Virus record (IMG/VR): IMGVR_UViG_3300022719_000041
Coordinates: 1 to 45,599 of that record
Direction: 5' to 3' (one strand)
Length of the DNA stretch: 45,599 nucleotides
From: a virus
Lineage: Duplodnaviria; Caudoviricetes
Below the pieces are notes generated by a model, which did no database searches, had not been told where the DNA came from, and saw only the letters and a program-made list of their open reading frames with translations. Both the position numbers and the translations under genes were made by a program. Below are positions 1-45,599 of this stretch, in pieces (the first letter of the stretch is position 1; each line of letters starts with the position of its first letter).

Positions 1-2
1 GC

Positions 3-140
3 GTCAGCGGCTTCCCGCGCATGGCGCCGATCGGCGACCGACTGCTTCTGGCATGGACCGCCTCGGGCCGGCCTGACGGCCAGGCAGGCGGCACCCGGGT
101 CGTGACCGCGTTCATCGAGCTGCGAGATACCGAAAATTGA
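3..140 (+). CDS. 3' end of a host gene (possibly BNR/sialidase-like beta-propeller protein), truncated by window start
   Basis: Open frame VSGFPRMAPIGDRLLLAWT...TEN* ending TGA 138-140, GC-rich codons; family call from recollection of the SGFPRM..LLLAWT C-terminus. Confidence 0.6.
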   Translation, partial: VSGFPRMAPIGDRLLLAWTASGRPDGQAGGTRVVTAFIELRDTEN

Positions 141-161
141 AGCTTGTCGGGCATTGGATGG

Positions 162-190
162 TTGACTTTCTTGTCGGTTCGAGGTCTAAT
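162..190 (+). promoter_or_regulatory. sigma70 promoter of the tRNA gene
   Basis: TTGACT (162-167), 17 bp spacer, TCTAAT (185-190), followed by a GC-rich stretch. Confidence 0.75.
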
Positions 191-248
191 ACCCGGCTTG
201 CGGTGATGGCCGTTGTATCGGTCGAAACTCGCAATCGGAAACCCCGAA

Positions 249-292
249 GGCCAGGTAGCTCAGTCGGTAGAGCAGGGGATTGAAAATCCCCG
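249..292 (+). pseudogene. tRNA-Phe(GAA) 5' fragment; left prophage attachment junction
   Basis: GGCCAGG-TA-GCTCAGTCGGTAGAGC-A-GGGGA-TTGAAAA-TCCCC-G gives acceptor 5' strand, D arm and anticodon arm (GAA 282-284); no T arm or 3' acceptor strand follows. Confidence 0.9.
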
Positions 293-293
293 G

Positions 294-309
294 CGTTCCA
301 CGTGAAACC
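294..309. promoter_or_regulatory. parS-like palindrome
   Basis: cGTTCCACGTGAAACc fits the parS consensus NGTTNCACGTGNAACN. Confidence 0.55.
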
Positions 310-319
310 AGCAATATCA

Positions 320-423
320 GATACTTAGGCCCTCACAAGTCCACCAATTAAAGCGGTGGAAAGCCTCAATGATACTTAGGCCCTCACAAGTCCACCAATT
401 AAAGCGGTGGAAAGCCTCAATGA
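320..423. repeat. Perfect 51-bp tandem duplication, each unit containing TCCACC-N9-GGTGGA
   Basis: 320-370 is identical to 371-421; a related half-site AGGCGGTGGA lies at 441-450. Confidence 0.95.
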
Positions 424-486
424 GCCCGGCGGCAACAGAAAGGCGGTGGAGAATCGGTATAACCGGCTGTCAGGCCCACGCCCTCG

Positions 487-678
487 TTAACCGCCGTCCG
501 TGGGGGCAAGAAATGTTCCGGCACCCAACGCCCAAGCACAGACCAAAGCAACAACACCTAGCCCGATCATCAGCCCGAGCTCGCCCCGGGTCCACCGGCC
601 AGCACGCCAGCCGTCGAATATAGTGATCACAACGGTAGCTGCCAATACCAGCGCCAGACATTCCAAACCGGTTTTCAT
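487..678 (-). CDS. Small membrane protein (63 aa, 2 hydrophobic segments)
   Basis: MKTGLECLALVLAATVVITIF...; ATGA overlap with the upstream gene at 675-678. Confidence 0.7.
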   Translation of the reverse strand: MKTGLECLALVLAATVVITIFDGWRAGRWTRGELGLMIGLGVVALVCAWALGAGTFLAPTDGG

Positions 679-878
679 CGACGGAACAATTTCCTTCGTT
701 CTGCCTGCCACTCTCCAAAAGCAAACGGGCTTACGACAATAAACAAAGCTGCAAGAACCGGCCAGAGCACAGCGGCTAATATGCTGAAAAAGGGTTCATC
801 CATGGTATAACCCATACCTCCAAGAACCATCAAGACGATGGCCCCGACGATGTAGATCGCAATAATCCACTCAATCAT
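675..878 (-). CDS. Small membrane protein (67 aa, 2 hydrophobic segments)
   Basis: MIEWIIAIYIVGAIVLMVLGG...WPVLAALFIVVSPF; ATGA overlap at 875-878. Confidence 0.75.
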   Translation of the reverse strand: MIEWIIAIYIVGAIVLMVLGGMGYTMDEPFFSILAAVLWPVLAALFIVVSPFAFGEWQAERRKLFRR

Positions 879-1036
879 CGGATCAACCGCATGATGATGA
901 CGAACAGAGTAACAGGCCAGCTCAATGCGATGCTGCGCGCGTCTCGGCGCGTCTCGCCTTGATGGCGCATGTACAGATAGACGCCGCCTGCGATCAACAG
1001 GTAGGCGATGGCGATAACGATAAGTTCTGTAAACAT
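875..1036 (-). CDS. Small membrane protein (53 aa), absent from the ORF track
   Basis: AGGAG RBS, then MFTELIVIAIAYLLIAGGVYLYMRHQGETRRDARSIALSWPVTLFVIIMRLIR*. Confidence 0.75.
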   Translation of the reverse strand: MFTELIVIAIAYLLIAGGVYLYMRHQGETRRDARSIALSWPVTLFVIIMRLIR

Positions 1037-1090
1037 CACATTCTCCTGCGTGGTTAAATCCTATACGTGATTGAACCAGTAGGCATTCGA

Positions 1091-1402
1091 TTAAACAACT
1101 GCCTTTAACCAATCAGCCACGGCTGGATTCGCATTTCCATCATCAGACCACACCCGAGCTATAAATGTAAACTCAAGCGACAAATTGTTTATGCTCCAGT
1201 TCCCAGAAGCATCAGACCTTGTTTCAGCTATCACGAAATTAGGTGCGGCCTTCGGGATTAACTGGACTGCACGAGAAACAGGTGCCCCATTCTTTCGCAC
1301 AACCAATCCATGGGACGTACTACCGATGGAACCCGGCCCCCTATATTTCCCCATGTCCATAGCAAGAACATTTTCAACAACTGGGTCTGTGAACCTAGTC
1401 AT
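1091..1402 (-). CDS. Tail-fibre-associated small beta protein
   Basis: VIAETRSDASGNWSINNL...NPAVADW pattern typical of the gene following phage tail fibres; overlaps the upstream stop. Confidence 0.7.
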   Translation of the reverse strand: MTRFTDPVVENVLAMDMGKYRGPGSIGSTSHGLVVRKNGAPVSRAVQLIPKAAPNFVIAETRSDASGNWSINNLSLEFTFIARVWSDDGNANPAVADWLKAVV

Positions 1403-2345
1403 CCCAATCTCCTGTCAAATCATACAATGCAGCAAACGAAAAAATAGAATCGTTGTTAGTCCTATCAGGACAAACCCATAACCTCATTGTTCTTGTGCCG
1501 CCCGGATGGGGTAAATCGGACATATCGACTAAAGAGCCGTGAGTGCTAACCCAATCCCCCAGGGGCCAAAACACACCCCTTATATAACCCCGAACGTTAT
1601 CATCAGAATCGTAAAAATACGCACGACAAAATTCTGATTGATTTGTGACAGGATCGGTCAACCTGCTTTCTATGCCTACATCTGAACTGGCATCAGCCTG
1701 CCCCCCAGTGCTCACCGTATAGGCCTTGCCTTCTCGATTGGAATTAACTCCGTCATGCGAAAATAGAAACGTTACATGCGTACCTGTGTTCGCCGGATAC
1801 GGATATGAATTTTCCCCAAATCCGCCGATAACGCTTGAGTCGTTTTCATCCGAACCGGCAAACATAAACGTGTTATCTGTAGACTTCCTTGGTTCCAAGT
1901 TTCCAATAATGCAATGATGCCAAGTATTATCGTTATCTTGATCAGCAACATTTGTAAAAAGCATGAACGTCCGATCATCACCATAAATCTCCCAACGCCG
2001 CACCGTGGTATCCGCTAATCCCGATTTGATGATATAGGCATTATCCGACGTTGGCGATTCATCCGCCCCTGTGTTTACGTCCGACATCGTAGAAAATAAT
2101 CGAACCCTTGCTCTTCCAGCGTTTCCCAGATGATCGGCCGCTTGATCGTAGATTTGCAAAAAACCACCAAGCCCGTCTGCATCCGAATTCCGGAATGCAA
2201 TCCGGAAATTTGCAGCATCATCATGCTCGATTGTCCATCCGAGCTGAGGAAGAGCCCATTTCAAAAGTGAATACATTGCGCCATCTTCCCCAGTTAGAAC
2301 CGGAGCGCCTGTATCCAGATGAGTCAATTTCATGGGAACAGCCAT
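1395..2345 (-). CDS. Tail fibre / receptor-binding protein
   Basis: N-terminal DTGAPVLTGEDGAMYSLLKWAL..GW motif of phage fibre proteins; AT-richer DNA. Confidence 0.7.
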   Translation of the reverse strand: MAVPMKLTHLDTGAPVLTGEDGAMYSLLKWALPQLGWTIEHDDAANFRIAFRNSDADGLGGFLQIYDQAADHLGNAGRARVRLFSTMSDVNTGADESPTSDNAYIIKSGLADTTVRRWEIYGDDRTFMLFTNVADQDNDNTWHHCIIGNLEPRKSTDNTFMFAGSDENDSSVIGGFGENSYPYPANTGTHVTFLFSHDGVNSNREGKAYTVSTGGQADASSDVGIESRLTDPVTNQSEFCRAYFYDSDDNVRGYIRGVFWPLGDWVSTHGSLVDMSDLPHPGGTRTMRLWVCPDRTNNDSIFSFAALYDLTGDWDD

Positions 2346-2349
2346 ATCA

Positions 2350-3198
2350 TTACTCCATATTCAAATTAACTGAACCGCTCATGTTGAACACGCCCAGATC
2401 GAGAATACTACCAATATCTATCCAAACCAAATTTCCAGAATCACTAGAAAGAACCGGCGTAGTCATCCCATCCGGCGAATTTGACACCTCAAAACTACCG
2501 CCACCCCCGTCGACAACCGAAAGCGGGCTGCCGTTGGTTCCATCACCGGTCAGCGTTTCATCGCTTGCGACAGCACCGAGCTTTGCGTCGAGCGCGTTCT
2601 GCAGGTCCGTTTGGTCGGATAGCGTGCCGGTAATACTACCCCACGCAACACCACCCCCACCGCTGGCGACCGAGAGCGGGCTGCCGGACGTACCGTCTCC
2701 CGTGAGACTGTCGTCGCTGGCGACAGTCTTGAGGTAGCCTACGGCTGCGTGGTTACCCCAACTGAAAGCGACATCCCAGTTGCCGATCTGGGTTGCTGTG
2801 ATGCCCGCAGCAGGTGAGGCGCCGAAAACAGGGTCAGATTCGCTGGTGAGATACCCGACTGCGGCATGATCGCCCCACGAAAAGGCGGTATCCCAATTGC
2901 CGATTTGCGTCGAGGTGATCCCCCCGGCCGGCGACGCGCCGAACACCGGGTCCGACTCGGTCCCAATCTTGGCATCGAGCGCGTTTTGCAGGTCGGTCTG
3001 GTCGGACAGGGTGCCGGTGATCGAGCCCCAGACGCCGCCACCAGACTGACCCGTCGGGACATACTGCTCACCGTCCCAGGCGAGCACCTGGTTGAGCGTC
3101 GGCGACGTGTCCGCCACATCCTTCAGGTCGGACGTGAGGGAGTCCCCCAGGTCCACCAGGTGCTGGTGGCCGTCCTTGCGCGATGTCTTCACAGGCAT
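2350..3198 (-). CDS. Tail fibre shaft protein with three pairs of internal repeats
   Basis: WGSITGTLSDQTDLQNALDAK x2, ESDPVFGASPA.GIT.TQIGNWD.AFSWG.HAAVGYL x2, VASD..LTGDGT.GSPLSV x2; NQVLAWDGEQYVP fibre motif. Confidence 0.8.
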   Translation of the reverse strand: MPVKTSRKDGHQHLVDLGDSLTSDLKDVADTSPTLNQVLAWDGEQYVPTGQSGGGVWGSITGTLSDQTDLQNALDAKIGTESDPVFGASPAGGITSTQIGNWDTAFSWGDHAAVGYLTSESDPVFGASPAAGITATQIGNWDVAFSWGNHAAVGYLKTVASDDSLTGDGTSGSPLSVASGGGGVAWGSITGTLSDQTDLQNALDAKLGAVASDETLTGDGTNGSPLSVVDGGGGSFEVSNSPDGMTTPVLSSDSGNLVWIDIGSILDLGVFNMSGSVNLNME

Positions 3199-3971
3199 TC
3201 GGTTTTGTCCTCGTTGGGCACCACGATGTCCGGGTCTGCCGAGACCGCCAGCGCGGTTTCCGGGTCAACCAGATAGTCCGGATCGTCCACGGTCGTGAAA
3301 TCCTCGTCCGCGGCGACCGCCAGGGAAAAGTCCTCGATCACGTAGGCATCATCGCCCCCGACCAGCAGCGTCAGGTCTGGGGCGTCATTGAACAGCAGGA
3401 CCTCGAACTGCACGCGCAGCCCGTCGTTCATCCCGAACCGCTTGAGCCGGCCGCCGACGTTCTCGCGCAGCAGGTATTCAACATCGAAGCGGTCACGCTG
3501 CGCCCGGAAATACAGGTTGTCGTCCTTGAGGTAGGCGAGAATGATGTCGTTCTGTCCGCTGGACATCCCGCGCTTGTCGTCCATCGTCACCCGCAGATCG
3601 TAGGCGCCAGGAATCTGCGTGAAAATGTGATCGTTGTCCAGCGTGGAAAACCACCATAGCCAGCCTTCCTGGGCCTCGCCGTTCAACTGCGTGAACGCCA
3701 CCGCCGGGAACATGTTCTGGTCGAACGCCAGGTCGATCTCGACCACGTCCGGGCGCGAGAACTGCACGGCATCGGCCACGGTCGCCGAACCGACCACCAC
3801 GTCGCCGTCCAGGTACTTCGCGGTCCAGACTTGAACCTGGAGGCCCTGAGACGGATCGGAAAGCCCGACCCCGCCAAGCTCCTTGGCGATCAGCGGTGCC
3901 GTGCGCTCATCGTCCGGGTCCAGGAACTCGCTGGGCACGGACACCGAAGATAGTTCGTTAGATGGAAGCAC
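3189..3971 (-). CDS. Tail structural protein
   Basis: 260 aa, GTG start overlapping the upstream gene; ELGGVGLSDPSQGL / LAFDQNM / DIILAY motifs recalled from phage tail proteins. Confidence 0.7.
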   Translation of the reverse strand: MLPSNELSSVSVPSEFLDPDDERTAPLIAKELGGVGLSDPSQGLQVQVWTAKYLDGDVVVGSATVADAVQFSRPDVVEIDLAFDQNMFPAVAFTQLNGEAQEGWLWWFSTLDNDHIFTQIPGAYDLRVTMDDKRGMSSGQNDIILAYLKDDNLYFRAQRDRFDVEYLLRENVGGRLKRFGMNDGLRVQFEVLLFNDAPDLTLLVGGDDAYVIEDFSLAVAADEDFTTVDDPDYLVDPETALAVSADPDIVVPNEDKTECL

Positions 3972-4893
3972 GGCCCCATCCGACTTTCATACCAATCGTC
4001 AATTCCTTGGTATCGTCCTTGTCTATCACCGGGTCGAATTCAGCTTGGAACGACCCAAGGTTCCCATTTGTAGCAAACCGGCAGGATTTTACACCACCGG
4101 CGAAGTTTCCATCATTAAGCCCCCAAAACACTTCAATCTCGCGTTCTAGCGAATTGTTTGAGTATACGAGGGCAGACCACGATGACCGACCATCAGAACT
4201 ACCTGATGGTTCTTGTGTGATGGTACCTATCTCCCCATCTGCAACATATTGGTCATTAGAAAAACCTTCTCCTTGCCAATCCGCATCACGCAATATCGCC
4301 TGCCCTCCCCAATGAGCGGCTTTAGTGACCTCCGATGCGCGTGTGGTGACTGTATGCCCACTGACCGTAAATGATCCGTCTGACGTGGGTGGATACAGTC
4401 GTATCTCATACTCCACATCAAGCACTTCATCGGACAAGACAGTGATTGTTGTCGGTGTACCGGTACCATCAACAACCAATGCGCGGCTAAACAGTGAATC
4501 AGTGGCGCCGCCATTTTCTGCGATCCCTACTTCTGCAATATTTCCTTCCGCGGCTCCCTCTGCGAACCTAAAGGTTTTTCTGAACCATCCGTAATACGGT
4601 GTACTTGCCTGCGCGCCTTCAGATGTAGCTTGTGTGGTATTCGTAGACGCTATCCATGTTTCAAGCGTTGTGTCCCCAACGGCAGGATCAGTGTTCCCAC
4701 TGCCTACATGGCAGTAATCGTGTTGCTTTTTAGTACCCTTGGCGTTCAGGCCATAGTCGGTAATTAGATTATCGAACCATCCAGTGTCCAAACGGACACG
4801 ACCATCAGGGCGAAGAACGCGCATTCTATAAAAACCGCGCATTCCGACCCGGAATGGCAACACAAGTTCTTTGCGAGGACGAATGATATTCAT
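3958..4893 (-). CDS. Tail structural protein
   Basis: GWFDNLITDYGLN, VGSGNTDP...DTTL, NIAEVGI, LFSRALV motifs of tail/fibre-attachment proteins. Confidence 0.75.
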   Translation of the reverse strand: MNIIRPRKELVLPFRVGMRGFYRMRVLRPDGRVRLDTGWFDNLITDYGLNAKGTKKQHDYCHVGSGNTDPAVGDTTLETWIASTNTTQATSEGAQASTPYYGWFRKTFRFAEGAAEGNIAEVGIAENGGATDSLFSRALVVDGTGTPTTITVLSDEVLDVEYEIRLYPPTSDGSFTVSGHTVTTRASEVTKAAHWGGQAILRDADWQGEGFSNDQYVADGEIGTITQEPSGSSDGRSSWSALVYSNNSLEREIEVFWGLNDGNFAGGVKSCRFATNGNLGSFQAEFDPVIDKDDTKELTIGMKVGWGRASI

Positions 4894-4901
4894 GTCTTTA
4901 C

Positions 4902-5399
4902 CTATGGGGTTACAAGTGAAATGCTTGTGACTTCTGCAACGCCAAGCTCAATACCTTCTTCAGGCCAATTAAGATACGTAACGAGCTTTGACTCAAGCAA
5001 AACCGACGTGACTTCTGCGGGCATCAAGTCGAGCCCTTCGGGTGGCCAATCACCGTATGTCTTCAGAATTTGACGAAGGTTAATCGAGGTTATTTCAGAT
5101 GCAGATAACTCAAAACCTTCGGGTGGCCAATCACCGTATGTCTTCAGAATTTGACGAAGTAGGATGGATGTAATTTCTGCCTGGGACAACTGGATCGGGT
5201 CCATCGGCGGACGAATGGTATTGATCCGCGTGACTTCCGAGTTTCCCAGGCCCAACCCCTCGATAACATGAATCGGATACAGGCGACTCGTGAACAGCAC
5301 ATAAGTCTTGCCGTCCTCGAGCGGAATCTCGCACGGCGTCGGCTTGTTCTTCGGCCAGACCTCGATAACCGGGTCGGCCGGGACGATGATCGTCCACAT
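4902..5399 (-). CDS. Tail protein with 27-aa repeats
   Basis: AE(I/V)TS(I/V).L...L.TY..WP.EG repeated; exact 44-bp DNA repeat at 5035-5078 and 5116-5159. Confidence 0.7.
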   Translation of the reverse strand: MWTIIVPADPVIEVWPKNKPTPCEIPLEDGKTYVLFTSRLYPIHVIEGLGLGNSEVTRINTIRPPMDPIQLSQAEITSILLRQILKTYGDWPPEGFELSASEITSINLRQILKTYGDWPPEGLDLMPAEVTSVLLESKLVTYLNWPEEGIELGVAEVTSISLVTP

Positions 5400-5403
5400 G
5401 GGC

Positions 5404-5709
5404 CTACTGCTGCTTGAACTTCAATCGGATCGACAGGTCCTTCTGCCGGCCGGCCACGGTACCCGCGCGCAGCGTCGCCTTGCCCGTCGTGCCGTCGCCG
5501 GAGTCGCCGGGGCCGGTCACGCGCAGCGTCGCCGATGTCGCGGTCGTCGCGCTCACCGCCGCCGTGCAGCCCTCGGCCAGCGCCGAACTGGTCGCGCCGT
5601 TGATCTCATCGCCGTCCAGCCAGGCCGTGAAATCGAACTTGAAATCCCGGATGTCGGTCGGGTCCATTTCAATCGGCGGCAGCGCCGGGCTCCAGGTTAC
5701 TGTGGGCAT
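5404..5709 (-). CDS. Fibre/tail adaptor-like virion protein
   Basis: AAGGAG RBS; MDPTDIRDFKFDFTAWL motif common in small virion beta proteins. Confidence 0.7.
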   Translation of the reverse strand: MPTVTWSPALPPIEMDPTDIRDFKFDFTAWLDGDEINGATSSALAEGCTAAVSATTATSATLRVTGPGDSGDGTTGKATLRAGTVAGRQKDLSIRLKFKQQ

Positions 5710-5738
5710 GGGACTACTCCTTGTGCTAAATTCGGGGG

Positions 5739-6089
5739 ATGGAACTGGTCAGACGTGCGCTCCCGGGCCTGATAATCGCCGGTGCGATCATCTGGTTTAC
5801 CTACCTGTTGAGCACGCTCAACGACGCCGAGCCCCGCCCTGAGAGCAGGCCGGACCCGGCCGTAGACCGTTATTTGTTGAAGGCGTCCGAGCTCCGCCTG
5901 GAGCTATTCGATCGAACTTATGAAGATCAACTGGAAATTCTCACCCTAGAGAATCAGGGATGGGGCCTGTCCTATCCGGAGGCCCGGAACGAGGCGATCG
6001 CGGAACTGGACGACGAGCGAAGCTACCTGAAAATCACTGTCAACGACTATCGCGTCGCTGTCGGCGAAGTTCCCGAAGTGTCTCCCTGA
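5739..6089 (+). CDS. Opposite-strand accessory membrane-anchored protein (moron-like)
   Basis: N-terminal TM (LPGLIIAGAIIWFTYLL); extended -10 TG-C-TAAATT (5724-5732) lies 6 nt before the ATG. Confidence 0.6.
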   Translation: MELVRRALPGLIIAGAIIWFTYLLSTLNDAEPRPESRPDPAVDRYLLKASELRLELFDRTYEDQLEILTLENQGWGLSYPEARNEAIAELDDERSYLKITVNDYRVAVGEVPEVSP

Positions 6090-9000
6090 CCACCCGCATT
6101 CGGTCCTCGAACTCTTTCGGGCTGATCCGTGCATTTCGCCCACGAGTAGCAGCTCGGCGGGCGTTGGAAACCGACTGACTGGTCGGTCGCCACGTCGGAA
6201 TCTCTGTGCGGACGATCGAACTGATCCGGCTGTTCGGGATTCCCGCGTCATCAAGAATCCGCCGGATCTCAAAGTCACTCAAACCGGAAACCCGGACTGC
6301 GCGCACAGCATCGTGTACATCTCGGAATGCCGTCTTCCACCGCTCATCGGATTGCAAGACCGCATTGCGGATTTCGCGCTCAGACATCGGATTCGGGTTG
6401 CGGAGCGCCCGGTACAGCGGATTTCGGGATTCTCGGTAGGACCTGTTGAAGTCGAAGCCCCGGAATTTCAGGGAAGTCTCCGGGTCCGCCGTGGTCAACC
6501 GGAACCCGATCCAGCCCAGTGCCTCGTCGGCCTTCTTGTATTCCTTGCCGTAGCTCGTGACCTCGCCGTGCAGAGCTTTGAGCGATCGCTCGATGTTCGC
6601 CGCGATGCCCGGCTGCAGCCCCTTCCGAAGATGCTCCAGGGACTTGATTGCCTTGTCGATCTTGGACGCTGATTCGTCGTAGACCTCTCCGCCATCCAGC
6701 CGCTGGTTGAAGGCAACCTCACCGATCGCCGTGGCGGCAATGTCCGGTCCGAGGAACGGCCCGAGCAATTCCTTCAGCGCCTCACCCACCTTTTCCTGCA
6801 CACCCTCGTTATTCCCGTTCATGACCGCCCGAACTGGCAGTTTCAGGTAGGCGTAGGGGTCCAGGTGCGACAGGTCCAGATACCGGATATTGCCCTCCTC
6901 GTCCGGCGGCATGTACGCGAACTGCGCGTTTCTCTGCCAGGGCGCAGCCATTTCCCGGATCGCCTCGTCCTCCTCGTCGTCGATGCCGAACATGGCCATC
7001 AACGTCATCCCCACCGCAGAAGCCCCTGCTCCCGCTGTCGCCATGCCCACCATGCGCCTTGCCGCCATGCTCGTCCGCCCAGCCGCCAGGTCTTCTCGGA
7101 CAATGCGGAATTGCTGACCGGTCGTCCTCGCGATCTCCCATGGGAAGGAGACAAACGTGCCGGCCCCCGGGAACCGTCTCAGCCAGCGCACAGACTCAGG
7201 AACCATCGAATACGTGGGGTAGCCGTTCCTGATCCGGTCCGCGGCCATGGCCTCGGCCTCAGCCTCATTCATCCCGCTTTTGACCAGGGCCTGCTTCTCG
7301 TTCTCGAACCCGATAATCTTCCAGAAATCGTCACCGGCCCGGTAGATCTTGGTCGCCACGTTCAGTGTGCCTTTCAGGGCACGGGCCGCGATGTTCCCGC
7401 TATACGGGTCGGTGCTCATCACGTCCTCGAGCGCAGCCCGCATCTCCCCGGCGCGAGGATTATCGTGCAGAACGCCCAGCCGCACCAGTTTTTTCAGGTA
7501 CTCGTGGCGATCGGCGTTGTTTGAGAACAGGTCCGCCCAGGTGTGTTGGGCAGCCCGCTTGGAGTGGCGCCAATCGAAATGCCCGTTCATCACCGTGAAC
7601 ATGGACGCCGAGTAAAAGTTCCGAAATGACGTGGTGGGACTGAGCACGGTCTTCCCGTACTTTACTGCTGAATTCATTCTCAGCGCCTGCTTGTATAGCC
7701 CGCTCAGAGAATCGACGTTGACAAAATCACGTAGCGCCTTCGCAAATTCAGGCGTAGCGTATAGCCCGCTGAGCGGGACCATCGTGTCATCGGCCCACGA
7801 CGATATTTCCGTGCTCATGCGGCCAGATTCCCGCGTGGACAGGAACTCGCCGAGCCCGTCTTCCCGGACCTTGGACAGGAAGTGATGGTTTGCCACTAGA
7901 CTGCCCATTTTGGTCAGCGAGCGCGCGAAGTTCATGCGCGGATCCGTGTGCTCGCCCATCAACTCCCGGATCTCGGGCGCGATGTCCTTGCGCCTTTTCA
8001 GGATCGACAGGTCCTTCTGGCCCAGCAGGCCGGAGGACAGAAAACCGACCATACCGTCCTGATCGGTCCGGAGAATCGCGTTGATGATACCCTCGACGTG
8101 GTCCTCGATCTCCTTGTCGCTAGCCTCCGAGAACTCGTCCTGGGCGCGTACCCGTTCGTTCAGGAATTCGCGCGCACGCTCAATGACCTCTGCTGGCGGG
8201 CTCCACTTCTCATCGTCGAATACCCGGTACGAGCGATTCAGGTACTCGCCCTTGTTGGATTCGATCGTCCGGATGGTCCCGATCTTGCGGGCGATGAGCC
8301 CGCCCACATTCGGCAGCCCCTGAATGGTCTCGATCGCCTGCTCGTCACCTGCCAGCGCCGCATCCAGATTGTCCAGGAATACCTGGCGGTTTGCGTCGTC
8401 CAGTGACTCCGACGCGAACCGAACCTCGTCGATCAGCACCATTTGAACCTGTCCGGAAAGACGATCAAGCGCGCCGCGCATCACGTCCAACGCATCGCGA
8501 ACCTCCTGATCCAGCCCCTCGACCTCCCGGCCGGCCAGATATTCGTTCATCTGCTGCCGGTCGGCCTCCGGGATACGGGCATAGAATCGCTGTCCGAACG
8601 CGCGCCGAGCCGCTTTCGTGAAGTCCGCGGTGAAGAACTGGGTATCGAGCTCGATCTCGTTCTTGATCCCGTGGGTCTCGATATGCCGGGCGAACGCTTT
8701 GGGATGCAGCAGGCCCTCTTTCGTGAACAGCTTTTTGGCCCACTTCTTGTGCGCCTTCTGCTCGTCAAGTGACGGGTCGCTGGTCTGAACGGTAATGACC
8801 TTGCCGTCCGAATCCCTGCCCATGTAGGCGGTAGTCGTGAAGACTTCCTTGCCGGGTTTGACCCGCTCGCCGGATTCGTCGGCCCTGTAGGTTTTTGACC
8901 GCGAATACCGGATGTCTGGGTTGTCGGGATCGAAGGTGCCAACGTTGCCGGTGGCGGATTTGATCTGGGTTGGATCAAACACCACCCACGTCTCCGCATC

Positions 9001-12000
9001 TTCACTGAAATTCCCCTCCGGGAAATGGACGCTATCGTACCCCTGCCGCTCCGCTTGTTCCGCAAACCCCTCATTGGTATCAATGGCGGACTCTTGGCCG
9101 TTCACCATCGGCGTCATATCGTCAGTGAACTCAACCACCATCGGGTTTTCAGCGCGCAAGTAAGCAGACGTTATATCCCCGTCCATGCCCACGTACTGCC
9201 CAGCAGTCCTGCGATTGGTGGTAAACCATGATCCCGGCTCTCGACGGCCAGGTTCAAATTCCGTAATCCCAGGCTCAGCGCTCCCATGGTAGACCACCAG
9301 CGGATTGCCATCGGCATCCACCACCCTGCTGTTGCCAAACCATCGACGAAACTCAGGTGTTTGCGTCTGATCGGCTGAGGCATTCGCCGGCACCGGCGCG
9401 TTCTCCGCGATCTTGCCGTTGAACATGACCACAACGTCCTCGTTGCGAACGTCCTGGGTCACCTCCGGGCTCATCATCCGACGACCGCGGTCACCGAGCC
9501 GTTGGCGTTCCTGGGTATTGCGCGCCTCGACCTCGCCGGCCAGGCGATGGTAGGCGTCAAAAGCGTCCTGATCCTGAACGCGGGTTTTCTTCCAGGCCTC
9601 ATCGCGCCGGGTCACCGCGTCGATGAACTCCCGGACCGTCGGGTCGCCGAATCCACCAGCGGCCTCGACGGCCGCGTAGTAAGCGTCCCGGTTCTCGGCC
9701 ATTTGCTGTTCCTGCGCCGGCGTCGCGATCTCGCGCAAATCCTGATCCGCGTGCGGCGACATCGGGTTGATACCCAGCGCGCCCATGATCTCCTGCCGGT
9801 CATTGTTCATCCGTTCGAACGTGGCCGCGACCTCCGGAATCTGCCTGCCGATACGCCGGACTTCTGTCTGCGCCCTGCGGAACCTGTTCTCGGCCTGCTG
9901 AATCAGAGCGTCCCGCGCACCGCGCGGCGAACCTCCGGTGGCGAACCCTTCGACGTGCTGGATGCCGTGCTGAATCTCATGCAGCAGCGTGCTGAACTGC
10001 TGCCGGGCACCCAGATCGGCGTTGATGGAAATCGTGCGGTTATCCCGATCCAGCCGCCCGAACGTGGACTCGCCCATGCCCTGGCTCGACCGGACCGTCA
10101 TGTCCCGCAATTCCGGGTACGCGGCAAACAGCGCCGGGTGGTCGATAACGCGTTCCAGCGGCTCGGTCCAGACCTTGCCGACCGTCTTGTTCGGGACCGG
10201 CAGATACCGGGCGTCCGAATCGTTGATCTCGAAGCGCCACTTTTTGTCCGGGCCGCGGAACCAGCCGGTTTCTTTGCGGATCGTCTCAGGATCATCGCCA
10301 CGGCGGAGACGGTCGCGGGCCTCGACCAGCGTCTTGCGATCTGCGGTTTCCGCCCGAACCCCGGCGAACGAGTACATCGCCGGCGCATAGGCCGAGCCCT
10401 GCTGTTCATGGAGCCCATCCACGACCCGCTGTACGGAACCGCGCGCCAGGTGCGCGATGTCGTTGGCCGAGAAGTCCCGGGCCAATCCGTACCGCGACAG
10501 GAATTTCCGGACCAGCCGACGAATTTCGGCGATGATCTGTTTGAGCTTGCTGGTTGTCGCCCCGCCCTCGGCCATGTAGGCGATCGTTTCTTCCCACAGG
10601 GCGCTCTCAGGCTTGCCCTGGAGCGTTTCGTCGGCCTGGGCACGCCGATGGGCGGCCAGCGCCTCCTGGGCGCTTCTGGACCGGCTCCCGCGCTCTCCGG
10701 CGCGCACCTGCCGCTTGATCTGGCGTACCAGCCGCTTGTAGCTGCCGGCCTCGGCCTCGTCCATCATCGACTCAAGACCGTGGTGGACGCCGACCTCGTG
10801 CAAGATCAGGCCGCGCTCGGAGCCGGGGGCGATGTTGTCCGTCGCCAGCCAGATTTCGCCGTTGATCCACGCGCCGGCGGCGTCGGGCGGGTGGTTTCCG
10901 GGCCAGTCGGCCGGGGTATTCGTCACGTTGACCAGACTGGAGCCGAGCAGCGCGTTCTGGGCCTTTTTCGTCAGCGTGTCTCGGACGGCCTGTTCGGTGG
11001 TTCCCGAGAAGCGTTGACCGCTGTCATTGCTCTGGGGTACACTGTCATCGGACGAGGTAGAGTCCTCGGAGGAGGGCTCAGGAAGCGACGACCGGTTCGC
11101 CTCTGCCTCAAGGTAGTCGCGAACCGTAGGCACTCCTGGATCAGTACTGCCCGGCAAAGCACCTGCCGCGGGGTTGCCGCCCAGGGCCTCGTCCAAACTT
11201 CCCTTTTTCTCCCGCATTTTCTTTGCGATCTGGCGATCAGTGACCCGATATACCGAGGCCACACGGAATGATCCATCTCTCATCCGCCGGAAATCGACGC
11301 GGACTGCCGGGATCTGCCCAAGCTCTCCTTGCCGGACCAGCGTGATGCGACCCGCTGCATGCGGATACCAGTTTTCGGGCCGTTCAAGAACGAACTCAAC
11401 ATCTGCCTGCGCATCCTGCTCGGACCCGTAGTGCTCAGGGTGGCGACGGGCAAGTTCGTCGAAATCGGCAGTGATCCGCTGCGGCTGGTCGAACCCCATC
11501 CAACGCCAGGTACGGCGGGGGACCTGCACTGCCTGGCGAGAGTATCTAATTTCCGGCTCGCGAACCATCGCCTCGCTGATCTCGAAGTCCCGATTGCGTC
11601 CGGTATTGCTCCGGAACCCGAAGCGCCGATAGAACCTCTTGAGCCTGCCCACCGACGAAGCACCAAAGTCCGCGCTCGGGTCCACGGCGATTCGCTGCCC
11701 GGTACGATCAGCGTAGTCGGTGAGCTCCTGCATGAACTCCGTCCCAAGACCGCGACTTCGCTGGCCACGCGGTGCGACGATTTTGTCCAGCCGGATCACG
11801 CCACCGCTTTCTCGAGCGTACAGATCGAGCCGGTCGGACCAGCGGGCAAGCAGGTCATTGAGGTTACGACGGGAATATCGCGCTTCCTGCGCCCTTACTT
11901 CCGGCCCTTCTTCTTGTGCCGCCCGGCCGCGCGCTCGCCCGGCTTCTTCGTCGCGTTGTGAATCTTGGCCGCGCGTTTCTGTGCCTTCTTCTTCGGCACG

Positions 12001-15000
12001 CCCTTCTTGCGCAGTTTGTCTCTGATCGCTTCGTAGCGTTTCGGCATCGGGGGTCTCCGTGGTTGCGGGCTGTTGATCGGGGGTTAATGCGGCGCGTCTG
12101 AATTGCGGGCTACTATCAACCGGACGAACACGATCAACATGCGCCGCAACGTGAATCTCGCCATCCTGAAAGGCATCGTCAAGCCGAACATCTGACGGGT
12201 CAGCCCGAACCTCAACCGTCGCATCACCATACCCTTCTGCGTAGCCCGCCGCCCTGGTCGAGAAGAACGCCTCGTTCGTGTTCTCCGCAGAGACAAAGCG
12301 GCCCGTCTCGCGGATACGCTGTGCGGTTTCTGGAGTTGTCCGGTGGTAGAGCGTGATCGTGCCGTCTTCATTGACCGGAACCGGAACGCCGTTCAGGTCT
12401 TGAAGGGGCGACCCGCCCTGGTCTAATGGCGCTTCTTGACCCGCCGCCTGCTCCTCCGTGGCCGGCTCGCGATGAATCTCGCCGGTAATCGCGTTCAGGA
12501 CCTGCCAGTCGCCTCCTGCCGGCGCCTGGTCGATTGCCTGCTCCACGGTCTTGAAGTGCTGCTCGCTTTTTTCAGGGCGGTAGGTGACGAGCATATATGG
12601 ACGGTCGGGGTCAACCGTGGCCGGTTGGTCGTGGACGTTCGTGTACTCCAGGCCCGGTTGTTCGTGAGACGGGTTCTCGAACCCCTCGCGCTCCAGCTCG
12701 CGCCCGTACTCGGATGTGCGCGGCAACGTCGGCTCCGGCGGCACGAACTGGTCCGATTTTTCTGCACTTCCTACCCTTTGACTTTCTCCGGCATTTGTGG
12801 TACGTGGCTCGCCCTCGACCGCCTTCGGCCCGAACATATCGGACTGCGGCGGCCGTGGACCGGCAAACAGTTCGCCCTCGCCCTCGATCATGTCCGGGGC
12901 CTGGTCGGCGCGCTGCTGGCGAGCCCGGTCGGCGTCGGATTGCGCTTGGGCGGTCTGGTCGACCGCGCCGGCTAGGTCTTGCCCTTCGCCTTGTTGTCCG
13001 GTTGCCGTCGACGCTTCAACTTCCTGCCCTTGTTGCGCTTGGCGTTCTCGAGCACCTGGTCCTTGATCCTCCGGAACCGCTTGGTTTCCTTGGCCATTTC
13101 TTTCTCCTTGGCTGATCTGCCACAGGCCGCGCACGGTCTCGGCCTCGCTCAGATCGGCGTTCATGATTTCAATCGCCGCGGCCTCGTCGAGCGCGCGCGC
13201 GTCCTCGAATAAGTCGTACAGGGCGCGGGCTTCGGCATCCATGTCCGCCAGGTACTCGTCGTTTGCGTACCGGAAACCGGCCAGATCGCGGCCCCGGTCG
13301 GCCATGTCGCGGCCCAGAGCATCAATCTCCGCGTCCGAACGCTCACCCCGGGCGATACGCTGCGCTTCCCGGTACTCGGCGAGCATTTCCTGCCAGGTTT
13401 CGGGCGCTGTGCCGTCAGCAGCGTTCAGCCGTTCTGTCTCGATCTGGCCGAGCATTTGGCTGATCACTTCGGTCTGCCTTGATCCAAGCCGCTTGCCCTC
13501 AAGCGCCTTGTTGACCGCGTTTTTCACGTCGTCGGTCGACACCTTGAGCTCAGCGGCCATTGACTGAAACCACATCGGATTCACCGAAGGGCTGCGAACA
13601 ACCTGGTCAGTGCCGTAGTCCCAGAGAAGATCGCCGGTGTTGTCCCGCCGAGTTGCGCCCGGGGCTGGAACCAGCGCGATGCCCCCGCCTTTGGTCAAAT
13701 CCCTGGTCATCTGCAGCAGGCCCGCGCGGTAGGGCCGGCGCATTAGCTTCGGATCGTCCAACCCTTCCGGAAGCTGCTCGCGGCCAACCGGCCCGATCAG
13801 CGGGTTCCTGGCCGCTGCGCCTCTTCCACCCTCTGCCGGGGCCTGCTCTCCTTCCGGCGCCTGATCCCCACTCTCATCCCGATTGATCTCGCGCTCCAGG
13901 CGCTCGATGAGCTCGGCATCCGTAATCTCCCCGGTATCTTGGCCCGCCTCGGCGTCACGTTCGGCCTTGGCCCGGCGCATTGCCTCGGCCATGACCGGAT
14001 TCGGCGGCGCGGGCTCGACGAATTGCTGCGGGTCCTGTTCGTGCTTCTGTGCCTCGGCCTGCAGATAGTCGGCGTCGAATTGACGGCGCTGCGCCTGCTC
14101 ACGCTGCCTGTAAGCGGCTTCTTCCTGTTCGCGGCGCTGCTGCTCGGCGCTGCGGTCTTGCTGCTGCTCGGCCTGAACCCGCGGCAATCCCTCGTCCATG
14201 GAGCCGATGAACTGGTCGGCCAGGTTGAACCCTGCGGCCACGTCCGGGGCCTCGTCCTCGAGCATGGACCGGGCTTTGCCGATGTCGTCCTGTTCGATCT
14301 GCGGGGAAAGCAGGGGAGTCTGCGCGGAAGGGGGAAGGCGGTCGAACGGGGGTAGGCCGGATACGGGGTTTTCCGGGCTTGGCGGCTCCTGAGACGGGCG
14401 CGGTTGTGCGCCTTGGATTGCTCCGGCACCGGCACCGAACAGACCGAAGATCGCACCCTGCCCTGTCGCCTCGCCAGCGCCTTCGAGAAGCATCTGCTCC
14501 GGGTTGATCTGCTGGGTGGCCAGATTGGCGAGAATTTTGCCGGTGCCTTCTTCAGCGCTCTCGGTGATGGATTCGCCGGCCAAACCCCGGGCACCACCTG
14601 CAATAGCCCCTCGCGCGCCGCCCATGCCACCCCTGACGCCGCCGCCAAGAACGCGTTCTACCGACCGCGCGCCCGGGATGGCCAAGTTGAGTCCGGCCGA
14701 CGTGACGGCACCGGCAAGCGCATTCCAGCGCGAGAGTTCAAGCGCGATCTGCTCTTTTGCCTGGTCCTCCGGGACACCGGACTCAATGAGCTTCTGGGTC
14801 GCCTCGTTGGCCGCCCAGAGCGCGTTCTCCTGGCTAAGCAACTGATCGTAGGATTCGCCACCCACGTCCGAGCCATGAAGTGCTGCGCCCGTACCCACAG
14901 CGCCCCCGGTGGCTGCCGCTCCGGACGCGACTGCGCCCTTGCCGGACATCTTTGCGATCGTACCGGCCACGCGTCCACCGATGCCGGTCGCAATCAGGTT

Positions 15001-15462
15001 CGGCGCCTGTTCGGCCAGTGTGTTCGACAACAACACCGGGTCCGATGCGATCGACTTGACCGTCGTTCCAAGCTGGTTCCAGAAGCCCTCCTGGCCTTCA
15101 ATCTCGGCGCGCATCCGTTCTTGCCGGGCCTTGAGTTCATCGCTATGGCGGCCCGACCAGTATTCCCGACCGGCCTCGCCCTGACGGCGCGCCCAGTTGT
15201 CCATATCGACCGTTGCCAACCCATAACCGGTGCCGACCATGCCCAGCAGGGCATTTGAGCCAGCGCCGAATGACCGGCCAATATCGGCAGCGCGTTCGCC
15301 CACCGTGTAGGGATCGTGCTGCATGTCCAGCGCCCGCCCAATAACCGCCGGCGAGCCGTACTCGCCCATCAGGTCGACTTTGCCGTCGCCCTCGGGCAGA
15401 TCGTCCAGCCAACTGCCGTCAGTGCCCTCTGCTTCGGGCATCGCGTCCAGCCAATCAGCCAC
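6040..15462 (-). CDS. Giant polyvalent internal virion (ejection) protein, 3140 aa
   Basis: Last gene of the ejection-protein block. Contains an ART-like module (TLYHRTT), a GNAT (RGQRSRGLGT..LKRFYRRFGF), a BECR-like module, a zincin (LILHEVGVHH), LPD23-like GWFRGPDKKWRFEIND with LLHEIQH, and ART-PolyVal-like FRRWFGNS..PLVVYHGS..VVFDPTQIKSA. Confidence 0.9.
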   Translation of the reverse strand: MADWLDAMPEAEGTDGSWLDDLPEGDGKVDLMGEYGSPAVIGRALDMQHDPYTVGERAADIGRSFGAGSNALLGMVGTGYGLATVDMDNWARRQGEAGREYWSGRHSDELKARQERMRAEIEGQEGFWNQLGTTVKSIASDPVLLSNTLAEQAPNLIATGIGGRVAGTIAKMSGKGAVASGAAATGGAVGTGAALHGSDVGGESYDQLLSQENALWAANEATQKLIESGVPEDQAKEQIALELSRWNALAGAVTSAGLNLAIPGARSVERVLGGGVRGGMGGARGAIAGGARGLAGESITESAEEGTGKILANLATQQINPEQMLLEGAGEATGQGAIFGLFGAGAGAIQGAQPRPSQEPPSPENPVSGLPPFDRLPPSAQTPLLSPQIEQDDIGKARSMLEDEAPDVAAGFNLADQFIGSMDEGLPRVQAEQQQDRSAEQQRREQEEAAYRQREQAQRRQFDADYLQAEAQKHEQDPQQFVEPAPPNPVMAEAMRRAKAERDAEAGQDTGEITDAELIERLEREINRDESGDQAPEGEQAPAEGGRGAAARNPLIGPVGREQLPEGLDDPKLMRRPYRAGLLQMTRDLTKGGGIALVPAPGATRRDNTGDLLWDYGTDQVVRSPSVNPMWFQSMAAELKVSTDDVKNAVNKALEGKRLGSRQTEVISQMLGQIETERLNAADGTAPETWQEMLAEYREAQRIARGERSDAEIDALGRDMADRGRDLAGFRYANDEYLADMDAEARALYDLFEDARALDEAAAIEIMNADLSEAETVRGLWQISQGERNGQGNQAVPEDQGPGARERQAQQGQEVEASTATGQQGEGQDLAGAVDQTAQAQSDADRARQQRADQAPDMIEGEGELFAGPRPPQSDMFGPKAVEGEPRTTNAGESQRVGSAEKSDQFVPPEPTLPRTSEYGRELEREGFENPSHEQPGLEYTNVHDQPATVDPDRPYMLVTYRPEKSEQHFKTVEQAIDQAPAGGDWQVLNAITGEIHREPATEEQAAGQEAPLDQGGSPLQDLNGVPVPVNEDGTITLYHRTTPETAQRIRETGRFVSAENTNEAFFSTRAAGYAEGYGDATVEVRADPSDVRLDDAFQDGEIHVAAHVDRVRPVDSSPQFRRAALTPDQQPATTETPDAETLRSDQRQTAQEGRAEEEGTETRGQDSQRDEEAGRARGRAAQEEGPEVRAQEARYSRRNLNDLLARWSDRLDLYARESGGVIRLDKIVAPRGQRSRGLGTEFMQELTDYADRTGQRIAVDPSADFGASSVGRLKRFYRRFGFRSNTGRNRDFEISEAMVREPEIRYSRQAVQVPRRTWRWMGFDQPQRITADFDELARRHPEHYGSEQDAQADVEFVLERPENWYPHAAGRITLVRQGELGQIPAVRVDFRRMRDGSFRVASVYRVTDRQIAKKMREKKGSLDEALGGNPAAGALPGSTDPGVPTVRDYLEAEANRSSLPEPSSEDSTSSDDSVPQSNDSGQRFSGTTEQAVRDTLTKKAQNALLGSSLVNVTNTPADWPGNHPPDAAGAWINGEIWLATDNIAPGSERGLILHEVGVHHGLESMMDEAEAGSYKRLVRQIKRQVRAGERGSRSRSAQEALAAHRRAQADETLQGKPESALWEETIAYMAEGGATTSKLKQIIAEIRRLVRKFLSRYGLARDFSANDIAHLARGSVQRVVDGLHEQQGSAYAPAMYSFAGVRAETADRKTLVEARDRLRRGDDPETIRKETGWFRGPDKKWRFEINDSDARYLPVPNKTVGKVWTEPLERVIDHPALFAAYPELRDMTVRSSQGMGESTFGRLDRDNRTISINADLGARQQFSTLLHEIQHGIQHVEGFATGGSPRGARDALIQQAENRFRRAQTEVRRIGRQIPEVAATFERMNNDRQEIMGALGINPMSPHADQDLREIATPAQEQQMAENRDAYYAAVEAAGGFGDPTVREFIDAVTRRDEAWKKTRVQDQDAFDAYHRLAGEVEARNTQERQRLGDRGRRMMSPEVTQDVRNEDVVVMFNGKIAENAPVPANASADQTQTPEFRRWFGNSRVVDADGNPLVVYHGSAEPGITEFEPGRREPGSWFTTNRRTAGQYVGMDGDITSAYLRAENPMVVEFTDDMTPMVNGQESAIDTNEGFAEQAERQGYDSVHFPEGNFSEDAETWVVFDPTQIKSATGNVGTFDPDNPDIRYSRSKTYRADESGERVKPGKEVFTTTAYMGRDSDGKVITVQTSDPSLDEQKAHKKWAKKLFTKEGLLHPKAFARHIETHGIKNEIELDTQFFTADFTKAARRAFGQRFYARIPEADRQQMNEYLAGREVEGLDQEVRDALDVMRGALDRLSGQVQMVLIDEVRFASESLDDANRQVFLDNLDAALAGDEQAIETIQGLPNVGGLIARKIGTIRTIESNKGEYLNRSYRVFDDEKWSPPAEVIERAREFLNERVRAQDEFSEASDKEIEDHVEGIINAILRTDQDGMVGFLSSGLLGQKDLSILKRRKDIAPEIRELMGEHTDPRMNFARSLTKMGSLVANHHFLSKVREDGLGEFLSTRESGRMSTEISSWADDTMVPLSGLYATPEFAKALRDFVNVDSLSGLYKQALRMNSAVKYGKTVLSPTTSFRNFYSASMFTVMNGHFDWRHSKRAAQHTWADLFSNNADRHEYLKKLVRLGVLHDNPRAGEMRAALEDVMSTDPYSGNIAARALKGTLNVATKIYRAGDDFWKIIGFENEKQALVKSGMNEAEAEAMAADRIRNGYPTYSMVPESVRWLRRFPGAGTFVSFPWEIARTTGQQFRIVREDLAAGRTSMAARRMVGMATAGAGASAVGMTLMAMFGIDDEEDEAIREMAAPWQRNAQFAYMPPDEEGNIRYLDLSHLDPYAYLKLPVRAVMNGNNEGVQEKVGEALKELLGPFLGPDIAATAIGEVAFNQRLDGGEVYDESASKIDKAIKSLEHLRKGLQPGIAANIERSLKALHGEVTSYGKEYKKADEALGWIGFRLTTADPETSLKFRGFDFNRSYRESRNPLYRALRNPNPMSEREIRNAVLQSDERWKTAFRDVHDAVRAVRVSGLSDFEIRRILDDAGIPNSRISSIVRTEIPTWRPTSQSVSNARRAATRGRNARISPKEFEDRMRVVRETLRELRRQRRDSR
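11014..11043 (+). promoter_or_regulatory. Antisense sigma70 promoter inside the polyvalent gene
   Basis: TTGACC (11014-11019), 18 bp spacer, TACACT (11038-11043). Confidence 0.6.
11050..11195 (+). ncRNA. Putative structured antisense RNA (~145 nt) embedded in the polyvalent gene
   Basis: Begins 6 nt after the -10; GGACGAGG (11050-57) pairs with CCTCGTCC (11187-94); internal hairpins at 11060-11079 and 11093-11126; pyrimidine tract follows. Confidence 0.5.
11895..12047 (-). CDS. Nested +1-frame basic protein (50 aa) inside the polyvalent gene
   Basis: GGAG-N7-ATG; MPKRYEAIRDKLRKKGVPKKKAQKRAAKIHNATKKPGERAAGRHKKKGRK*. Confidence 0.65.
   Translation of the reverse strand: MPKRYEAIRDKLRKKGVPKKKAQKRAAKIHNATKKPGERAAGRHKKKGRK
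12972..13097 (-). CDS. Nested +1-frame basic protein (41 aa) inside the polyvalent gene
   Basis: AAGGAG-N6-ATG; MAKETKRFRRIKDQVLENAKRNKGRKLKRRRQPDNKAKGKT*. Confidence 0.6.
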   Translation of the reverse strand: MAKETKRFRRIKDQVLENAKRNKGRKLKRRRQPDNKAKGKT

Positions 15463-16561
15463 TGACCCGCACCTTCTGGCCGTTCTGGATCAGCCAGATC
15501 GTGCCCCTTCGGTCACGCACGTAGGTCCCTTCCGGCGGTGGTCCCTGAAGTTGGGCCGCCGGAATCGGATTGGCCGGCGACGTACCGGGTTGTTTCTGAC
15601 CCGGGTTCTGCTGACCGGGCGGCTGGCCTGCCCCCGGCATCGACCCCATCGGTTCAATGACGGGACCACCCTGAGCGGGTTGTCCCTGTCGTCCACCTCG
15701 GCCTTGTGCCTGCCGACCACGCATCTGCTGCTGTGCGCCGGTAACAACATCGCCCAGAAGACCGCCGCCGCCCTGTGGTGCGGGCTGGGCAGACTGCTGT
15801 CCACCCACCCCGAACTCCGGCCCAAACCGCTGAATCTGGTTTCGGTACATATGCATCTGCACCTTGTTCATCGCTTCGTGGACCGGTGTGTTCTCGTCAA
15901 TTTGTAGTTCCTGCGCGAGCTGCGGGTTCAATTCCAGGAAGTTCTCGACCCGCGCCGGGTCGTCCTTGTGGAACCGGAACTGCTCGTCCGCCCTGTTCGA
16001 TGCGTCGTTCAGCGCCCTGATCCTGAACTTGTCGGCCTGGGCCGAACCCTGTCTCGGCGTCAGCAGATCCCAGCGCGTCTCGCCGGTCTTGTCATAGTGC
16101 TCCTGGAACTTCTGCGCCGACTGCGGCGTCACCGAGTCCGGTCGCACCACGCCGAACAGATCGTTCTTCCCGCCCTTGCCGACGTTCTCGGCCTGCGCGC
16201 CATACAGGTCCGCACGTGCCCGGGAGGCTTCGGCTGAGGCCTGGCGCTGTCCAATCAGCGCCTGGTCGGCTGGCGTTGGGTTGTTGATCTCGAATTCCCG
16301 TTCAGCCTTGGACCTTTCGAGCGCCGCCTCGCTGGTCGCCCTGATGTCTTCCAGGCCGCGCTGGTGGGCCATTGCGTCGTCCTGGAGCTTCCATTCGCGT
16401 TCGAGTTGCTTGAGAGACGCCTCACGCCGAGCCTGCGCGCTGTCCAGCGCCGATTGCGCGGCGAAGTCCTTGGCGCGCTGCTGATCGGCGTGCATGCCCT
16501 GCGACAACAGGCCAAGACCGGTCCCGATCGCGCTGTTGAGTGCTGCGGCTTTGCGGCTCAT
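15455..16561 (-). CDS. Internal virion (ejection) protein
   Basis: Helical, Q/G-rich, coupled within the ejection block. Confidence 0.75.
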   Translation of the reverse strand: MSRKAAALNSAIGTGLGLLSQGMHADQQRAKDFAAQSALDSAQARREASLKQLEREWKLQDDAMAHQRGLEDIRATSEAALERSKAEREFEINNPTPADQALIGQRQASAEASRARADLYGAQAENVGKGGKNDLFGVVRPDSVTPQSAQKFQEHYDKTGETRWDLLTPRQGSAQADKFRIRALNDASNRADEQFRFHKDDPARVENFLELNPQLAQELQIDENTPVHEAMNKVQMHMYRNQIQRFGPEFGVGGQQSAQPAPQGGGGLLGDVVTGAQQQMRGRQAQGRGGRQGQPAQGGPVIEPMGSMPGAGQPPGQQNPGQKQPGTSPANPIPAAQLQGPPPEGTYVRDRRGTIWLIQNGQKVRVSG

Positions 16562-17145
16562 CGTTGACCTCCGGGGAGTCCCTGTTGAATGCCGGCGGCG
16601 AGCGGGTCGGGCTGCGGCCCACCCATCTGCTGACCGGCCTGTCGAATTGCCTGCGGGTCGCCGCCGCGCGCCTTAACGCGCTCGTCGACGTACCGGGCGG
16701 CCTCGTCGAACGTCCCGTCCTCGAGGAACTCGGCGAACATCTCCTCGGCGATTGCGCGCTGTTCGGGGTCATCACCGACCTTGGCCATGTGAATCTCGAT
16801 CATCCGGCCGAGCGCATCCTCGCGCAATTCCGTCAGGTCGCTGGTCGGCGTGCCGACGGCCTGCGCAATCTCGATCAGGTAGTCGATGGTCTCGGTGGCC
16901 AGCGGCAACAGTATCTCGAGGGTCACCATGTCCGGCGCGACCTGCGCGATCTGCTCGGAAACCTGAGTCATCACCTGGTAGCTCACCGCCGCAATCGTGT
17001 CGGCGAGCCCGCCATCGGTGCCGGCGTTGGAGATGGACTTTGCAACATGTTCGCGTGCCGGGCCATGGAGATAGTCGGAAATCCCGTCGGAAAGCTGCTG
17101 CAGCATCTGCTCGTCGGAGCCGTCGATCAGGCCCTGGTTATCCAT
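16558..17145 (-). CDS. Virion-block hypothetical protein (acidic, helical)
   Basis: GGAGG RBS, overlaps both neighbours. Confidence 0.75.
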   Translation of the reverse strand: MDNQGLIDGSDEQMLQQLSDGISDYLHGPAREHVAKSISNAGTDGGLADTIAAVSYQVMTQVSEQIAQVAPDMVTLEILLPLATETIDYLIEIAQAVGTPTSDLTELREDALGRMIEIHMAKVGDDPEQRAIAEEMFAEFLEDGTFDEAARYVDERVKARGGDPQAIRQAGQQMGGPQPDPLAAGIQQGLPGGQR

Positions 17146-17887
17146 AGGGACCTCCGTTCATAAAGTTGGGGTTGTCTGGATCAAGCAACGGCCCGGCGCT
17201 CCTCCGCCGCGCCTGCGGGCCGGCGAGCGGCACCGGGGCATACGGGACGGTGTCGGTCGCGGTATTCGGCGAACCCCACGGCTGATGCGCCTTGTTGCCG
17301 CCCTCGAAGTCCACGCCCCACAAGGCGCGCGGCTCCGCGGCCTCCTGTTCGGCCCGAGTCGAGAAATACTGCCCGGCCGCGCCGACCAGCGCCGGACCCA
17401 TGTTGCCGCCCAGGATGTTTCCGAGCAGGCCGCCTCCGCGGCGTTGCCCACCTGTTCCCGGCGGGCCACCTGCAGCGATATTCCCGGCATAGGGCGCGGC
17501 CCCGGAAATCGGATTCCAGCCGACCTGGTTCAGCCCACCGGCACCCGCACCCGATGCGGCGCTGCCCTTACCGAACATTAGTCCGCCGAGGCTACTTGCG
17601 CCCTGCGCGCCCGTGAAGTTGTTCAGTAGGGTTTGTCCGCCTACCCCGCTGCCAAGACCGACCGTTCCGGCAAGTGATTGTGCGCCTGCCCACATGGTTG
17701 AGCCAATACCTCCGAGAATCCCCTTTGAAGAGATTGCACTGGAGAGCCCGGAAAACCCCAGGCCTGGCGTCGCGAGGCCGGCGGTAAAGGCGACACCCGC
17801 AGCCATGGCAATCGGCTTCCAGTGTTTCTTGACGAACTTGCCGACTTTTTTTAAGCCCTTTTTGACACCTTTGACGATCTTGCTCAT
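17138..17887 (-). CDS. Internal virion / pilot-like protein (249 aa)
   Basis: AAGGAG RBS; MSKIVKGVKKGLKKVGKFVKKHWK amphipathic basic N-terminus followed by a Gly-rich hydrophobic region. Confidence 0.8.
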   Translation of the reverse strand: MSKIVKGVKKGLKKVGKFVKKHWKPIAMAAGVAFTAGLATPGLGFSGLSSAISSKGILGGIGSTMWAGAQSLAGTVGLGSGVGGQTLLNNFTGAQGASSLGGLMFGKGSAASGAGAGGLNQVGWNPISGAAPYAGNIAAGGPPGTGGQRRGGGLLGNILGGNMGPALVGAAGQYFSTRAEQEAAEPRALWGVDFEGGNKAHQPWGSPNTATDTVPYAPVPLAGPQARRRSAGPLLDPDNPNFMNGGPYG

Positions 17888-17906
17888 GAGAATTTCTCCT
17901 TCCTGA

Positions 17907-17938
17907 TACAAAAATCCCGATTTTTCGGGATTTTTGTA
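17907..17938. promoter_or_regulatory. Perfect 14-bp inverted repeat (operator or hairpin)
   Basis: TACAAAAATCCCGA-TTTT-TCGGGATTTTTGTA between divergent genes. Confidence 0.7.
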
Positions 17939-17994
17939 GGAGCGTTCTTTTAGCCAATTTGGCATCATGCTTTCTCGTTCAAACGGAGAGCAAC

Positions 17995-18222
17995 ATGCCA
18001 CCCAAAGCGTTCACCAAAACCGATTCGGACCTGGATCGGCTGATTTCGCAGACACAGTTACGCCGCCTCTTCGGAGAGATCTCCGACATGACGATCTGGC
18101 GCTGGCGCAAAGCAGGGTTGCTGCCGCAGCCAATTGTGATCAATCGTCGGAACTACTACCGGCAATCTGATATTGCCGAGATGCAATCAAGGCTATCCCG
18201 CGAGTCGGACGGTAGCGAGTAG
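17995..18222 (+). CDS. AlpA/excisionase-like HTH protein (75 aa)
   Basis: GGAG RBS; ISDMTIWRWRKAGLLPQPIVINRRNYYRQSDI is a typical AlpA-family signature. Confidence 0.85.
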   Translation: MPPKAFTKTDSDLDRLISQTQLRRLFGEISDMTIWRWRKAGLLPQPIVINRRNYYRQSDIAEMQSRLSRESDGSE

Positions 18223-18270
18223 TTAGGTGTCCGATTGAAAAGCCGAATCAGGTCTTGGGTATTTCCCGTC

Positions 18271-18717
18271 TCATAGGAAACGCTCCTGATACATACCACC
18301 AACGCGCTCAAGCCCCTGACTCCGGAACCATCGGTCTTTCGCCGCGGAGCGATGCTCGGTCTCGGGGTGTGCGGTTGCGTGAAATCGAATCTTGGCGCCC
18401 TTGCCCTGCGCCCACTCGCGAAACGCCTGCAGAAGTTCTGCGCCGCCACCGTGCGCGTAGAACTCAAGGTCCGTGGCGTACAGCGTCCGGCCGTACAGCA
18501 CGGCCCCCACGGTCCCGAACAAAAGGCCGCTGATCTGACCGTCTCGCAAAGCGATCAGCGCCACGTGATCCGACCGCCGCATCATCGTGCGGATCGACCT
18601 TCGGGCCGCAGCGGCCGAGAACGGCGCCCACGACCATTCAGATTCAGCGTGGCTAGCCTGGTAGAAGCGAACCAGCGGCGTGACATCGCCCGGCCGTACC
18701 TCACGGACTTCGATCAT
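18271..18717 (-). CDS. GNAT-family acetyltransferase-like protein in the virion block
   Basis: MIEVREVRPGDV..GGGAELLQAFREWAQGKGA..WFRSQGL. Confidence 0.75.
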   Translation of the reverse strand: MIEVREVRPGDVTPLVRFYQASHAESEWSWAPFSAAAARRSIRTMMRRSDHVALIALRDGQISGLLFGTVGAVLYGRTLYATDLEFYAHGGGAELLQAFREWAQGKGAKIRFHATAHPETEHRSAAKDRWFRSQGLERVGGMYQERFL

Positions 18718-19640
18718 CCGCCAATGCCGGGAATGACCGGCGGCATCGGCGGCATCTGCTGGGCTGCGGGCACGGCACCACCGGACAGCAGCTCCGGCGG
18801 GATTGCGCCCCAGGCGTCGTTGGTGAACCCGGGAAACATCTGGCGGACATTCTCCACGGCCGCCGTCTGCTGCTCAGCCGACAAGTTCGGGTTACTGTAG
18901 ATCGCGTTCACCGAATTCCAGTAGTTGCCGAACGCCTGATTGTAGTTCTGCGAATCGAGCGCCCGATCCGCGCGCCCGGCGTTCCATTGATCCATCTGTT
19001 GCCCATGCCGGAACTGGTCGCGCGCGAGCTGCTGCTGCTGGTCGAACATTGAACCCTGCAGCGCCCGGCTCGCGTTCGCGTTGCGCATGGTGTTCGTCGC
19101 CGACTGGTTCCGGTTCGCGACATCGCCGTAGCGCGCGGCATCGAACTGCGCGATCGGCAGCGCCCGGTCAATCGCCGCACCCATCGCGTTGCCGGCGGCA
19201 ATCGACGAGTTTCCGAGCCCGCGCGCCGAAGCACGCTCCACGCCCATCTGGCGCGCACGGTCCATGTACGGGCTATCCCAGTCCAGCAGGGAATCGAGAT
19301 GGGTTCGCATGAGCTGGTCTTGCTCGACCTGCTGGAGGTCCGCTGATGCACTGTGGTTGCCGACCGGGGAGAAACCGAACCGTGTCCGATCCTGGTACTG
19401 AAACCCCCGGGCAACAGGCTCAGGCTGCGCCTGCCCCTCGATCTGGGGGCCGACCGGCTGCGTTGTTTGCGGCGGCCCTTCGGGCAGGATGTGTCCGTGA
19501 TCGGAGGATCCTACGCCTCCCCGGGGCCGCAAGAACCGCTGCTGGTCGAGCGGAAGATGGTTTTGCTCCCAGAGCCCGTCACGTCGGTTTCCGTTCTCTG
19601 GGTTGATATAGCCTTGTCCAGGCAACAATGGTGCGGGCAT
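18714..19640 (-). CDS. Internal virion / DNA-transfer protein
   Basis: DSPYMDRAR...ARGLGNSSIAAG...ALPIAQFDA motif of podoviral ejection proteins. Confidence 0.75.
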   Translation of the reverse strand: MPAPLLPGQGYINPENGNRRDGLWEQNHLPLDQQRFLRPRGGVGSSDHGHILPEGPPQTTQPVGPQIEGQAQPEPVARGFQYQDRTRFGFSPVGNHSASADLQQVEQDQLMRTHLDSLLDWDSPYMDRARQMGVERASARGLGNSSIAAGNAMGAAIDRALPIAQFDAARYGDVANRNQSATNTMRNANASRALQGSMFDQQQQLARDQFRHGQQMDQWNAGRADRALDSQNYNQAFGNYWNSVNAIYSNPNLSAEQQTAAVENVRQMFPGFTNDAWGAIPPELLSGGAVPAAQQMPPMPPVIPGIGG

Positions 19641-19641
19641 T

Positions 19642-22524
19642 TTATCGCTCCAGTCTGCGTTGACTCAGGGTCGGGAATTCGAGCACCTGAATGGTGTGCG
19701 GGGTTACGTCCTGGGCCTCGATCGCCAGGGAGAAATCCCGGCCACGAGCCTTGTGACGGGTCTTGGCGAATACGGGGCGCTGCTCGTTCAGCGTCGCGGC
19801 TCCGAAATTGGTTGTCCCGTTGTACCCGGACGGCAGCGCGTAATCGACGCCCATCTGCGTCTTGAGCTGCACCAGCCCCTCGGAAATTCCATGGATATGA
19901 ACGGTCGTGACCCGGAGATTTCGCCCCGGCCCGTTCGCGTGAACCGGGTTGTAGACGATCCGCCCGCGGATCAGTTCGCCATCGAAATCCGCGCCGTAGT
20001 GAATCCGGTATACGTAGTTCGATTCCTCGAAAGATGCGAAGGACAGCGCCTCGTTGTCCTCATCGACGCCGCTGGCCACGGCGATGACCTTGAGCGGCGC
20101 TTCGTCGCTGGTCAACCACGGCTTTTGCATGGTCCAGCGCGGCACCTGGTCCTCCAGATACGTCAGGGTCAGCACGTACCCGTCCTCGAACCACAGTCGG
20201 TATTGCGACTTCTTGCGCACGGCCTCGGCCAGAATCGGCCTGATCCCGGAACTGGCATCGGCCTGCAGCCTCGGCAACAGCCAGGGGCGCACCGGCCGCG
20301 AGAGACGCCCGGAGTCGAAGTCGCCGTAACGGTCGCTCGCAGCCAACGTGGAAACGCCCCGGAAATCCGTGAAAATCGGCATGCCGCCGATGTTGTGAAC
20401 CGTGTACTCCAGGGCGCCGGTCTTGTCCGCGATTACCTGCTGGATCGAATCCGCGGAAGTCGCGCCCTGAATACCGAAAATCGAGGTCTCGGTCCACACG
20501 CCCAGCGTCTCGCCGTCCAGGGGCAACATCCCGGTGATGCGTCGGCCGAACCCGACCGAAAACGCGCCGAGCACGCCGTCGAACAGCACGGGTTCTGTGG
20601 CCACCGACAGGTCCGCGTCACCATTTTCGTAGCCGAGCACCAGACGATCCTTGTGCCGACTGACATGCCGGGGCTCGTCCTCGGTGCGCCCGGTACGGAT
20701 CTTGAGCAGGTAGTTGTTGTTGAAAGTGAATGCGAAGTCCGCGCCGGATGCGCCGTACACGGCGGCCAGGCGACCAGCGGCGAAGAAATTGGTCTCGAGC
20801 CAGGTAAACTGGCTTTTCTTGAGCTTCATGCGATCGCGGCTCGGCAACCGAATTGGCGCCAGTGCGCCGTCAAGATCGCACACCACGTCCCCGGCCCCGC
20901 CGGGTTGGGTGTAGACCGTGGCGGTCGACGGGATCAACGCCGGGTTGTCCACCCGGGCCAGGGTCAGCACGCCGGCCGCGTCGTTGCCCGCGAAGCTCCC
21001 GCCGGGGTTGACATGGGTATAGATCGCTCTCGCCTGATAGTCGGTGCCCCCGGCGCGCAGGTAGACCACCGATTCCAGACTGCCCTCGCGCAGATGCACG
21101 ATGCGCCGGACCATGTAGACGCGCACGACGGTCGCCGCATCCGCGCCGGCGGCCGCGAAGCGAACCAGCCACTCGTAGGCCGCGTTCGTGATGTTGTCGC
21201 GCAGTTCGTTGACCGACGAGGCGCCCCAGGTATCGAACTCGCCGCCAAAGGTCAGCGTCGATTTTGTGTCCACCACGGTCCCGGCACCGCGCTTGGCCCC
21301 GGAGTCCGATGCAACCTCGTCGACCGTGATGTCCATCGTGCCCGAAACACGCTCGCAGATCACCTGGATCGTCACCCCGGTCGGTTCGTCCAGAGGGTCT
21401 AGGGAGTCCGTGAAGTCCGCGACCCGGATATGCTCGGTCAGCTCCCCGGCCGTGTTCAGCGTGGCCTCGACGAAACTCGCGTCGTCAGACTGGATGGCGT
21501 CGCGCATCGCCGCATCGTCCTTGTCCCAGTCGGCTCCGCCGGCCTCATCCCAGTACGCGGTATCCGCCGATGCCGACGGCAGCGCGCCCGGCGTTTCGTT
21601 TTCCGCGATCTGCCCGCCGTTGGAGTACACGTCGGACGGCGCATTCTGGCCGTTCTTGAACGCGACCTCATAGGCTTGTTCGATGGTCTCCCAACCCTGT
21701 CCGGTCGAACGAATCAGCACGCCGCGGTTGACGGTCTCGCCGATGTCGGAGATTACCGACAGGCCGGTGCCGGCGAGCACGCCGTTCTCGCTGTAGCCCA
21801 CGACGTTGGCCGCCAATCCGACGGTAACCCCGTCGGACACGCGCTCGATGATGGCGTTGGCGCCGATCTGGGCCGCAGTGTCGATCTCGACCCACACGTC
21901 GGCCACCAGGTCCAACGTGTTCGCCGCGCCGGAAATGACGGTCACACCGCGCACGGTCGCCGTCCAGCCGCTCTGCGGGTCCGTGATCTGGTCGCCGGGC
22001 ACGGGCTCGAGCTCCCCGTTGGTCAGGTCGACCCGGGTATAGGCCACCATGTCCCCGGCAAACACGTCCAGGTCCGGGCCAATCAGCAGTTCGATCAGGT
22101 CCTGCGTCTGGCCCGCGAAACTCGCATTCGCCTCCAACACCCATCCGTTCGGGAATCCGGATGGGGTATCACTGTAGATCTCGACGCGCTGGCCCTGCAC
22201 GGCCAGATTCTCGGCCGGGATCGGCCGGGTGCCGAGCGATACCCGGACGGACTCGACAACGGCATACAGCCAGGACTGATCGTTGGCCCGGTCCGTGAAG
22301 TGCTTGAGCCCGTAGGCCGGGCCTCCCGGTGCCTTGCTGACCAGCGCGCGGTATGCAGACTTGTCGTCCAGGATCGCCTGTCCGTCCCACCGCAGCATGC
22401 CCTCCATCCACGAGTAGCCCTTGCGATAGGCGATCTCATAGTTCAGGCACTCCTGCAGTGAACCCGGTTCCAGCCGGAGCTTGTCTTCGTTGAGCTCCAG
22501 GCCGATCGTGGATGGGACGATCAT
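19642..22524 (-). CDS. Tail nozzle / DNA-stabilisation protein (960 aa)
   Basis: Start MIVPSTIGLELN..LQECLNYE with TGATG coupling; HKDRLVLG and KSQYRLWFEDG motifs; position after the adaptor. Confidence 0.75.
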   Translation of the reverse strand: MIVPSTIGLELNEDKLRLEPGSLQECLNYEIAYRKGYSWMEGMLRWDGQAILDDKSAYRALVSKAPGGPAYGLKHFTDRANDQSWLYAVVESVRVSLGTRPIPAENLAVQGQRVEIYSDTPSGFPNGWVLEANASFAGQTQDLIELLIGPDLDVFAGDMVAYTRVDLTNGELEPVPGDQITDPQSGWTATVRGVTVISGAANTLDLVADVWVEIDTAAQIGANAIIERVSDGVTVGLAANVVGYSENGVLAGTGLSVISDIGETVNRGVLIRSTGQGWETIEQAYEVAFKNGQNAPSDVYSNGGQIAENETPGALPSASADTAYWDEAGGADWDKDDAAMRDAIQSDDASFVEATLNTAGELTEHIRVADFTDSLDPLDEPTGVTIQVICERVSGTMDITVDEVASDSGAKRGAGTVVDTKSTLTFGGEFDTWGASSVNELRDNITNAAYEWLVRFAAAGADAATVVRVYMVRRIVHLREGSLESVVYLRAGGTDYQARAIYTHVNPGGSFAGNDAAGVLTLARVDNPALIPSTATVYTQPGGAGDVVCDLDGALAPIRLPSRDRMKLKKSQFTWLETNFFAAGRLAAVYGASGADFAFTFNNNYLLKIRTGRTEDEPRHVSRHKDRLVLGYENGDADLSVATEPVLFDGVLGAFSVGFGRRITGMLPLDGETLGVWTETSIFGIQGATSADSIQQVIADKTGALEYTVHNIGGMPIFTDFRGVSTLAASDRYGDFDSGRLSRPVRPWLLPRLQADASSGIRPILAEAVRKKSQYRLWFEDGYVLTLTYLEDQVPRWTMQKPWLTSDEAPLKVIAVASGVDEDNEALSFASFEESNYVYRIHYGADFDGELIRGRIVYNPVHANGPGRNLRVTTVHIHGISEGLVQLKTQMGVDYALPSGYNGTTNFGAATLNEQRPVFAKTRHKARGRDFSLAIEAQDVTPHTIQVLEFPTLSQRRLER

Positions 22525-23255
22525 CAGTATCCGTACCCGCCGTAGCCGCCACGGAACTTCGGCTCGTTGATATGGATCGGCGGTAGTTGATCGTTGCGCA
22601 GGTCCATGAGTGACTGATCGAGCTCGAATTGCACCGTTTGCATCCGCTGGACCGACTCGTCGTAGAAAGCGTAGTGCCTGAGCGCCCAATAGAAGATCAC
22701 GTTTTGCAGGTCGGCCGGCATCGCCGGCTCGCACGCGTCCTTGACCTCCATCTTCAACGGACGGCGGATATAGTTGAAATTGAGCTTGTAGGCTTTGTCC
22801 GGTATCGGATAGACGCGAATCTGCTCGTTCGGCAACACCGTGTACTTCTTCGGCCGCCCCTCGGTCGTCGTCGCAAGCCGCTCATCGTAGTAGCCCGCCC
22901 ACTGCCGATACGGCAGAAAGTAGATGGGAATGCGCGATGTGTTCGGGTCACCCTCGACATGGATGTGCGAGTAGTGCCAGGGGTGGAGATAGGGCACCAC
23001 CTTCTTGAACTGGTCGTCGCCGAGATATTGGGCGAGCGGGTAATCGGTGACCCCGCTTTCGACCTCGATCGAGCCCTCGCGCATGCGAAAGCGCCAGTCC
23101 TCGTGCATTTTCTCGATCTCGAAATTGGCGTCGACAATCCAGTCAATCAGGTCAGATACATGGTCATCGGTGACCGATTCGACCGTAGTGATCTGACTGG
23201 GGGAGACCGTGCCGGTCTCCCTCGCCAGTTTCTTCACGAGCTCAAGCAGTGTCAC
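22524..23255 (-). CDS. Head-tail adaptor (tubular protein A-like)
   Basis: GAGGAG RBS with GTG start; TLLELVKKLARETG..GRPKKY..VYPIPDKAY. Confidence 0.8.
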   Translation of the reverse strand: MTLLELVKKLARETGTVSPSQITTVESVTDDHVSDLIDWIVDANFEIEKMHEDWRFRMREGSIEVESGVTDYPLAQYLGDDQFKKVVPYLHPWHYSHIHVEGDPNTSRIPIYFLPYRQWAGYYDERLATTTEGRPKKYTVLPNEQIRVYPIPDKAYKLNFNYIRRPLKMEVKDACEPAMPADLQNVIFYWALRHYAFYDESVQRMQTVQFELDQSLMDLRNDQLPPIHINEPKFRGGYGGYGY

Positions 23256-24064
23256 GCTGCATTCTCCTCGCCAAACAGACCGCCCCCGTCCTCGGAGTCG
23301 ATCAGATCGGGGTCGAACCCGAGCGCGTAGAGGATGATCTCGCGGATCGCCTCGACCTCGGTGCCACGTTCGTAGCGCAGCGACAAACGCCGGCAAATCC
23401 GGGCCAGTTGTGTCCGGTTCCAGCCGGCGAAGAAGTCCGTTGCCTCGGCGATCATCCGGAACTGCTCTTTTTGCGAGCGCGGAAGATCAATCGTCTTCGG
23501 GTCGTCGCCGAAATCCGCGAAGTTGAACCGGTTCTGCTCAGTCTTGTGGTTGATGATCTTCGGCGTGCCCCGGCGATCAGTTGTCCGCTCCTGCTCGATC
23601 TCGATGTACGTCGTGTTCTTCATCATGTTGTAGATCGGGTACGGCACAGACACCTGCACACCCCAGGGCACCATCACCTGATGCCGGCCCCATGTCCACG
23701 GATGAGCCTGCTGGCCCTTCATGGTCTCTGGCCGCGGCACGTTGACCAGGCGCCGCCGCCCTTCCCATTTGCCGTCCGGGCCGAGATTCAGACGCGCCAG
23801 GCGCGCCAGATCCGCCTTGTCGAGTTCCTGCGGCAGTACGTCCTCGAATGGGCGAGCCCCGGGATTCGTCGGGACTTCGACAGCCTCCCCGTCGTCAAGC
23901 CGCATTCCAATTCGTTCAAGCATTCGGTCACGCAGACGCTCGTCCTTGATATTCGGATGGAAGTCGATCTCCATCGCATTCGCAAACGCTTCCAGCTTTT
24001 CGCGATCGCAGTCCTGAAAACGGTTTGCGATGGCTCCAGCCAGGTTCAGAGTCGTGTCATTCAT
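23252..24064 (-). CDS. Post-capsid hypothetical protein
   Basis: 270 aa, AAGGA RBS, coupled to the adaptor gene. Confidence 0.75.
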   Translation of the reverse strand: MNDTTLNLAGAIANRFQDCDREKLEAFANAMEIDFHPNIKDERLRDRMLERIGMRLDDGEAVEVPTNPGARPFEDVLPQELDKADLARLARLNLGPDGKWEGRRRLVNVPRPETMKGQQAHPWTWGRHQVMVPWGVQVSVPYPIYNMMKNTTYIEIEQERTTDRRGTPKIINHKTEQNRFNFADFGDDPKTIDLPRSQKEQFRMIAEATDFFAGWNRTQLARICRRLSLRYERGTEVEAIREIILYALGFDPDLIDSEDGGGLFGEENAA

Positions 24065-24075
24065 GTTCCTTCTCC

Positions 24076-24105
24076 AAAAAAAAGCCCCGGCACATGGCCG
24101 GGGCT
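24076..24105 (-). terminator. Rho-independent terminator after the capsid gene
   Basis: AGCCCCGGC-N5-GCCGGGGCT followed by a T run on the minus strand. Confidence 0.9.
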
Positions 24106-24131
24106 ACTCAGGGTTGAATTGACGCCTGGGA

Positions 24132-25190
24132 TTACAGCGTCAGGTTGGCGGTGGCACCTACTTCGACCCGAACGACCCACGTGTCGTTGAGGATCAATTG
24201 CAGATCCCACCAGTGCGCGACGGTCAGGGTGTTGAGGTTGCCCGGATCGGACTTGTCGGCCTTGTCCAGGATCTCGACCTCGACACCGCCCCATCCATCG
24301 TCGGCATCGCCCTTCAGATCCGCCGCACCAAGCGCGTGCTTGGCACAGATCAGCAGGGGATACACGTCGATCTTGGTACCGCCGGTGGACTTCATGTTGG
24401 TCGTTCCAACATCGGCCCCAGCATCGGCAAATGCCGTGAGCTCCGGGGAGAGCAGCCAGCGAGTGTTCTCGATCGAACCCTTCTCGTGCTTGCTGATCGC
24501 CTTGGCCGAGCCGTACTCGGCGCAGGTCACGAAACCCTCAACCCGACGCAGGTCGGGCAGAACATTCGTGTGACCCAGCCCCAGGTACGACGGCTCAATC
24601 GGCACCGTGCCGTTGAACAGCCCGCCATCGTCGACCTCGGTGAAGAACTCACCCTTGGCGTCGTCGAGCAGGCGAACCGCTTCCTGGATGATGCCCAGGG
24701 TGACCGGCCCGTCCACGTCGGTTCGAGCCGAATGCGCGGGGTTGTTGTAGAGCACGGTCGTGCCGGCAGTCCACTTCGACCAGCCGACGGCGTTGCGGAT
24801 GCGCAACACCTTGTCCTTGATCTGATCCACGGAATTGCGGATGTGATCGTCTTCGGACAATCGGCGGGCACGAGAGGTGACCGCGTAGATTTCCACGCGC
24901 TCCTCGAACGTGCCGGAAACGTCTTCGTAGCTCACGCTCTGCCAATCCGGGTTCACGCCTTCCGTGATCTCGGTCGTGGCCACTGCATCGTTGACCATCC
25001 GGCGCCACGTGGCCTGCTCGGCCTTGTTTTCAGGAACCGGCTTCATGTCCATCACCGGCACGAAGATATCGTCGGCACGCGCGCGCTCCAGGAGCTCGGC
25101 GATGGCGACGGTATTTGTCCGGTTACCCGGACCGGTCGCGGTACCTCCAAATTCATTGGATCCCGCGTAATGTCTTGATTTATCCACCAT
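24132..25190 (-). CDS. Major capsid protein, N4-gp56 family
   Basis: ITEGVNP, GTVPIEPSY...H, EKGSIENTRW, DVYPLL, DKSDPG...LILNDTWVVRVEV. Confidence 0.9.
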   Translation of the reverse strand: MVDKSRHYAGSNEFGGTATGPGNRTNTVAIAELLERARADDIFVPVMDMKPVPENKAEQATWRRMVNDAVATTEITEGVNPDWQSVSYEDVSGTFEERVEIYAVTSRARRLSEDDHIRNSVDQIKDKVLRIRNAVGWSKWTAGTTVLYNNPAHSARTDVDGPVTLGIIQEAVRLLDDAKGEFFTEVDDGGLFNGTVPIEPSYLGLGHTNVLPDLRRVEGFVTCAEYGSAKAISKHEKGSIENTRWLLSPELTAFADAGADVGTTNMKSTGGTKIDVYPLLICAKHALGAADLKGDADDGWGGVEVEILDKADKSDPGNLNTLTVAHWWDLQLILNDTWVVRVEVGATANLTL

Positions 25191-25196
25191 GACGAA

Positions 25197-26444
25197 TTAC
25201 CTCGCTTGTCGTAGTCGCTTTCGTCGTTTCATTTCCTGCCGAAACGCCTCCCGGTCGCTCAACACCGGAGCCGAGCGCCCAGCGCCGGACATTCCGGCGC
25301 CCTGGCTCGGCGGTGCCGGCGGCGGGGGCGTTTGACGGGACGGCTGATGCCCCTGTCGGGGCGGTGGCGTTACAGACTGCGCAGGAACCTCTGTGTTGCC
25401 GGCCTGGCCTTCCTGGCGCTGGTGCGTAGACCCGCCCGCCTCGGCCGGAGCCGGGGTCGGCTGCGGCGGCTGTTCCGCGAAGTAATCGCGCTTGAACGCA
25501 TCGAACACGTCGGCGATGTCCTCGTAGAACGGGCTGCGGATCTTCCGGACCAGTGCCGGGTCGGCCTGTGGGTCATTGACCGCTCGCTGAACCCATTGAT
25601 GGAAAGCCGGGTGCTGCTTCACCGTATCCGCGTCCGGATGGTGAGCCTTCAGCCGGCTCCATTCTGCGTTCGTGCGCTCGGTCTGAGCCTGGGCCAGTTC
25701 CTCCTGAAGCTGCTGGAGTTGCTGATTTGCCTGTTGGAGCGTCGACTCTTTGCCGGAGAACAGCTTTCGCAGTTCTGCGGATTCGTCGGGGAACTCCTCC
25801 GCGACCTCTTTCCAGGCCGCAGACGAATCCAGATCCTCGAGGGACGGATTCGGTTGGTTGCCGCTGCTCGCGTTTTGGAGTTGCCGCTGGAGCTTTTCAT
25901 TCTCCTTGCGCAAGTCCTCGACCAGTCGCTGCGCGGGGGCAACCCGCCCTTGCAGCGCCTGATAAGACTGAAAAATGCTGTTCGCGTACCGGTCGGCCTG
26001 CTGGATGTGCTGTCTCGCTTCTTCCGGCAGATCTTTGAACCAATCTTCTTGCTCGGCCTTCGGCGGCTTTTCCGAAGGCTTGAATTCGCTGTCACCGTCG
26101 ATCCCGAGCTGGCGCTTGTGCGGCGGCGTTTCGTCGCCCTCTCCCGCTTTTTCGCCTTCACCTTCACCCTGGCTTTCACCCTCACCCTCGGCTTCGTGTT
26201 CGGGCTCGTCCTGATCGTCTTCGATCGGCTCCTCACCGGCCGGCCCGAGCGCATGGGGGTCGATGTCCTTGGGATTCTGCTCGGCGCGTTTGCGCGCCAT
26301 GTAGGCAGCAAAGTCCTCGCGGGTCGTTACCTGCTGCTGCTCCGCACCTTCATCGGGTGCCGGCTGTTGCCCTTGTTCCTGTTCCTGCTCCTGTTCCTGT
26401 TCAGGTTCGGTCGAATCGTTCGGGGTCGATGTGTCTTGAGCCAT
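25197..26444 (-). CDS. Scaffolding protein
   Basis: Acidic, coiled-coil, directly upstream of the capsid gene; HPD....HPAFHQWV motif; basic C-terminus. Confidence 0.8.
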   Translation of the reverse strand: MAQDTSTPNDSTEPEQEQEQEQEQGQQPAPDEGAEQQQVTTREDFAAYMARKRAEQNPKDIDPHALGPAGEEPIEDDQDEPEHEAEGEGESQGEGEGEKAGEGDETPPHKRQLGIDGDSEFKPSEKPPKAEQEDWFKDLPEEARQHIQQADRYANSIFQSYQALQGRVAPAQRLVEDLRKENEKLQRQLQNASSGNQPNPSLEDLDSSAAWKEVAEEFPDESAELRKLFSGKESTLQQANQQLQQLQEELAQAQTERTNAEWSRLKAHHPDADTVKQHPAFHQWVQRAVNDPQADPALVRKIRSPFYEDIADVFDAFKRDYFAEQPPQPTPAPAEAGGSTHQRQEGQAGNTEVPAQSVTPPPRQGHQPSRQTPPPPAPPSQGAGMSGAGRSAPVLSDREAFRQEMKRRKRLRQAR

Positions 26445-26625
26445 TTTCTAAAGCCTCTGGGAGTCCGAGAAGTTCTCGAAGTCGTCTGATTTCGGCGCGA
26501 ATTGCGATGGTTTCAGCTTCCGAGAGATCGCGCTCAATATCGTCTCGGAGCTGTTTGAGCTCGGATTCCGCCCACGCGCGAACTGCGCGCCACGCGGACT
26601 CGCGGGTTTCGATCAGGATTGACAT
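26401..26625 (-). CDS. Small hypothetical protein between portal and scaffold
   Basis: 74 aa helical; ETIAIRAEIRRLRELL. Confidence 0.75.
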   Translation of the reverse strand: MSILIETRESAWRAVRAWAESELKQLRDDIERDLSEAETIAIRAEIRRLRELLGLPEALENGSRHIDPERFDRT

Positions 26626-26628
26626 GGG

Positions 26629-28938
26629 TCAGTACGTGTCGTGCCCAGCTTCCAGGTTGCGCTCCTTGAGCGAGTCCTGGTGCATCTGCCGGCGCAGTTC
26701 CATGCCGCGCAGAATCTGGTCGGCACGCTCCCGGGCCTCCTGCGCGCGCTGCTTGGACGCCTCAAGCATGGCCCTGACCTGCCGGTCTTGCTCGCCGCTC
26801 TGGAACCGGGCCTCGATGTCGGCCATCTTGATGTTCTCCTGGGCCGCGGCCTGCGCCATCCGGCTGTCGCGTTCCATCTGCGCGATGATCAGCTTCGTTT
26901 CGCGGTCCGCGGCCTCGCTTTCCGCGCGCATGCGTTCGCGCTCGAGTTCGATGAGTTCCGACTGATCGACACCGCCGTTTTGCGCCGCGCGCTCGATCTT
27001 CTGACTCGCTTCCTGCGCCTCGGCCTGGGCCTTGGTCGCCTCGGCCTGCGCCTTCTGCACTTCGGCCTCGGCCTGGGCCTGCTGCATCTGTTCCTGCGCC
27101 GACGGCCCCTGGTTTTCCATCTCCTCGTCGGTCAGGAACAGGTCATTGACCGGGATGTCCATCGTCGACCAGCTCATCTTGTACAGGCGTTCCATGCGGA
27201 CCCGGCGCTTGAGGTCAGGGTCCTGTTGGGCCATCGACAGCGCCATGAGCGTGTGCTGAGCCTGCTTGTCCTTGACCAACAAGTAGCTCGCGCCGCGCGG
27301 GTCGACGTTCATGTCGATCTTGATCGAATCGTCGTCGCCGTATTGCATCAGCCACCAGTAGTAGCGGGTCAGCATCGGGACCGTGACCTCGTCGTCCCAC
27401 TGGTGAGCGAACTTGCGCTGCACGATGTTCTGGCTGTTCATCACCATCTGCATCCCGCTCGCGGTCTGCTGGACGGTGTTCGAGGCCTCGCCGTGCGCGA
27501 GCATCGGCAACTGGGTCGAGTCATTGGCGTTTTGCTTCGCCATGTCGTACAGCGGCGTGATATTCGGCAGCGCCGACTCGATGTTGTTGAACTGGATCAC
27601 GTCGGCAATCGACTTGACGCGCGCGTCCGTCACTTTCCAGGACTTCGGCCCACGGACCACATAGGACCCGTCGCCGGGCACGGCCTTGCCCTCCCAGTGC
27701 ACCGTCTGCGGACCGGCCGTGAGTTTGACGTTGTGGACCATGGCCTCCCAGGCGATGTCGATCGTGCGCTGGTCATCGCGCATGATCCGCGGGATGCCGT
27801 AGGAGTTGATGATGTCCGCCTCGTCGCGCCGATAGGGCACGACGTAGTAGGGCACGCGCTCGTCGCCCATGATCGCGTTCAAATCGACCTTCAGCGGAAT
27901 ACCCTGGCTGAACCAGACCTCGCCCCAGTAGTGCTCCAGCGGATCAGGCTCCTCGTTCGGGTCCAACGCGCCCAACGCGTGCAGCAGGTCCGGCTCGATC
28001 GGCCCGTGGTATTCCCAGACGATGAACTTTTCTTCTTCATCGCCGTTGTCGCTGCCGGTCAGAAGGTTGTCCCGCGCGTCCAGCAGGCTCGACTCGTATT
28101 CGCTCGTCGACGGCGCCTGGCTCGCGAGCTTTCTCACGGCCGCCTGGTCGAAGCCCTCGTGCTGCGCAAGCTGGACGACGCGCGACGGGCTATACCGGTG
28201 CATCTCGAACGCACCATCGCATTCTTCCATCGACCGGCACTTGTTCGGGAAGAACATCCAGGGGTCCACGTGGGTCGACGCCGGGTTCGACTCCTGCTGG
28301 ACTTGCAGGGTCATCACCGTCTCGACCATCGGCTCGCCGGTCGCCGGGTCCGCCATCGGCTGGCCATGCTCATCCTCGACCGGGATTTCCTGTGCCCGAA
28401 CGACGCGCCTGGAGCTCATGCGCGGATACGGACCCTTGATCACCCCGACGCCGAGCCGGCAGGCGTCGTGGATCGCCTTGCGCCCATGCTTGGCGTACTG
28501 GCAGTCGGTCAGGAACTCCTCGACCTTGGCCTGCGCCTTCTTGACCGCCTGGCGCGCGGTCTCGATGTCGACCGGCTGACCGTAGATGTCTTCCGGATGG
28601 TCCGGCGGGTCAAATTGCCAGTTCGGGTCATTGGTAGGGAACAGCATGTCGCCGATCCGTGCGGCTGCCAGCTCCACCTTTTCCCCGGTCTTGTTGTCGA
28701 CCGGCGGGACCTCGTCCTCGCCCTCGGCCTGTTCGTCGATGTCGAACTGCCGCAGGCCCCAATACTGGCGCTCGTCCTGAATCCAGCGCGATTCGATCGT
28801 GCACTTGTGGGAAACCGCCTGTTCCTTCTTCGCCTCCAGCGCCTGAATCAACCCGGTCCGGAAGTGGTCGTCAACGGACTCGCCCTCGTCAACGTCTTCG
28901 AGTTCGAGATCGTCGTCCATTGCGAGTTCGTCCATCAA
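26629..28938 (-). CDS. Portal protein
   Basis: Follows TerL; ARIGDMLFP, DACRLGVGVIKGP, VDPWMFFP, TASGMQMVM, C-terminal coiled barrel. Confidence 0.9.
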   Translation of the reverse strand: MMDELAMDDDLELEDVDEGESVDDHFRTGLIQALEAKKEQAVSHKCTIESRWIQDERQYWGLRQFDIDEQAEGEDEVPPVDNKTGEKVELAAARIGDMLFPTNDPNWQFDPPDHPEDIYGQPVDIETARQAVKKAQAKVEEFLTDCQYAKHGRKAIHDACRLGVGVIKGPYPRMSSRRVVRAQEIPVEDEHGQPMADPATGEPMVETVMTLQVQQESNPASTHVDPWMFFPNKCRSMEECDGAFEMHRYSPSRVVQLAQHEGFDQAAVRKLASQAPSTSEYESSLLDARDNLLTGSDNGDEEEKFIVWEYHGPIEPDLLHALGALDPNEEPDPLEHYWGEVWFSQGIPLKVDLNAIMGDERVPYYVVPYRRDEADIINSYGIPRIMRDDQRTIDIAWEAMVHNVKLTAGPQTVHWEGKAVPGDGSYVVRGPKSWKVTDARVKSIADVIQFNNIESALPNITPLYDMAKQNANDSTQLPMLAHGEASNTVQQTASGMQMVMNSQNIVQRKFAHQWDDEVTVPMLTRYYWWLMQYGDDDSIKIDMNVDPRGASYLLVKDKQAQHTLMALSMAQQDPDLKRRVRMERLYKMSWSTMDIPVNDLFLTDEEMENQGPSAQEQMQQAQAEAEVQKAQAEATKAQAEAQEASQKIERAAQNGGVDQSELIELERERMRAESEAADRETKLIIAQMERDSRMAQAAAQENIKMADIEARFQSGEQDRQVRAMLEASKQRAQEARERADQILRGMELRRQMHQDSLKERNLEAGHDTY

Positions 28939-30365
28939 ATCTTCCTTCCAAAGTGTATTTGCCGCTCAGACGGCCGTGACGTGACGACCTCGGATTTGCA
29001 CTTGGCAATGTACTCACCTTCGGCGATCAGGTACTGGGTCGAATCCATACAATGGTCGTGTTCCTTCACGATCCGCCCCTTGTCGTCGTAGTGGTACATC
29101 CGGTACTCCTGCAACCATTGGCGAAGGGTAGAAAAGACCTTGATCTTCCCGGTGATAAGGCGTTTCCGGACCTTCTCAATTCTTGCCTCTTTGCCCGGTT
29201 TCGTCGCCGGGATGATCTCGATGCCGTTGTCGGCGTACTCGTCGATCATCTTCTCGCCGTCGAGCACGTTCGTATGGCGCGCGTCCCCGACGATCGGGAT
29301 CCAGGCACCGCGTGAAGCGATTGCCGCGGCATGGACCGGGATCACCAGTTCACCGGCCTTGTGCTCGTCGTACAGGTACCAGGTATCGGTCTCCCGGTCC
29401 CACGCGCCCCACACGGCCGCCGTGTTGCGCCAGCCGCCGTCAAATCCAATCGCCCGCGGCCAGTGGTCCGGGATCTCGTCTAGGGGCTCGATGACGAAGT
29501 TCGACTCCGGCACCGGGTAGACGGCGCCCACCCCGAGCGCGGGGATGCCTTTGCTCACGGTGTCTCTCATGTACGACGGGGTGTTCTCCAATTTGCCCTG
29601 CTTCCATTCTTCGGTCAGGTGCGGAACATCATCCCAGGTGCAGGGAATGACCTCGCGCGATTCCGCCGGCTCGTTGACAAACAGGTTCACCAGTTCCGTC
29701 GCCCCGTGCAGCGGGGTGTGCGTACACATGAGTAACGGATGGTCCGATGATCGGGTTCTCGTGTAGAGCTCCGAATAGTGCAATATAGGCGCCGGCTCAT
29801 CAAGCCAGCCGCCGTCCAGGTTTTCCCCAAACCAGGCATCCAAGGCCTGGTCGTAGGTCCGGACCCCGACTTCCGAATATCCTCCGGAGACGTGCTGTAC
29901 GCGGATCGACTCGATCAAGCCGCCGCCGGAGGGCCAACGTCGCATCGAACTGAAGTCAATCAGATCCGTCGGCACCATCGCGCCGCCTTCTTCCTCGGCC
30001 TTCGGCCGGCCGAGCAACAGTGCCTGCTGGTTATCCCGCGTCGTCTGCAGCGTCTTCCCGGCGATCCAGAAGCGCGGCGGGCGCTTGAACCGGAATCCCG
30101 GCCACCAGTCCGGATACAGGCCGGTCAGGTGCAGAGCTATCTCAAACGCACCCATCGAAAGCGTCTTACCGACGCCATTCGCGCACATTGCCATGCGGGC
30201 GGTGCGCCTCTTGCCGGCAGCGAAGAACGCCATGTGCTGCGGGTAGAGTTCGCGCCGGTATGGACCAGTCTCCGGGAACAGGCTGTATATCAGGCCTTTT
30301 CGTTTCTCTCGCCGCTCGTACTCGCGGAAAAGCTGGTCGATCGACGACTCATGAATCGCCGCCAT
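28935..30365 (-). CDS. terL: Terminase large subunit (P22-like)
   Basis: Walker A CANGVGKT, Walker B WLDEP, THTPLHG, nuclease motifs GFDGGW and DHCMDSTQY. Confidence 0.95.
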   Translation of the reverse strand: MAAIHESSIDQLFREYERREKRKGLIYSLFPETGPYRRELYPQHMAFFAAGKRRTARMAMCANGVGKTLSMGAFEIALHLTGLYPDWWPGFRFKRPPRFWIAGKTLQTTRDNQQALLLGRPKAEEEGGAMVPTDLIDFSSMRRWPSGGGLIESIRVQHVSGGYSEVGVRTYDQALDAWFGENLDGGWLDEPAPILHYSELYTRTRSSDHPLLMCTHTPLHGATELVNLFVNEPAESREVIPCTWDDVPHLTEEWKQGKLENTPSYMRDTVSKGIPALGVGAVYPVPESNFVIEPLDEIPDHWPRAIGFDGGWRNTAAVWGAWDRETDTWYLYDEHKAGELVIPVHAAAIASRGAWIPIVGDARHTNVLDGEKMIDEYADNGIEIIPATKPGKEARIEKVRKRLITGKIKVFSTLRQWLQEYRMYHYDDKGRIVKEHDHCMDSTQYLIAEGEYIAKCKSEVVTSRPSERQIHFGRKI

Positions 30366-30963
30366 CTTCGCCTTCTGCGATCAGACTGGACACGTCGATG
30401 CCCTGGTCGCGCATGTTCGCCAACCGCTGCCGAATCGCTGCTCGAAGCTCTTCATCAGAAGCCTCGGACAATTCCTGCTTGTTCGTTACCTCTACCTTCT
30501 CGCCGTACCGCTTGGAGGCGAGCTTCGACAGATACCACTTGCGGGTGTCGACGCGCAGCCTTGAACGGTTCACGTGCTCCCCGTTCAACTTCCAGCCGAG
30601 ATTTTCGCCGTCCTCGCCATGGCGTTCCATCCAGTCATTCTGACCGTCGTCGGAAATCTCCAGCGTCTCCTCGGCCATTGCGTCCAGGCCAAGGTCACGC
30701 GCACGCAAGAATCGTTGGGTAAAGTCGCCATGCTCGTCAGTCGCCACCCACCACCTGACGGTGGATTCATGCGGCATGCCCTTGGTCTTGCAGATTGATC
30801 GCAGTGACTCACCGTCAATCAGGCGTCTCAGGATCTCGTCGGCGGTTTCGTCGGAAAAAGTCGATGGCTTGGTCGTCTTCTTGGTCGTCGGTTTGCGCTT
30901 ATACGGCGAACCCTTCGCGACCTTCTTCTTCGCGACCTTCTTCTTCGCAGCCTTTTTACTCAT
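30349..30963 (-). CDS. terS: Terminase small subunit (Sf6-gp1-like) with a basic AKKK-repeat N-terminus
   Basis: GESLRSIC..MPHESTVRWW, RLRVDTRKWYLSKL..RYGEK. Confidence 0.9.
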   Translation of the reverse strand: MSKKAAKKKVAKKKVAKGSPYKRKPTTKKTTKPSTFSDETADEILRRLIDGESLRSICKTKGMPHESTVRWWVATDEHGDFTQRFLRARDLGLDAMAEETLEISDDGQNDWMERHGEDGENLGWKLNGEHVNRSRLRVDTRKWYLSKLASKRYGEKVEVTNKQELSEASDEELRAAIRQRLANMRDQGIDVSSLIAEGEDGGDS

Positions 30964-31156
30964 AGCTGCGCCTCATCGCCTCGTTTAACTTCTCAAGCAC
31001 TTCTGCCGTGATCGAGCAGTCTTCAAACGCAACGGTTTGGTCGTCGATGAGGCGCCGCACGCGGAAAACAACCTTTCCGGCGCCGGCCGAAGATGCGCCA
31101 AGAGTTGCCGACGGCACTTCAATCTGCGGTCCTTCAATCTGTTCGTGTTCATCCAT
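30956..31156 (-). CDS. Hypothetical protein
   Basis: AGGAGG RBS, overlaps the terS start. Confidence 0.7.
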   Translation of the reverse strand: MDEHEQIEGPQIEVPSATLGASSAGAGKVVFRVRRLIDDQTVAFEDCSITAEVLEKLNEAMRRSYE

Positions 31157-31216
31157 TTCCGAAGTCCTCCTGGGAGTCCGGAGCCCCGGCCCGCAGGGGC
31201 CGGGTTCCGAAGTTGC

Positions 31217-31411
31217 TCAGTATTTCATGCCCTTCTTGCCGCTCGAGCCCTTGCTCTTGCCGCCGTAGTACCCGCTGTCGCCGGGATGGCCGGTTCCCTT
31301 GCGGGAATAGCCGTCGGGACCGACGTTCGAGTGATTGCGCTCGCTCGACAGATTGCCGGCACCGGCGAGCGTGCCGGAACCGCGGTGTGGCTTTTTGTGT
31401 CCGTGTTTCAT
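31217..31411 (-). CDS. Gly/Lys/His-rich small basic protein
   Basis: AGGAG RBS; followed by a GC hairpin at 31180-31208. Confidence 0.7.
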   Translation of the reverse strand: MKHGHKKPHRGSGTLAGAGNLSSERNHSNVGPDGYSRKGTGHPGDSGYYGGKSKGSSGKKGMKY

Positions 31412-31443
31412 CGTGCTTCTCCTGGCCGTATGGCCTTTGTGGG

Positions 31444-31707
31444 TTACTCGGCGCGACGTGCGATCTCGGCGTCAATGGCCCTTATCGCACCGTCGCGGGT
31501 CTTGCCGTTTTGCTCGGCCTCGCGCAACTCGAGCAACTCATCGTCGGTCCTGTCCGGGAGCGCGGCCTCAACCTGGCCGATGTTCCCGTCCAGCACCGAC
31601 AACAGGTCGCTCGGTTCTTCGGCTTCGTCTGCCTCCTCGGGCAGCCCGACAGCCTTCTCAAGCCGCGCGATCCGGCGTTCCATTTCCAGTTGAGAGTTGT
31701 GCATCAT
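31444..31707 (-). CDS. Hypothetical protein
   Basis: ATGA coupling; ELREAEQNGKTRDGAIRAI helical C-terminus. Confidence 0.75.
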   Translation of the reverse strand: MMHNSQLEMERRIARLEKAVGLPEEADEAEEPSDLLSVLDGNIGQVEAALPDRTDDELLELREAEQNGKTRDGAIRAIDAEIARRAE

Positions 31708-31913
31708 TTCACCTTCGATATCGGTTGAGCCCGGTTCACGCCGGGCTTGGGTGGTTGATAAGGGCTCGGGCCGGGCAGATTGGTTTTCCGCTCGGCCTCC
31801 GCCCGGTCCCGCGCAGCGTTGGTTCCGTCCGGCCCCATCGGCCGACCGAATACCTTGCGCTCCAGTGCAGCCAGCCGCTTGTCAACCAGCCGCTCTCGTT
31901 CATTGACGTACAT
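31704..31913 (-). CDS. Hypothetical protein
   Basis: Short ORF in the operon, with RLAALERKV coil. Confidence 0.7.
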   Translation of the reverse strand: MYVNERERLVDKRLAALERKVFGRPMGPDGTNAARDRAEAERKTNLPGPSPYQPPKPGVNRAQPISKVK

Positions 31914-31924
31914 AGGTCACCCTA

Positions 31925-32470
31925 TCAGGTGTAGGTGTATCCGCCGGTCAGCGTCGCCGTCACCGGTCCGGGGTTCGTGACCACCACGTCCTGCGCGCCG
32001 GCGGTACCCGACGGGGTCGTGCAGGTGATCTTCGTCTCCGAGTGCTGGACGACGTTCGTCGCCGAAGCCCCGCCAACTGTGACCGTGGCCGCCGGGTCGA
32101 AGCCCAGGCCGTTGATCTGGATGTCGGTGCCGCCGGCCGCCGGGCCGCTGTCCGGGTTCACACCCAGGACGGCGAACAGATCGAGCAACGCGTCCACTCG
32201 GTCGTTCAGGCGGTGGATGAACTGGCGCAGGTGCGGCAGGCTGTTTTCCTGCACGCTGTCGCGCGCCGGCGCCGTGAACGACGTATCGGCAGACGCCTCG
32301 GCGTCGGCCTCGACCGTGGCAATCTGCGCCTCGATCTTGTTCGCATCGCCGCGCAGGCGCTGGCGGTTCAGGCGGACGATCTTGGCGTCCACCATGGACG
32401 TGTTGGCGACCCTTTGTTCCAGGCCGATCAACGCCTTCTTCAGTCGGAAAGCGGATAAGCGATTTGCCAT
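31925..32470 (-). CDS. Coiled-coil plus IPT/TIG (Ig-like) domain protein
   Basis: VNPDSGPAAGGTDIQING.GF...VTVGG...ITCTTP..G...VVVTNP...GYTY. Confidence 0.85.
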   Translation of the reverse strand: MANRLSAFRLKKALIGLEQRVANTSMVDAKIVRLNRQRLRGDANKIEAQIATVEADAEASADTSFTAPARDSVQENSLPHLRQFIHRLNDRVDALLDLFAVLGVNPDSGPAAGGTDIQINGLGFDPAATVTVGGASATNVVQHSETKITCTTPSGTAGAQDVVVTNPGPVTATLTGGYTYT

Positions 32471-32472
32471 TT

Positions 32473-32712
32473 TCAGATCTCCATCGGGGGTTGTGGGAGC
32501 ATCAGGCCCTTTTGCAGGGCCGTGAACAGGCAGCCAACCTGGCCGGCCAGAAACTCGAAATAATCGCGCTCATCGTCGTCGCCACGCTCTGCGGCGCGCT
32601 GGGACTTGAGCAACAGCATCACCTGCACGTCCTCGCAGGTATCATCGTCGCCGATCAGGTACTGGGTCCCATCCACGCGGACGGCGAGCACCACTGCGGT
32701 GTCATCCGTCAT
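32473..32712 (-). CDS. Hypothetical protein (79 aa)
   Basis: Start MTDDTAVV overlaps the end of the upstream gene. Confidence 0.65.
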   Translation of the reverse strand: MTDDTAVVLAVRVDGTQYLIGDDDTCEDVQVMLLLKSQRAAERGDDDERDYFEFLAGQVGCLFTALQKGLMLPQPPMEI

Positions 32713-33211
32713 CAGCCGCAAGATCCTGATCCACGCCGTCCATCGGTGTCGCCTCGGCCATTTCCGCCCGCGCCTGTTCCGCGGCGACGCGATCAGCCTC
32801 GAACTCCTCGGCGTTTTCGGCGTGAATCTTCTCGCTCTTGGCTTGCTGCAGCCGGCCTCGCAAGGTGTACAGCCCTGAATGGAACAGGACGGCCTCGGCC
32901 GCGGACACCGCGCGCCCCATGTCCCCGGGGTCGGTCTCGCGGATATTCTCATCCTCGAACAGCAGCTCGGCGAGCGCTCGAATGCGCTTGACCACCTTGC
33001 GCTTGAGTCGCACGTCCTTTTTGCGCTGGCTCGCCGAGCTCAACATCGCGATCAGCGAGGCCATCAGCTCCGTGAGCTCCCGGTGCCCGGCGTGCTCCAC
33101 ATTGTCCATCGCGAGCTGCAGTTTGCGCTTGCTCGACTCCAGGAGCACGTCTGCGAGCTTGTCGGCGTCGTCTTCCGCGTTGATTGCCTCAATCCAATCG
33201 TTCTTCATCAA
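32702..33211 (-). CDS. Hypothetical helical protein
   Basis: 169 aa, coupled to its neighbours. Confidence 0.7.
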   Translation of the reverse strand: MMKNDWIEAINAEDDADKLADVLLESSKRKLQLAMDNVEHAGHRELTELMASLIAMLSSASQRKKDVRLKRKVVKRIRALAELLFEDENIRETDPGDMGRAVSAAEAVLFHSGLYTLRGRLQQAKSEKIHAENAEEFEADRVAAEQARAEMAEATPMDGVDQDLAADDG

Positions 33212-33816
33212 ATCCCTTCGTCAAAGCGCGCTCGGCGCTGATTGTCCAGATAAAACCCCAGTCTCGGCCCGTCCGGGTCTGGGACGTATCTCATGTCGTT
33301 TCGCGGATCGTCACCCGTGTAATACGGCACCGCCTGGCGGTTGCCCCAGCGAAAATCCCGATTCTCATGGAATTGGACCTCGATCGGGCGGCCGCCGACG
33401 TACTCGACGTTCGCCACGGCATGCTCGTTCAGGATGTTCTGGATCCATGTCGGCGGCAGCGGCAGCGTGTCGTAGACGAGCTCCCACAGATCCCACCGAT
33501 CCAGGTGCCCGTCCCTGCGGTGGCCGCGCACGACCAGAACCGGGAATCCCTTCGTGTAGTCGACCGAAATGTGATGGCCGTCGAACTGCTCGCACCAGAA
33601 TGACCCGAGCGGCAGGTGGTCGGTGTTGGCCTCCAGGCGCATCACACTCGCGCCGGCGCCCATTCCGTTGATGTTCACGCACGGCCTGACCACGTACTCG
33701 CCGGGCTCCGGCACGTCCTCGCCGGCTGGCCCGCACACGTAGTCCATACGGTCAGCGAGCAGCAGCTTGTCCAGCACCCACCTGTGGCGCCGGTGACAAG
33801 CCTGCCAATCGCTCAC
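33208..33816 (-). CDS. Phage protein, probable ATP-grasp-like fold
   Basis: DKLLLA...YVVRPCVNINGMGAGA...FWCEQFDGHHISVDY...NVEYVGGRPIEVQF. Confidence 0.6.
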   Translation of the reverse strand: MSDWQACHRRHRWVLDKLLLADRMDYVCGPAGEDVPEPGEYVVRPCVNINGMGAGASVMRLEANTDHLPLGSFWCEQFDGHHISVDYTKGFPVLVVRGHRRDGHLDRWDLWELVYDTLPLPPTWIQNILNEHAVANVEYVGGRPIEVQFHENRDFRWGNRQAVPYYTGDDPRNDMRYVPDPDGPRLGFYLDNQRRARFDEGI

Positions 33817-34106
33817 TGCTTGTCCGCTTTGCTCTGCACTAGCGATTCGATCCGGATCAGATACTGCTTCAGCTCCTCGAACTGCTTGTCCGCTCGGCGC
33901 TCCAGTGCCTCGGTATCCTTGTGGAAATCTCGTTTTAGCTCGCCGAAGCGGGCGTCGATCTCCGACCGGCGCTGCCGAATTTCTTCCCTTGGGATGAAGT
34001 CGCCCATCCTTTCAATTGTTTTGCCCATGGAAATATGCAGCCGAACCAGCCAGGTCATCTGCGCTGCGAGCACGATCCCAAGGACGGTGATGGTGACGTC
34101 ATCCAC
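33813..34106 (-). CDS. Single-TM coiled-coil protein (holin/antiholin-like)
   Basis: GAGGAGG RBS with GTG start; TM then coil. Confidence 0.65.
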   Translation of the reverse strand: MDDVTITVLGIVLAAQMTWLVRLHISMGKTIERMGDFIPREEIRQRRSEIDARFGELKRDFHKDTEALERRADKQFEELKQYLIRIESLVQSKADKQ

Positions 34107-34434
34107 TGCACACCTCCTCACACTCGGCGCGCGTCGCCCCGTCCTGCCGGCACCGAATCCAGCACCGGTCAGCGTCGGCGCGCTCGACCACGGCCTCGCA
34201 GCGCAGCAGCCGGTCCTCCAGCGCGCCATTCGGCACTCTGCCGTCAGGCATCCGGGCCTCGATCGTCAGCGGCGCGATCCGCTCGTCCGGTATCCGCTGC
34301 ATCACCGGCACCGGCACTTCGACCAGCGTCGGGGCCGAGGGCTTCGGCGCGCTCGCGCAGGCGTTCAGAAATAGCGCTGCACACCAGATCGGCGCGCCAC
34401 GCGGCACAGTCGTCGTCGGTGTCGTAAATCGCAT
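34099..34434 (-). CDS. Outer-membrane spanin (Rz1-like lipoprotein); start uncertain
   Basis: Lipobox LNAC, Pro-rich, overlaps the i-spanin 3' end in another frame. Confidence 0.75.
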   Translation of the reverse strand: MRFTTPTTTVPRGAPIWCAALFLNACASAPKPSAPTLVEVPVPVMQRIPDERIAPLTIEARMPDGRVPNGALEDRLLRCEAVVERADADRCWIRCRQDGATRAECEEVCSG

Positions 34435-34759
34435 CGCGGTCCCTTCTCTCCTTGGTGGTTTGCGCCTGCAGTTCCGCCAGTCGGTTTTCGAGCACAGCAT
34501 TTGCGGCACGCTCGGCCTCCAGATCAAGCACCCTTTGGGTAACCTCTTGGGATAGCCGCTCGGACAGCGCGACGACCGCTTTCTCGTTTTGCCCGGCCGT
34601 GGCGATCATCCCGCCGAGATCCTGGTTGCACTCGCGCATTTCGTTCGTGGCCCACCACGCCCAAGCACCAGCGGCCACAACGCTGCCGAGAAGCAGCAAA
34701 ACAACACGCCCGCTGATGAACTTCGCGGCGATGCCAGCGAGTCTTGTGCGAATGGCCAT
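34244..34759 (-). CDS. Inner-membrane spanin (Rz-like)
   Basis: N-terminal TM, coiled coil, DCAAWR motif. Confidence 0.8.
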   Translation of the reverse strand: MAIRTRLAGIAAKFISGRVVLLLLGSVVAAGAWAWWATNEMRECNQDLGGMIATAGQNEKAVVALSERLSQEVTQRVLDLEAERAANAVLENRLAELQAQTTKERRDRDAIYDTDDDCAAWRADLVCSAISERLRERAEALGPDAGRSAGAGDAADTGRADRAADDRGPDA

Positions 34760-34824
34760 TACTCTTTCCTATGCACGCGTTGTGCGTAATATCCAATTTG
34801 AATGACGATTCCCTTGTTTACCCC

Positions 34825-34852
34825 TTGACAGATTACGCATTCTGCGTATAAG
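34825..34852 (+). promoter_or_regulatory. Orphan sigma70 promoter overlapped by a palindromic operator
   Basis: TTGACA (34825-30), 16 bp spacer, TATAAG; TACGCA-TTC-TGCGTA at 34834-34848. Confidence 0.6.
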
Positions 34853-34922
34853 CAGCACCGCCTATATCGGACTGCTCGAACTCTATCTGATCAAGACCGA
34901 ACAGGCACCAGTACGCTGACGG

Positions 34923-35561
34923 TCAGCGCCTCACCCTCATCTGCGCCCACCACCGCTCGATTCGGCTGACGTAGGTGATGGTCTCGCGCGAATGATGACC
35001 GGTCACCAGGTGCAGGCAGACCCGGATGTCCGCCCATGATCGGCACATCCCACCGCAAGTGCCGCACCCGGTGTTCCGGCATCGCCATTGGGCGCGGATG
35101 ATGTTCCCGGTCCCGGCGTTGTAACCCGCTTCCCCGAGCCGGCGAACCTCAAGTGACGGCCGCGGCTCAGTCCAGGTCTGCATTTGCCGGGCCAGATAGT
35201 AGGCGCCGGCTTCGATTGCCGGCCCCGCTACGTGCGGGCTCAACCCGTCGTATCCCAGCGCCGGCGCGACTTCGCGCCAGGTCCGGGGCATAAACTGCGC
35301 GATGCCGCGCGCGCCGACCGGCGAAACCGCATTCGGGTCCAGCAGAGACTCCTGGTAGAGCTGCGCTTTGTATCGGGTCCAGTCCCAGCCGGGCAGCCAG
35401 CGATCGCTCGCGCCCCGGATCTCACCATCGTAGTCATCAGGCCCGAGCGCGGATGCCGCCGGAACGAACATCCCGAGCACGATCAGAAGGGCGACGAACA
35501 CCAGCAGGGTGACGGCCCGGTAGACCAACGTCCAGAATACCTCTTGATCCCGACCGCTCAT
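34923..35561 (-). CDS. Endolysin, SLT lytic transglycosylase with N-terminal signal/TM
   Basis: YQES...AVSPVGARGIAQFMP, GYNAG.GN, ETITYV. Confidence 0.9.
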   Translation of the reverse strand: MSGRDQEVFWTLVYRAVTLLVFVALLIVLGMFVPAASALGPDDYDGEIRGASDRWLPGWDWTRYKAQLYQESLLDPNAVSPVGARGIAQFMPRTWREVAPALGYDGLSPHVAGPAIEAGAYYLARQMQTWTEPRPSLEVRRLGEAGYNAGTGNIIRAQWRCRNTGCGTCGGMCRSWADIRVCLHLVTGHHSRETITYVSRIERWWAQMRVRR

Positions 35562-35884
35562 CCGAGAACCGAACTGACGATCAACGCCACGGCGAGCACC
35601 CAGGCCGACAGGTAGATCGCGACCGGGAGGTTCCCGTCGATGAGCTGCTTTCGCAGCGCCCCCCACCGGAAACCGGCCAGACGGTCACGGAGCCGCAGGG
35701 CGACGAACAGCACGGTGACGGCCGCAGGGATCAGCAGCAGATCGAGCAGCACAGAGAACAGGCCAACCTGCTGGACATTTCCGCTCGCGCCGGCGAGCGC
35801 GTACAGCCCGACGCCGGCGACGGTGAACACGACGGCGAGCGCCACCCAGGGCCATTCCCGGATCAAATCGCGCAACCAGCTCAT
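35558..35884 (-). CDS. Holin (3 TM)
   Basis: Three hydrophobic segments, ATGA-coupled to the endolysin. Confidence 0.75.
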   Translation of the reverse strand: MSWLRDLIREWPWVALAVVFTVAGVGLYALAGASGNVQQVGLFSVLLDLLLIPAAVTVLFVALRLRDRLAGFRWGALRKQLIDGNLPVAIYLSAWVLAVALIVSSVLG

Positions 35885-36516
35885 GGGTCTTCTCCCGAGT
35901 CTTCCCCGCCGGAGTTATCCGAGTTGTCGGAATTGTCGGAATTGTCGATCGGCCCATCTGATCGACTTCGGCAGTTCGCCCCGATGCAACCGTCGCGCAC
36001 GTCGTCGCCGCTGCGCCAGTCGCCCTGGAATTGGTTCCCGCCCACGTCGTCGCCGATGCGGTCGTCGCCGTTGCGCGTGTCCCGCCTGGTATCCCCTAGG
36101 TTGCCGCCGACGTTCACCGAATTGTCGGATTGATCTGTATTTCCGAGGTTGCCCGCGACGTTCACGGAGTTGTTTGCGCGGTCCATGTTGGCGATCGTCG
36201 CGCTGACGCCCTCGATCACATCGCCGTATGCCTCGACCGTCGCAATGCCCGCATATGCGGGGATACCAATCTGAAGTGCGGTGCTGACGATGCCCCAGAC
36301 CGGATGATGGCCACGCCGTTGCGGCATCGGTAGGGCCTCATTGATCTCCTGGGCGACCACGTACCGGCACAGGTCGGTCTCGCAGCTCGCGGCCAATACC
36401 TCGACCCGGCCCTGCCTGGCCTGCTCCATGGCGATCCACTGGTCGGTGCGGTCCGACGACGTTGCACAGCCGGCCAGCACGGCCAGCGCCAAAAACGCTA
36501 CCACGGCATATTTCAT
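35881..36516 (-). CDS. Lipoprotein with D/N/G-rich repetitive C-terminus
   Basis: GGAG RBS; MKYAVVAFLALAVLAGC lipobox. Confidence 0.8.
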   Translation of the reverse strand: MKYAVVAFLALAVLAGCATSSDRTDQWIAMEQARQGRVEVLAASCETDLCRYVVAQEINEALPMPQRRGHHPVWGIVSTALQIGIPAYAGIATVEAYGDVIEGVSATIANMDRANNSVNVAGNLGNTDQSDNSVNVGGNLGDTRRDTRNGDDRIGDDVGGNQFQGDWRSGDDVRDGCIGANCRSRSDGPIDNSDNSDNSDNSGGEDSGEDP

Positions 36517-36607
36517 CGGCTTCTCCAAGAAGGGGCCGCCACGGTCCGAGGGAGTGTTGACCGCGGCAGCCGGGGACCGACGCCAGGAACCCGGGGAAGG
36601 GGCGCCG

Positions 36608-36701
36608 GAAACAGAAACGCCCGGCTCAGGTGGCCGGGCGCTGCAAATTTTGGACATACGTCCTCGGGCAGGATTGTCCTACAAACCCAGCTCGTTGTCA
36701 A
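36608..36701 (-). promoter_or_regulatory. Late promoter and attenuating terminator (pR'/tR'-like)
   Basis: Minus strand TTGACA (36701-36696), 17 bp spacer, GACAAT (36678-36673); then CGCCCGGC-N7-GCCGGGCG followed by TTTCTGTTT. Confidence 0.65.
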
Positions 36702-37146
36702 CCCCAACATCAGCGCCAACCCTGCACAGAAAACGCCAGCCCCTCCACGGGGATCCGCGCAGCGCCCGGCGGACCGCGAGAGAAACCGTTTCAGCATCCC
36801 CGGGCAGGAAAGCGAACCACTCTCTTCCAACTGACGCCGGATGGAACGCCTCATGAAGCCGCTTCTCTGCCAACCTCGCATCTCTTTTGCTTGGCATCGG
36901 CCTGGACAGCATCATTATTCCAAATGGCATAGCGGCGACCAGCCCATCAAGCCTCGCCTTTGGATCCCCACTTATGCCAACCTTCATGAGGATCTTCCCG
37001 TCAGCCGCCGGCGCCATAGGCCCTATAAATTGCGCGACGTACAGATAGTAGATTTCGGACTCGTAAACCTCCCTCACTCCCCCGGGTCGCTGCTCGTCCA
37101 TCACAAAGGCGTTGCCGCAGCGGCGCCCTTTCACCTTATGACGCAT
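36679..37146 (-). CDS. GIY-YIG / T5orf172-like nuclease-domain protein
   Basis: YLYV...KVGISGDPKARL...EKRLH...GREWF. Confidence 0.8.
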   Translation of the reverse strand: MRHKVKGRRCGNAFVMDEQRPGGVREVYESEIYYLYVAQFIGPMAPAADGKILMKVGISGDPKARLDGLVAAMPFGIMMLSRPMPSKRDARLAEKRLHEAFHPASVGREWFAFLPGDAETVSLAVRRALRGSPWRGWRFLCRVGADVGVDNELGL

Positions 37147-37660
37147 GCGCCTCCTCCTCACAATACGATCGCAAATGCGCGTGCAAAACGGACCGGGCCT
37201 CATCAAGCATTCCGTCCAGCCCGCGGATATGCGGCATCAGCGCCCGTACAGTTTTGTCGCGGACACCACGCCACGGGGCGCTTTGGTGCCGACTCATAGA
37301 CTCCTGCCTGATCGCACAATCGACCATCCCATGCACGATCGCCCTGTGCTCATCCCCGGACACTCGCGCCTTGGGGCACCGAAAGAGGACCCGCTGCCGC
37401 CCCCATAGATCAAGGTGATTCACCAGGTTTCTCTTTTGCCCCTCATCCAAAAACGACCAGAACAGAAGCTCAGCCGCCTCTCGAACGTGCCCGTTTCGGG
37501 CCTGAATCCCTGAAATCATCGCCGCAAGCTCAGGGCACGACTCCGGACGAAGGCCGCCCGAAACCTGGTCCTTCAAATCCATTGTCTCCACAGAGACCCG
37601 CGAAATCAGCGCCTCAAGCGCGTCCCGCGGCGGATTGATCTCGTGCGTCTGCTCGTTCAT
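37136..37660 (-). CDS. Possible Q-like late antiterminator
   Basis: Size and position upstream of the late promoter; no diagnostic motif recognised. Confidence 0.45.
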   Translation of the reverse strand: MNEQTHEINPPRDALEALISRVSVETMDLKDQVSGGLRPESCPELAAMISGIQARNGHVREAAELLFWSFLDEGQKRNLVNHLDLWGRQRVLFRCPKARVSGDEHRAIVHGMVDCAIRQESMSRHQSAPWRGVRDKTVRALMPHIRGLDGMLDEARSVLHAHLRSYCEEEAHAS

Positions 37661-37835
37661 GCTTCGCGTCCTCCTTGTAAGCCTGCCGGATCAGCCGGCG
37701 CTGTTCGTCCGTCGCCATCGCCGCAATCTGCTTGTTCCGGTCCGGGTTGTACCTGGCAGCCACGTAGATGGCCCAGGCACCAGGATCCTGCTTGTACAGC
37801 CAACCGATCGCCGTATGGGTCTCAAGGCGCCTCAT
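37614..37835 (-). CDS. Hypothetical protein
   Basis: 73 aa, overlaps both neighbours. Confidence 0.55.
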   Translation of the reverse strand: MRRLETHTAIGWLYKQDPGAWAIYVAARYNPDRNKQIAAMATDEQRRLIRQAYKEDAKHERADARDQSAAGRA

Positions 37836-38025
37836 TTCGCAGCCAGTCGCGCTCGAAGTCGTCTGCGCAGTCCCGGTCACAAAACCGCTGCTTCGGCCCG
37901 ACTGGCGCCTCACACCAATGGCAGGTCCCGCGCGCCCGAAGGTCCGGCGTTCGCCTACGGTGCGTCATCGCCACGTCGATCTCTGCGGCCTGCAACTTAC
38001 GGGCTCGATCTGCTGCATCAGCCAC
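37822..38025 (-). CDS. Zinc-finger protein (TraR/DksA-like N-terminus, CxxC...CxxxC)
   Basis: (M)ADAADRA...GTCHWCEAPV...FCDRDC. Confidence 0.75.
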   Translation of the reverse strand: MADAADRARKLQAAEIDVAMTHRRRTPDLRARGTCHWCEAPVGPKQRFCDRDCADDFERDWLRNEAP

Positions 38026-38257
38026 GGCCGAATGCCCCGCGCTTGTGCAGGCAGTCGTCACAAACCCGGTCGAAGTCCAGGCTCACGCCCAGCGTCAACG
38101 CCTGTCCCACGTCCCGCCTACGCCGTTGGCGGAAGCGTGCTTCTTGCCGGTCTATATCGGCCTTCCGCAACCCGCTGCCCGCAATCCCGGTATTCCAAGG
38201 ACGGCGACTATCGCCTTTCTCGTGAACTTCTCCGAATGTTTCAATGTCGGTTTTCAT
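38018..38257 (-). CDS. Hypothetical protein
   Basis: AAGGAGG RBS; 79 aa with a CxxC. Confidence 0.6.
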   Translation of the reverse strand: MKTDIETFGEVHEKGDSRRPWNTGIAGSGLRKADIDRQEARFRQRRRRDVGQALTLGVSLDFDRVCDDCLHKRGAFGRG

Positions 38258-38648
38258 CAAACCCTCCTTTGCCCGTCTCCTCGAACCAAATTTCACAGGC
38301 CTGTTCCTTCGGCTCGCCCTTTCTCTGGTGGTATCGCCATTCAACCCACCGGCTACCGTCGTCAACGCCCAACCAGGCAGCGACCTCGTCTCTGACTGCC
38401 TTGAGTGCCATCGCCAGATTGTCTCCCTGATCGAGCCGACGCGGCGCAATCCGTGTCAGGTGGACCGTGACCGGCAACCGGGGTTTGACGACGCCGCGCT
38501 GGCGCAGCACCGCCCAGGTGTCTCGACGCTGGTTCTTGACCCGGCGGTGCCGTCGACCCCAATGGTCGCGCATGTTCGCCGCGCTTGGGAGTTTGATCGG
38601 GAACCTGATGACCGGAATGTCGTTGATAAGCGGGTGCCCAAAAGTCAT
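38241..38648 (-). CDS. RusA-like Holliday junction resolvase
   Basis: LPSAAN..HW, RLDQGDNL..ALKAVRD...GVDD. Confidence 0.8.
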   Translation of the reverse strand: MTFGHPLINDIPVIRFPIKLPSAANMRDHWGRRHRRVKNQRRDTWAVLRQRGVVKPRLPVTVHLTRIAPRRLDQGDNLAMALKAVRDEVAAWLGVDDGSRWVEWRYHQRKGEPKEQACEIWFEETGKGGFDENRH

Positions 38649-38691
38649 GGAAGCGACTCCATATCTCCATCTCCTCAATTCAGCCTACAAC

Positions 38692-39435
38692 CTACGGCTC
38701 TGCTCGGCATTTTCTCGGCAGGTACTGATACAGGTCGTTATCCGACGCCCATTCCCGCACGTAACCGCTAGGCACTTCGCTTCTGCTCTGACAGTTCACT
38801 ACCAGTTTGCGAGCCAATGTTTGAGACGCCCAGTCGGTGCGATTTTTATCTGCCTGTTTCTCGAACCAGACAGCCGAAATCTTCGCGGCCTTCTCCTCGC
38901 AATCACGAAACGCGCCGGGCAAAAACCTCCCCACAACCGCTGCCTCACCATGCTGGTGCTGATACTGGTGCTGCTCGTGCGTCATCGGCACCGCGAAATA
39001 AGGCGGTTTCTCGGCCGTTCCAGACCCCTCAGCTACTCGGCGCACGTGGCAGCACTCGTTTCGATGTTCGCCTGCCTCCTCATCCCAATCGGCGTTGCCG
39101 TCGAGCACGCTCCGCTGCCTCCTGATCCAGTCCTCGAACTCCGATTCGGGGCCGATCGCCCGCAGCACCGGCGGCGCCCGGAAAAAGCCACCGGCAATCA
39201 GGTCGTGCCAGAACTGGCCGTGTTGGGGCTTTTCGGGTTTCGGCTCGCGCGCCCGGCCGGTCGTCGGGTCGACGTTGAGCCTCACGGTCGCGCCGTGGAT
39301 GCCCCGCTTGCCGAATAGCTCGAAGGCTTTGTCGGCGAAGCGGGGGTCTACATCGATTTGTAATCTCAGGGTATCGTCCGCCATCGTCTTGCAGCCGGCC
39401 GTTGTGAATTCTATTAACTGCGTTTCATCTGACAC
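38692..39435 (-). CDS. DUF968/HNH-like nin-region protein
   Basis: WIRRQ...CHVRR...GTAEKPPYFAVPMTHEQHQYQH. Confidence 0.65.
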   Translation of the reverse strand: MSDETQLIEFTTAGCKTMADDTLRLQIDVDPRFADKAFELFGKRGIHGATVRLNVDPTTGRAREPKPEKPQHGQFWHDLIAGGFFRAPPVLRAIGPESEFEDWIRRQRSVLDGNADWDEEAGEHRNECCHVRRVAEGSGTAEKPPYFAVPMTHEQHQYQHQHGEAAVVGRFLPGAFRDCEEKAAKISAVWFEKQADKNRTDWASQTLARKLVVNCQSRSEVPSGYVREWASDNDLYQYLPRKCRAEP

Positions 39436-39515
39436 TTTTCGACTCCTCGGCTAGTGCTCTTTCTTTATCCCATCCTGCTTTCACGCGATATTGAATTTCA
39501 TCGTGGTGGATTATT

Positions 39516-39803
39516 TCAGGTTTGTTCATTGGATCCAATCCATCTGCTTCTTGAAACAATTGCATCCTTTGGAATCGCCAACGCGCCCATATAGCACGCC
39601 TCACCAGAAATGGCGTTCTCGCCCCGAGTGCCGGCAATCACAAGATATTCGCCGGTCTCCTCAATCACATACCCGTGACTCGTTACCCGCGCGGGCCTCA
39701 ACAATTCCATGATTTGATCCGCGTAATTCCAGCCAGAAAGGTCCGCGGAGTCAATCCATTCAACACTCTCAGTGTGGGTAATCATTTCAGGCTGGCCCAT
39801 CAT
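39516..39803 (-). CDS. Phage hypothetical protein
   Basis: VEWIDS...GW...SHGYVIEE...IP motif of a common small phage family. Confidence 0.7.
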   Translation of the reverse strand: MMGQPEMITHTESVEWIDSADLSGWNYADQIMELLRPARVTSHGYVIEETGEYLVIAGTRGENAISGEACYMGALAIPKDAIVSRSRWIGSNEQT

Positions 39804-40065
39804 TCCCTTTTTTGGCCCATCTGTTCAATGCTTGCTCCGCCATGTCCAGGTCGAGCCACTGGGGAGGATCGCTCCGAACTTGGTGAAGCAGATCATCTAA
39901 AGCTTCAAACAAATCTGGTGCTTCGGCAAGATCGGCACGTATGTATTTGGTCCACGGGACACCGTCCGGGCAATCTTCAGGATCAGGGTCTTGACACCAC
40001 AGACGGCCAACATCAGAATCTGCGCAGCATTCAGGTTGCAGCCATATTAGATCGTAATCACTCAT
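39787..40065 (-). CDS. Hypothetical protein
   Basis: IWLQP...RLWCQD...YIRADL...APDL. Confidence 0.7.
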   Translation of the reverse strand: MSDYDLIWLQPECCADSDVGRLWCQDPDPEDCPDGVPWTKYIRADLAEAPDLFEALDDLLHQVRSDPPQWLDLDMAEQALNRWAKKGNDGPA

Positions 40066-40069
40066 CGCT

Positions 40070-40300
40070 CTATTCCTGTTTATCCCACTTAAACATATGA
40101 CAGTAGCAAGGGCACTCACCCACAACCACTCCTGCTGTTGTGAAAGAATACGTCTTGCCGTCTACGCATCTACGTTCAACATCACAACGCTGGCACACAT
40201 GTTGCGGCGGCTCGGGATTTAAGCCCGCCTTACATATATATCCCGGAACAGGCTGACGACAATTCTCGGGATCAGCGCAGTAGCAAATGCGTTTACTCAT
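40070..40300 (-). CDS. Cys-rich hypothetical protein
   Basis: CYCADPENC...PGYIC N-terminus. Confidence 0.65.
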   Translation of the reverse strand: MSKRICYCADPENCRQPVPGYICKAGLNPEPPQHVCQRCDVERRCVDGKTYSFTTAGVVVGECPCYCHMFKWDKQE

Positions 40301-40730
40301 CGCTCTGCTCGTCGTATTCAGCTATAACTTCCATAGCTACTTTGTGAATCCCTCTCAATAACTCGTCTGGCGGCGACAGGGCGAACCCACTTTGCGCTTC
40401 CTCACAAATCCCTCTTACCCATTTCACAAACTCAGCCAGCCGCCTCTGTCGTTCGGCTGCTATGTCGGCTCGGGCTTGCCAGCCTTCCCAGTGGCTATGC
40501 ACATCATTATCCGTGTATCCGTCTTCGGGCGTGTATGCCAAATCTGACTGTGAATAGCCATGACCGCGCGCCCATTTCTCGAATTGCTCTCGCTCGTCGG
40601 CCTGCGCCAGTTTTTCCTCACTGCTCTTCCGTCTGTTCAAATCACTCGCACGCCCGGCCTGACAGATATAACCGGGAATGGGTTCTTGGCAATTCTCGGG
40701 ATCGGCACAGATGCATACCCGTTCATTCAT
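40293..40730 (-). CDS. Hypothetical protein
   Basis: AAGGAG RBS; CICADPENC N-terminus; EREQFEKW...WEGWQARA. Confidence 0.75.
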   Translation of the reverse strand: MNERVCICADPENCQEPIPGYICQAGRASDLNRRKSSEEKLAQADEREQFEKWARGHGYSQSDLAYTPEDGYTDNDVHSHWEGWQARADIAAERQRRLAEFVKWVRGICEEAQSGFALSPPDELLRGIHKVAMEVIAEYDEQSDE

Positions 40731-40734
40731 TGCT

Positions 40735-40824
40735 CTACTCCTTCGGTTCCTGAATCAGCGCCAATAGTCCAAGCCCGGCGATAAACCCGATTGCCAGCGA
40801 TGTTGCTATGACGAGCTCGATCAT
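40735..40824 (-). CDS. 29-aa single-TM peptide
   Basis: MIELVIATSLAIGFIAGLGLLALIQEPKE*, ATGA-coupled, fills the gap exactly. Confidence 0.5.
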   Translation of the reverse strand: MIELVIATSLAIGFIAGLGLLALIQEPKE

Positions 40825-41184
40825 TCGACTTGTGATACGAGCTCTCTGAGATCATTGGCTTCGATCTCATCGAGCGCCAATGACCAAAATCTCTGGTCAC
40901 TACATTCGGCCATCTCCTCTAAGGTCCCGGTTCGTGGTGTTATAAGTCGCTCCCCCGACATATACCGGTCTTTCCACTCACCCCATCGCCGCTCGCCGGC
41001 GCGCACCTTCGCCCAATTTATTCCGCGCCATGCACTTTCGGGCGCGACCGACTTGCGCCGCAAGAACTCCGCGACGTGCCGGTTTGACCCGGCCATTTCC
41101 CGAAGATCAGCGGTCCGTGGATTTCTGCGAGCGCCATAGGTGGGCCATGTAGGCGGCTACGATTTTTTCGGGTTCGGTTTTCAT
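40821..41184 (-). pseudogene. Possibly frameshifted DNA-binding protein gene (or a 91-aa ORF starting at 41096)
   Basis: GAGG RBS and MKTEPEKIVAAYMAHLWRSQK stop after 25 aa; the +1 frame continues PRTADLREMAGSNRHVAEFLRR. Confidence 0.4.
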
Positions 41185-41196
41185 TGCTGCCTCGCT

Positions 41197-41457
41197 TCAA
41201 CCTTCGCCGCCGAATCGTCTGCGACGTTCCGAAAGCATGGCGTCTGCTATGTCTGCTGCTTCGCCCGCTGCTATAGGTGCTTCATCAATATCCCTACCGC
41301 CTAGAAAATCCACGCATGCCAGCGCCGCCGCCGCATAGTAGTCCCATAGCGTCGCCCCTTCGATCACACTATGGGACACGAAGCCGCTCCGCAACTCGTC
41401 GCTGCTATCCGCGATCGGGTAAGCCGGCCCGCCCATCTCGTTTGATTTGTCGTTCAT
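41197..41457 (-). CDS. Phage hypothetical protein
   Basis: GGPAYP...GATLWDYYAAAAL...ADAML, a widespread phage motif. Confidence 0.8.
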   Translation of the reverse strand: MNDKSNEMGGPAYPIADSSDELRSGFVSHSVIEGATLWDYYAAAALACVDFLGGRDIDEAPIAAGEAADIADAMLSERRRRFGGEG

Positions 41458-41960
41458 TGCACATTCTCCAGTTGATTCATCGGCCCGGCAAGCTGCCCGG
41501 CCTTGGGGTTTACGCCGTGGCGAATCATTGCCATTTGTTCATGGTCGAGCAGTCCGTCGGCTTCGATTCGCTGCTTCCATTCCGGGATCTGCGCGATGCA
41601 CGATTCGGCCAACGGCTTGAGTTGGTGCCGGTCCCAGTTATCGAGATTCCAAGAGCCGATTTCGATTCGGCACAGGACAGCCAGCGCGGTCCTCGGCTTC
41701 ATGGCGGCTGCGATGATCTGGTCGGTATTTGGCTTTTCGCCGTCGATCAGCGCCACCACGTCCGCTGGCACGAGTCCATATTTCGCGGACGCGGATCGGC
41801 AGTGCTGGCTCAACGCGCCGGTGATCTGATTCACGTCATAGATAGAAAGCGCCTCGAATGCGAGGTTGGTTGCTCCGGCGCTGCATGTCTTACCCCGGCT
41901 GCAAAGCTCATAGGCCGCGTTCCATGCCTTAGCGAATGCCGTGAAGTCGTCTTTGGTCAT
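41454..41960 (-). CDS. Replication accessory protein (helicase loader/inhibitor-like)
   Basis: Coupled downstream of the initiator; PADVV motif. Confidence 0.6.
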   Translation of the reverse strand: MTKDDFTAFAKAWNAAYELCSRGKTCSAGATNLAFEALSIYDVNQITGALSQHCRSASAKYGLVPADVVALIDGEKPNTDQIIAAAMKPRTALAVLCRIEIGSWNLDNWDRHQLKPLAESCIAQIPEWKQRIEADGLLDHEQMAMIRHGVNPKAGQLAGPMNQLENVQ

Positions 41961-42751
41961 TGGCCGGACTCCATTTGCTGGCGGTATTCGATTGCCTCAC
42001 GGGTTGCGCGGTCAACTGCGGATTCGGTTTGCCGCTTCTGGCCTTGCCCGTTCGACTCCGACGCGCGTCGAATCCAGTTTCTCCATGTTGCCGGCCAGTC
42101 TGCTTTGCGCCCCTTCGCGCCGGGCACACCGAGCCAGTAGTCCCGAAATTTGGAGGCCTCGTGGTCGTGGTCTACGCTCGGGAACTTCCCGGTCGCCCAC
42201 GTCAGGTCGTCACCGGTCGGGAATTCGTCTGGTATTCGAGTTCCTGTTTTCGGCTTCTTGGGCGCGCCGCTCTCTCCCTTCCCTTCCTTTCCACTTCCAC
42301 TTCCACTTCCACTTCCACTTCCACTCCGGGGGTGAACACCCTGCGAGTGTTCGTCATGTGTTCGGCGAACACTCCCCGATTCGTCGTCCGGTGTTCGCCG
42401 TCTGTTAGGTGAATCTGGAATACCCCCGTCAGGCTGCGGATGGCGGTACGTTGGTTGGTCAATTCTCTGGTGTTTCCAACCAGTTACGCGCCAATACTCA
42501 ACCCCGTCTACCTCGTACTGCGTCAGCAGTCCGGCCTGGATCAGTTCGCCAACCATGTTCGCGATGTCCTTTTTCGTGAACGCATCGGCCGGGAAAATCT
42601 GCATCTTCGCCCTCGCCGTGCTCGCCGGGTGAACTCCTCCGTCATCGCAGAAGTTCCAGAGCCCTATGAACAGTAATCGAGCGTTCGGCGAACACTCCAC
42701 GACCTGCTCGCTGGTCCAAAACTCTGGCTTTATAGTCCGAATTCGTGGCAT
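41957..42751 (-). CDS. Replication initiator protein
   Basis: MPRIRTIKPEFWTSE..ARLLFIGLWNFCDDGG; C-terminal KFRDYW..KADWPATWRNWIRR. Confidence 0.9.
   Translation of the reverse strand: MPRIRTIKPEFWTSEQVVECSPNARLLFIGLWNFCDDGGVHPASTARAKMQIFPADAFTKKDIANMVGELIQAGLLTQYEVDGVEYWRVTGWKHQRIDQPTYRHPQPDGGIPDSPNRRRTPDDESGSVRRTHDEHSQGVHPRSGSGSGSGSGSGKEGKGESGAPKKPKTGTRIPDEFPTGDDLTWATGKFPSVDHDHEASKFRDYWLGVPGAKGRKADWPATWRNWIRRASESNGQGQKRQTESAVDRATREAIEYRQQMESGQ
42290..42420. repeat. Probable replication origin inside the initiator gene
   Basis: (CCACTT)n run; GTTCG/GAAC iteron-like repeats; GTTCGGCGAACACTCC at 42360-75 recurs exactly at 42683-98. Confidence 0.55.
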
Positions 42752-42810
42752 AATTACCTCGTTTTGTAGCCATCAAGCCCCGGTTCCGGCCCGCCAGCCG
42801 CCGGGGCTTT

Positions 42811-43206
42811 TCACTTGGCGCCCCTCAGGGCCTCGACAAGTGCTTCGTTCTTCAACCGCTCGCGCTCGAGTTCCTCCCGAGCCTCTCGTAGTTGGCGCTC
42901 CATTTCGGTCTCCCGGAAATTCATCGAGCCAATGTCGTAGCCGCGCTGGTGCGCCAGCCACAGGATCGGCACGTTGTTCCGGCACCCATCCATGAACTGA
43001 AATAGTTGCGCGGGCTTGATCCCTTCGCGGCCCGATTTGATCCGCGACCAGCGCGCCTGGTCAATGCCGACAAGGCCTTGGGCCTGCTTGTCCAGCGTGT
43101 AGCCGGCGACCTCGGCGCAGAGCTCGATCGCCCCCGCCCAAGTTTGTTTCCGCGCAATTTCACGCGGGCCGACCTCGATCAAGTTGTCCTCTCTCTCATC
43201 AACCAT
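42811..43206 (-). CDS. CII-like regulator
   Basis: Between cro and the initiator; GIDQARWSRIKSG HTH, NNVPILWLAH, C-terminal coil. Confidence 0.7.
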   Translation of the reverse strand: MVDEREDNLIEVGPREIARKQTWAGAIELCAEVAGYTLDKQAQGLVGIDQARWSRIKSGREGIKPAQLFQFMDGCRNNVPILWLAHQRGYDIGSMNFRETEMERQLREAREELERERLKNEALVEALRGAK

Positions 43207-43348
43207 GAGTTGACTTGTGTGACCCCTTGCGGTTAAAAAAAATGTGATGCTGGCCAAACCGACACCGACGAATAAAAAGCCGCGCCCGCTCGGGGCGCGG
43301 AATGCGCGACTTCCGGTGCCCTTACAGGAGTGCAGTCGCGCGCTAGGG

Positions 43349-43552
43349 TCATGCGGCCCGGCCCTCGTCCCGGCCGTGGATTTCCTGCTCGTGCAGGTCC
43401 TTGATCTTCTTCCCGAGATCCCAGCCGATCCGTTTCCCGCAGTTGCCGCGGGCAAGGTCGCTGATGTACGGCTGAGAACAGCCGACTCGCCGGGCGATCT
43501 CCCCCTGGGAGAGTCCGGCGTCGAGGAGTTCGTTGATGATTTCGGCCCACAT
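43349..43552 (-). CDS. cro: Cro-like HTH repressor (likely leaderless)
   Basis: GLSQGEIARRVGCSQPYISDLARG; ATG lies 7 nt after the -10. Confidence 0.85.
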   Translation of the reverse strand: MWAEIINELLDAGLSQGEIARRVGCSQPYISDLARGNCGKRIGWDLGKKIKDLHEQEIHGRDEGRAA

Positions 43553-43559
43553 GGCCCGA

Positions 43560-43648
43560 ATCATAGTCTTTCCTATCGTATAGGTCAACCCCCAATTGCA
43601 GGCGATAGTTGTTCCTTCTTTCAATATGAGCCCGAAACCGGGAAGATC
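43560..43648. promoter_or_regulatory. oR region: PR, operators and putative PRM
   Basis: Minus TTGACC (43588-83), 17 bp, TATGAT (43565-60); ATAGTCTTTCCTAT 43563-76 and ATAGTTGTTCCTTC 43605-18; plus TTCAAT-N17-AAGATC. Confidence 0.75.
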
Positions 43649-43654
43649 AGGCGC

Positions 43655-44125
43655 ATGGACCTCGCCCGAATTCGCCGGATGAACCTGCGCCGCTGGATCG
43701 ACGAAGATCCGCATGCGGAGGGCAACATCGAGAGGTGGTGCGACTACTATTCGGCACGGCTCGGCGCAAACGAGCCGCCGTTCAGCCCCGGGTATCTGCG
43801 GCAGCTCGCGCCAAAAAGCGGCGCCGCGCACGGGAACATTGGCGAGAAAATTGCGCGCCGAATTGAGCGGGCGATGGGGAAACCGGAGTATTCTCTGGAC
43901 AGGCCGCCGTCTGAAGCGGCCGATACGGAGATCCTTGATCACTACCGGGGTTCCAGCCCACAAGCGCGAATGTTGATCGACGTTTTGATGGGGGTAAGGG
44001 GGTACGACGACATTTCGGAGCAGGCGGCCGACGCGCTTCGCCTGGCCCTGAAATGGTCTGCCCCCCGCGACAAAAGCGAATACGACGAGGCCGGCGCGGC
44101 CTGGCCTGCGACTGGTGTGGAGTAG
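43655..44125 (+). CDS. CI-like repressor without an S24 peptidase domain
   Basis: IRRMNLRR...YLRQL...NIGEKIARRIERAMGKPEYSLD; divergent from cro. Confidence 0.8.
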   Translation: MDLARIRRMNLRRWIDEDPHAEGNIERWCDYYSARLGANEPPFSPGYLRQLAPKSGAAHGNIGEKIARRIERAMGKPEYSLDRPPSEAADTEILDHYRGSSPQARMLIDVLMGVRGYDDISEQAADALRLALKWSAPRDKSEYDEAGAAWPATGVE

Positions 44126-44134
44126 GAGCGACGG

Positions 44135-44407
44135 ATGAAAGCATTCAATACTGGCCTGGCCGCCATCGTTTTTTCGTCATCACTCACACTGATCCTCGCG
44201 TTCACGCCCTGGCAGGAGACGTACACACGCCCAGGCGCCGCCACGGTTGAGGAGCCAGCGGCCCATTCCCCTGTTTTCATGCCGCCTGAGAAGCAGAGAG
44301 CCACGCCGTCAGCCGGCGTCCGGGTCGATCACACCCGGCTTGGGCTCTACCTTCTGCTCGCGATTTCCGTGAGCATCGCCGCTGGCACGACCCGCCCCCG
44401 CCGCTAG
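44135..44407 (+). CDS. Two-TM membrane protein cotranscribed with cI
   Basis: AGGAG RBS; hydrophobic segments at both ends. Confidence 0.65.
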   Translation: MKAFNTGLAAIVFSSSLTLILAFTPWQETYTRPGAATVEEPAAHSPVFMPPEKQRATPSAGVRVDHTRLGLYLLLAISVSIAAGTTRPRR

Positions 44408-44444
44408 TCAGAAAGACACCTTGGGCTATTGAATTTCAAAATTC

Positions 44445-44486
44445 ATAGTTTTTCCTGTTGACAAAGATTATAGTATTCCCTATGAT
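44445..44486 (+). promoter_or_regulatory. oL/PL promoter and operators
   Basis: TTGACA (44458-63), 17 bp, TATGAT (44481-86); ATAGTTTTTCCTGT 44445-58 and ATAGTATTCCCTAT 44470-83. Confidence 0.85.
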
Positions 44487-44515
44487 TGAGCCTGGTTCAC
44501 ACGGAAGGCCGCTTC

Positions 44516-44815
44516 ATGCAACAGGAATTCAACCTGCCCCCGGCCGCGCGCCGGACCGACCCGGCCACCAGCCACGAGGCTGAGGCTAAGGTCAACCGTT
44601 CCGGGCGCCGGGCCAACCAGACGGTCGTCGCCGCGAAGATGGTCACCCACCACCCGGGCCGAACCTGCGGCGAGCTCGCACAGATCGGCCCGCTGACCGA
44701 GCGCCAGCTCTCTCGTCGCCTTTCCGACGCCGAACGCACGTCACTGATCGTCGCCGGCGACCCGCGCCGCTGTCGGGCGTCAGGGGCACCGGCACGTACA
44801 TGGTGGCCGGCATGA
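44516..44815 (+). CDS. Winged-HTH early protein
   Basis: ARRTDPATSHEA..PGRTCGELA..SRRLSDAE..RRCRASG..TWWP. Confidence 0.8.
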   Translation: MQQEFNLPPAARRTDPATSHEAEAKVNRSGRRANQTVVAAKMVTHHPGRTCGELAQIGPLTERQLSRRLSDAERTSLIVAGDPRRCRASGAPARTWWPA

Positions 44816-45599
44816 AAGATACGAAAAGCCTCGTGGCCTATAAGGGTTTTGATCACGACCTCAAATGTCGTGGCATGCAGTACGAGATCGGCGGCACGTA
44901 CACCGTCGATGGCCCGATTGAGATTTGCCGCAACGGACTGCACGCCTGCGAGCACCCGTTCGACGTGTTCACTTACTACCCGCCCGCCGATAGCCGGTAC
45001 GCATCTGTCGCGGCGTCGGGCGAGATCATGCATCACGAAGACGGGGATACGAAGATTGCCGCCGCGCGGTTGACGATCACCGCAGAGATCAGCCTGCACG
45101 ACATGATCGGTGCAGCGGTCAAGTGGATTTTTGATCGCGTGGACTGGAAGAAAGGCGCGAGCGTCAAGGCTAATTGTGCCGGGGCAAGGAATGATGCCTA
45201 CCAGGGCGCTGCGTCGTCGACGGGAGACCGGGGCGCTGCGTCGTCGACGGGATACCAGGGCGCTGCGTCGTCGACGGGAGACCGGGGCGCTGCGTCGTCG
45301 ACGGGAGTCCGGGGCGCTGCGTCGTCGACGGGAGACCGGGGCGCTGCGTCGTCGACGGGATACCAGGGCGCTGCGTCGTCGACGGGAGACCGGGGCGCTG
45401 CGTCGTCGACGGGAGTCCGGGGCGCTGCGTCGTCGACGGGATACCGGGGCGCTGCGTCGTCGACGGGATACCAGGGCGCTGCGTCGTCGACGGGAGTCCG
45501 GGGCGCTGCGTCGTCGACGGGAGACCGGGGCGCTGCGTCGTCGACGGGATACCAGGGCGCTGCGTCGTCGACGGGAGACCGGGGCGCTGCGTCGTCGAC
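44812..45599 (+). CDS. Early phage protein (AYKGFD..LKCR..GLHAC domain) with 9-aa repeats; truncated by window end, absent from the ORF track
   Basis: ATGA coupling; MKDTKSLVAYKGFDHDLKCRGMQYEIG...then (xxGAASSTG)n. Confidence 0.85.
   Translation, partial: MKDTKSLVAYKGFDHDLKCRGMQYEIGGTYTVDGPIEICRNGLHACEHPFDVFTYYPPADSRYASVAASGEIMHHEDGDTKIAAARLTITAEISLHDMIGAAVKWIFDRVDWKKGASVKANCAGARNDAYQGAASSTGDRGAASSTGYQGAASSTGDRGAASSTGVRGAASSTGDRGAASSTGYQGAASSTGDRGAASSTGVRGAASSTGYRGAASSTGYQGAASSTGVRGAASSTGDRGAASSTGYQGAASSTGDRGAASS
45199..45599 (+). repeat. 27-bp coding tandem repeat, about 15 copies
   Basis: Invariant GGCGCTGCGTCGTCGACGGGA plus a variable hexamer (TACCAG, GACCGG, GTCCGG, TACCGG). Confidence 0.95.

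Follow-up and report, generated by a model that had tools for sequence, protein, structure and literature searches.

The type III toxin-antitoxin systems (ToxIN, TenpIN, CptIN, AbiQ and AbiF/RCd22) are among the closest described counterparts of the locus considered here, in that a non-coding RNA lies beside an RNase toxin, neutralisation through an RNA-protein complex is proposed and phage-borne examples are reported (10.1101/2025.04.15.648962). The RNA of those systems is described as an upstream, co-transcribed repeat array (10.1101/2025.04.15.648962), whereas the RNA dealt with here is a single, convergent four-way junction placed on the toxin's own gene. The toxin here is a predicted colicin-D-like BECR domain of a virion protein, unlike the type III toxins. 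Some type I antitoxins, such as RatA, SymR and RalA, are convergent on the toxin gene, and there is a likeness of layout in the complementarity between RNA and toxin mRNA, but the fold and the toxin found here are unusual for that type. A further likeness is to STnc6030 of the Salmonella prophage BTP1, an antisense transcript in prophage late genes which is ~500-790 nt long and for which the source describes neither a conserved fold nor a tie to an RNase domain (PMC7067206). The RNA considered here, in contrast, is 115-180 nt across its copies, covaries and moves with its domain.

A BECR RNase is present in as many as a quarter of polyvalent proteins. The prediction that PBECR domains are RNases dates from 2017, yet we know of no target for them and of no way in which the phage might spare the producing cell; to our knowledge, the known antidotes for exported BECR toxins are proteins. 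Polymorphic toxin systems also possess orphan immunity genes, which are toxin-free copies of the antidote present in several variants, and the RNase-free RNA copies described below resemble them in both respects, the candidate antidote being an RNA. The solved relatives of the BECR fold mostly cut tRNA, the tRNases colicin D and CdiA are countered by protein immunity (PMC9086364), where the candidate here is an RNA, and the immunity protein of colicin D is described as tRNA-mimicking in the title of a reference given there. PBECR domains occur in polyvalent, portal and MuF proteins (PMC5512222; 10.64898/2026.08.28.747851) and combine a His in the N-terminal helix with a Ser/Thr in the last strand; Iyer et al. 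(PMC5512222) left their targets open and suggested RNA binding for the inactive MuF-C. The portions of these two sources that were available make no mention of an associated RNA and contain no occurrence of the word "antisense", and the literature consulted held no report of an RNA linked to PBECR domains. The phage RNA screen of Fremin et al. 2023 (PMC10690425) gave no match in the files searched, and since three further files, probably alignments, lay outside the search, the present RNA may be among its candidates without a name.

The locus and its predicted RNA

The window, by which is meant the whole stretch of DNA that was analysed, is a virus sequence of 45.6 kb that is 78% complete. Its genes include those for a terminase, a portal-type adaptor, a major head protein, tail fibres, lysis, a replication initiator and a repressor-like HTH protein, and because of this gene set the source is probably a temperate tailed phage. 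Divergent promoter-like sites at 44440-44490 (TTGACA-17-TATGAT on the plus strand, TATAAT on the minus strand) stand near the repressor-like genes and are likely to be a lysis-lysogeny switch. The 3140-aa product is called a polyvalent protein following the usage of Iyer et al. 2017 (PMC5512222). The RNA together with its promoter overlaps residues 1413-1483 of that product, directly past the module at residues 1309-1420. The features are as follows.

6040..15462, minus strand: gene for a giant polyvalent virion protein of 3140 aa with GNAT-like, BECR-like, zincin-like, LPD23 and ART-PolyVal modules
11203..11538, minus strand: predicted PBECR-like RNase domain, protein residues 1309-1420 (His at 11440-11442, Ser at 11254-11256)
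11014..11043, plus strand: sigma-70-type promoter-like site TTGACC-N18-TACACT, with a predicted start near 11049-11050
11049..11198, plus strand: predicted non-coding RNA of ~150 nt, a four-way junction antisense to residues 1422-1471, found by held-out covariance models
11050-57 with 11187-94, plus strand: P1, closing stem of 8-9 bp that joins the 5' and 3' ends of the RNA (GGACGAGG and CCTCGTCC respectively)
11060..11079, plus strand: P2, hairpin GAGTCCTC-GGAG-GAGGGCTC with a GGAG loop
11085..11131, plus strand: P3, arm with a short basal stem, an asymmetric GA-rich internal loop and an interrupted stem at 11093-11126 (CGGTTCGC/GCGAACCG, inner CTGCC-TCAA-GGTAG)
11135..11185, plus strand: P4, arm closed by CCTGG 11135-39 and CCAGG 11181-85 (pair probability 0.88)
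11199..11224, plus strand: U-rich tract after P1, mirroring lysine codons of the last helix of the domain

A preliminary description of this DNA had placed a promoter with a start near 11050, a closing stem, the GGAG hairpin and the arm with the inner CTGCC-TCAA-GGTAG where they are listed above. All were found there, the promoter having its -35 hexamer at 11014-19 and its -10 hexamer at 11038-43 with an 18-nt spacer, and the helices of P1, P2, P3 and P4 having pair probabilities of 0.79-1.0. A further hairpin that it proposed, GCGG-GGTTG-CCGC, had a probability of only 0.03 and gives way to the CCTGG/CCAGG arm, which is larger in the window and in L002 than in most relatives. The P2 loop of other copies is GGAG, GGAA, GGGA, GCGA or GUGA, and once GGAU. 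A loosely cloverleaf-like outline without a T-loop had been suspected, and there are indeed four arms and no T-loop consensus; ARAGORN called 0 tRNAs in the window. Rfam 15 gave no match in the window at the gathering threshold and, apart from a single weak and unrelated row, no family match for 16 loci at E values of up to 1. The U-rich tract is present as first described; a terminator and promoter scan of the window called no canonical intrinsic terminator there, and a weak terminator is possible.

Smaller features of the RNA were read by eye. CCA lies 0-3 nt past P1 in 11 of 15 close copies and in none of five readable distant ones, it being noted that NTG-GNN codons can yield NCCA. Kink-turns follow a consensus of C-stem, 3-nt bulge and tandem G-A / A-G, and a pattern of this kind stands at the base of P3 in seven of 12 close copies, the window having AG for GA. 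A sponge for CsrA/RsmA was considered on the basis of the motif of these proteins (GGA loops, and CAGGA in the joint between P2 and P3) and was set aside as a lead only, the long form of the RNA and L025 being without CAGGA.

Taken on its own the window offers unremarkable evidence for such an element, fold energy being unexceptional, and it is the comparison with relatives that goes far beyond chance. Promoter-like sites are at chance level in the window alone (one in 10 kb against 1.4 expected). The fold z against dinucleotide shuffles is -2.75 on the plus strand and -1.44 on the minus strand, 14 of 124 windows of the giant gene have a lower fold score than the RNA site, and against 500 synonymous recodings, the control named in the preliminary description, the energy is not significant (z -1.46, p 0.07). 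Elsewhere in the giant gene, the lowest fold z against synonymous recoding belongs to the antisense of the zincin-like module (10435-10887, plus strand; down to -3.5 with 25 shuffles per window), a stretch in which a promoter-like site was looked for and none found. Two small open reading frames were also seen. One, of 50 codons and rich in Lys/Arg, lies at 11895-12047 in another frame of the same (minus) strand of the gene, in the linker before the GNAT-like module, with GGAG ahead of its ATG as read by eye; the other, an antisense frame of 18 codons at 12139-12195 (plus strand), has a -10-like hexamer TACTAT upstream near 12112 and overlaps the end of a phrog_6170-like module at 12094-12435.

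The neighbouring module had been called BECR-like, and structure prediction is in keeping with this. A phmmer search with the module returned 67 proteins, the window's own included. The AlphaFold2 model (22-row alignment, pLDDT 83) has two helices followed by strands at 56-60, 64-69, 78-85 and 91-99. The best Foldseek row was BrnT with an E of 0.019, none being under 0.001; the best VIA-align rows were a Salmonella TA toxin, CdiA toxins (tRNases), colicin D and BrnT, with middling Z values of 4.7-6.0 (under 8), rmsd 3.0-4.1 and 73-88 residues aligned. His33 is kept in 61 of 61 aligned relatives and Ser95 in 65 of 66, so that the predicted fold, the His/Ser pair and the location, within polyvalent proteins or joined to portal or MuF proteins, are all those of PBECR domains. 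No profile among Pfam PBECR1-5 or MuF_C passed for the window, the best result among 22 relatives was PBECR3 at E 0.063 in one of them, and an atlas look-alike (PBECR3/2 at 0.90, 166 shared features) serves as a lead. Since fold and His/Ser pair match while no Pfam PBECR profile passes, the domain is regarded as a PBECR-like family lying outside Pfam PBECR1-5 at threshold, in distinction to the PBECR domains already described (PMC5512222; 10.64898/2026.08.28.747851), and it is predicted to be an RNase. The protein overlapped by the RNA had been described as an unstructured linker, which does not hold throughout because the AlphaFold2 prediction includes a helix, that of an LxxAEYL motif, at module residues 139-149 (pLDDT 76-86), beneath P3.

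Conservation of the fold among relatives

Relative loci (L002-L033) were reduced, near-identical copies being dropped, to 11 close and six distant distinct loci besides the window. RNAalifold gave a four-way junction in a close set with two-sided changes at 22 of 34 pairs and a matching four-way junction in the distant set with two-sided changes at 20 of 28. Covariation across homologues of the module, on which the preliminary description had made its proposal depend, was likewise evident in a gap-free alignment of seven close relatives that left out the window, where 16 of 35 pairs change on both sides. Paired cells in these seven amount to 93.8%, against 82.1% in shuffles (0 of 500 reach the observed value) and 32-39% when the structure is slid along the alignment, with the qualification that the shuffle control ignores relatedness and that the structure was derived from those same sequences. 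A covariance model built from the seven relatives with the window held out (R1) found a single site in the window, 11051-11175 on the plus strand, with 54.5 bits and an E of 1.6e-12, the next-best score in the window being 11 bits. At the antisense site past the domain R1 gave an E below 0.011 in all close loci and in three of six distant ones, being weak on L018, L021 and L023. A second model made from the six distant loci only (R2) found the window weakly (E 0.043), with P1, P2 and P4 in agreement.

As covariance-model scores include plain sequence likeness, here 47-62% to the window, coding was tested as a cause of the fold. The window retains 32 of 35 consensus pairs, while 5000 synonymous recodings retain 21.1 +/- 2.5 with a maximum of 29, a test for which the 3' arms of these two helices, P1 and P4, had been placed manually and which is circular when applied to six training sequences. 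Several synonymous sites are also fixed, Ala being GCC in 10 of 10 cases, Pro CCT in seven of seven and Ser TCN in 11 of 11. G-U cells outnumber A-C cells by 33 to nine in 12 sequences, among which both L009 and L012 (96% alike) were kept and some rows are out of register in P1 or P4 and were scored as mismatches, and because of this excess and of the GNRA-like loops the plus strand is favoured. A promoter-like site ends 5-14 nt before P1 in 15 of 16 distinct loci (5-8 nt in 13 of them), against a mean background rate of 0.5% for the rule applied (a TTG or TT-rich -35, 16-18 nt, TAnnnT), which was set after the loci had been viewed and with P1 starts assigned by the analyst. That count excludes the truncated L010 as well as L012, which nearly duplicates L009, and L014, which fails the rule, has a TG-extended -10. 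On these comparisons the element is almost certainly a real, conserved and strand-specific design for an RNA gene.

Linkage to the domain and copies without it

The domain is internal in the polyvalent genes of the window, L002, L008, L015, L018 and L024. It is C-terminal on a P1-like portal beside DarB-like and Ulx genes (phrog_1497, E 8e-163), and C-terminal on Mu-like portals (L019, L023) or on MuF (L021). The RNA accompanies it in every one of these architectures. At each locus it lies downstream on the other strand, with one copy per domain, tandem pairs being confined to RNase-free elements. The sense frame meets a TAG stop within the RNA in L009, L011, L012, L031 and L040, where the promoter, P2 and the 5' arm of P1 are retained all the same. 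A long form of the RNA (L009, L011, L040, L050, L051) has two added hairpins after P2, which start with an invariant AAUGUGGUUCC. It was also observed that a P1-like prophage with the portal-RNase fusion is nearly unchanged in records from Comamonas, Burkholderia, Pigmentiphaga and Ideonella (L012, L026-L029, L034). Nitrosomonas marina Nm22, Comamonas nitrativorans and Ideonella dechloratans are among the bacteria with relatives.

Antisense promoter-like sites number two in the window's gene, three in L058, one in L059 and four in L060, and in each gene one of them follows the domain. In L060, whose product has 2218 aa, three of the four follow the PBECR-like domain, PBECR1 and LPD3, those of PBECR1 and LPD3 being ~30 codons past the domain; none follows ART-PolyVal, and the fourth is a weak site within LPD23. 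These counts support the view that it is the RNase domain, and not other modules, to which the RNA is tied. The sequences after PBECR1 and LPD3 in L060 (~9060-9200 and 10365-10510, minus strand) fold differently from the four-way junction (z -1.9 and -2.9), which suggests that each RNase-type family may have its own RNA and that LPD3 may belong among those families. Nine of 13 loci with Pfam PBECR2 or PBECR3 (L061-L073) have an antisense site no more than 300 nt downstream, often before a folded stretch, but several of these loci are AT-rich, with a high chance rate, and the count serves as a lead only.

Searches for further occurrences gave little. The module had no tblastn match in 50,697 phage records and one matching record among plasmids, blastn of the RNA found no match in plasmids, the protein profile found no genome beyond G002 itself in 401 genomes of its order, and the RNA-first pattern in viral contigs gave four matches, all on contigs already among the loci. 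The RNA-first search gave matches in three of 151 genomes of one family, the same three among 121 in the genus. Nitrosomonas marina (G001) has two portal-fused loci in two prophages, one with the short form and one with the long form. G142 and G087 each have a tandem pair of a short and a long RNA, in opposite orders, where the protein profile matches only the tail that overlaps the RNA, tblastn found no domain core on either stretch, and the sense frames are broken by stop codons or an 8-nt duplication. The pair in G142 is preceded by C4/isrK RNAs, HicB and HTH genes, a small terminase and an SLT protein, and that in G087 by a tRNA, an integrase, a weak int-alpA match and a DUF3987 primase-helicase; because of this flanking gene content the elements are considered satellite-like. 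Rfam identified C4, isrK, tRNA and int-alpA elsewhere on these contigs and nothing at the RNA copies, so that, as in the window and the 16 loci, no known family was matched.

The evidence from these orphan copies comes from two genomes, in which the pairs stand near contig ends. Their short copies retain 34 and 32 of the 35 pairs, with three compensatory changes each relative to the nearest relative, and the G142 copy folds unaided to the consensus (z -3.99). A TG-extended -10 was seen by eye just upstream of three of the four copies. The short copy of G142 is 87% identical to L025 with an identical run of 44 nt, and the longest such run in the G087 copy is 14 nt. The occurrence of tandem RNAs without an RNase and in broken reading frames points to action in trans, and recognition by shape would suit copies that drift from their relatives while keeping their structure.

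Two further observations concern the surroundings of the pairs. On L050 a TTGACT-17-TAATAT site and a leader of ~100 nt (9305-9440, plus strand) lie ahead of the first orphan copy; the leader has no Rfam, R1 or R2 match and a fold z of about 0, and is possibly a third RNA, of another family. On L051, at ~18830-18870 (plus strand), the G087 pair is preceded by a remnant that looks like the spacer and 3' end of another copy, hinting that this array may once have been longer.

Possible functions of the RNA

The reading preferred here, for which we would put the prospects at about even on the sequence comparisons, is that the RNA is an antitoxin or immunity factor which would bind and block the predicted BECR RNase of the virion protein. 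Transcription by host sigma-70 polymerase would take place in lysogens and during early infection, and an end-closed, tRNA-like shape would give the RNA stability. On synthesis of the virion protein it would bind the colicin-D-like RNase and so spare the producing cell, and it would also shield lysogens when kin inject that RNase, a fresh cell being without the RNA. Overprinting would keep antidote and toxin together during the shuffling of modules, and satellites could borrow RNA variants and thereby become immune to the RNases of their helpers. A shape-recognised antidote fits best because the coupling to the RNase domain is tight, unpaired bases are fixed, the outline is closed and tRNA-like beside a fold that mostly cuts tRNA, and toxin-free arrays of variants exist. 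An RNA antitoxin, decoy or substrate had been the proposal of the preliminary description, and, as regards the antitoxin, the conserved promoter and fold, the covariation, the plus strand, the linkage to the domain and the RNase-free satellite copies all fit one acting in trans, the function being what we infer from them; the analogy that was drawn to type III pairs may hold as a way of working and fails as membership, the RNA being convergent and single.

Several points count against the antidote. Every base of the RNA is necessarily complementary to the mRNA, and it could always act by antisense pairing; in satellites it could serve to silence the portal mRNA of helpers, the 44-nt run in G142 being long enough for pairing; and the tRNA-like shape has neither a T-loop nor a tRNA call behind it, with an NCCA after P1 that is partial and explicable by codons. 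To these are added the predicted nature of the RNase activity, the middling structural Z values, the lack of a passing Pfam PBECR model, the ordinary fold energy of the window and the small number, two, of genomes with orphan copies. An expression look-up based on L027, with 0 reads in three raw-read runs and contig runs that were flat or DNA-like, decides neither way.

An important consideration is therefore whether the RNA acts on the message instead of the protein. In such a scheme, resembling type I systems, it would pair with the mRNA past the RNase coding region and lead to RNase III decay, damping leaky expression of the toxin in the lysogen and excluding superinfecting kin, while satellites would cut the late mRNA of their helpers. 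The convergent, overlapping layout and perfect complementarity agree with this, as do the precedents of STnc6030 in the late region of BTP1 (PMC7067206) and of the satellite sRNA SviR, reported to act on helper genes (10.1101/2022.04.08.487710), and both variants are present in the orphans and likewise in the two prophages of G001. However, a closed four-way junction with GNRA-like loops would probably be a poor pairing agent, the invariant synonymous codons (GCC, CCT, TCN) imply sequence-specific RNA contacts for which cis-antisense action has no need, silencing of a virion operon does not require a site fixed after each RNase-type domain, and the orphan copies drift by compensatory changes; we consider antisense silencing the main rival of the antidote, though a less likely one.

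It may also be asked whether the RNA serves the RNase rather than restraining it, being packaged or made early as a cofactor, guide or dedicated substrate that directs or activates the enzyme or is processed by it. The same linkage and structure data can be cited for it, and Iyer et al. (PMC5512222) leave room for it by treating PBECR targets as open and suggesting RNA binding for inactive MuF-C, but the RNA has no variable spacer-like segment and the maintenance of two variants in RNase-free satellites is poorly explained by an activator or a substrate, which makes such a role distinctly improbable. That promoter and fold only reflect conservation of the protein sequence or have their effect in the sense mRNA, no RNA being made from the other strand, agrees with the unremarkable window-only statistics, the predicted helix beneath P3 and stems that are possible on either strand (31 of 35 pairs for the window on the sense strand), but a third of the pairs is lost on recoding, fold and promoter survive stop codons and the frame-broken orphans, the strands are asymmetric and the promoter recurs in 15 of 16 loci, so that this can be given hardly any credence.

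To return to the antidote, its general form is that virion-delivered BECR RNases of phages would each be paired with a structured immunity RNA of their own, overprinted in antisense on neighbouring codons, of which satellites would collect RNase-free arrays, and that these RNAs would make up a new class of RNA antitoxin; we advance this tentatively, as somewhat short of an even prospect. A built-in RNA partner would explain how the producing cell is spared, and it makes PBECR domains testable, toxin and antidote both being defined and short. If true, there would be a new layout for RNA antitoxins (overprinted, convergent, a four-way junction), an RNA gene and a protein would be co-evolving in the same bases, satellites would gain a new way to resist or exploit their helpers, and the pairs of toxin and immunity protein, together with their orphan immunity genes, would have a counterpart made of RNA.

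Follow-up and report, generated by a model that had tools for sequence, protein, structure and literature searches.

We found that the gene of a giant polyvalent phage protein contains, on the same strand and out of frame, a 41-codon open reading frame (n41) that is probably a real, translated gene in its own right, a reading to which we assign, from its sequence features, a probability of about 0.85. Its product would most likely be a companion of the acidic helical module that the host gene encodes just upstream. The window, by which we mean the whole stretch of DNA analysed, is a virus record of 45,599 bases with podovirus-like late genes on the minus strand, and contains the following features.

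6040..15462, minus strand: host gene, encoding a large polyvalent protein of 3,140 aa
Host aa 1697-1752: LPD23 domain (E 1e-21)
Host aa 2049-2177: ART-PolyVal domain (E 6e-23)
C-terminal part of the host protein: match to phrog_22602, 'virion structural protein'
13099..13752, minus strand: upstream host module (aa 571-788), a PS[VE]NPxWF domain plus an acidic helical bundle
13104..13109, minus strand: Shine-Dalgarno (SD) sequence AAGGAG of n41, 6 nt before its ATG, in host codons CAA GGA GAA
12972..13097, minus strand: n41, nested ORF of 41 aa in the +1 frame of the giant gene, host codons 789-830
12055..12058, minus strand: SD sequence GGAG of n50, 7 nt before its ATG
11895..12047, minus strand: n50, a second nested ORF of 50 aa in the same +1 frame of the giant gene

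The host protein has a net charge of -111, and the overall GC3 of its gene is 0.74. It is a multidomain protein with polyvalent-associated domains, and the genes for terminase, head-tail connector, major head protein and SU10 adaptor lie upstream of it on the same strand. With LPD23 and ART-PolyVal domains and a position among virion genes, it resembles the polyvalent proteins of Iyer et al. 2017 (PMC5512222), whose accessible text places such proteins among late genes and predicts packaging in the virion and injection for the class. A search for sigma-70 promoters in 11500-14000 gave none. Elsewhere on the minus strand, a free-standing 64-aa Gly/Lys/His-rich ORF (31217-31411, SD AGGAG) lies directly upstream of the small terminase gene, and the called start of the ORF at 17138-18001 is probably too early, the likely protein beginning at an internal Met with a Lys-rich leader.

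The preliminary description had reported an AAGGAG-AAAGAA-ATG start followed by a 41-codon frame, and we located exactly this on the minus strand, with the SD at 13109-13104, the ATG at 13097, formed from host codon N789, and a TAG stop ending at 12972. The host frame runs unbroken across n41, with no stops, and the AAAGAA spacer holds the rare host codon AGA. Anti-SD pairing energy at the n41 start was -8.5, as compared with -9.0 for the major capsid gene and -7.1 for the host gene itself. Counting bore out the claim that G or C stands at the third position of 36 of the 40 codons following the ATG. This position corresponds to the first base of the host codons; only 26 of 3,100 40-codon windows of the host gene reach this value, every one of them at n41 or n50. 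Over the same region host GC3 drops to 17/43, against 0.74 gene-wide. Between host codons 785 and 830, CAA accounts for 10 of 11 Gln codons (gene, 43/172) and GGA for 4 of 9 Gly codons (gene, 34/280), as had been described, whereas the third codon said to be favoured, AGA, occurs only once, in the spacer of the ribosome-binding site (RBS), and had been overstated. The synonymous shift towards A-ending host codons begins at the n41 RBS and stops at the nested stop, spanning the nested ORF as originally proposed. When 8,294 sliding 42-codon windows from 19 genes were scanned for excess A at synonymous sites, n41 came second (z 6.7) and n50 third (z 5.6) once overlapping windows had been set aside; the first-ranked window was the 5' end of ORF 19642-22734, which is overlapped by the adaptor ORF 22524-23396.

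Resampling of synonymous host codons separated the informative from the uninformative properties of n41. An ATG with an SD of at least 6 nt and an open frame appeared in 265 of 50,000 trials; when the SD was relaxed to 4 nt or more and codons were drawn as the gene itself uses them, an ATG, an SD and 30 open codons arose at the n41 site in 16% of resamplings, so that the RBS alone is modest evidence. The peptide contains 10 lysines and 8 arginines, no Cys and no His, and its net charge of +14 agrees with the initial designation of the gene as basic. However, +1 frames of these genes are basic by default, with a background of about +4 to +5 per 25 aa that n41 does not exceed; basicity by itself is therefore weak evidence, and it is the lysine excess that counts. 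Ten or more lysines were reached in 0/50,000 trials. Resampling of the whole gene produced one SD-led, lysine-rich +1 ORF in 5 of 200 runs and two in none, and on the entire minus strand only four SD-led ORFs contain at least 12% lysine, n41 and n50 being the only ones above 20%. Ser, Thr, Pro and Cys are depleted relative to the +1 background. The n41 peptide is strongly hydrophilic (mean Eisenberg value -0.81), its helical moment is not significant (269/3,000 shuffles), and neither Pfam nor PHROG gave a match to it. It matched no family or fold of DNA-binding proteins, and has no hydrophobic signal, lipobox or signal peptide.

The second nested frame, n50, shares the frame and the character of n41, as the preliminary description had indicated, with its own GGAG and a GC3 of 42/49; its SD region is weakly structured, within the weakest ~1% of the gene's 50-nt windows. 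It belongs to a family of small basic proteins with two helices, most of them encoded by free-standing ORFs. We recovered two protein matches and 30 viral loci (25 distinct), in six of which the relative is nested in the +1 frame of an ORF of more than 1,400 codons; elsewhere the corresponding frame is broken or no longer than 206 codons. The six other nested-n50 hosts and the host in the window have unrelated flanks, with a single weak match among the seven. Six scored nested members gave 63-89 bits against a model built from free-standing members only (free-standing members, leave-one-out, 53-92), and the six are more conserved in the nested frame (57% of amino acids) than in the host frame (41%). 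Among free-standing relatives, 11 of 19 loci had a head-and-packaging or connector match in the tested neighbours, which were 60 of the 71 listed. The n50 tree required six changes for seven nested rows (6.3 in shuffles) and a single nested clade had a p-AU of 0.35, fitting one or several captures. A structure model predicts two helices (pLDDT 81) with no significant fold match, and five of seven members showed a weak, sub-cut-off similarity to DUF7218. The family invariants P2, Y5, A26, I29, N31 and K35 (alignment A6) are present in n50 and absent from n41, which by inspection do not appear to be homologues. Because no free-standing n41 homologue was found, the capture of a free gene is shown for n50 only. 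At one locus (L007:8001-8260), between terminase and portal, a second tiny basic ORF comes after a free-standing n50 relative. We also observed 16 clustered variant sites at 11740-11808, in the domain directly after n50, in one minor contig (run X1), which suggests a divergent allele or a related phage; the 31 variant sites of the one DNA run, which may be the source sample and had no RNA counterpart, include none within n41 or n50, which is uninformative.

We detected 13 SD-led, coding-like +1 ORFs, distributed among 10 genes, in 33 non-redundant polyvalent genes found by domain (90,157 codons), and none in 86 neighbouring genes (42,490 codons; P 0.007), although six of the 13 came from loci fetched with the upstream module. 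Among ATG ORFs of 35 hosts, a set that includes the window and six hosts chosen for n50, 21 of 441 were coding-like in the +1 frame (17 of them SD-led) and 0 of 42 in the +2 frame. The giant gene itself has two further SD-led +1 ORFs on the minus strand, of 46 aa (12084-12224) and 40 aa (13797-13919), with GC3 of 0.80 and 0.82; both failed the coding-likeness filter, and host GC3 dips at the former, just before n50. Larger nested frames occur at other loci. An 83-aa, globular-looking +1 ORF with an SD (L020:8586-8834) resembles phrog_938 over the C-terminal part of the latter (E 1e-10) and has a weak match to DUF7219, and the same sequence is therefore found in frame in another family. Four more (L206:12354, L198:11081, L205:9213 and L044:8220) span 92-124 aa, with SDs of 4-6 nt, protein-like composition and no PHROG match, and a single polyvalent gene with InPase, radical SAM and ART domains holds at least four SD-led, coding-like +1 ORFs (L030:5299, 7729, 10987 and 11467).

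To examine conservation of the n41 start, we used homologues of the upstream module, collected by aligning it with five protein matches, which led to 15 loci and then three more, at ~25-45% identity; L197, L204 and L209 (duplicates) and L211 (a 119-aa fragment) were omitted from the site test. A homologue passed the test if, no more than 8 codons from the N789 column, it had an ATG led by an SD of 4 nt or longer and followed by 30 or more open +1 codons. Such a start was present in 8 of the 14 homologues, with 0.66 expected and none of 200,000 simulations reaching 8, although the P value is optimistic because the loci are related and the site window and thresholds were set after the ORFs had been seen. 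Two other statistics, a product of T-ending codon frequencies and a joint probability, were discarded as post hoc. A single further lineage (L212-L214), fetched after the test, also has the start, with a 39-aa ORF of 23% lysine. Conservation of the RBS and ATG was the check on which the preliminary description had staked its claim, and the outcome favoured a gene. Across homologues the host codon at the nested ATG is AAT, GAT or CAT, and the SDs are spelled by differing host residues (QGE, TR, QE, KE, EA, GE, WR, WS and AR), several of them using the rare host codons AGG, GGA or AGA; the conserved element is an ATG lying 4-9 nt behind the SD. Six of the 14 homologues failed the strict test. 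L208 and L207/L209 have a 3-nt GGA SD before a similar peptide; L202 and L203 are without the acidic bundle, and their SD-led nested ORF begins at the end of a shorter module; L201 has an ATG without an SD, and in L196 the site is devoid of an ATG. L212 and L213 differ by no change over the 50 codons of SD and ORF and by 32 over 290 upstream codons, a weak contrast, since the next 18 codons are also unchanged.

The module that precedes the start is acidic: the last 60 host residues before n41 have a net charge of -10, which places them in the protein's most acidic 4%, and in all 13 cases the equivalent 60 residues belong to the most acidic 1-21% of their protein, 11 of them to the most acidic 10%. 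In an AlphaFold model of host aa 571-789, the final helix (H203-218 of 219) is predicted to end one residue before the ATG codon, in keeping with the earlier proposal that n41 starts where a helical module ends. Searches with the module gave no match at E ≤0.001 in PDB or BFVD and no significant family match; the second-best BFVD row (E 0.028) was a polyvalent-domain protein. A cultured carrier of the module is Gilvimarinus chinensis DSM 19667 (L209). No n50 relatives were found in four genomes carrying the module, and one module-bearing host contains a third kind of small basic protein, a 51-aa nested ORF with Cys and Lys preceded by GGAGG (L210:1331-1483).

At the peptide level, n41 shows weak similarity. 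The same-site peptides are barely alignable (mean column identity 29%), and the resemblance of n41 to them is only suggestive. The peptides of L202 and L203 align in the nested frame better than all 5,000 shuffles (0/5,000), whereas host-frame alignment was equalled in 2,295/5,000. Against n41, the L203 peptide gave 126/5,000 (P about 0.025; rank 2 of 1,775 +1 segments), the L202 peptide 524/5,000, the two-sequence L202/L203 profile 76/3,000 (with three of 1,637 segments scoring equally well), and nine other same-site peptides from 53 to 1,704 of 2,000. Lysine excess at host-synonymous sites was nevertheless significant over 11 homologous sites with the window excluded (Fisher P 9e-7). The closest host homologue, P0005, a protein sequence for which a search found no DNA, has D in place of N where the ATG lies and 20/37 identities over the n41 overlap, as compared with 7/30 beyond it; its back-translation allows the ATG, is free of stops over 36 codons and is compatible with 25 of 35 n41 residues, which partly restates host homology. 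Nor did searches turn up any close relative with DNA. No candidate for a free-standing n41 emerged from 5.8 billion proteins, and none from viral contigs or annotated phages. The sole match among 1.84 billion representatives was a repeat protein (E 8e-4) and was rejected, and the best ESM Atlas score, 0.85, is a lead only. A degenerate SD-ATG-MAKxTK[RK]F pattern hit 95 loci, and the 45 distinct ORFs listed proved to be unrelated genes or shadow frames of one ~300-aa gene family. An HMM of A5, run against 9,424 small ORFs of the fetched loci, retrieved its own members alone at significant E-values.

In the reading that we favour, ribosomes would initiate internally at the n41 SD and ATG on a shared late mRNA, yielding a lysine-rich peptide with a predicted short helix and a basic tail. 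This peptide may bind the acidic helical module, whose coding sequence lies immediately upstream, and neutralise it as the giant protein folds or enters the head. The arrangement probably originated when the upstream module lost its stop, causing read-through of a small downstream gene in its -1 frame, and the host 'linker' over n41 would then be a passenger reading. Nesting would be seen only in the +1 frame because the host reads the -1 frame of the captured gene, a frame in which GC3-rich genes have few stops. We prefer a role as companion of the acidic module because the n41-type start is tied to that module, and because GndA, described below, provides a precedent. For gene and partner role together we consider the odds slightly short of even; partner function, the weakest step, retains about half of the probability that n41 is translated, and L202 and L203, whose peptides n41 most resembles, have hosts without the acidic bundle, a poor fit to a fixed partner role.

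The strongest competitor, which we judge possible though clearly less probable than the partner role, also treats n41 as a real gene, but one for a DNA-binding or charge-neutralising late peptide serving packaging or head stability, with the linker as a convenient, late-expressed parking place. The charge of the peptide fits this, as do the frequent location of free-standing n50 relatives near terminase, portal or capsid genes, the free-standing small basic ORF before the small terminase gene in the window, and the unrelated flanks of nested n50 copies, which imply that the n50 peptide needs no fixed neighbour. It is harder to reconcile with a start tied to one module across distances of ~30% identity, which mere parking would not require, and with the failure to match any DNA-binding family or fold. 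Two other readings dispense with a functional peptide, and we regard both as unlikely. The act of translation might matter instead, internal ribosome loading tuning output of the full-length protein or shielding the mRNA, and conservation of SD and ATG over peptides that barely align would fit this; however, the codon distortion covers all 41 codons and ends at the stop codon, the L202 and L203 peptides are conserved in the nested frame only, and Ser, Thr, Pro and Cys are depleted. Alternatively, and about as improbably, n41 might be a relic, a free small gene captured by read-through and now silent, with a decaying signature. Weak peptide conservation, the missing SD of L201 and the missing ATG of L196 would agree with decay, but SD, ATG and open frame are intact in lineages only ~30% identical in the host frame, and the absence of changes between L212 and L213 in SD and ORF codons argues, weakly, the same way.

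That n41 came about by chance, from a Gln/Gly/Glu-rich linker in a high-GC gene, is already largely refuted, and we consider it very improbable: +1 frames are indeed, by default, basic and open over long stretches (441 ATG ORFs in 35 hosts) and an SD-led start is cheap at this site, yet neither the ten lysines nor a pair of lysine-rich ORFs was reproduced by resampling, and the start position is conserved in homologues. Still less probable is a programmed +1 frameshift into the n41 frame, by which the giant protein would be cut short and end in a basic tail. Stimulation of +1 frameshifts by SD-like sequences does occur, as in prfB; the conserved element here, however, is an ATG 4-9 nt behind the SD, and the aligned junctions show no slippery site in common.

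Known systems offer partial parallels. In phage lambda, Rz1 lies wholly inside Rz, on the same strand and over a flexible host linker, and the accessible text of that study adds that the spanin family also occurs in separated form and that loss of the upstream stop codon is one possible embedding route (PMC6139136). Like Rz1, n41 is fully embedded on the same strand, in a shifted frame and with its own RBS; unlike it, n41 has no Cys, lipobox or signal peptide of a lipoprotein, its host is a 3,140-aa LPD23/ART-PolyVal protein and not an inner-membrane i-spanin of a lysis cassette, and the giant gene, in contrast to Rz, has several unrelated small genes nested in one host. Thus n41 works like embedded Rz1, but is not a spanin. 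The ShiLan domain, described in the accessible part of PMC11855218 as an HNH endonuclease encoded out of frame in actinophage methylase genes, resembles n41 in that what looks like a host loop is the passenger reading of a gene in another frame, the host frame being free of stops; n41 differs in its length of 41 aa, in having no HNH or nuclease match and in its fixed site behind one module, with nothing suggesting homing. GndA, reported as an Escherichia coli altORF microprotein inside gnd that acts on the host ORF product (bioRxiv 10.64898/2026.10.22.760973, text available in part), is likewise an out-of-frame microprotein and a precedent for the partner mechanism, although GndA is membrane-associated, heat-induced and experimentally shown, whereas n41 is hydrophilic and putative. 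The disruptin gp28 of phage phiKT, according to the accessible portion of its report (bioRxiv 10.1101/515445), is a small, cationic, amphipathic and membrane-bound peptide; n41 is small and cationic too, but hydrophilic and without a significant moment. Out-of-frame remodelling has been described for E. coli, as far as the accessible text of PMC8788219 goes. Our literature search, whose coverage excluded most subscription journals and supplements, turned up no account of genes nested within those for polyvalent proteins; the main text of PMC5512222 does not contain 'overlap', 'frameshift' or 'linker', and its mentions of 'nested' and 'reading frame' are unrelated to nested genes.

A broader and more speculative possibility, which we hold to be on balance unlikely, is that giant polyvalent genes are compressed operons, in which modules were recruited with their small downstream companions, these being kept as +1 nested genes whose -1 reading is the 'linker', and in which n41 would be a dedicated, co-translated chaperone or inhibitor of the preceding acidic module. 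If true, this would also explain the linkers and the gain of domains by polyvalent proteins. What n41 contributes is a start site that stays with one module in distant phages, together with a sister gene that has free-standing relatives, and the nested start is removable by one host-silent base change (AAT to AAC). Polyvalent proteins rank with the largest products of phage genes, and their linkers have the look of filler. Should these linkers be second genes, they would represent a layer of small proteins missed by annotation, knockouts and proteomics, and read-through of a downstream gene would offer a concrete route for domain accretion.
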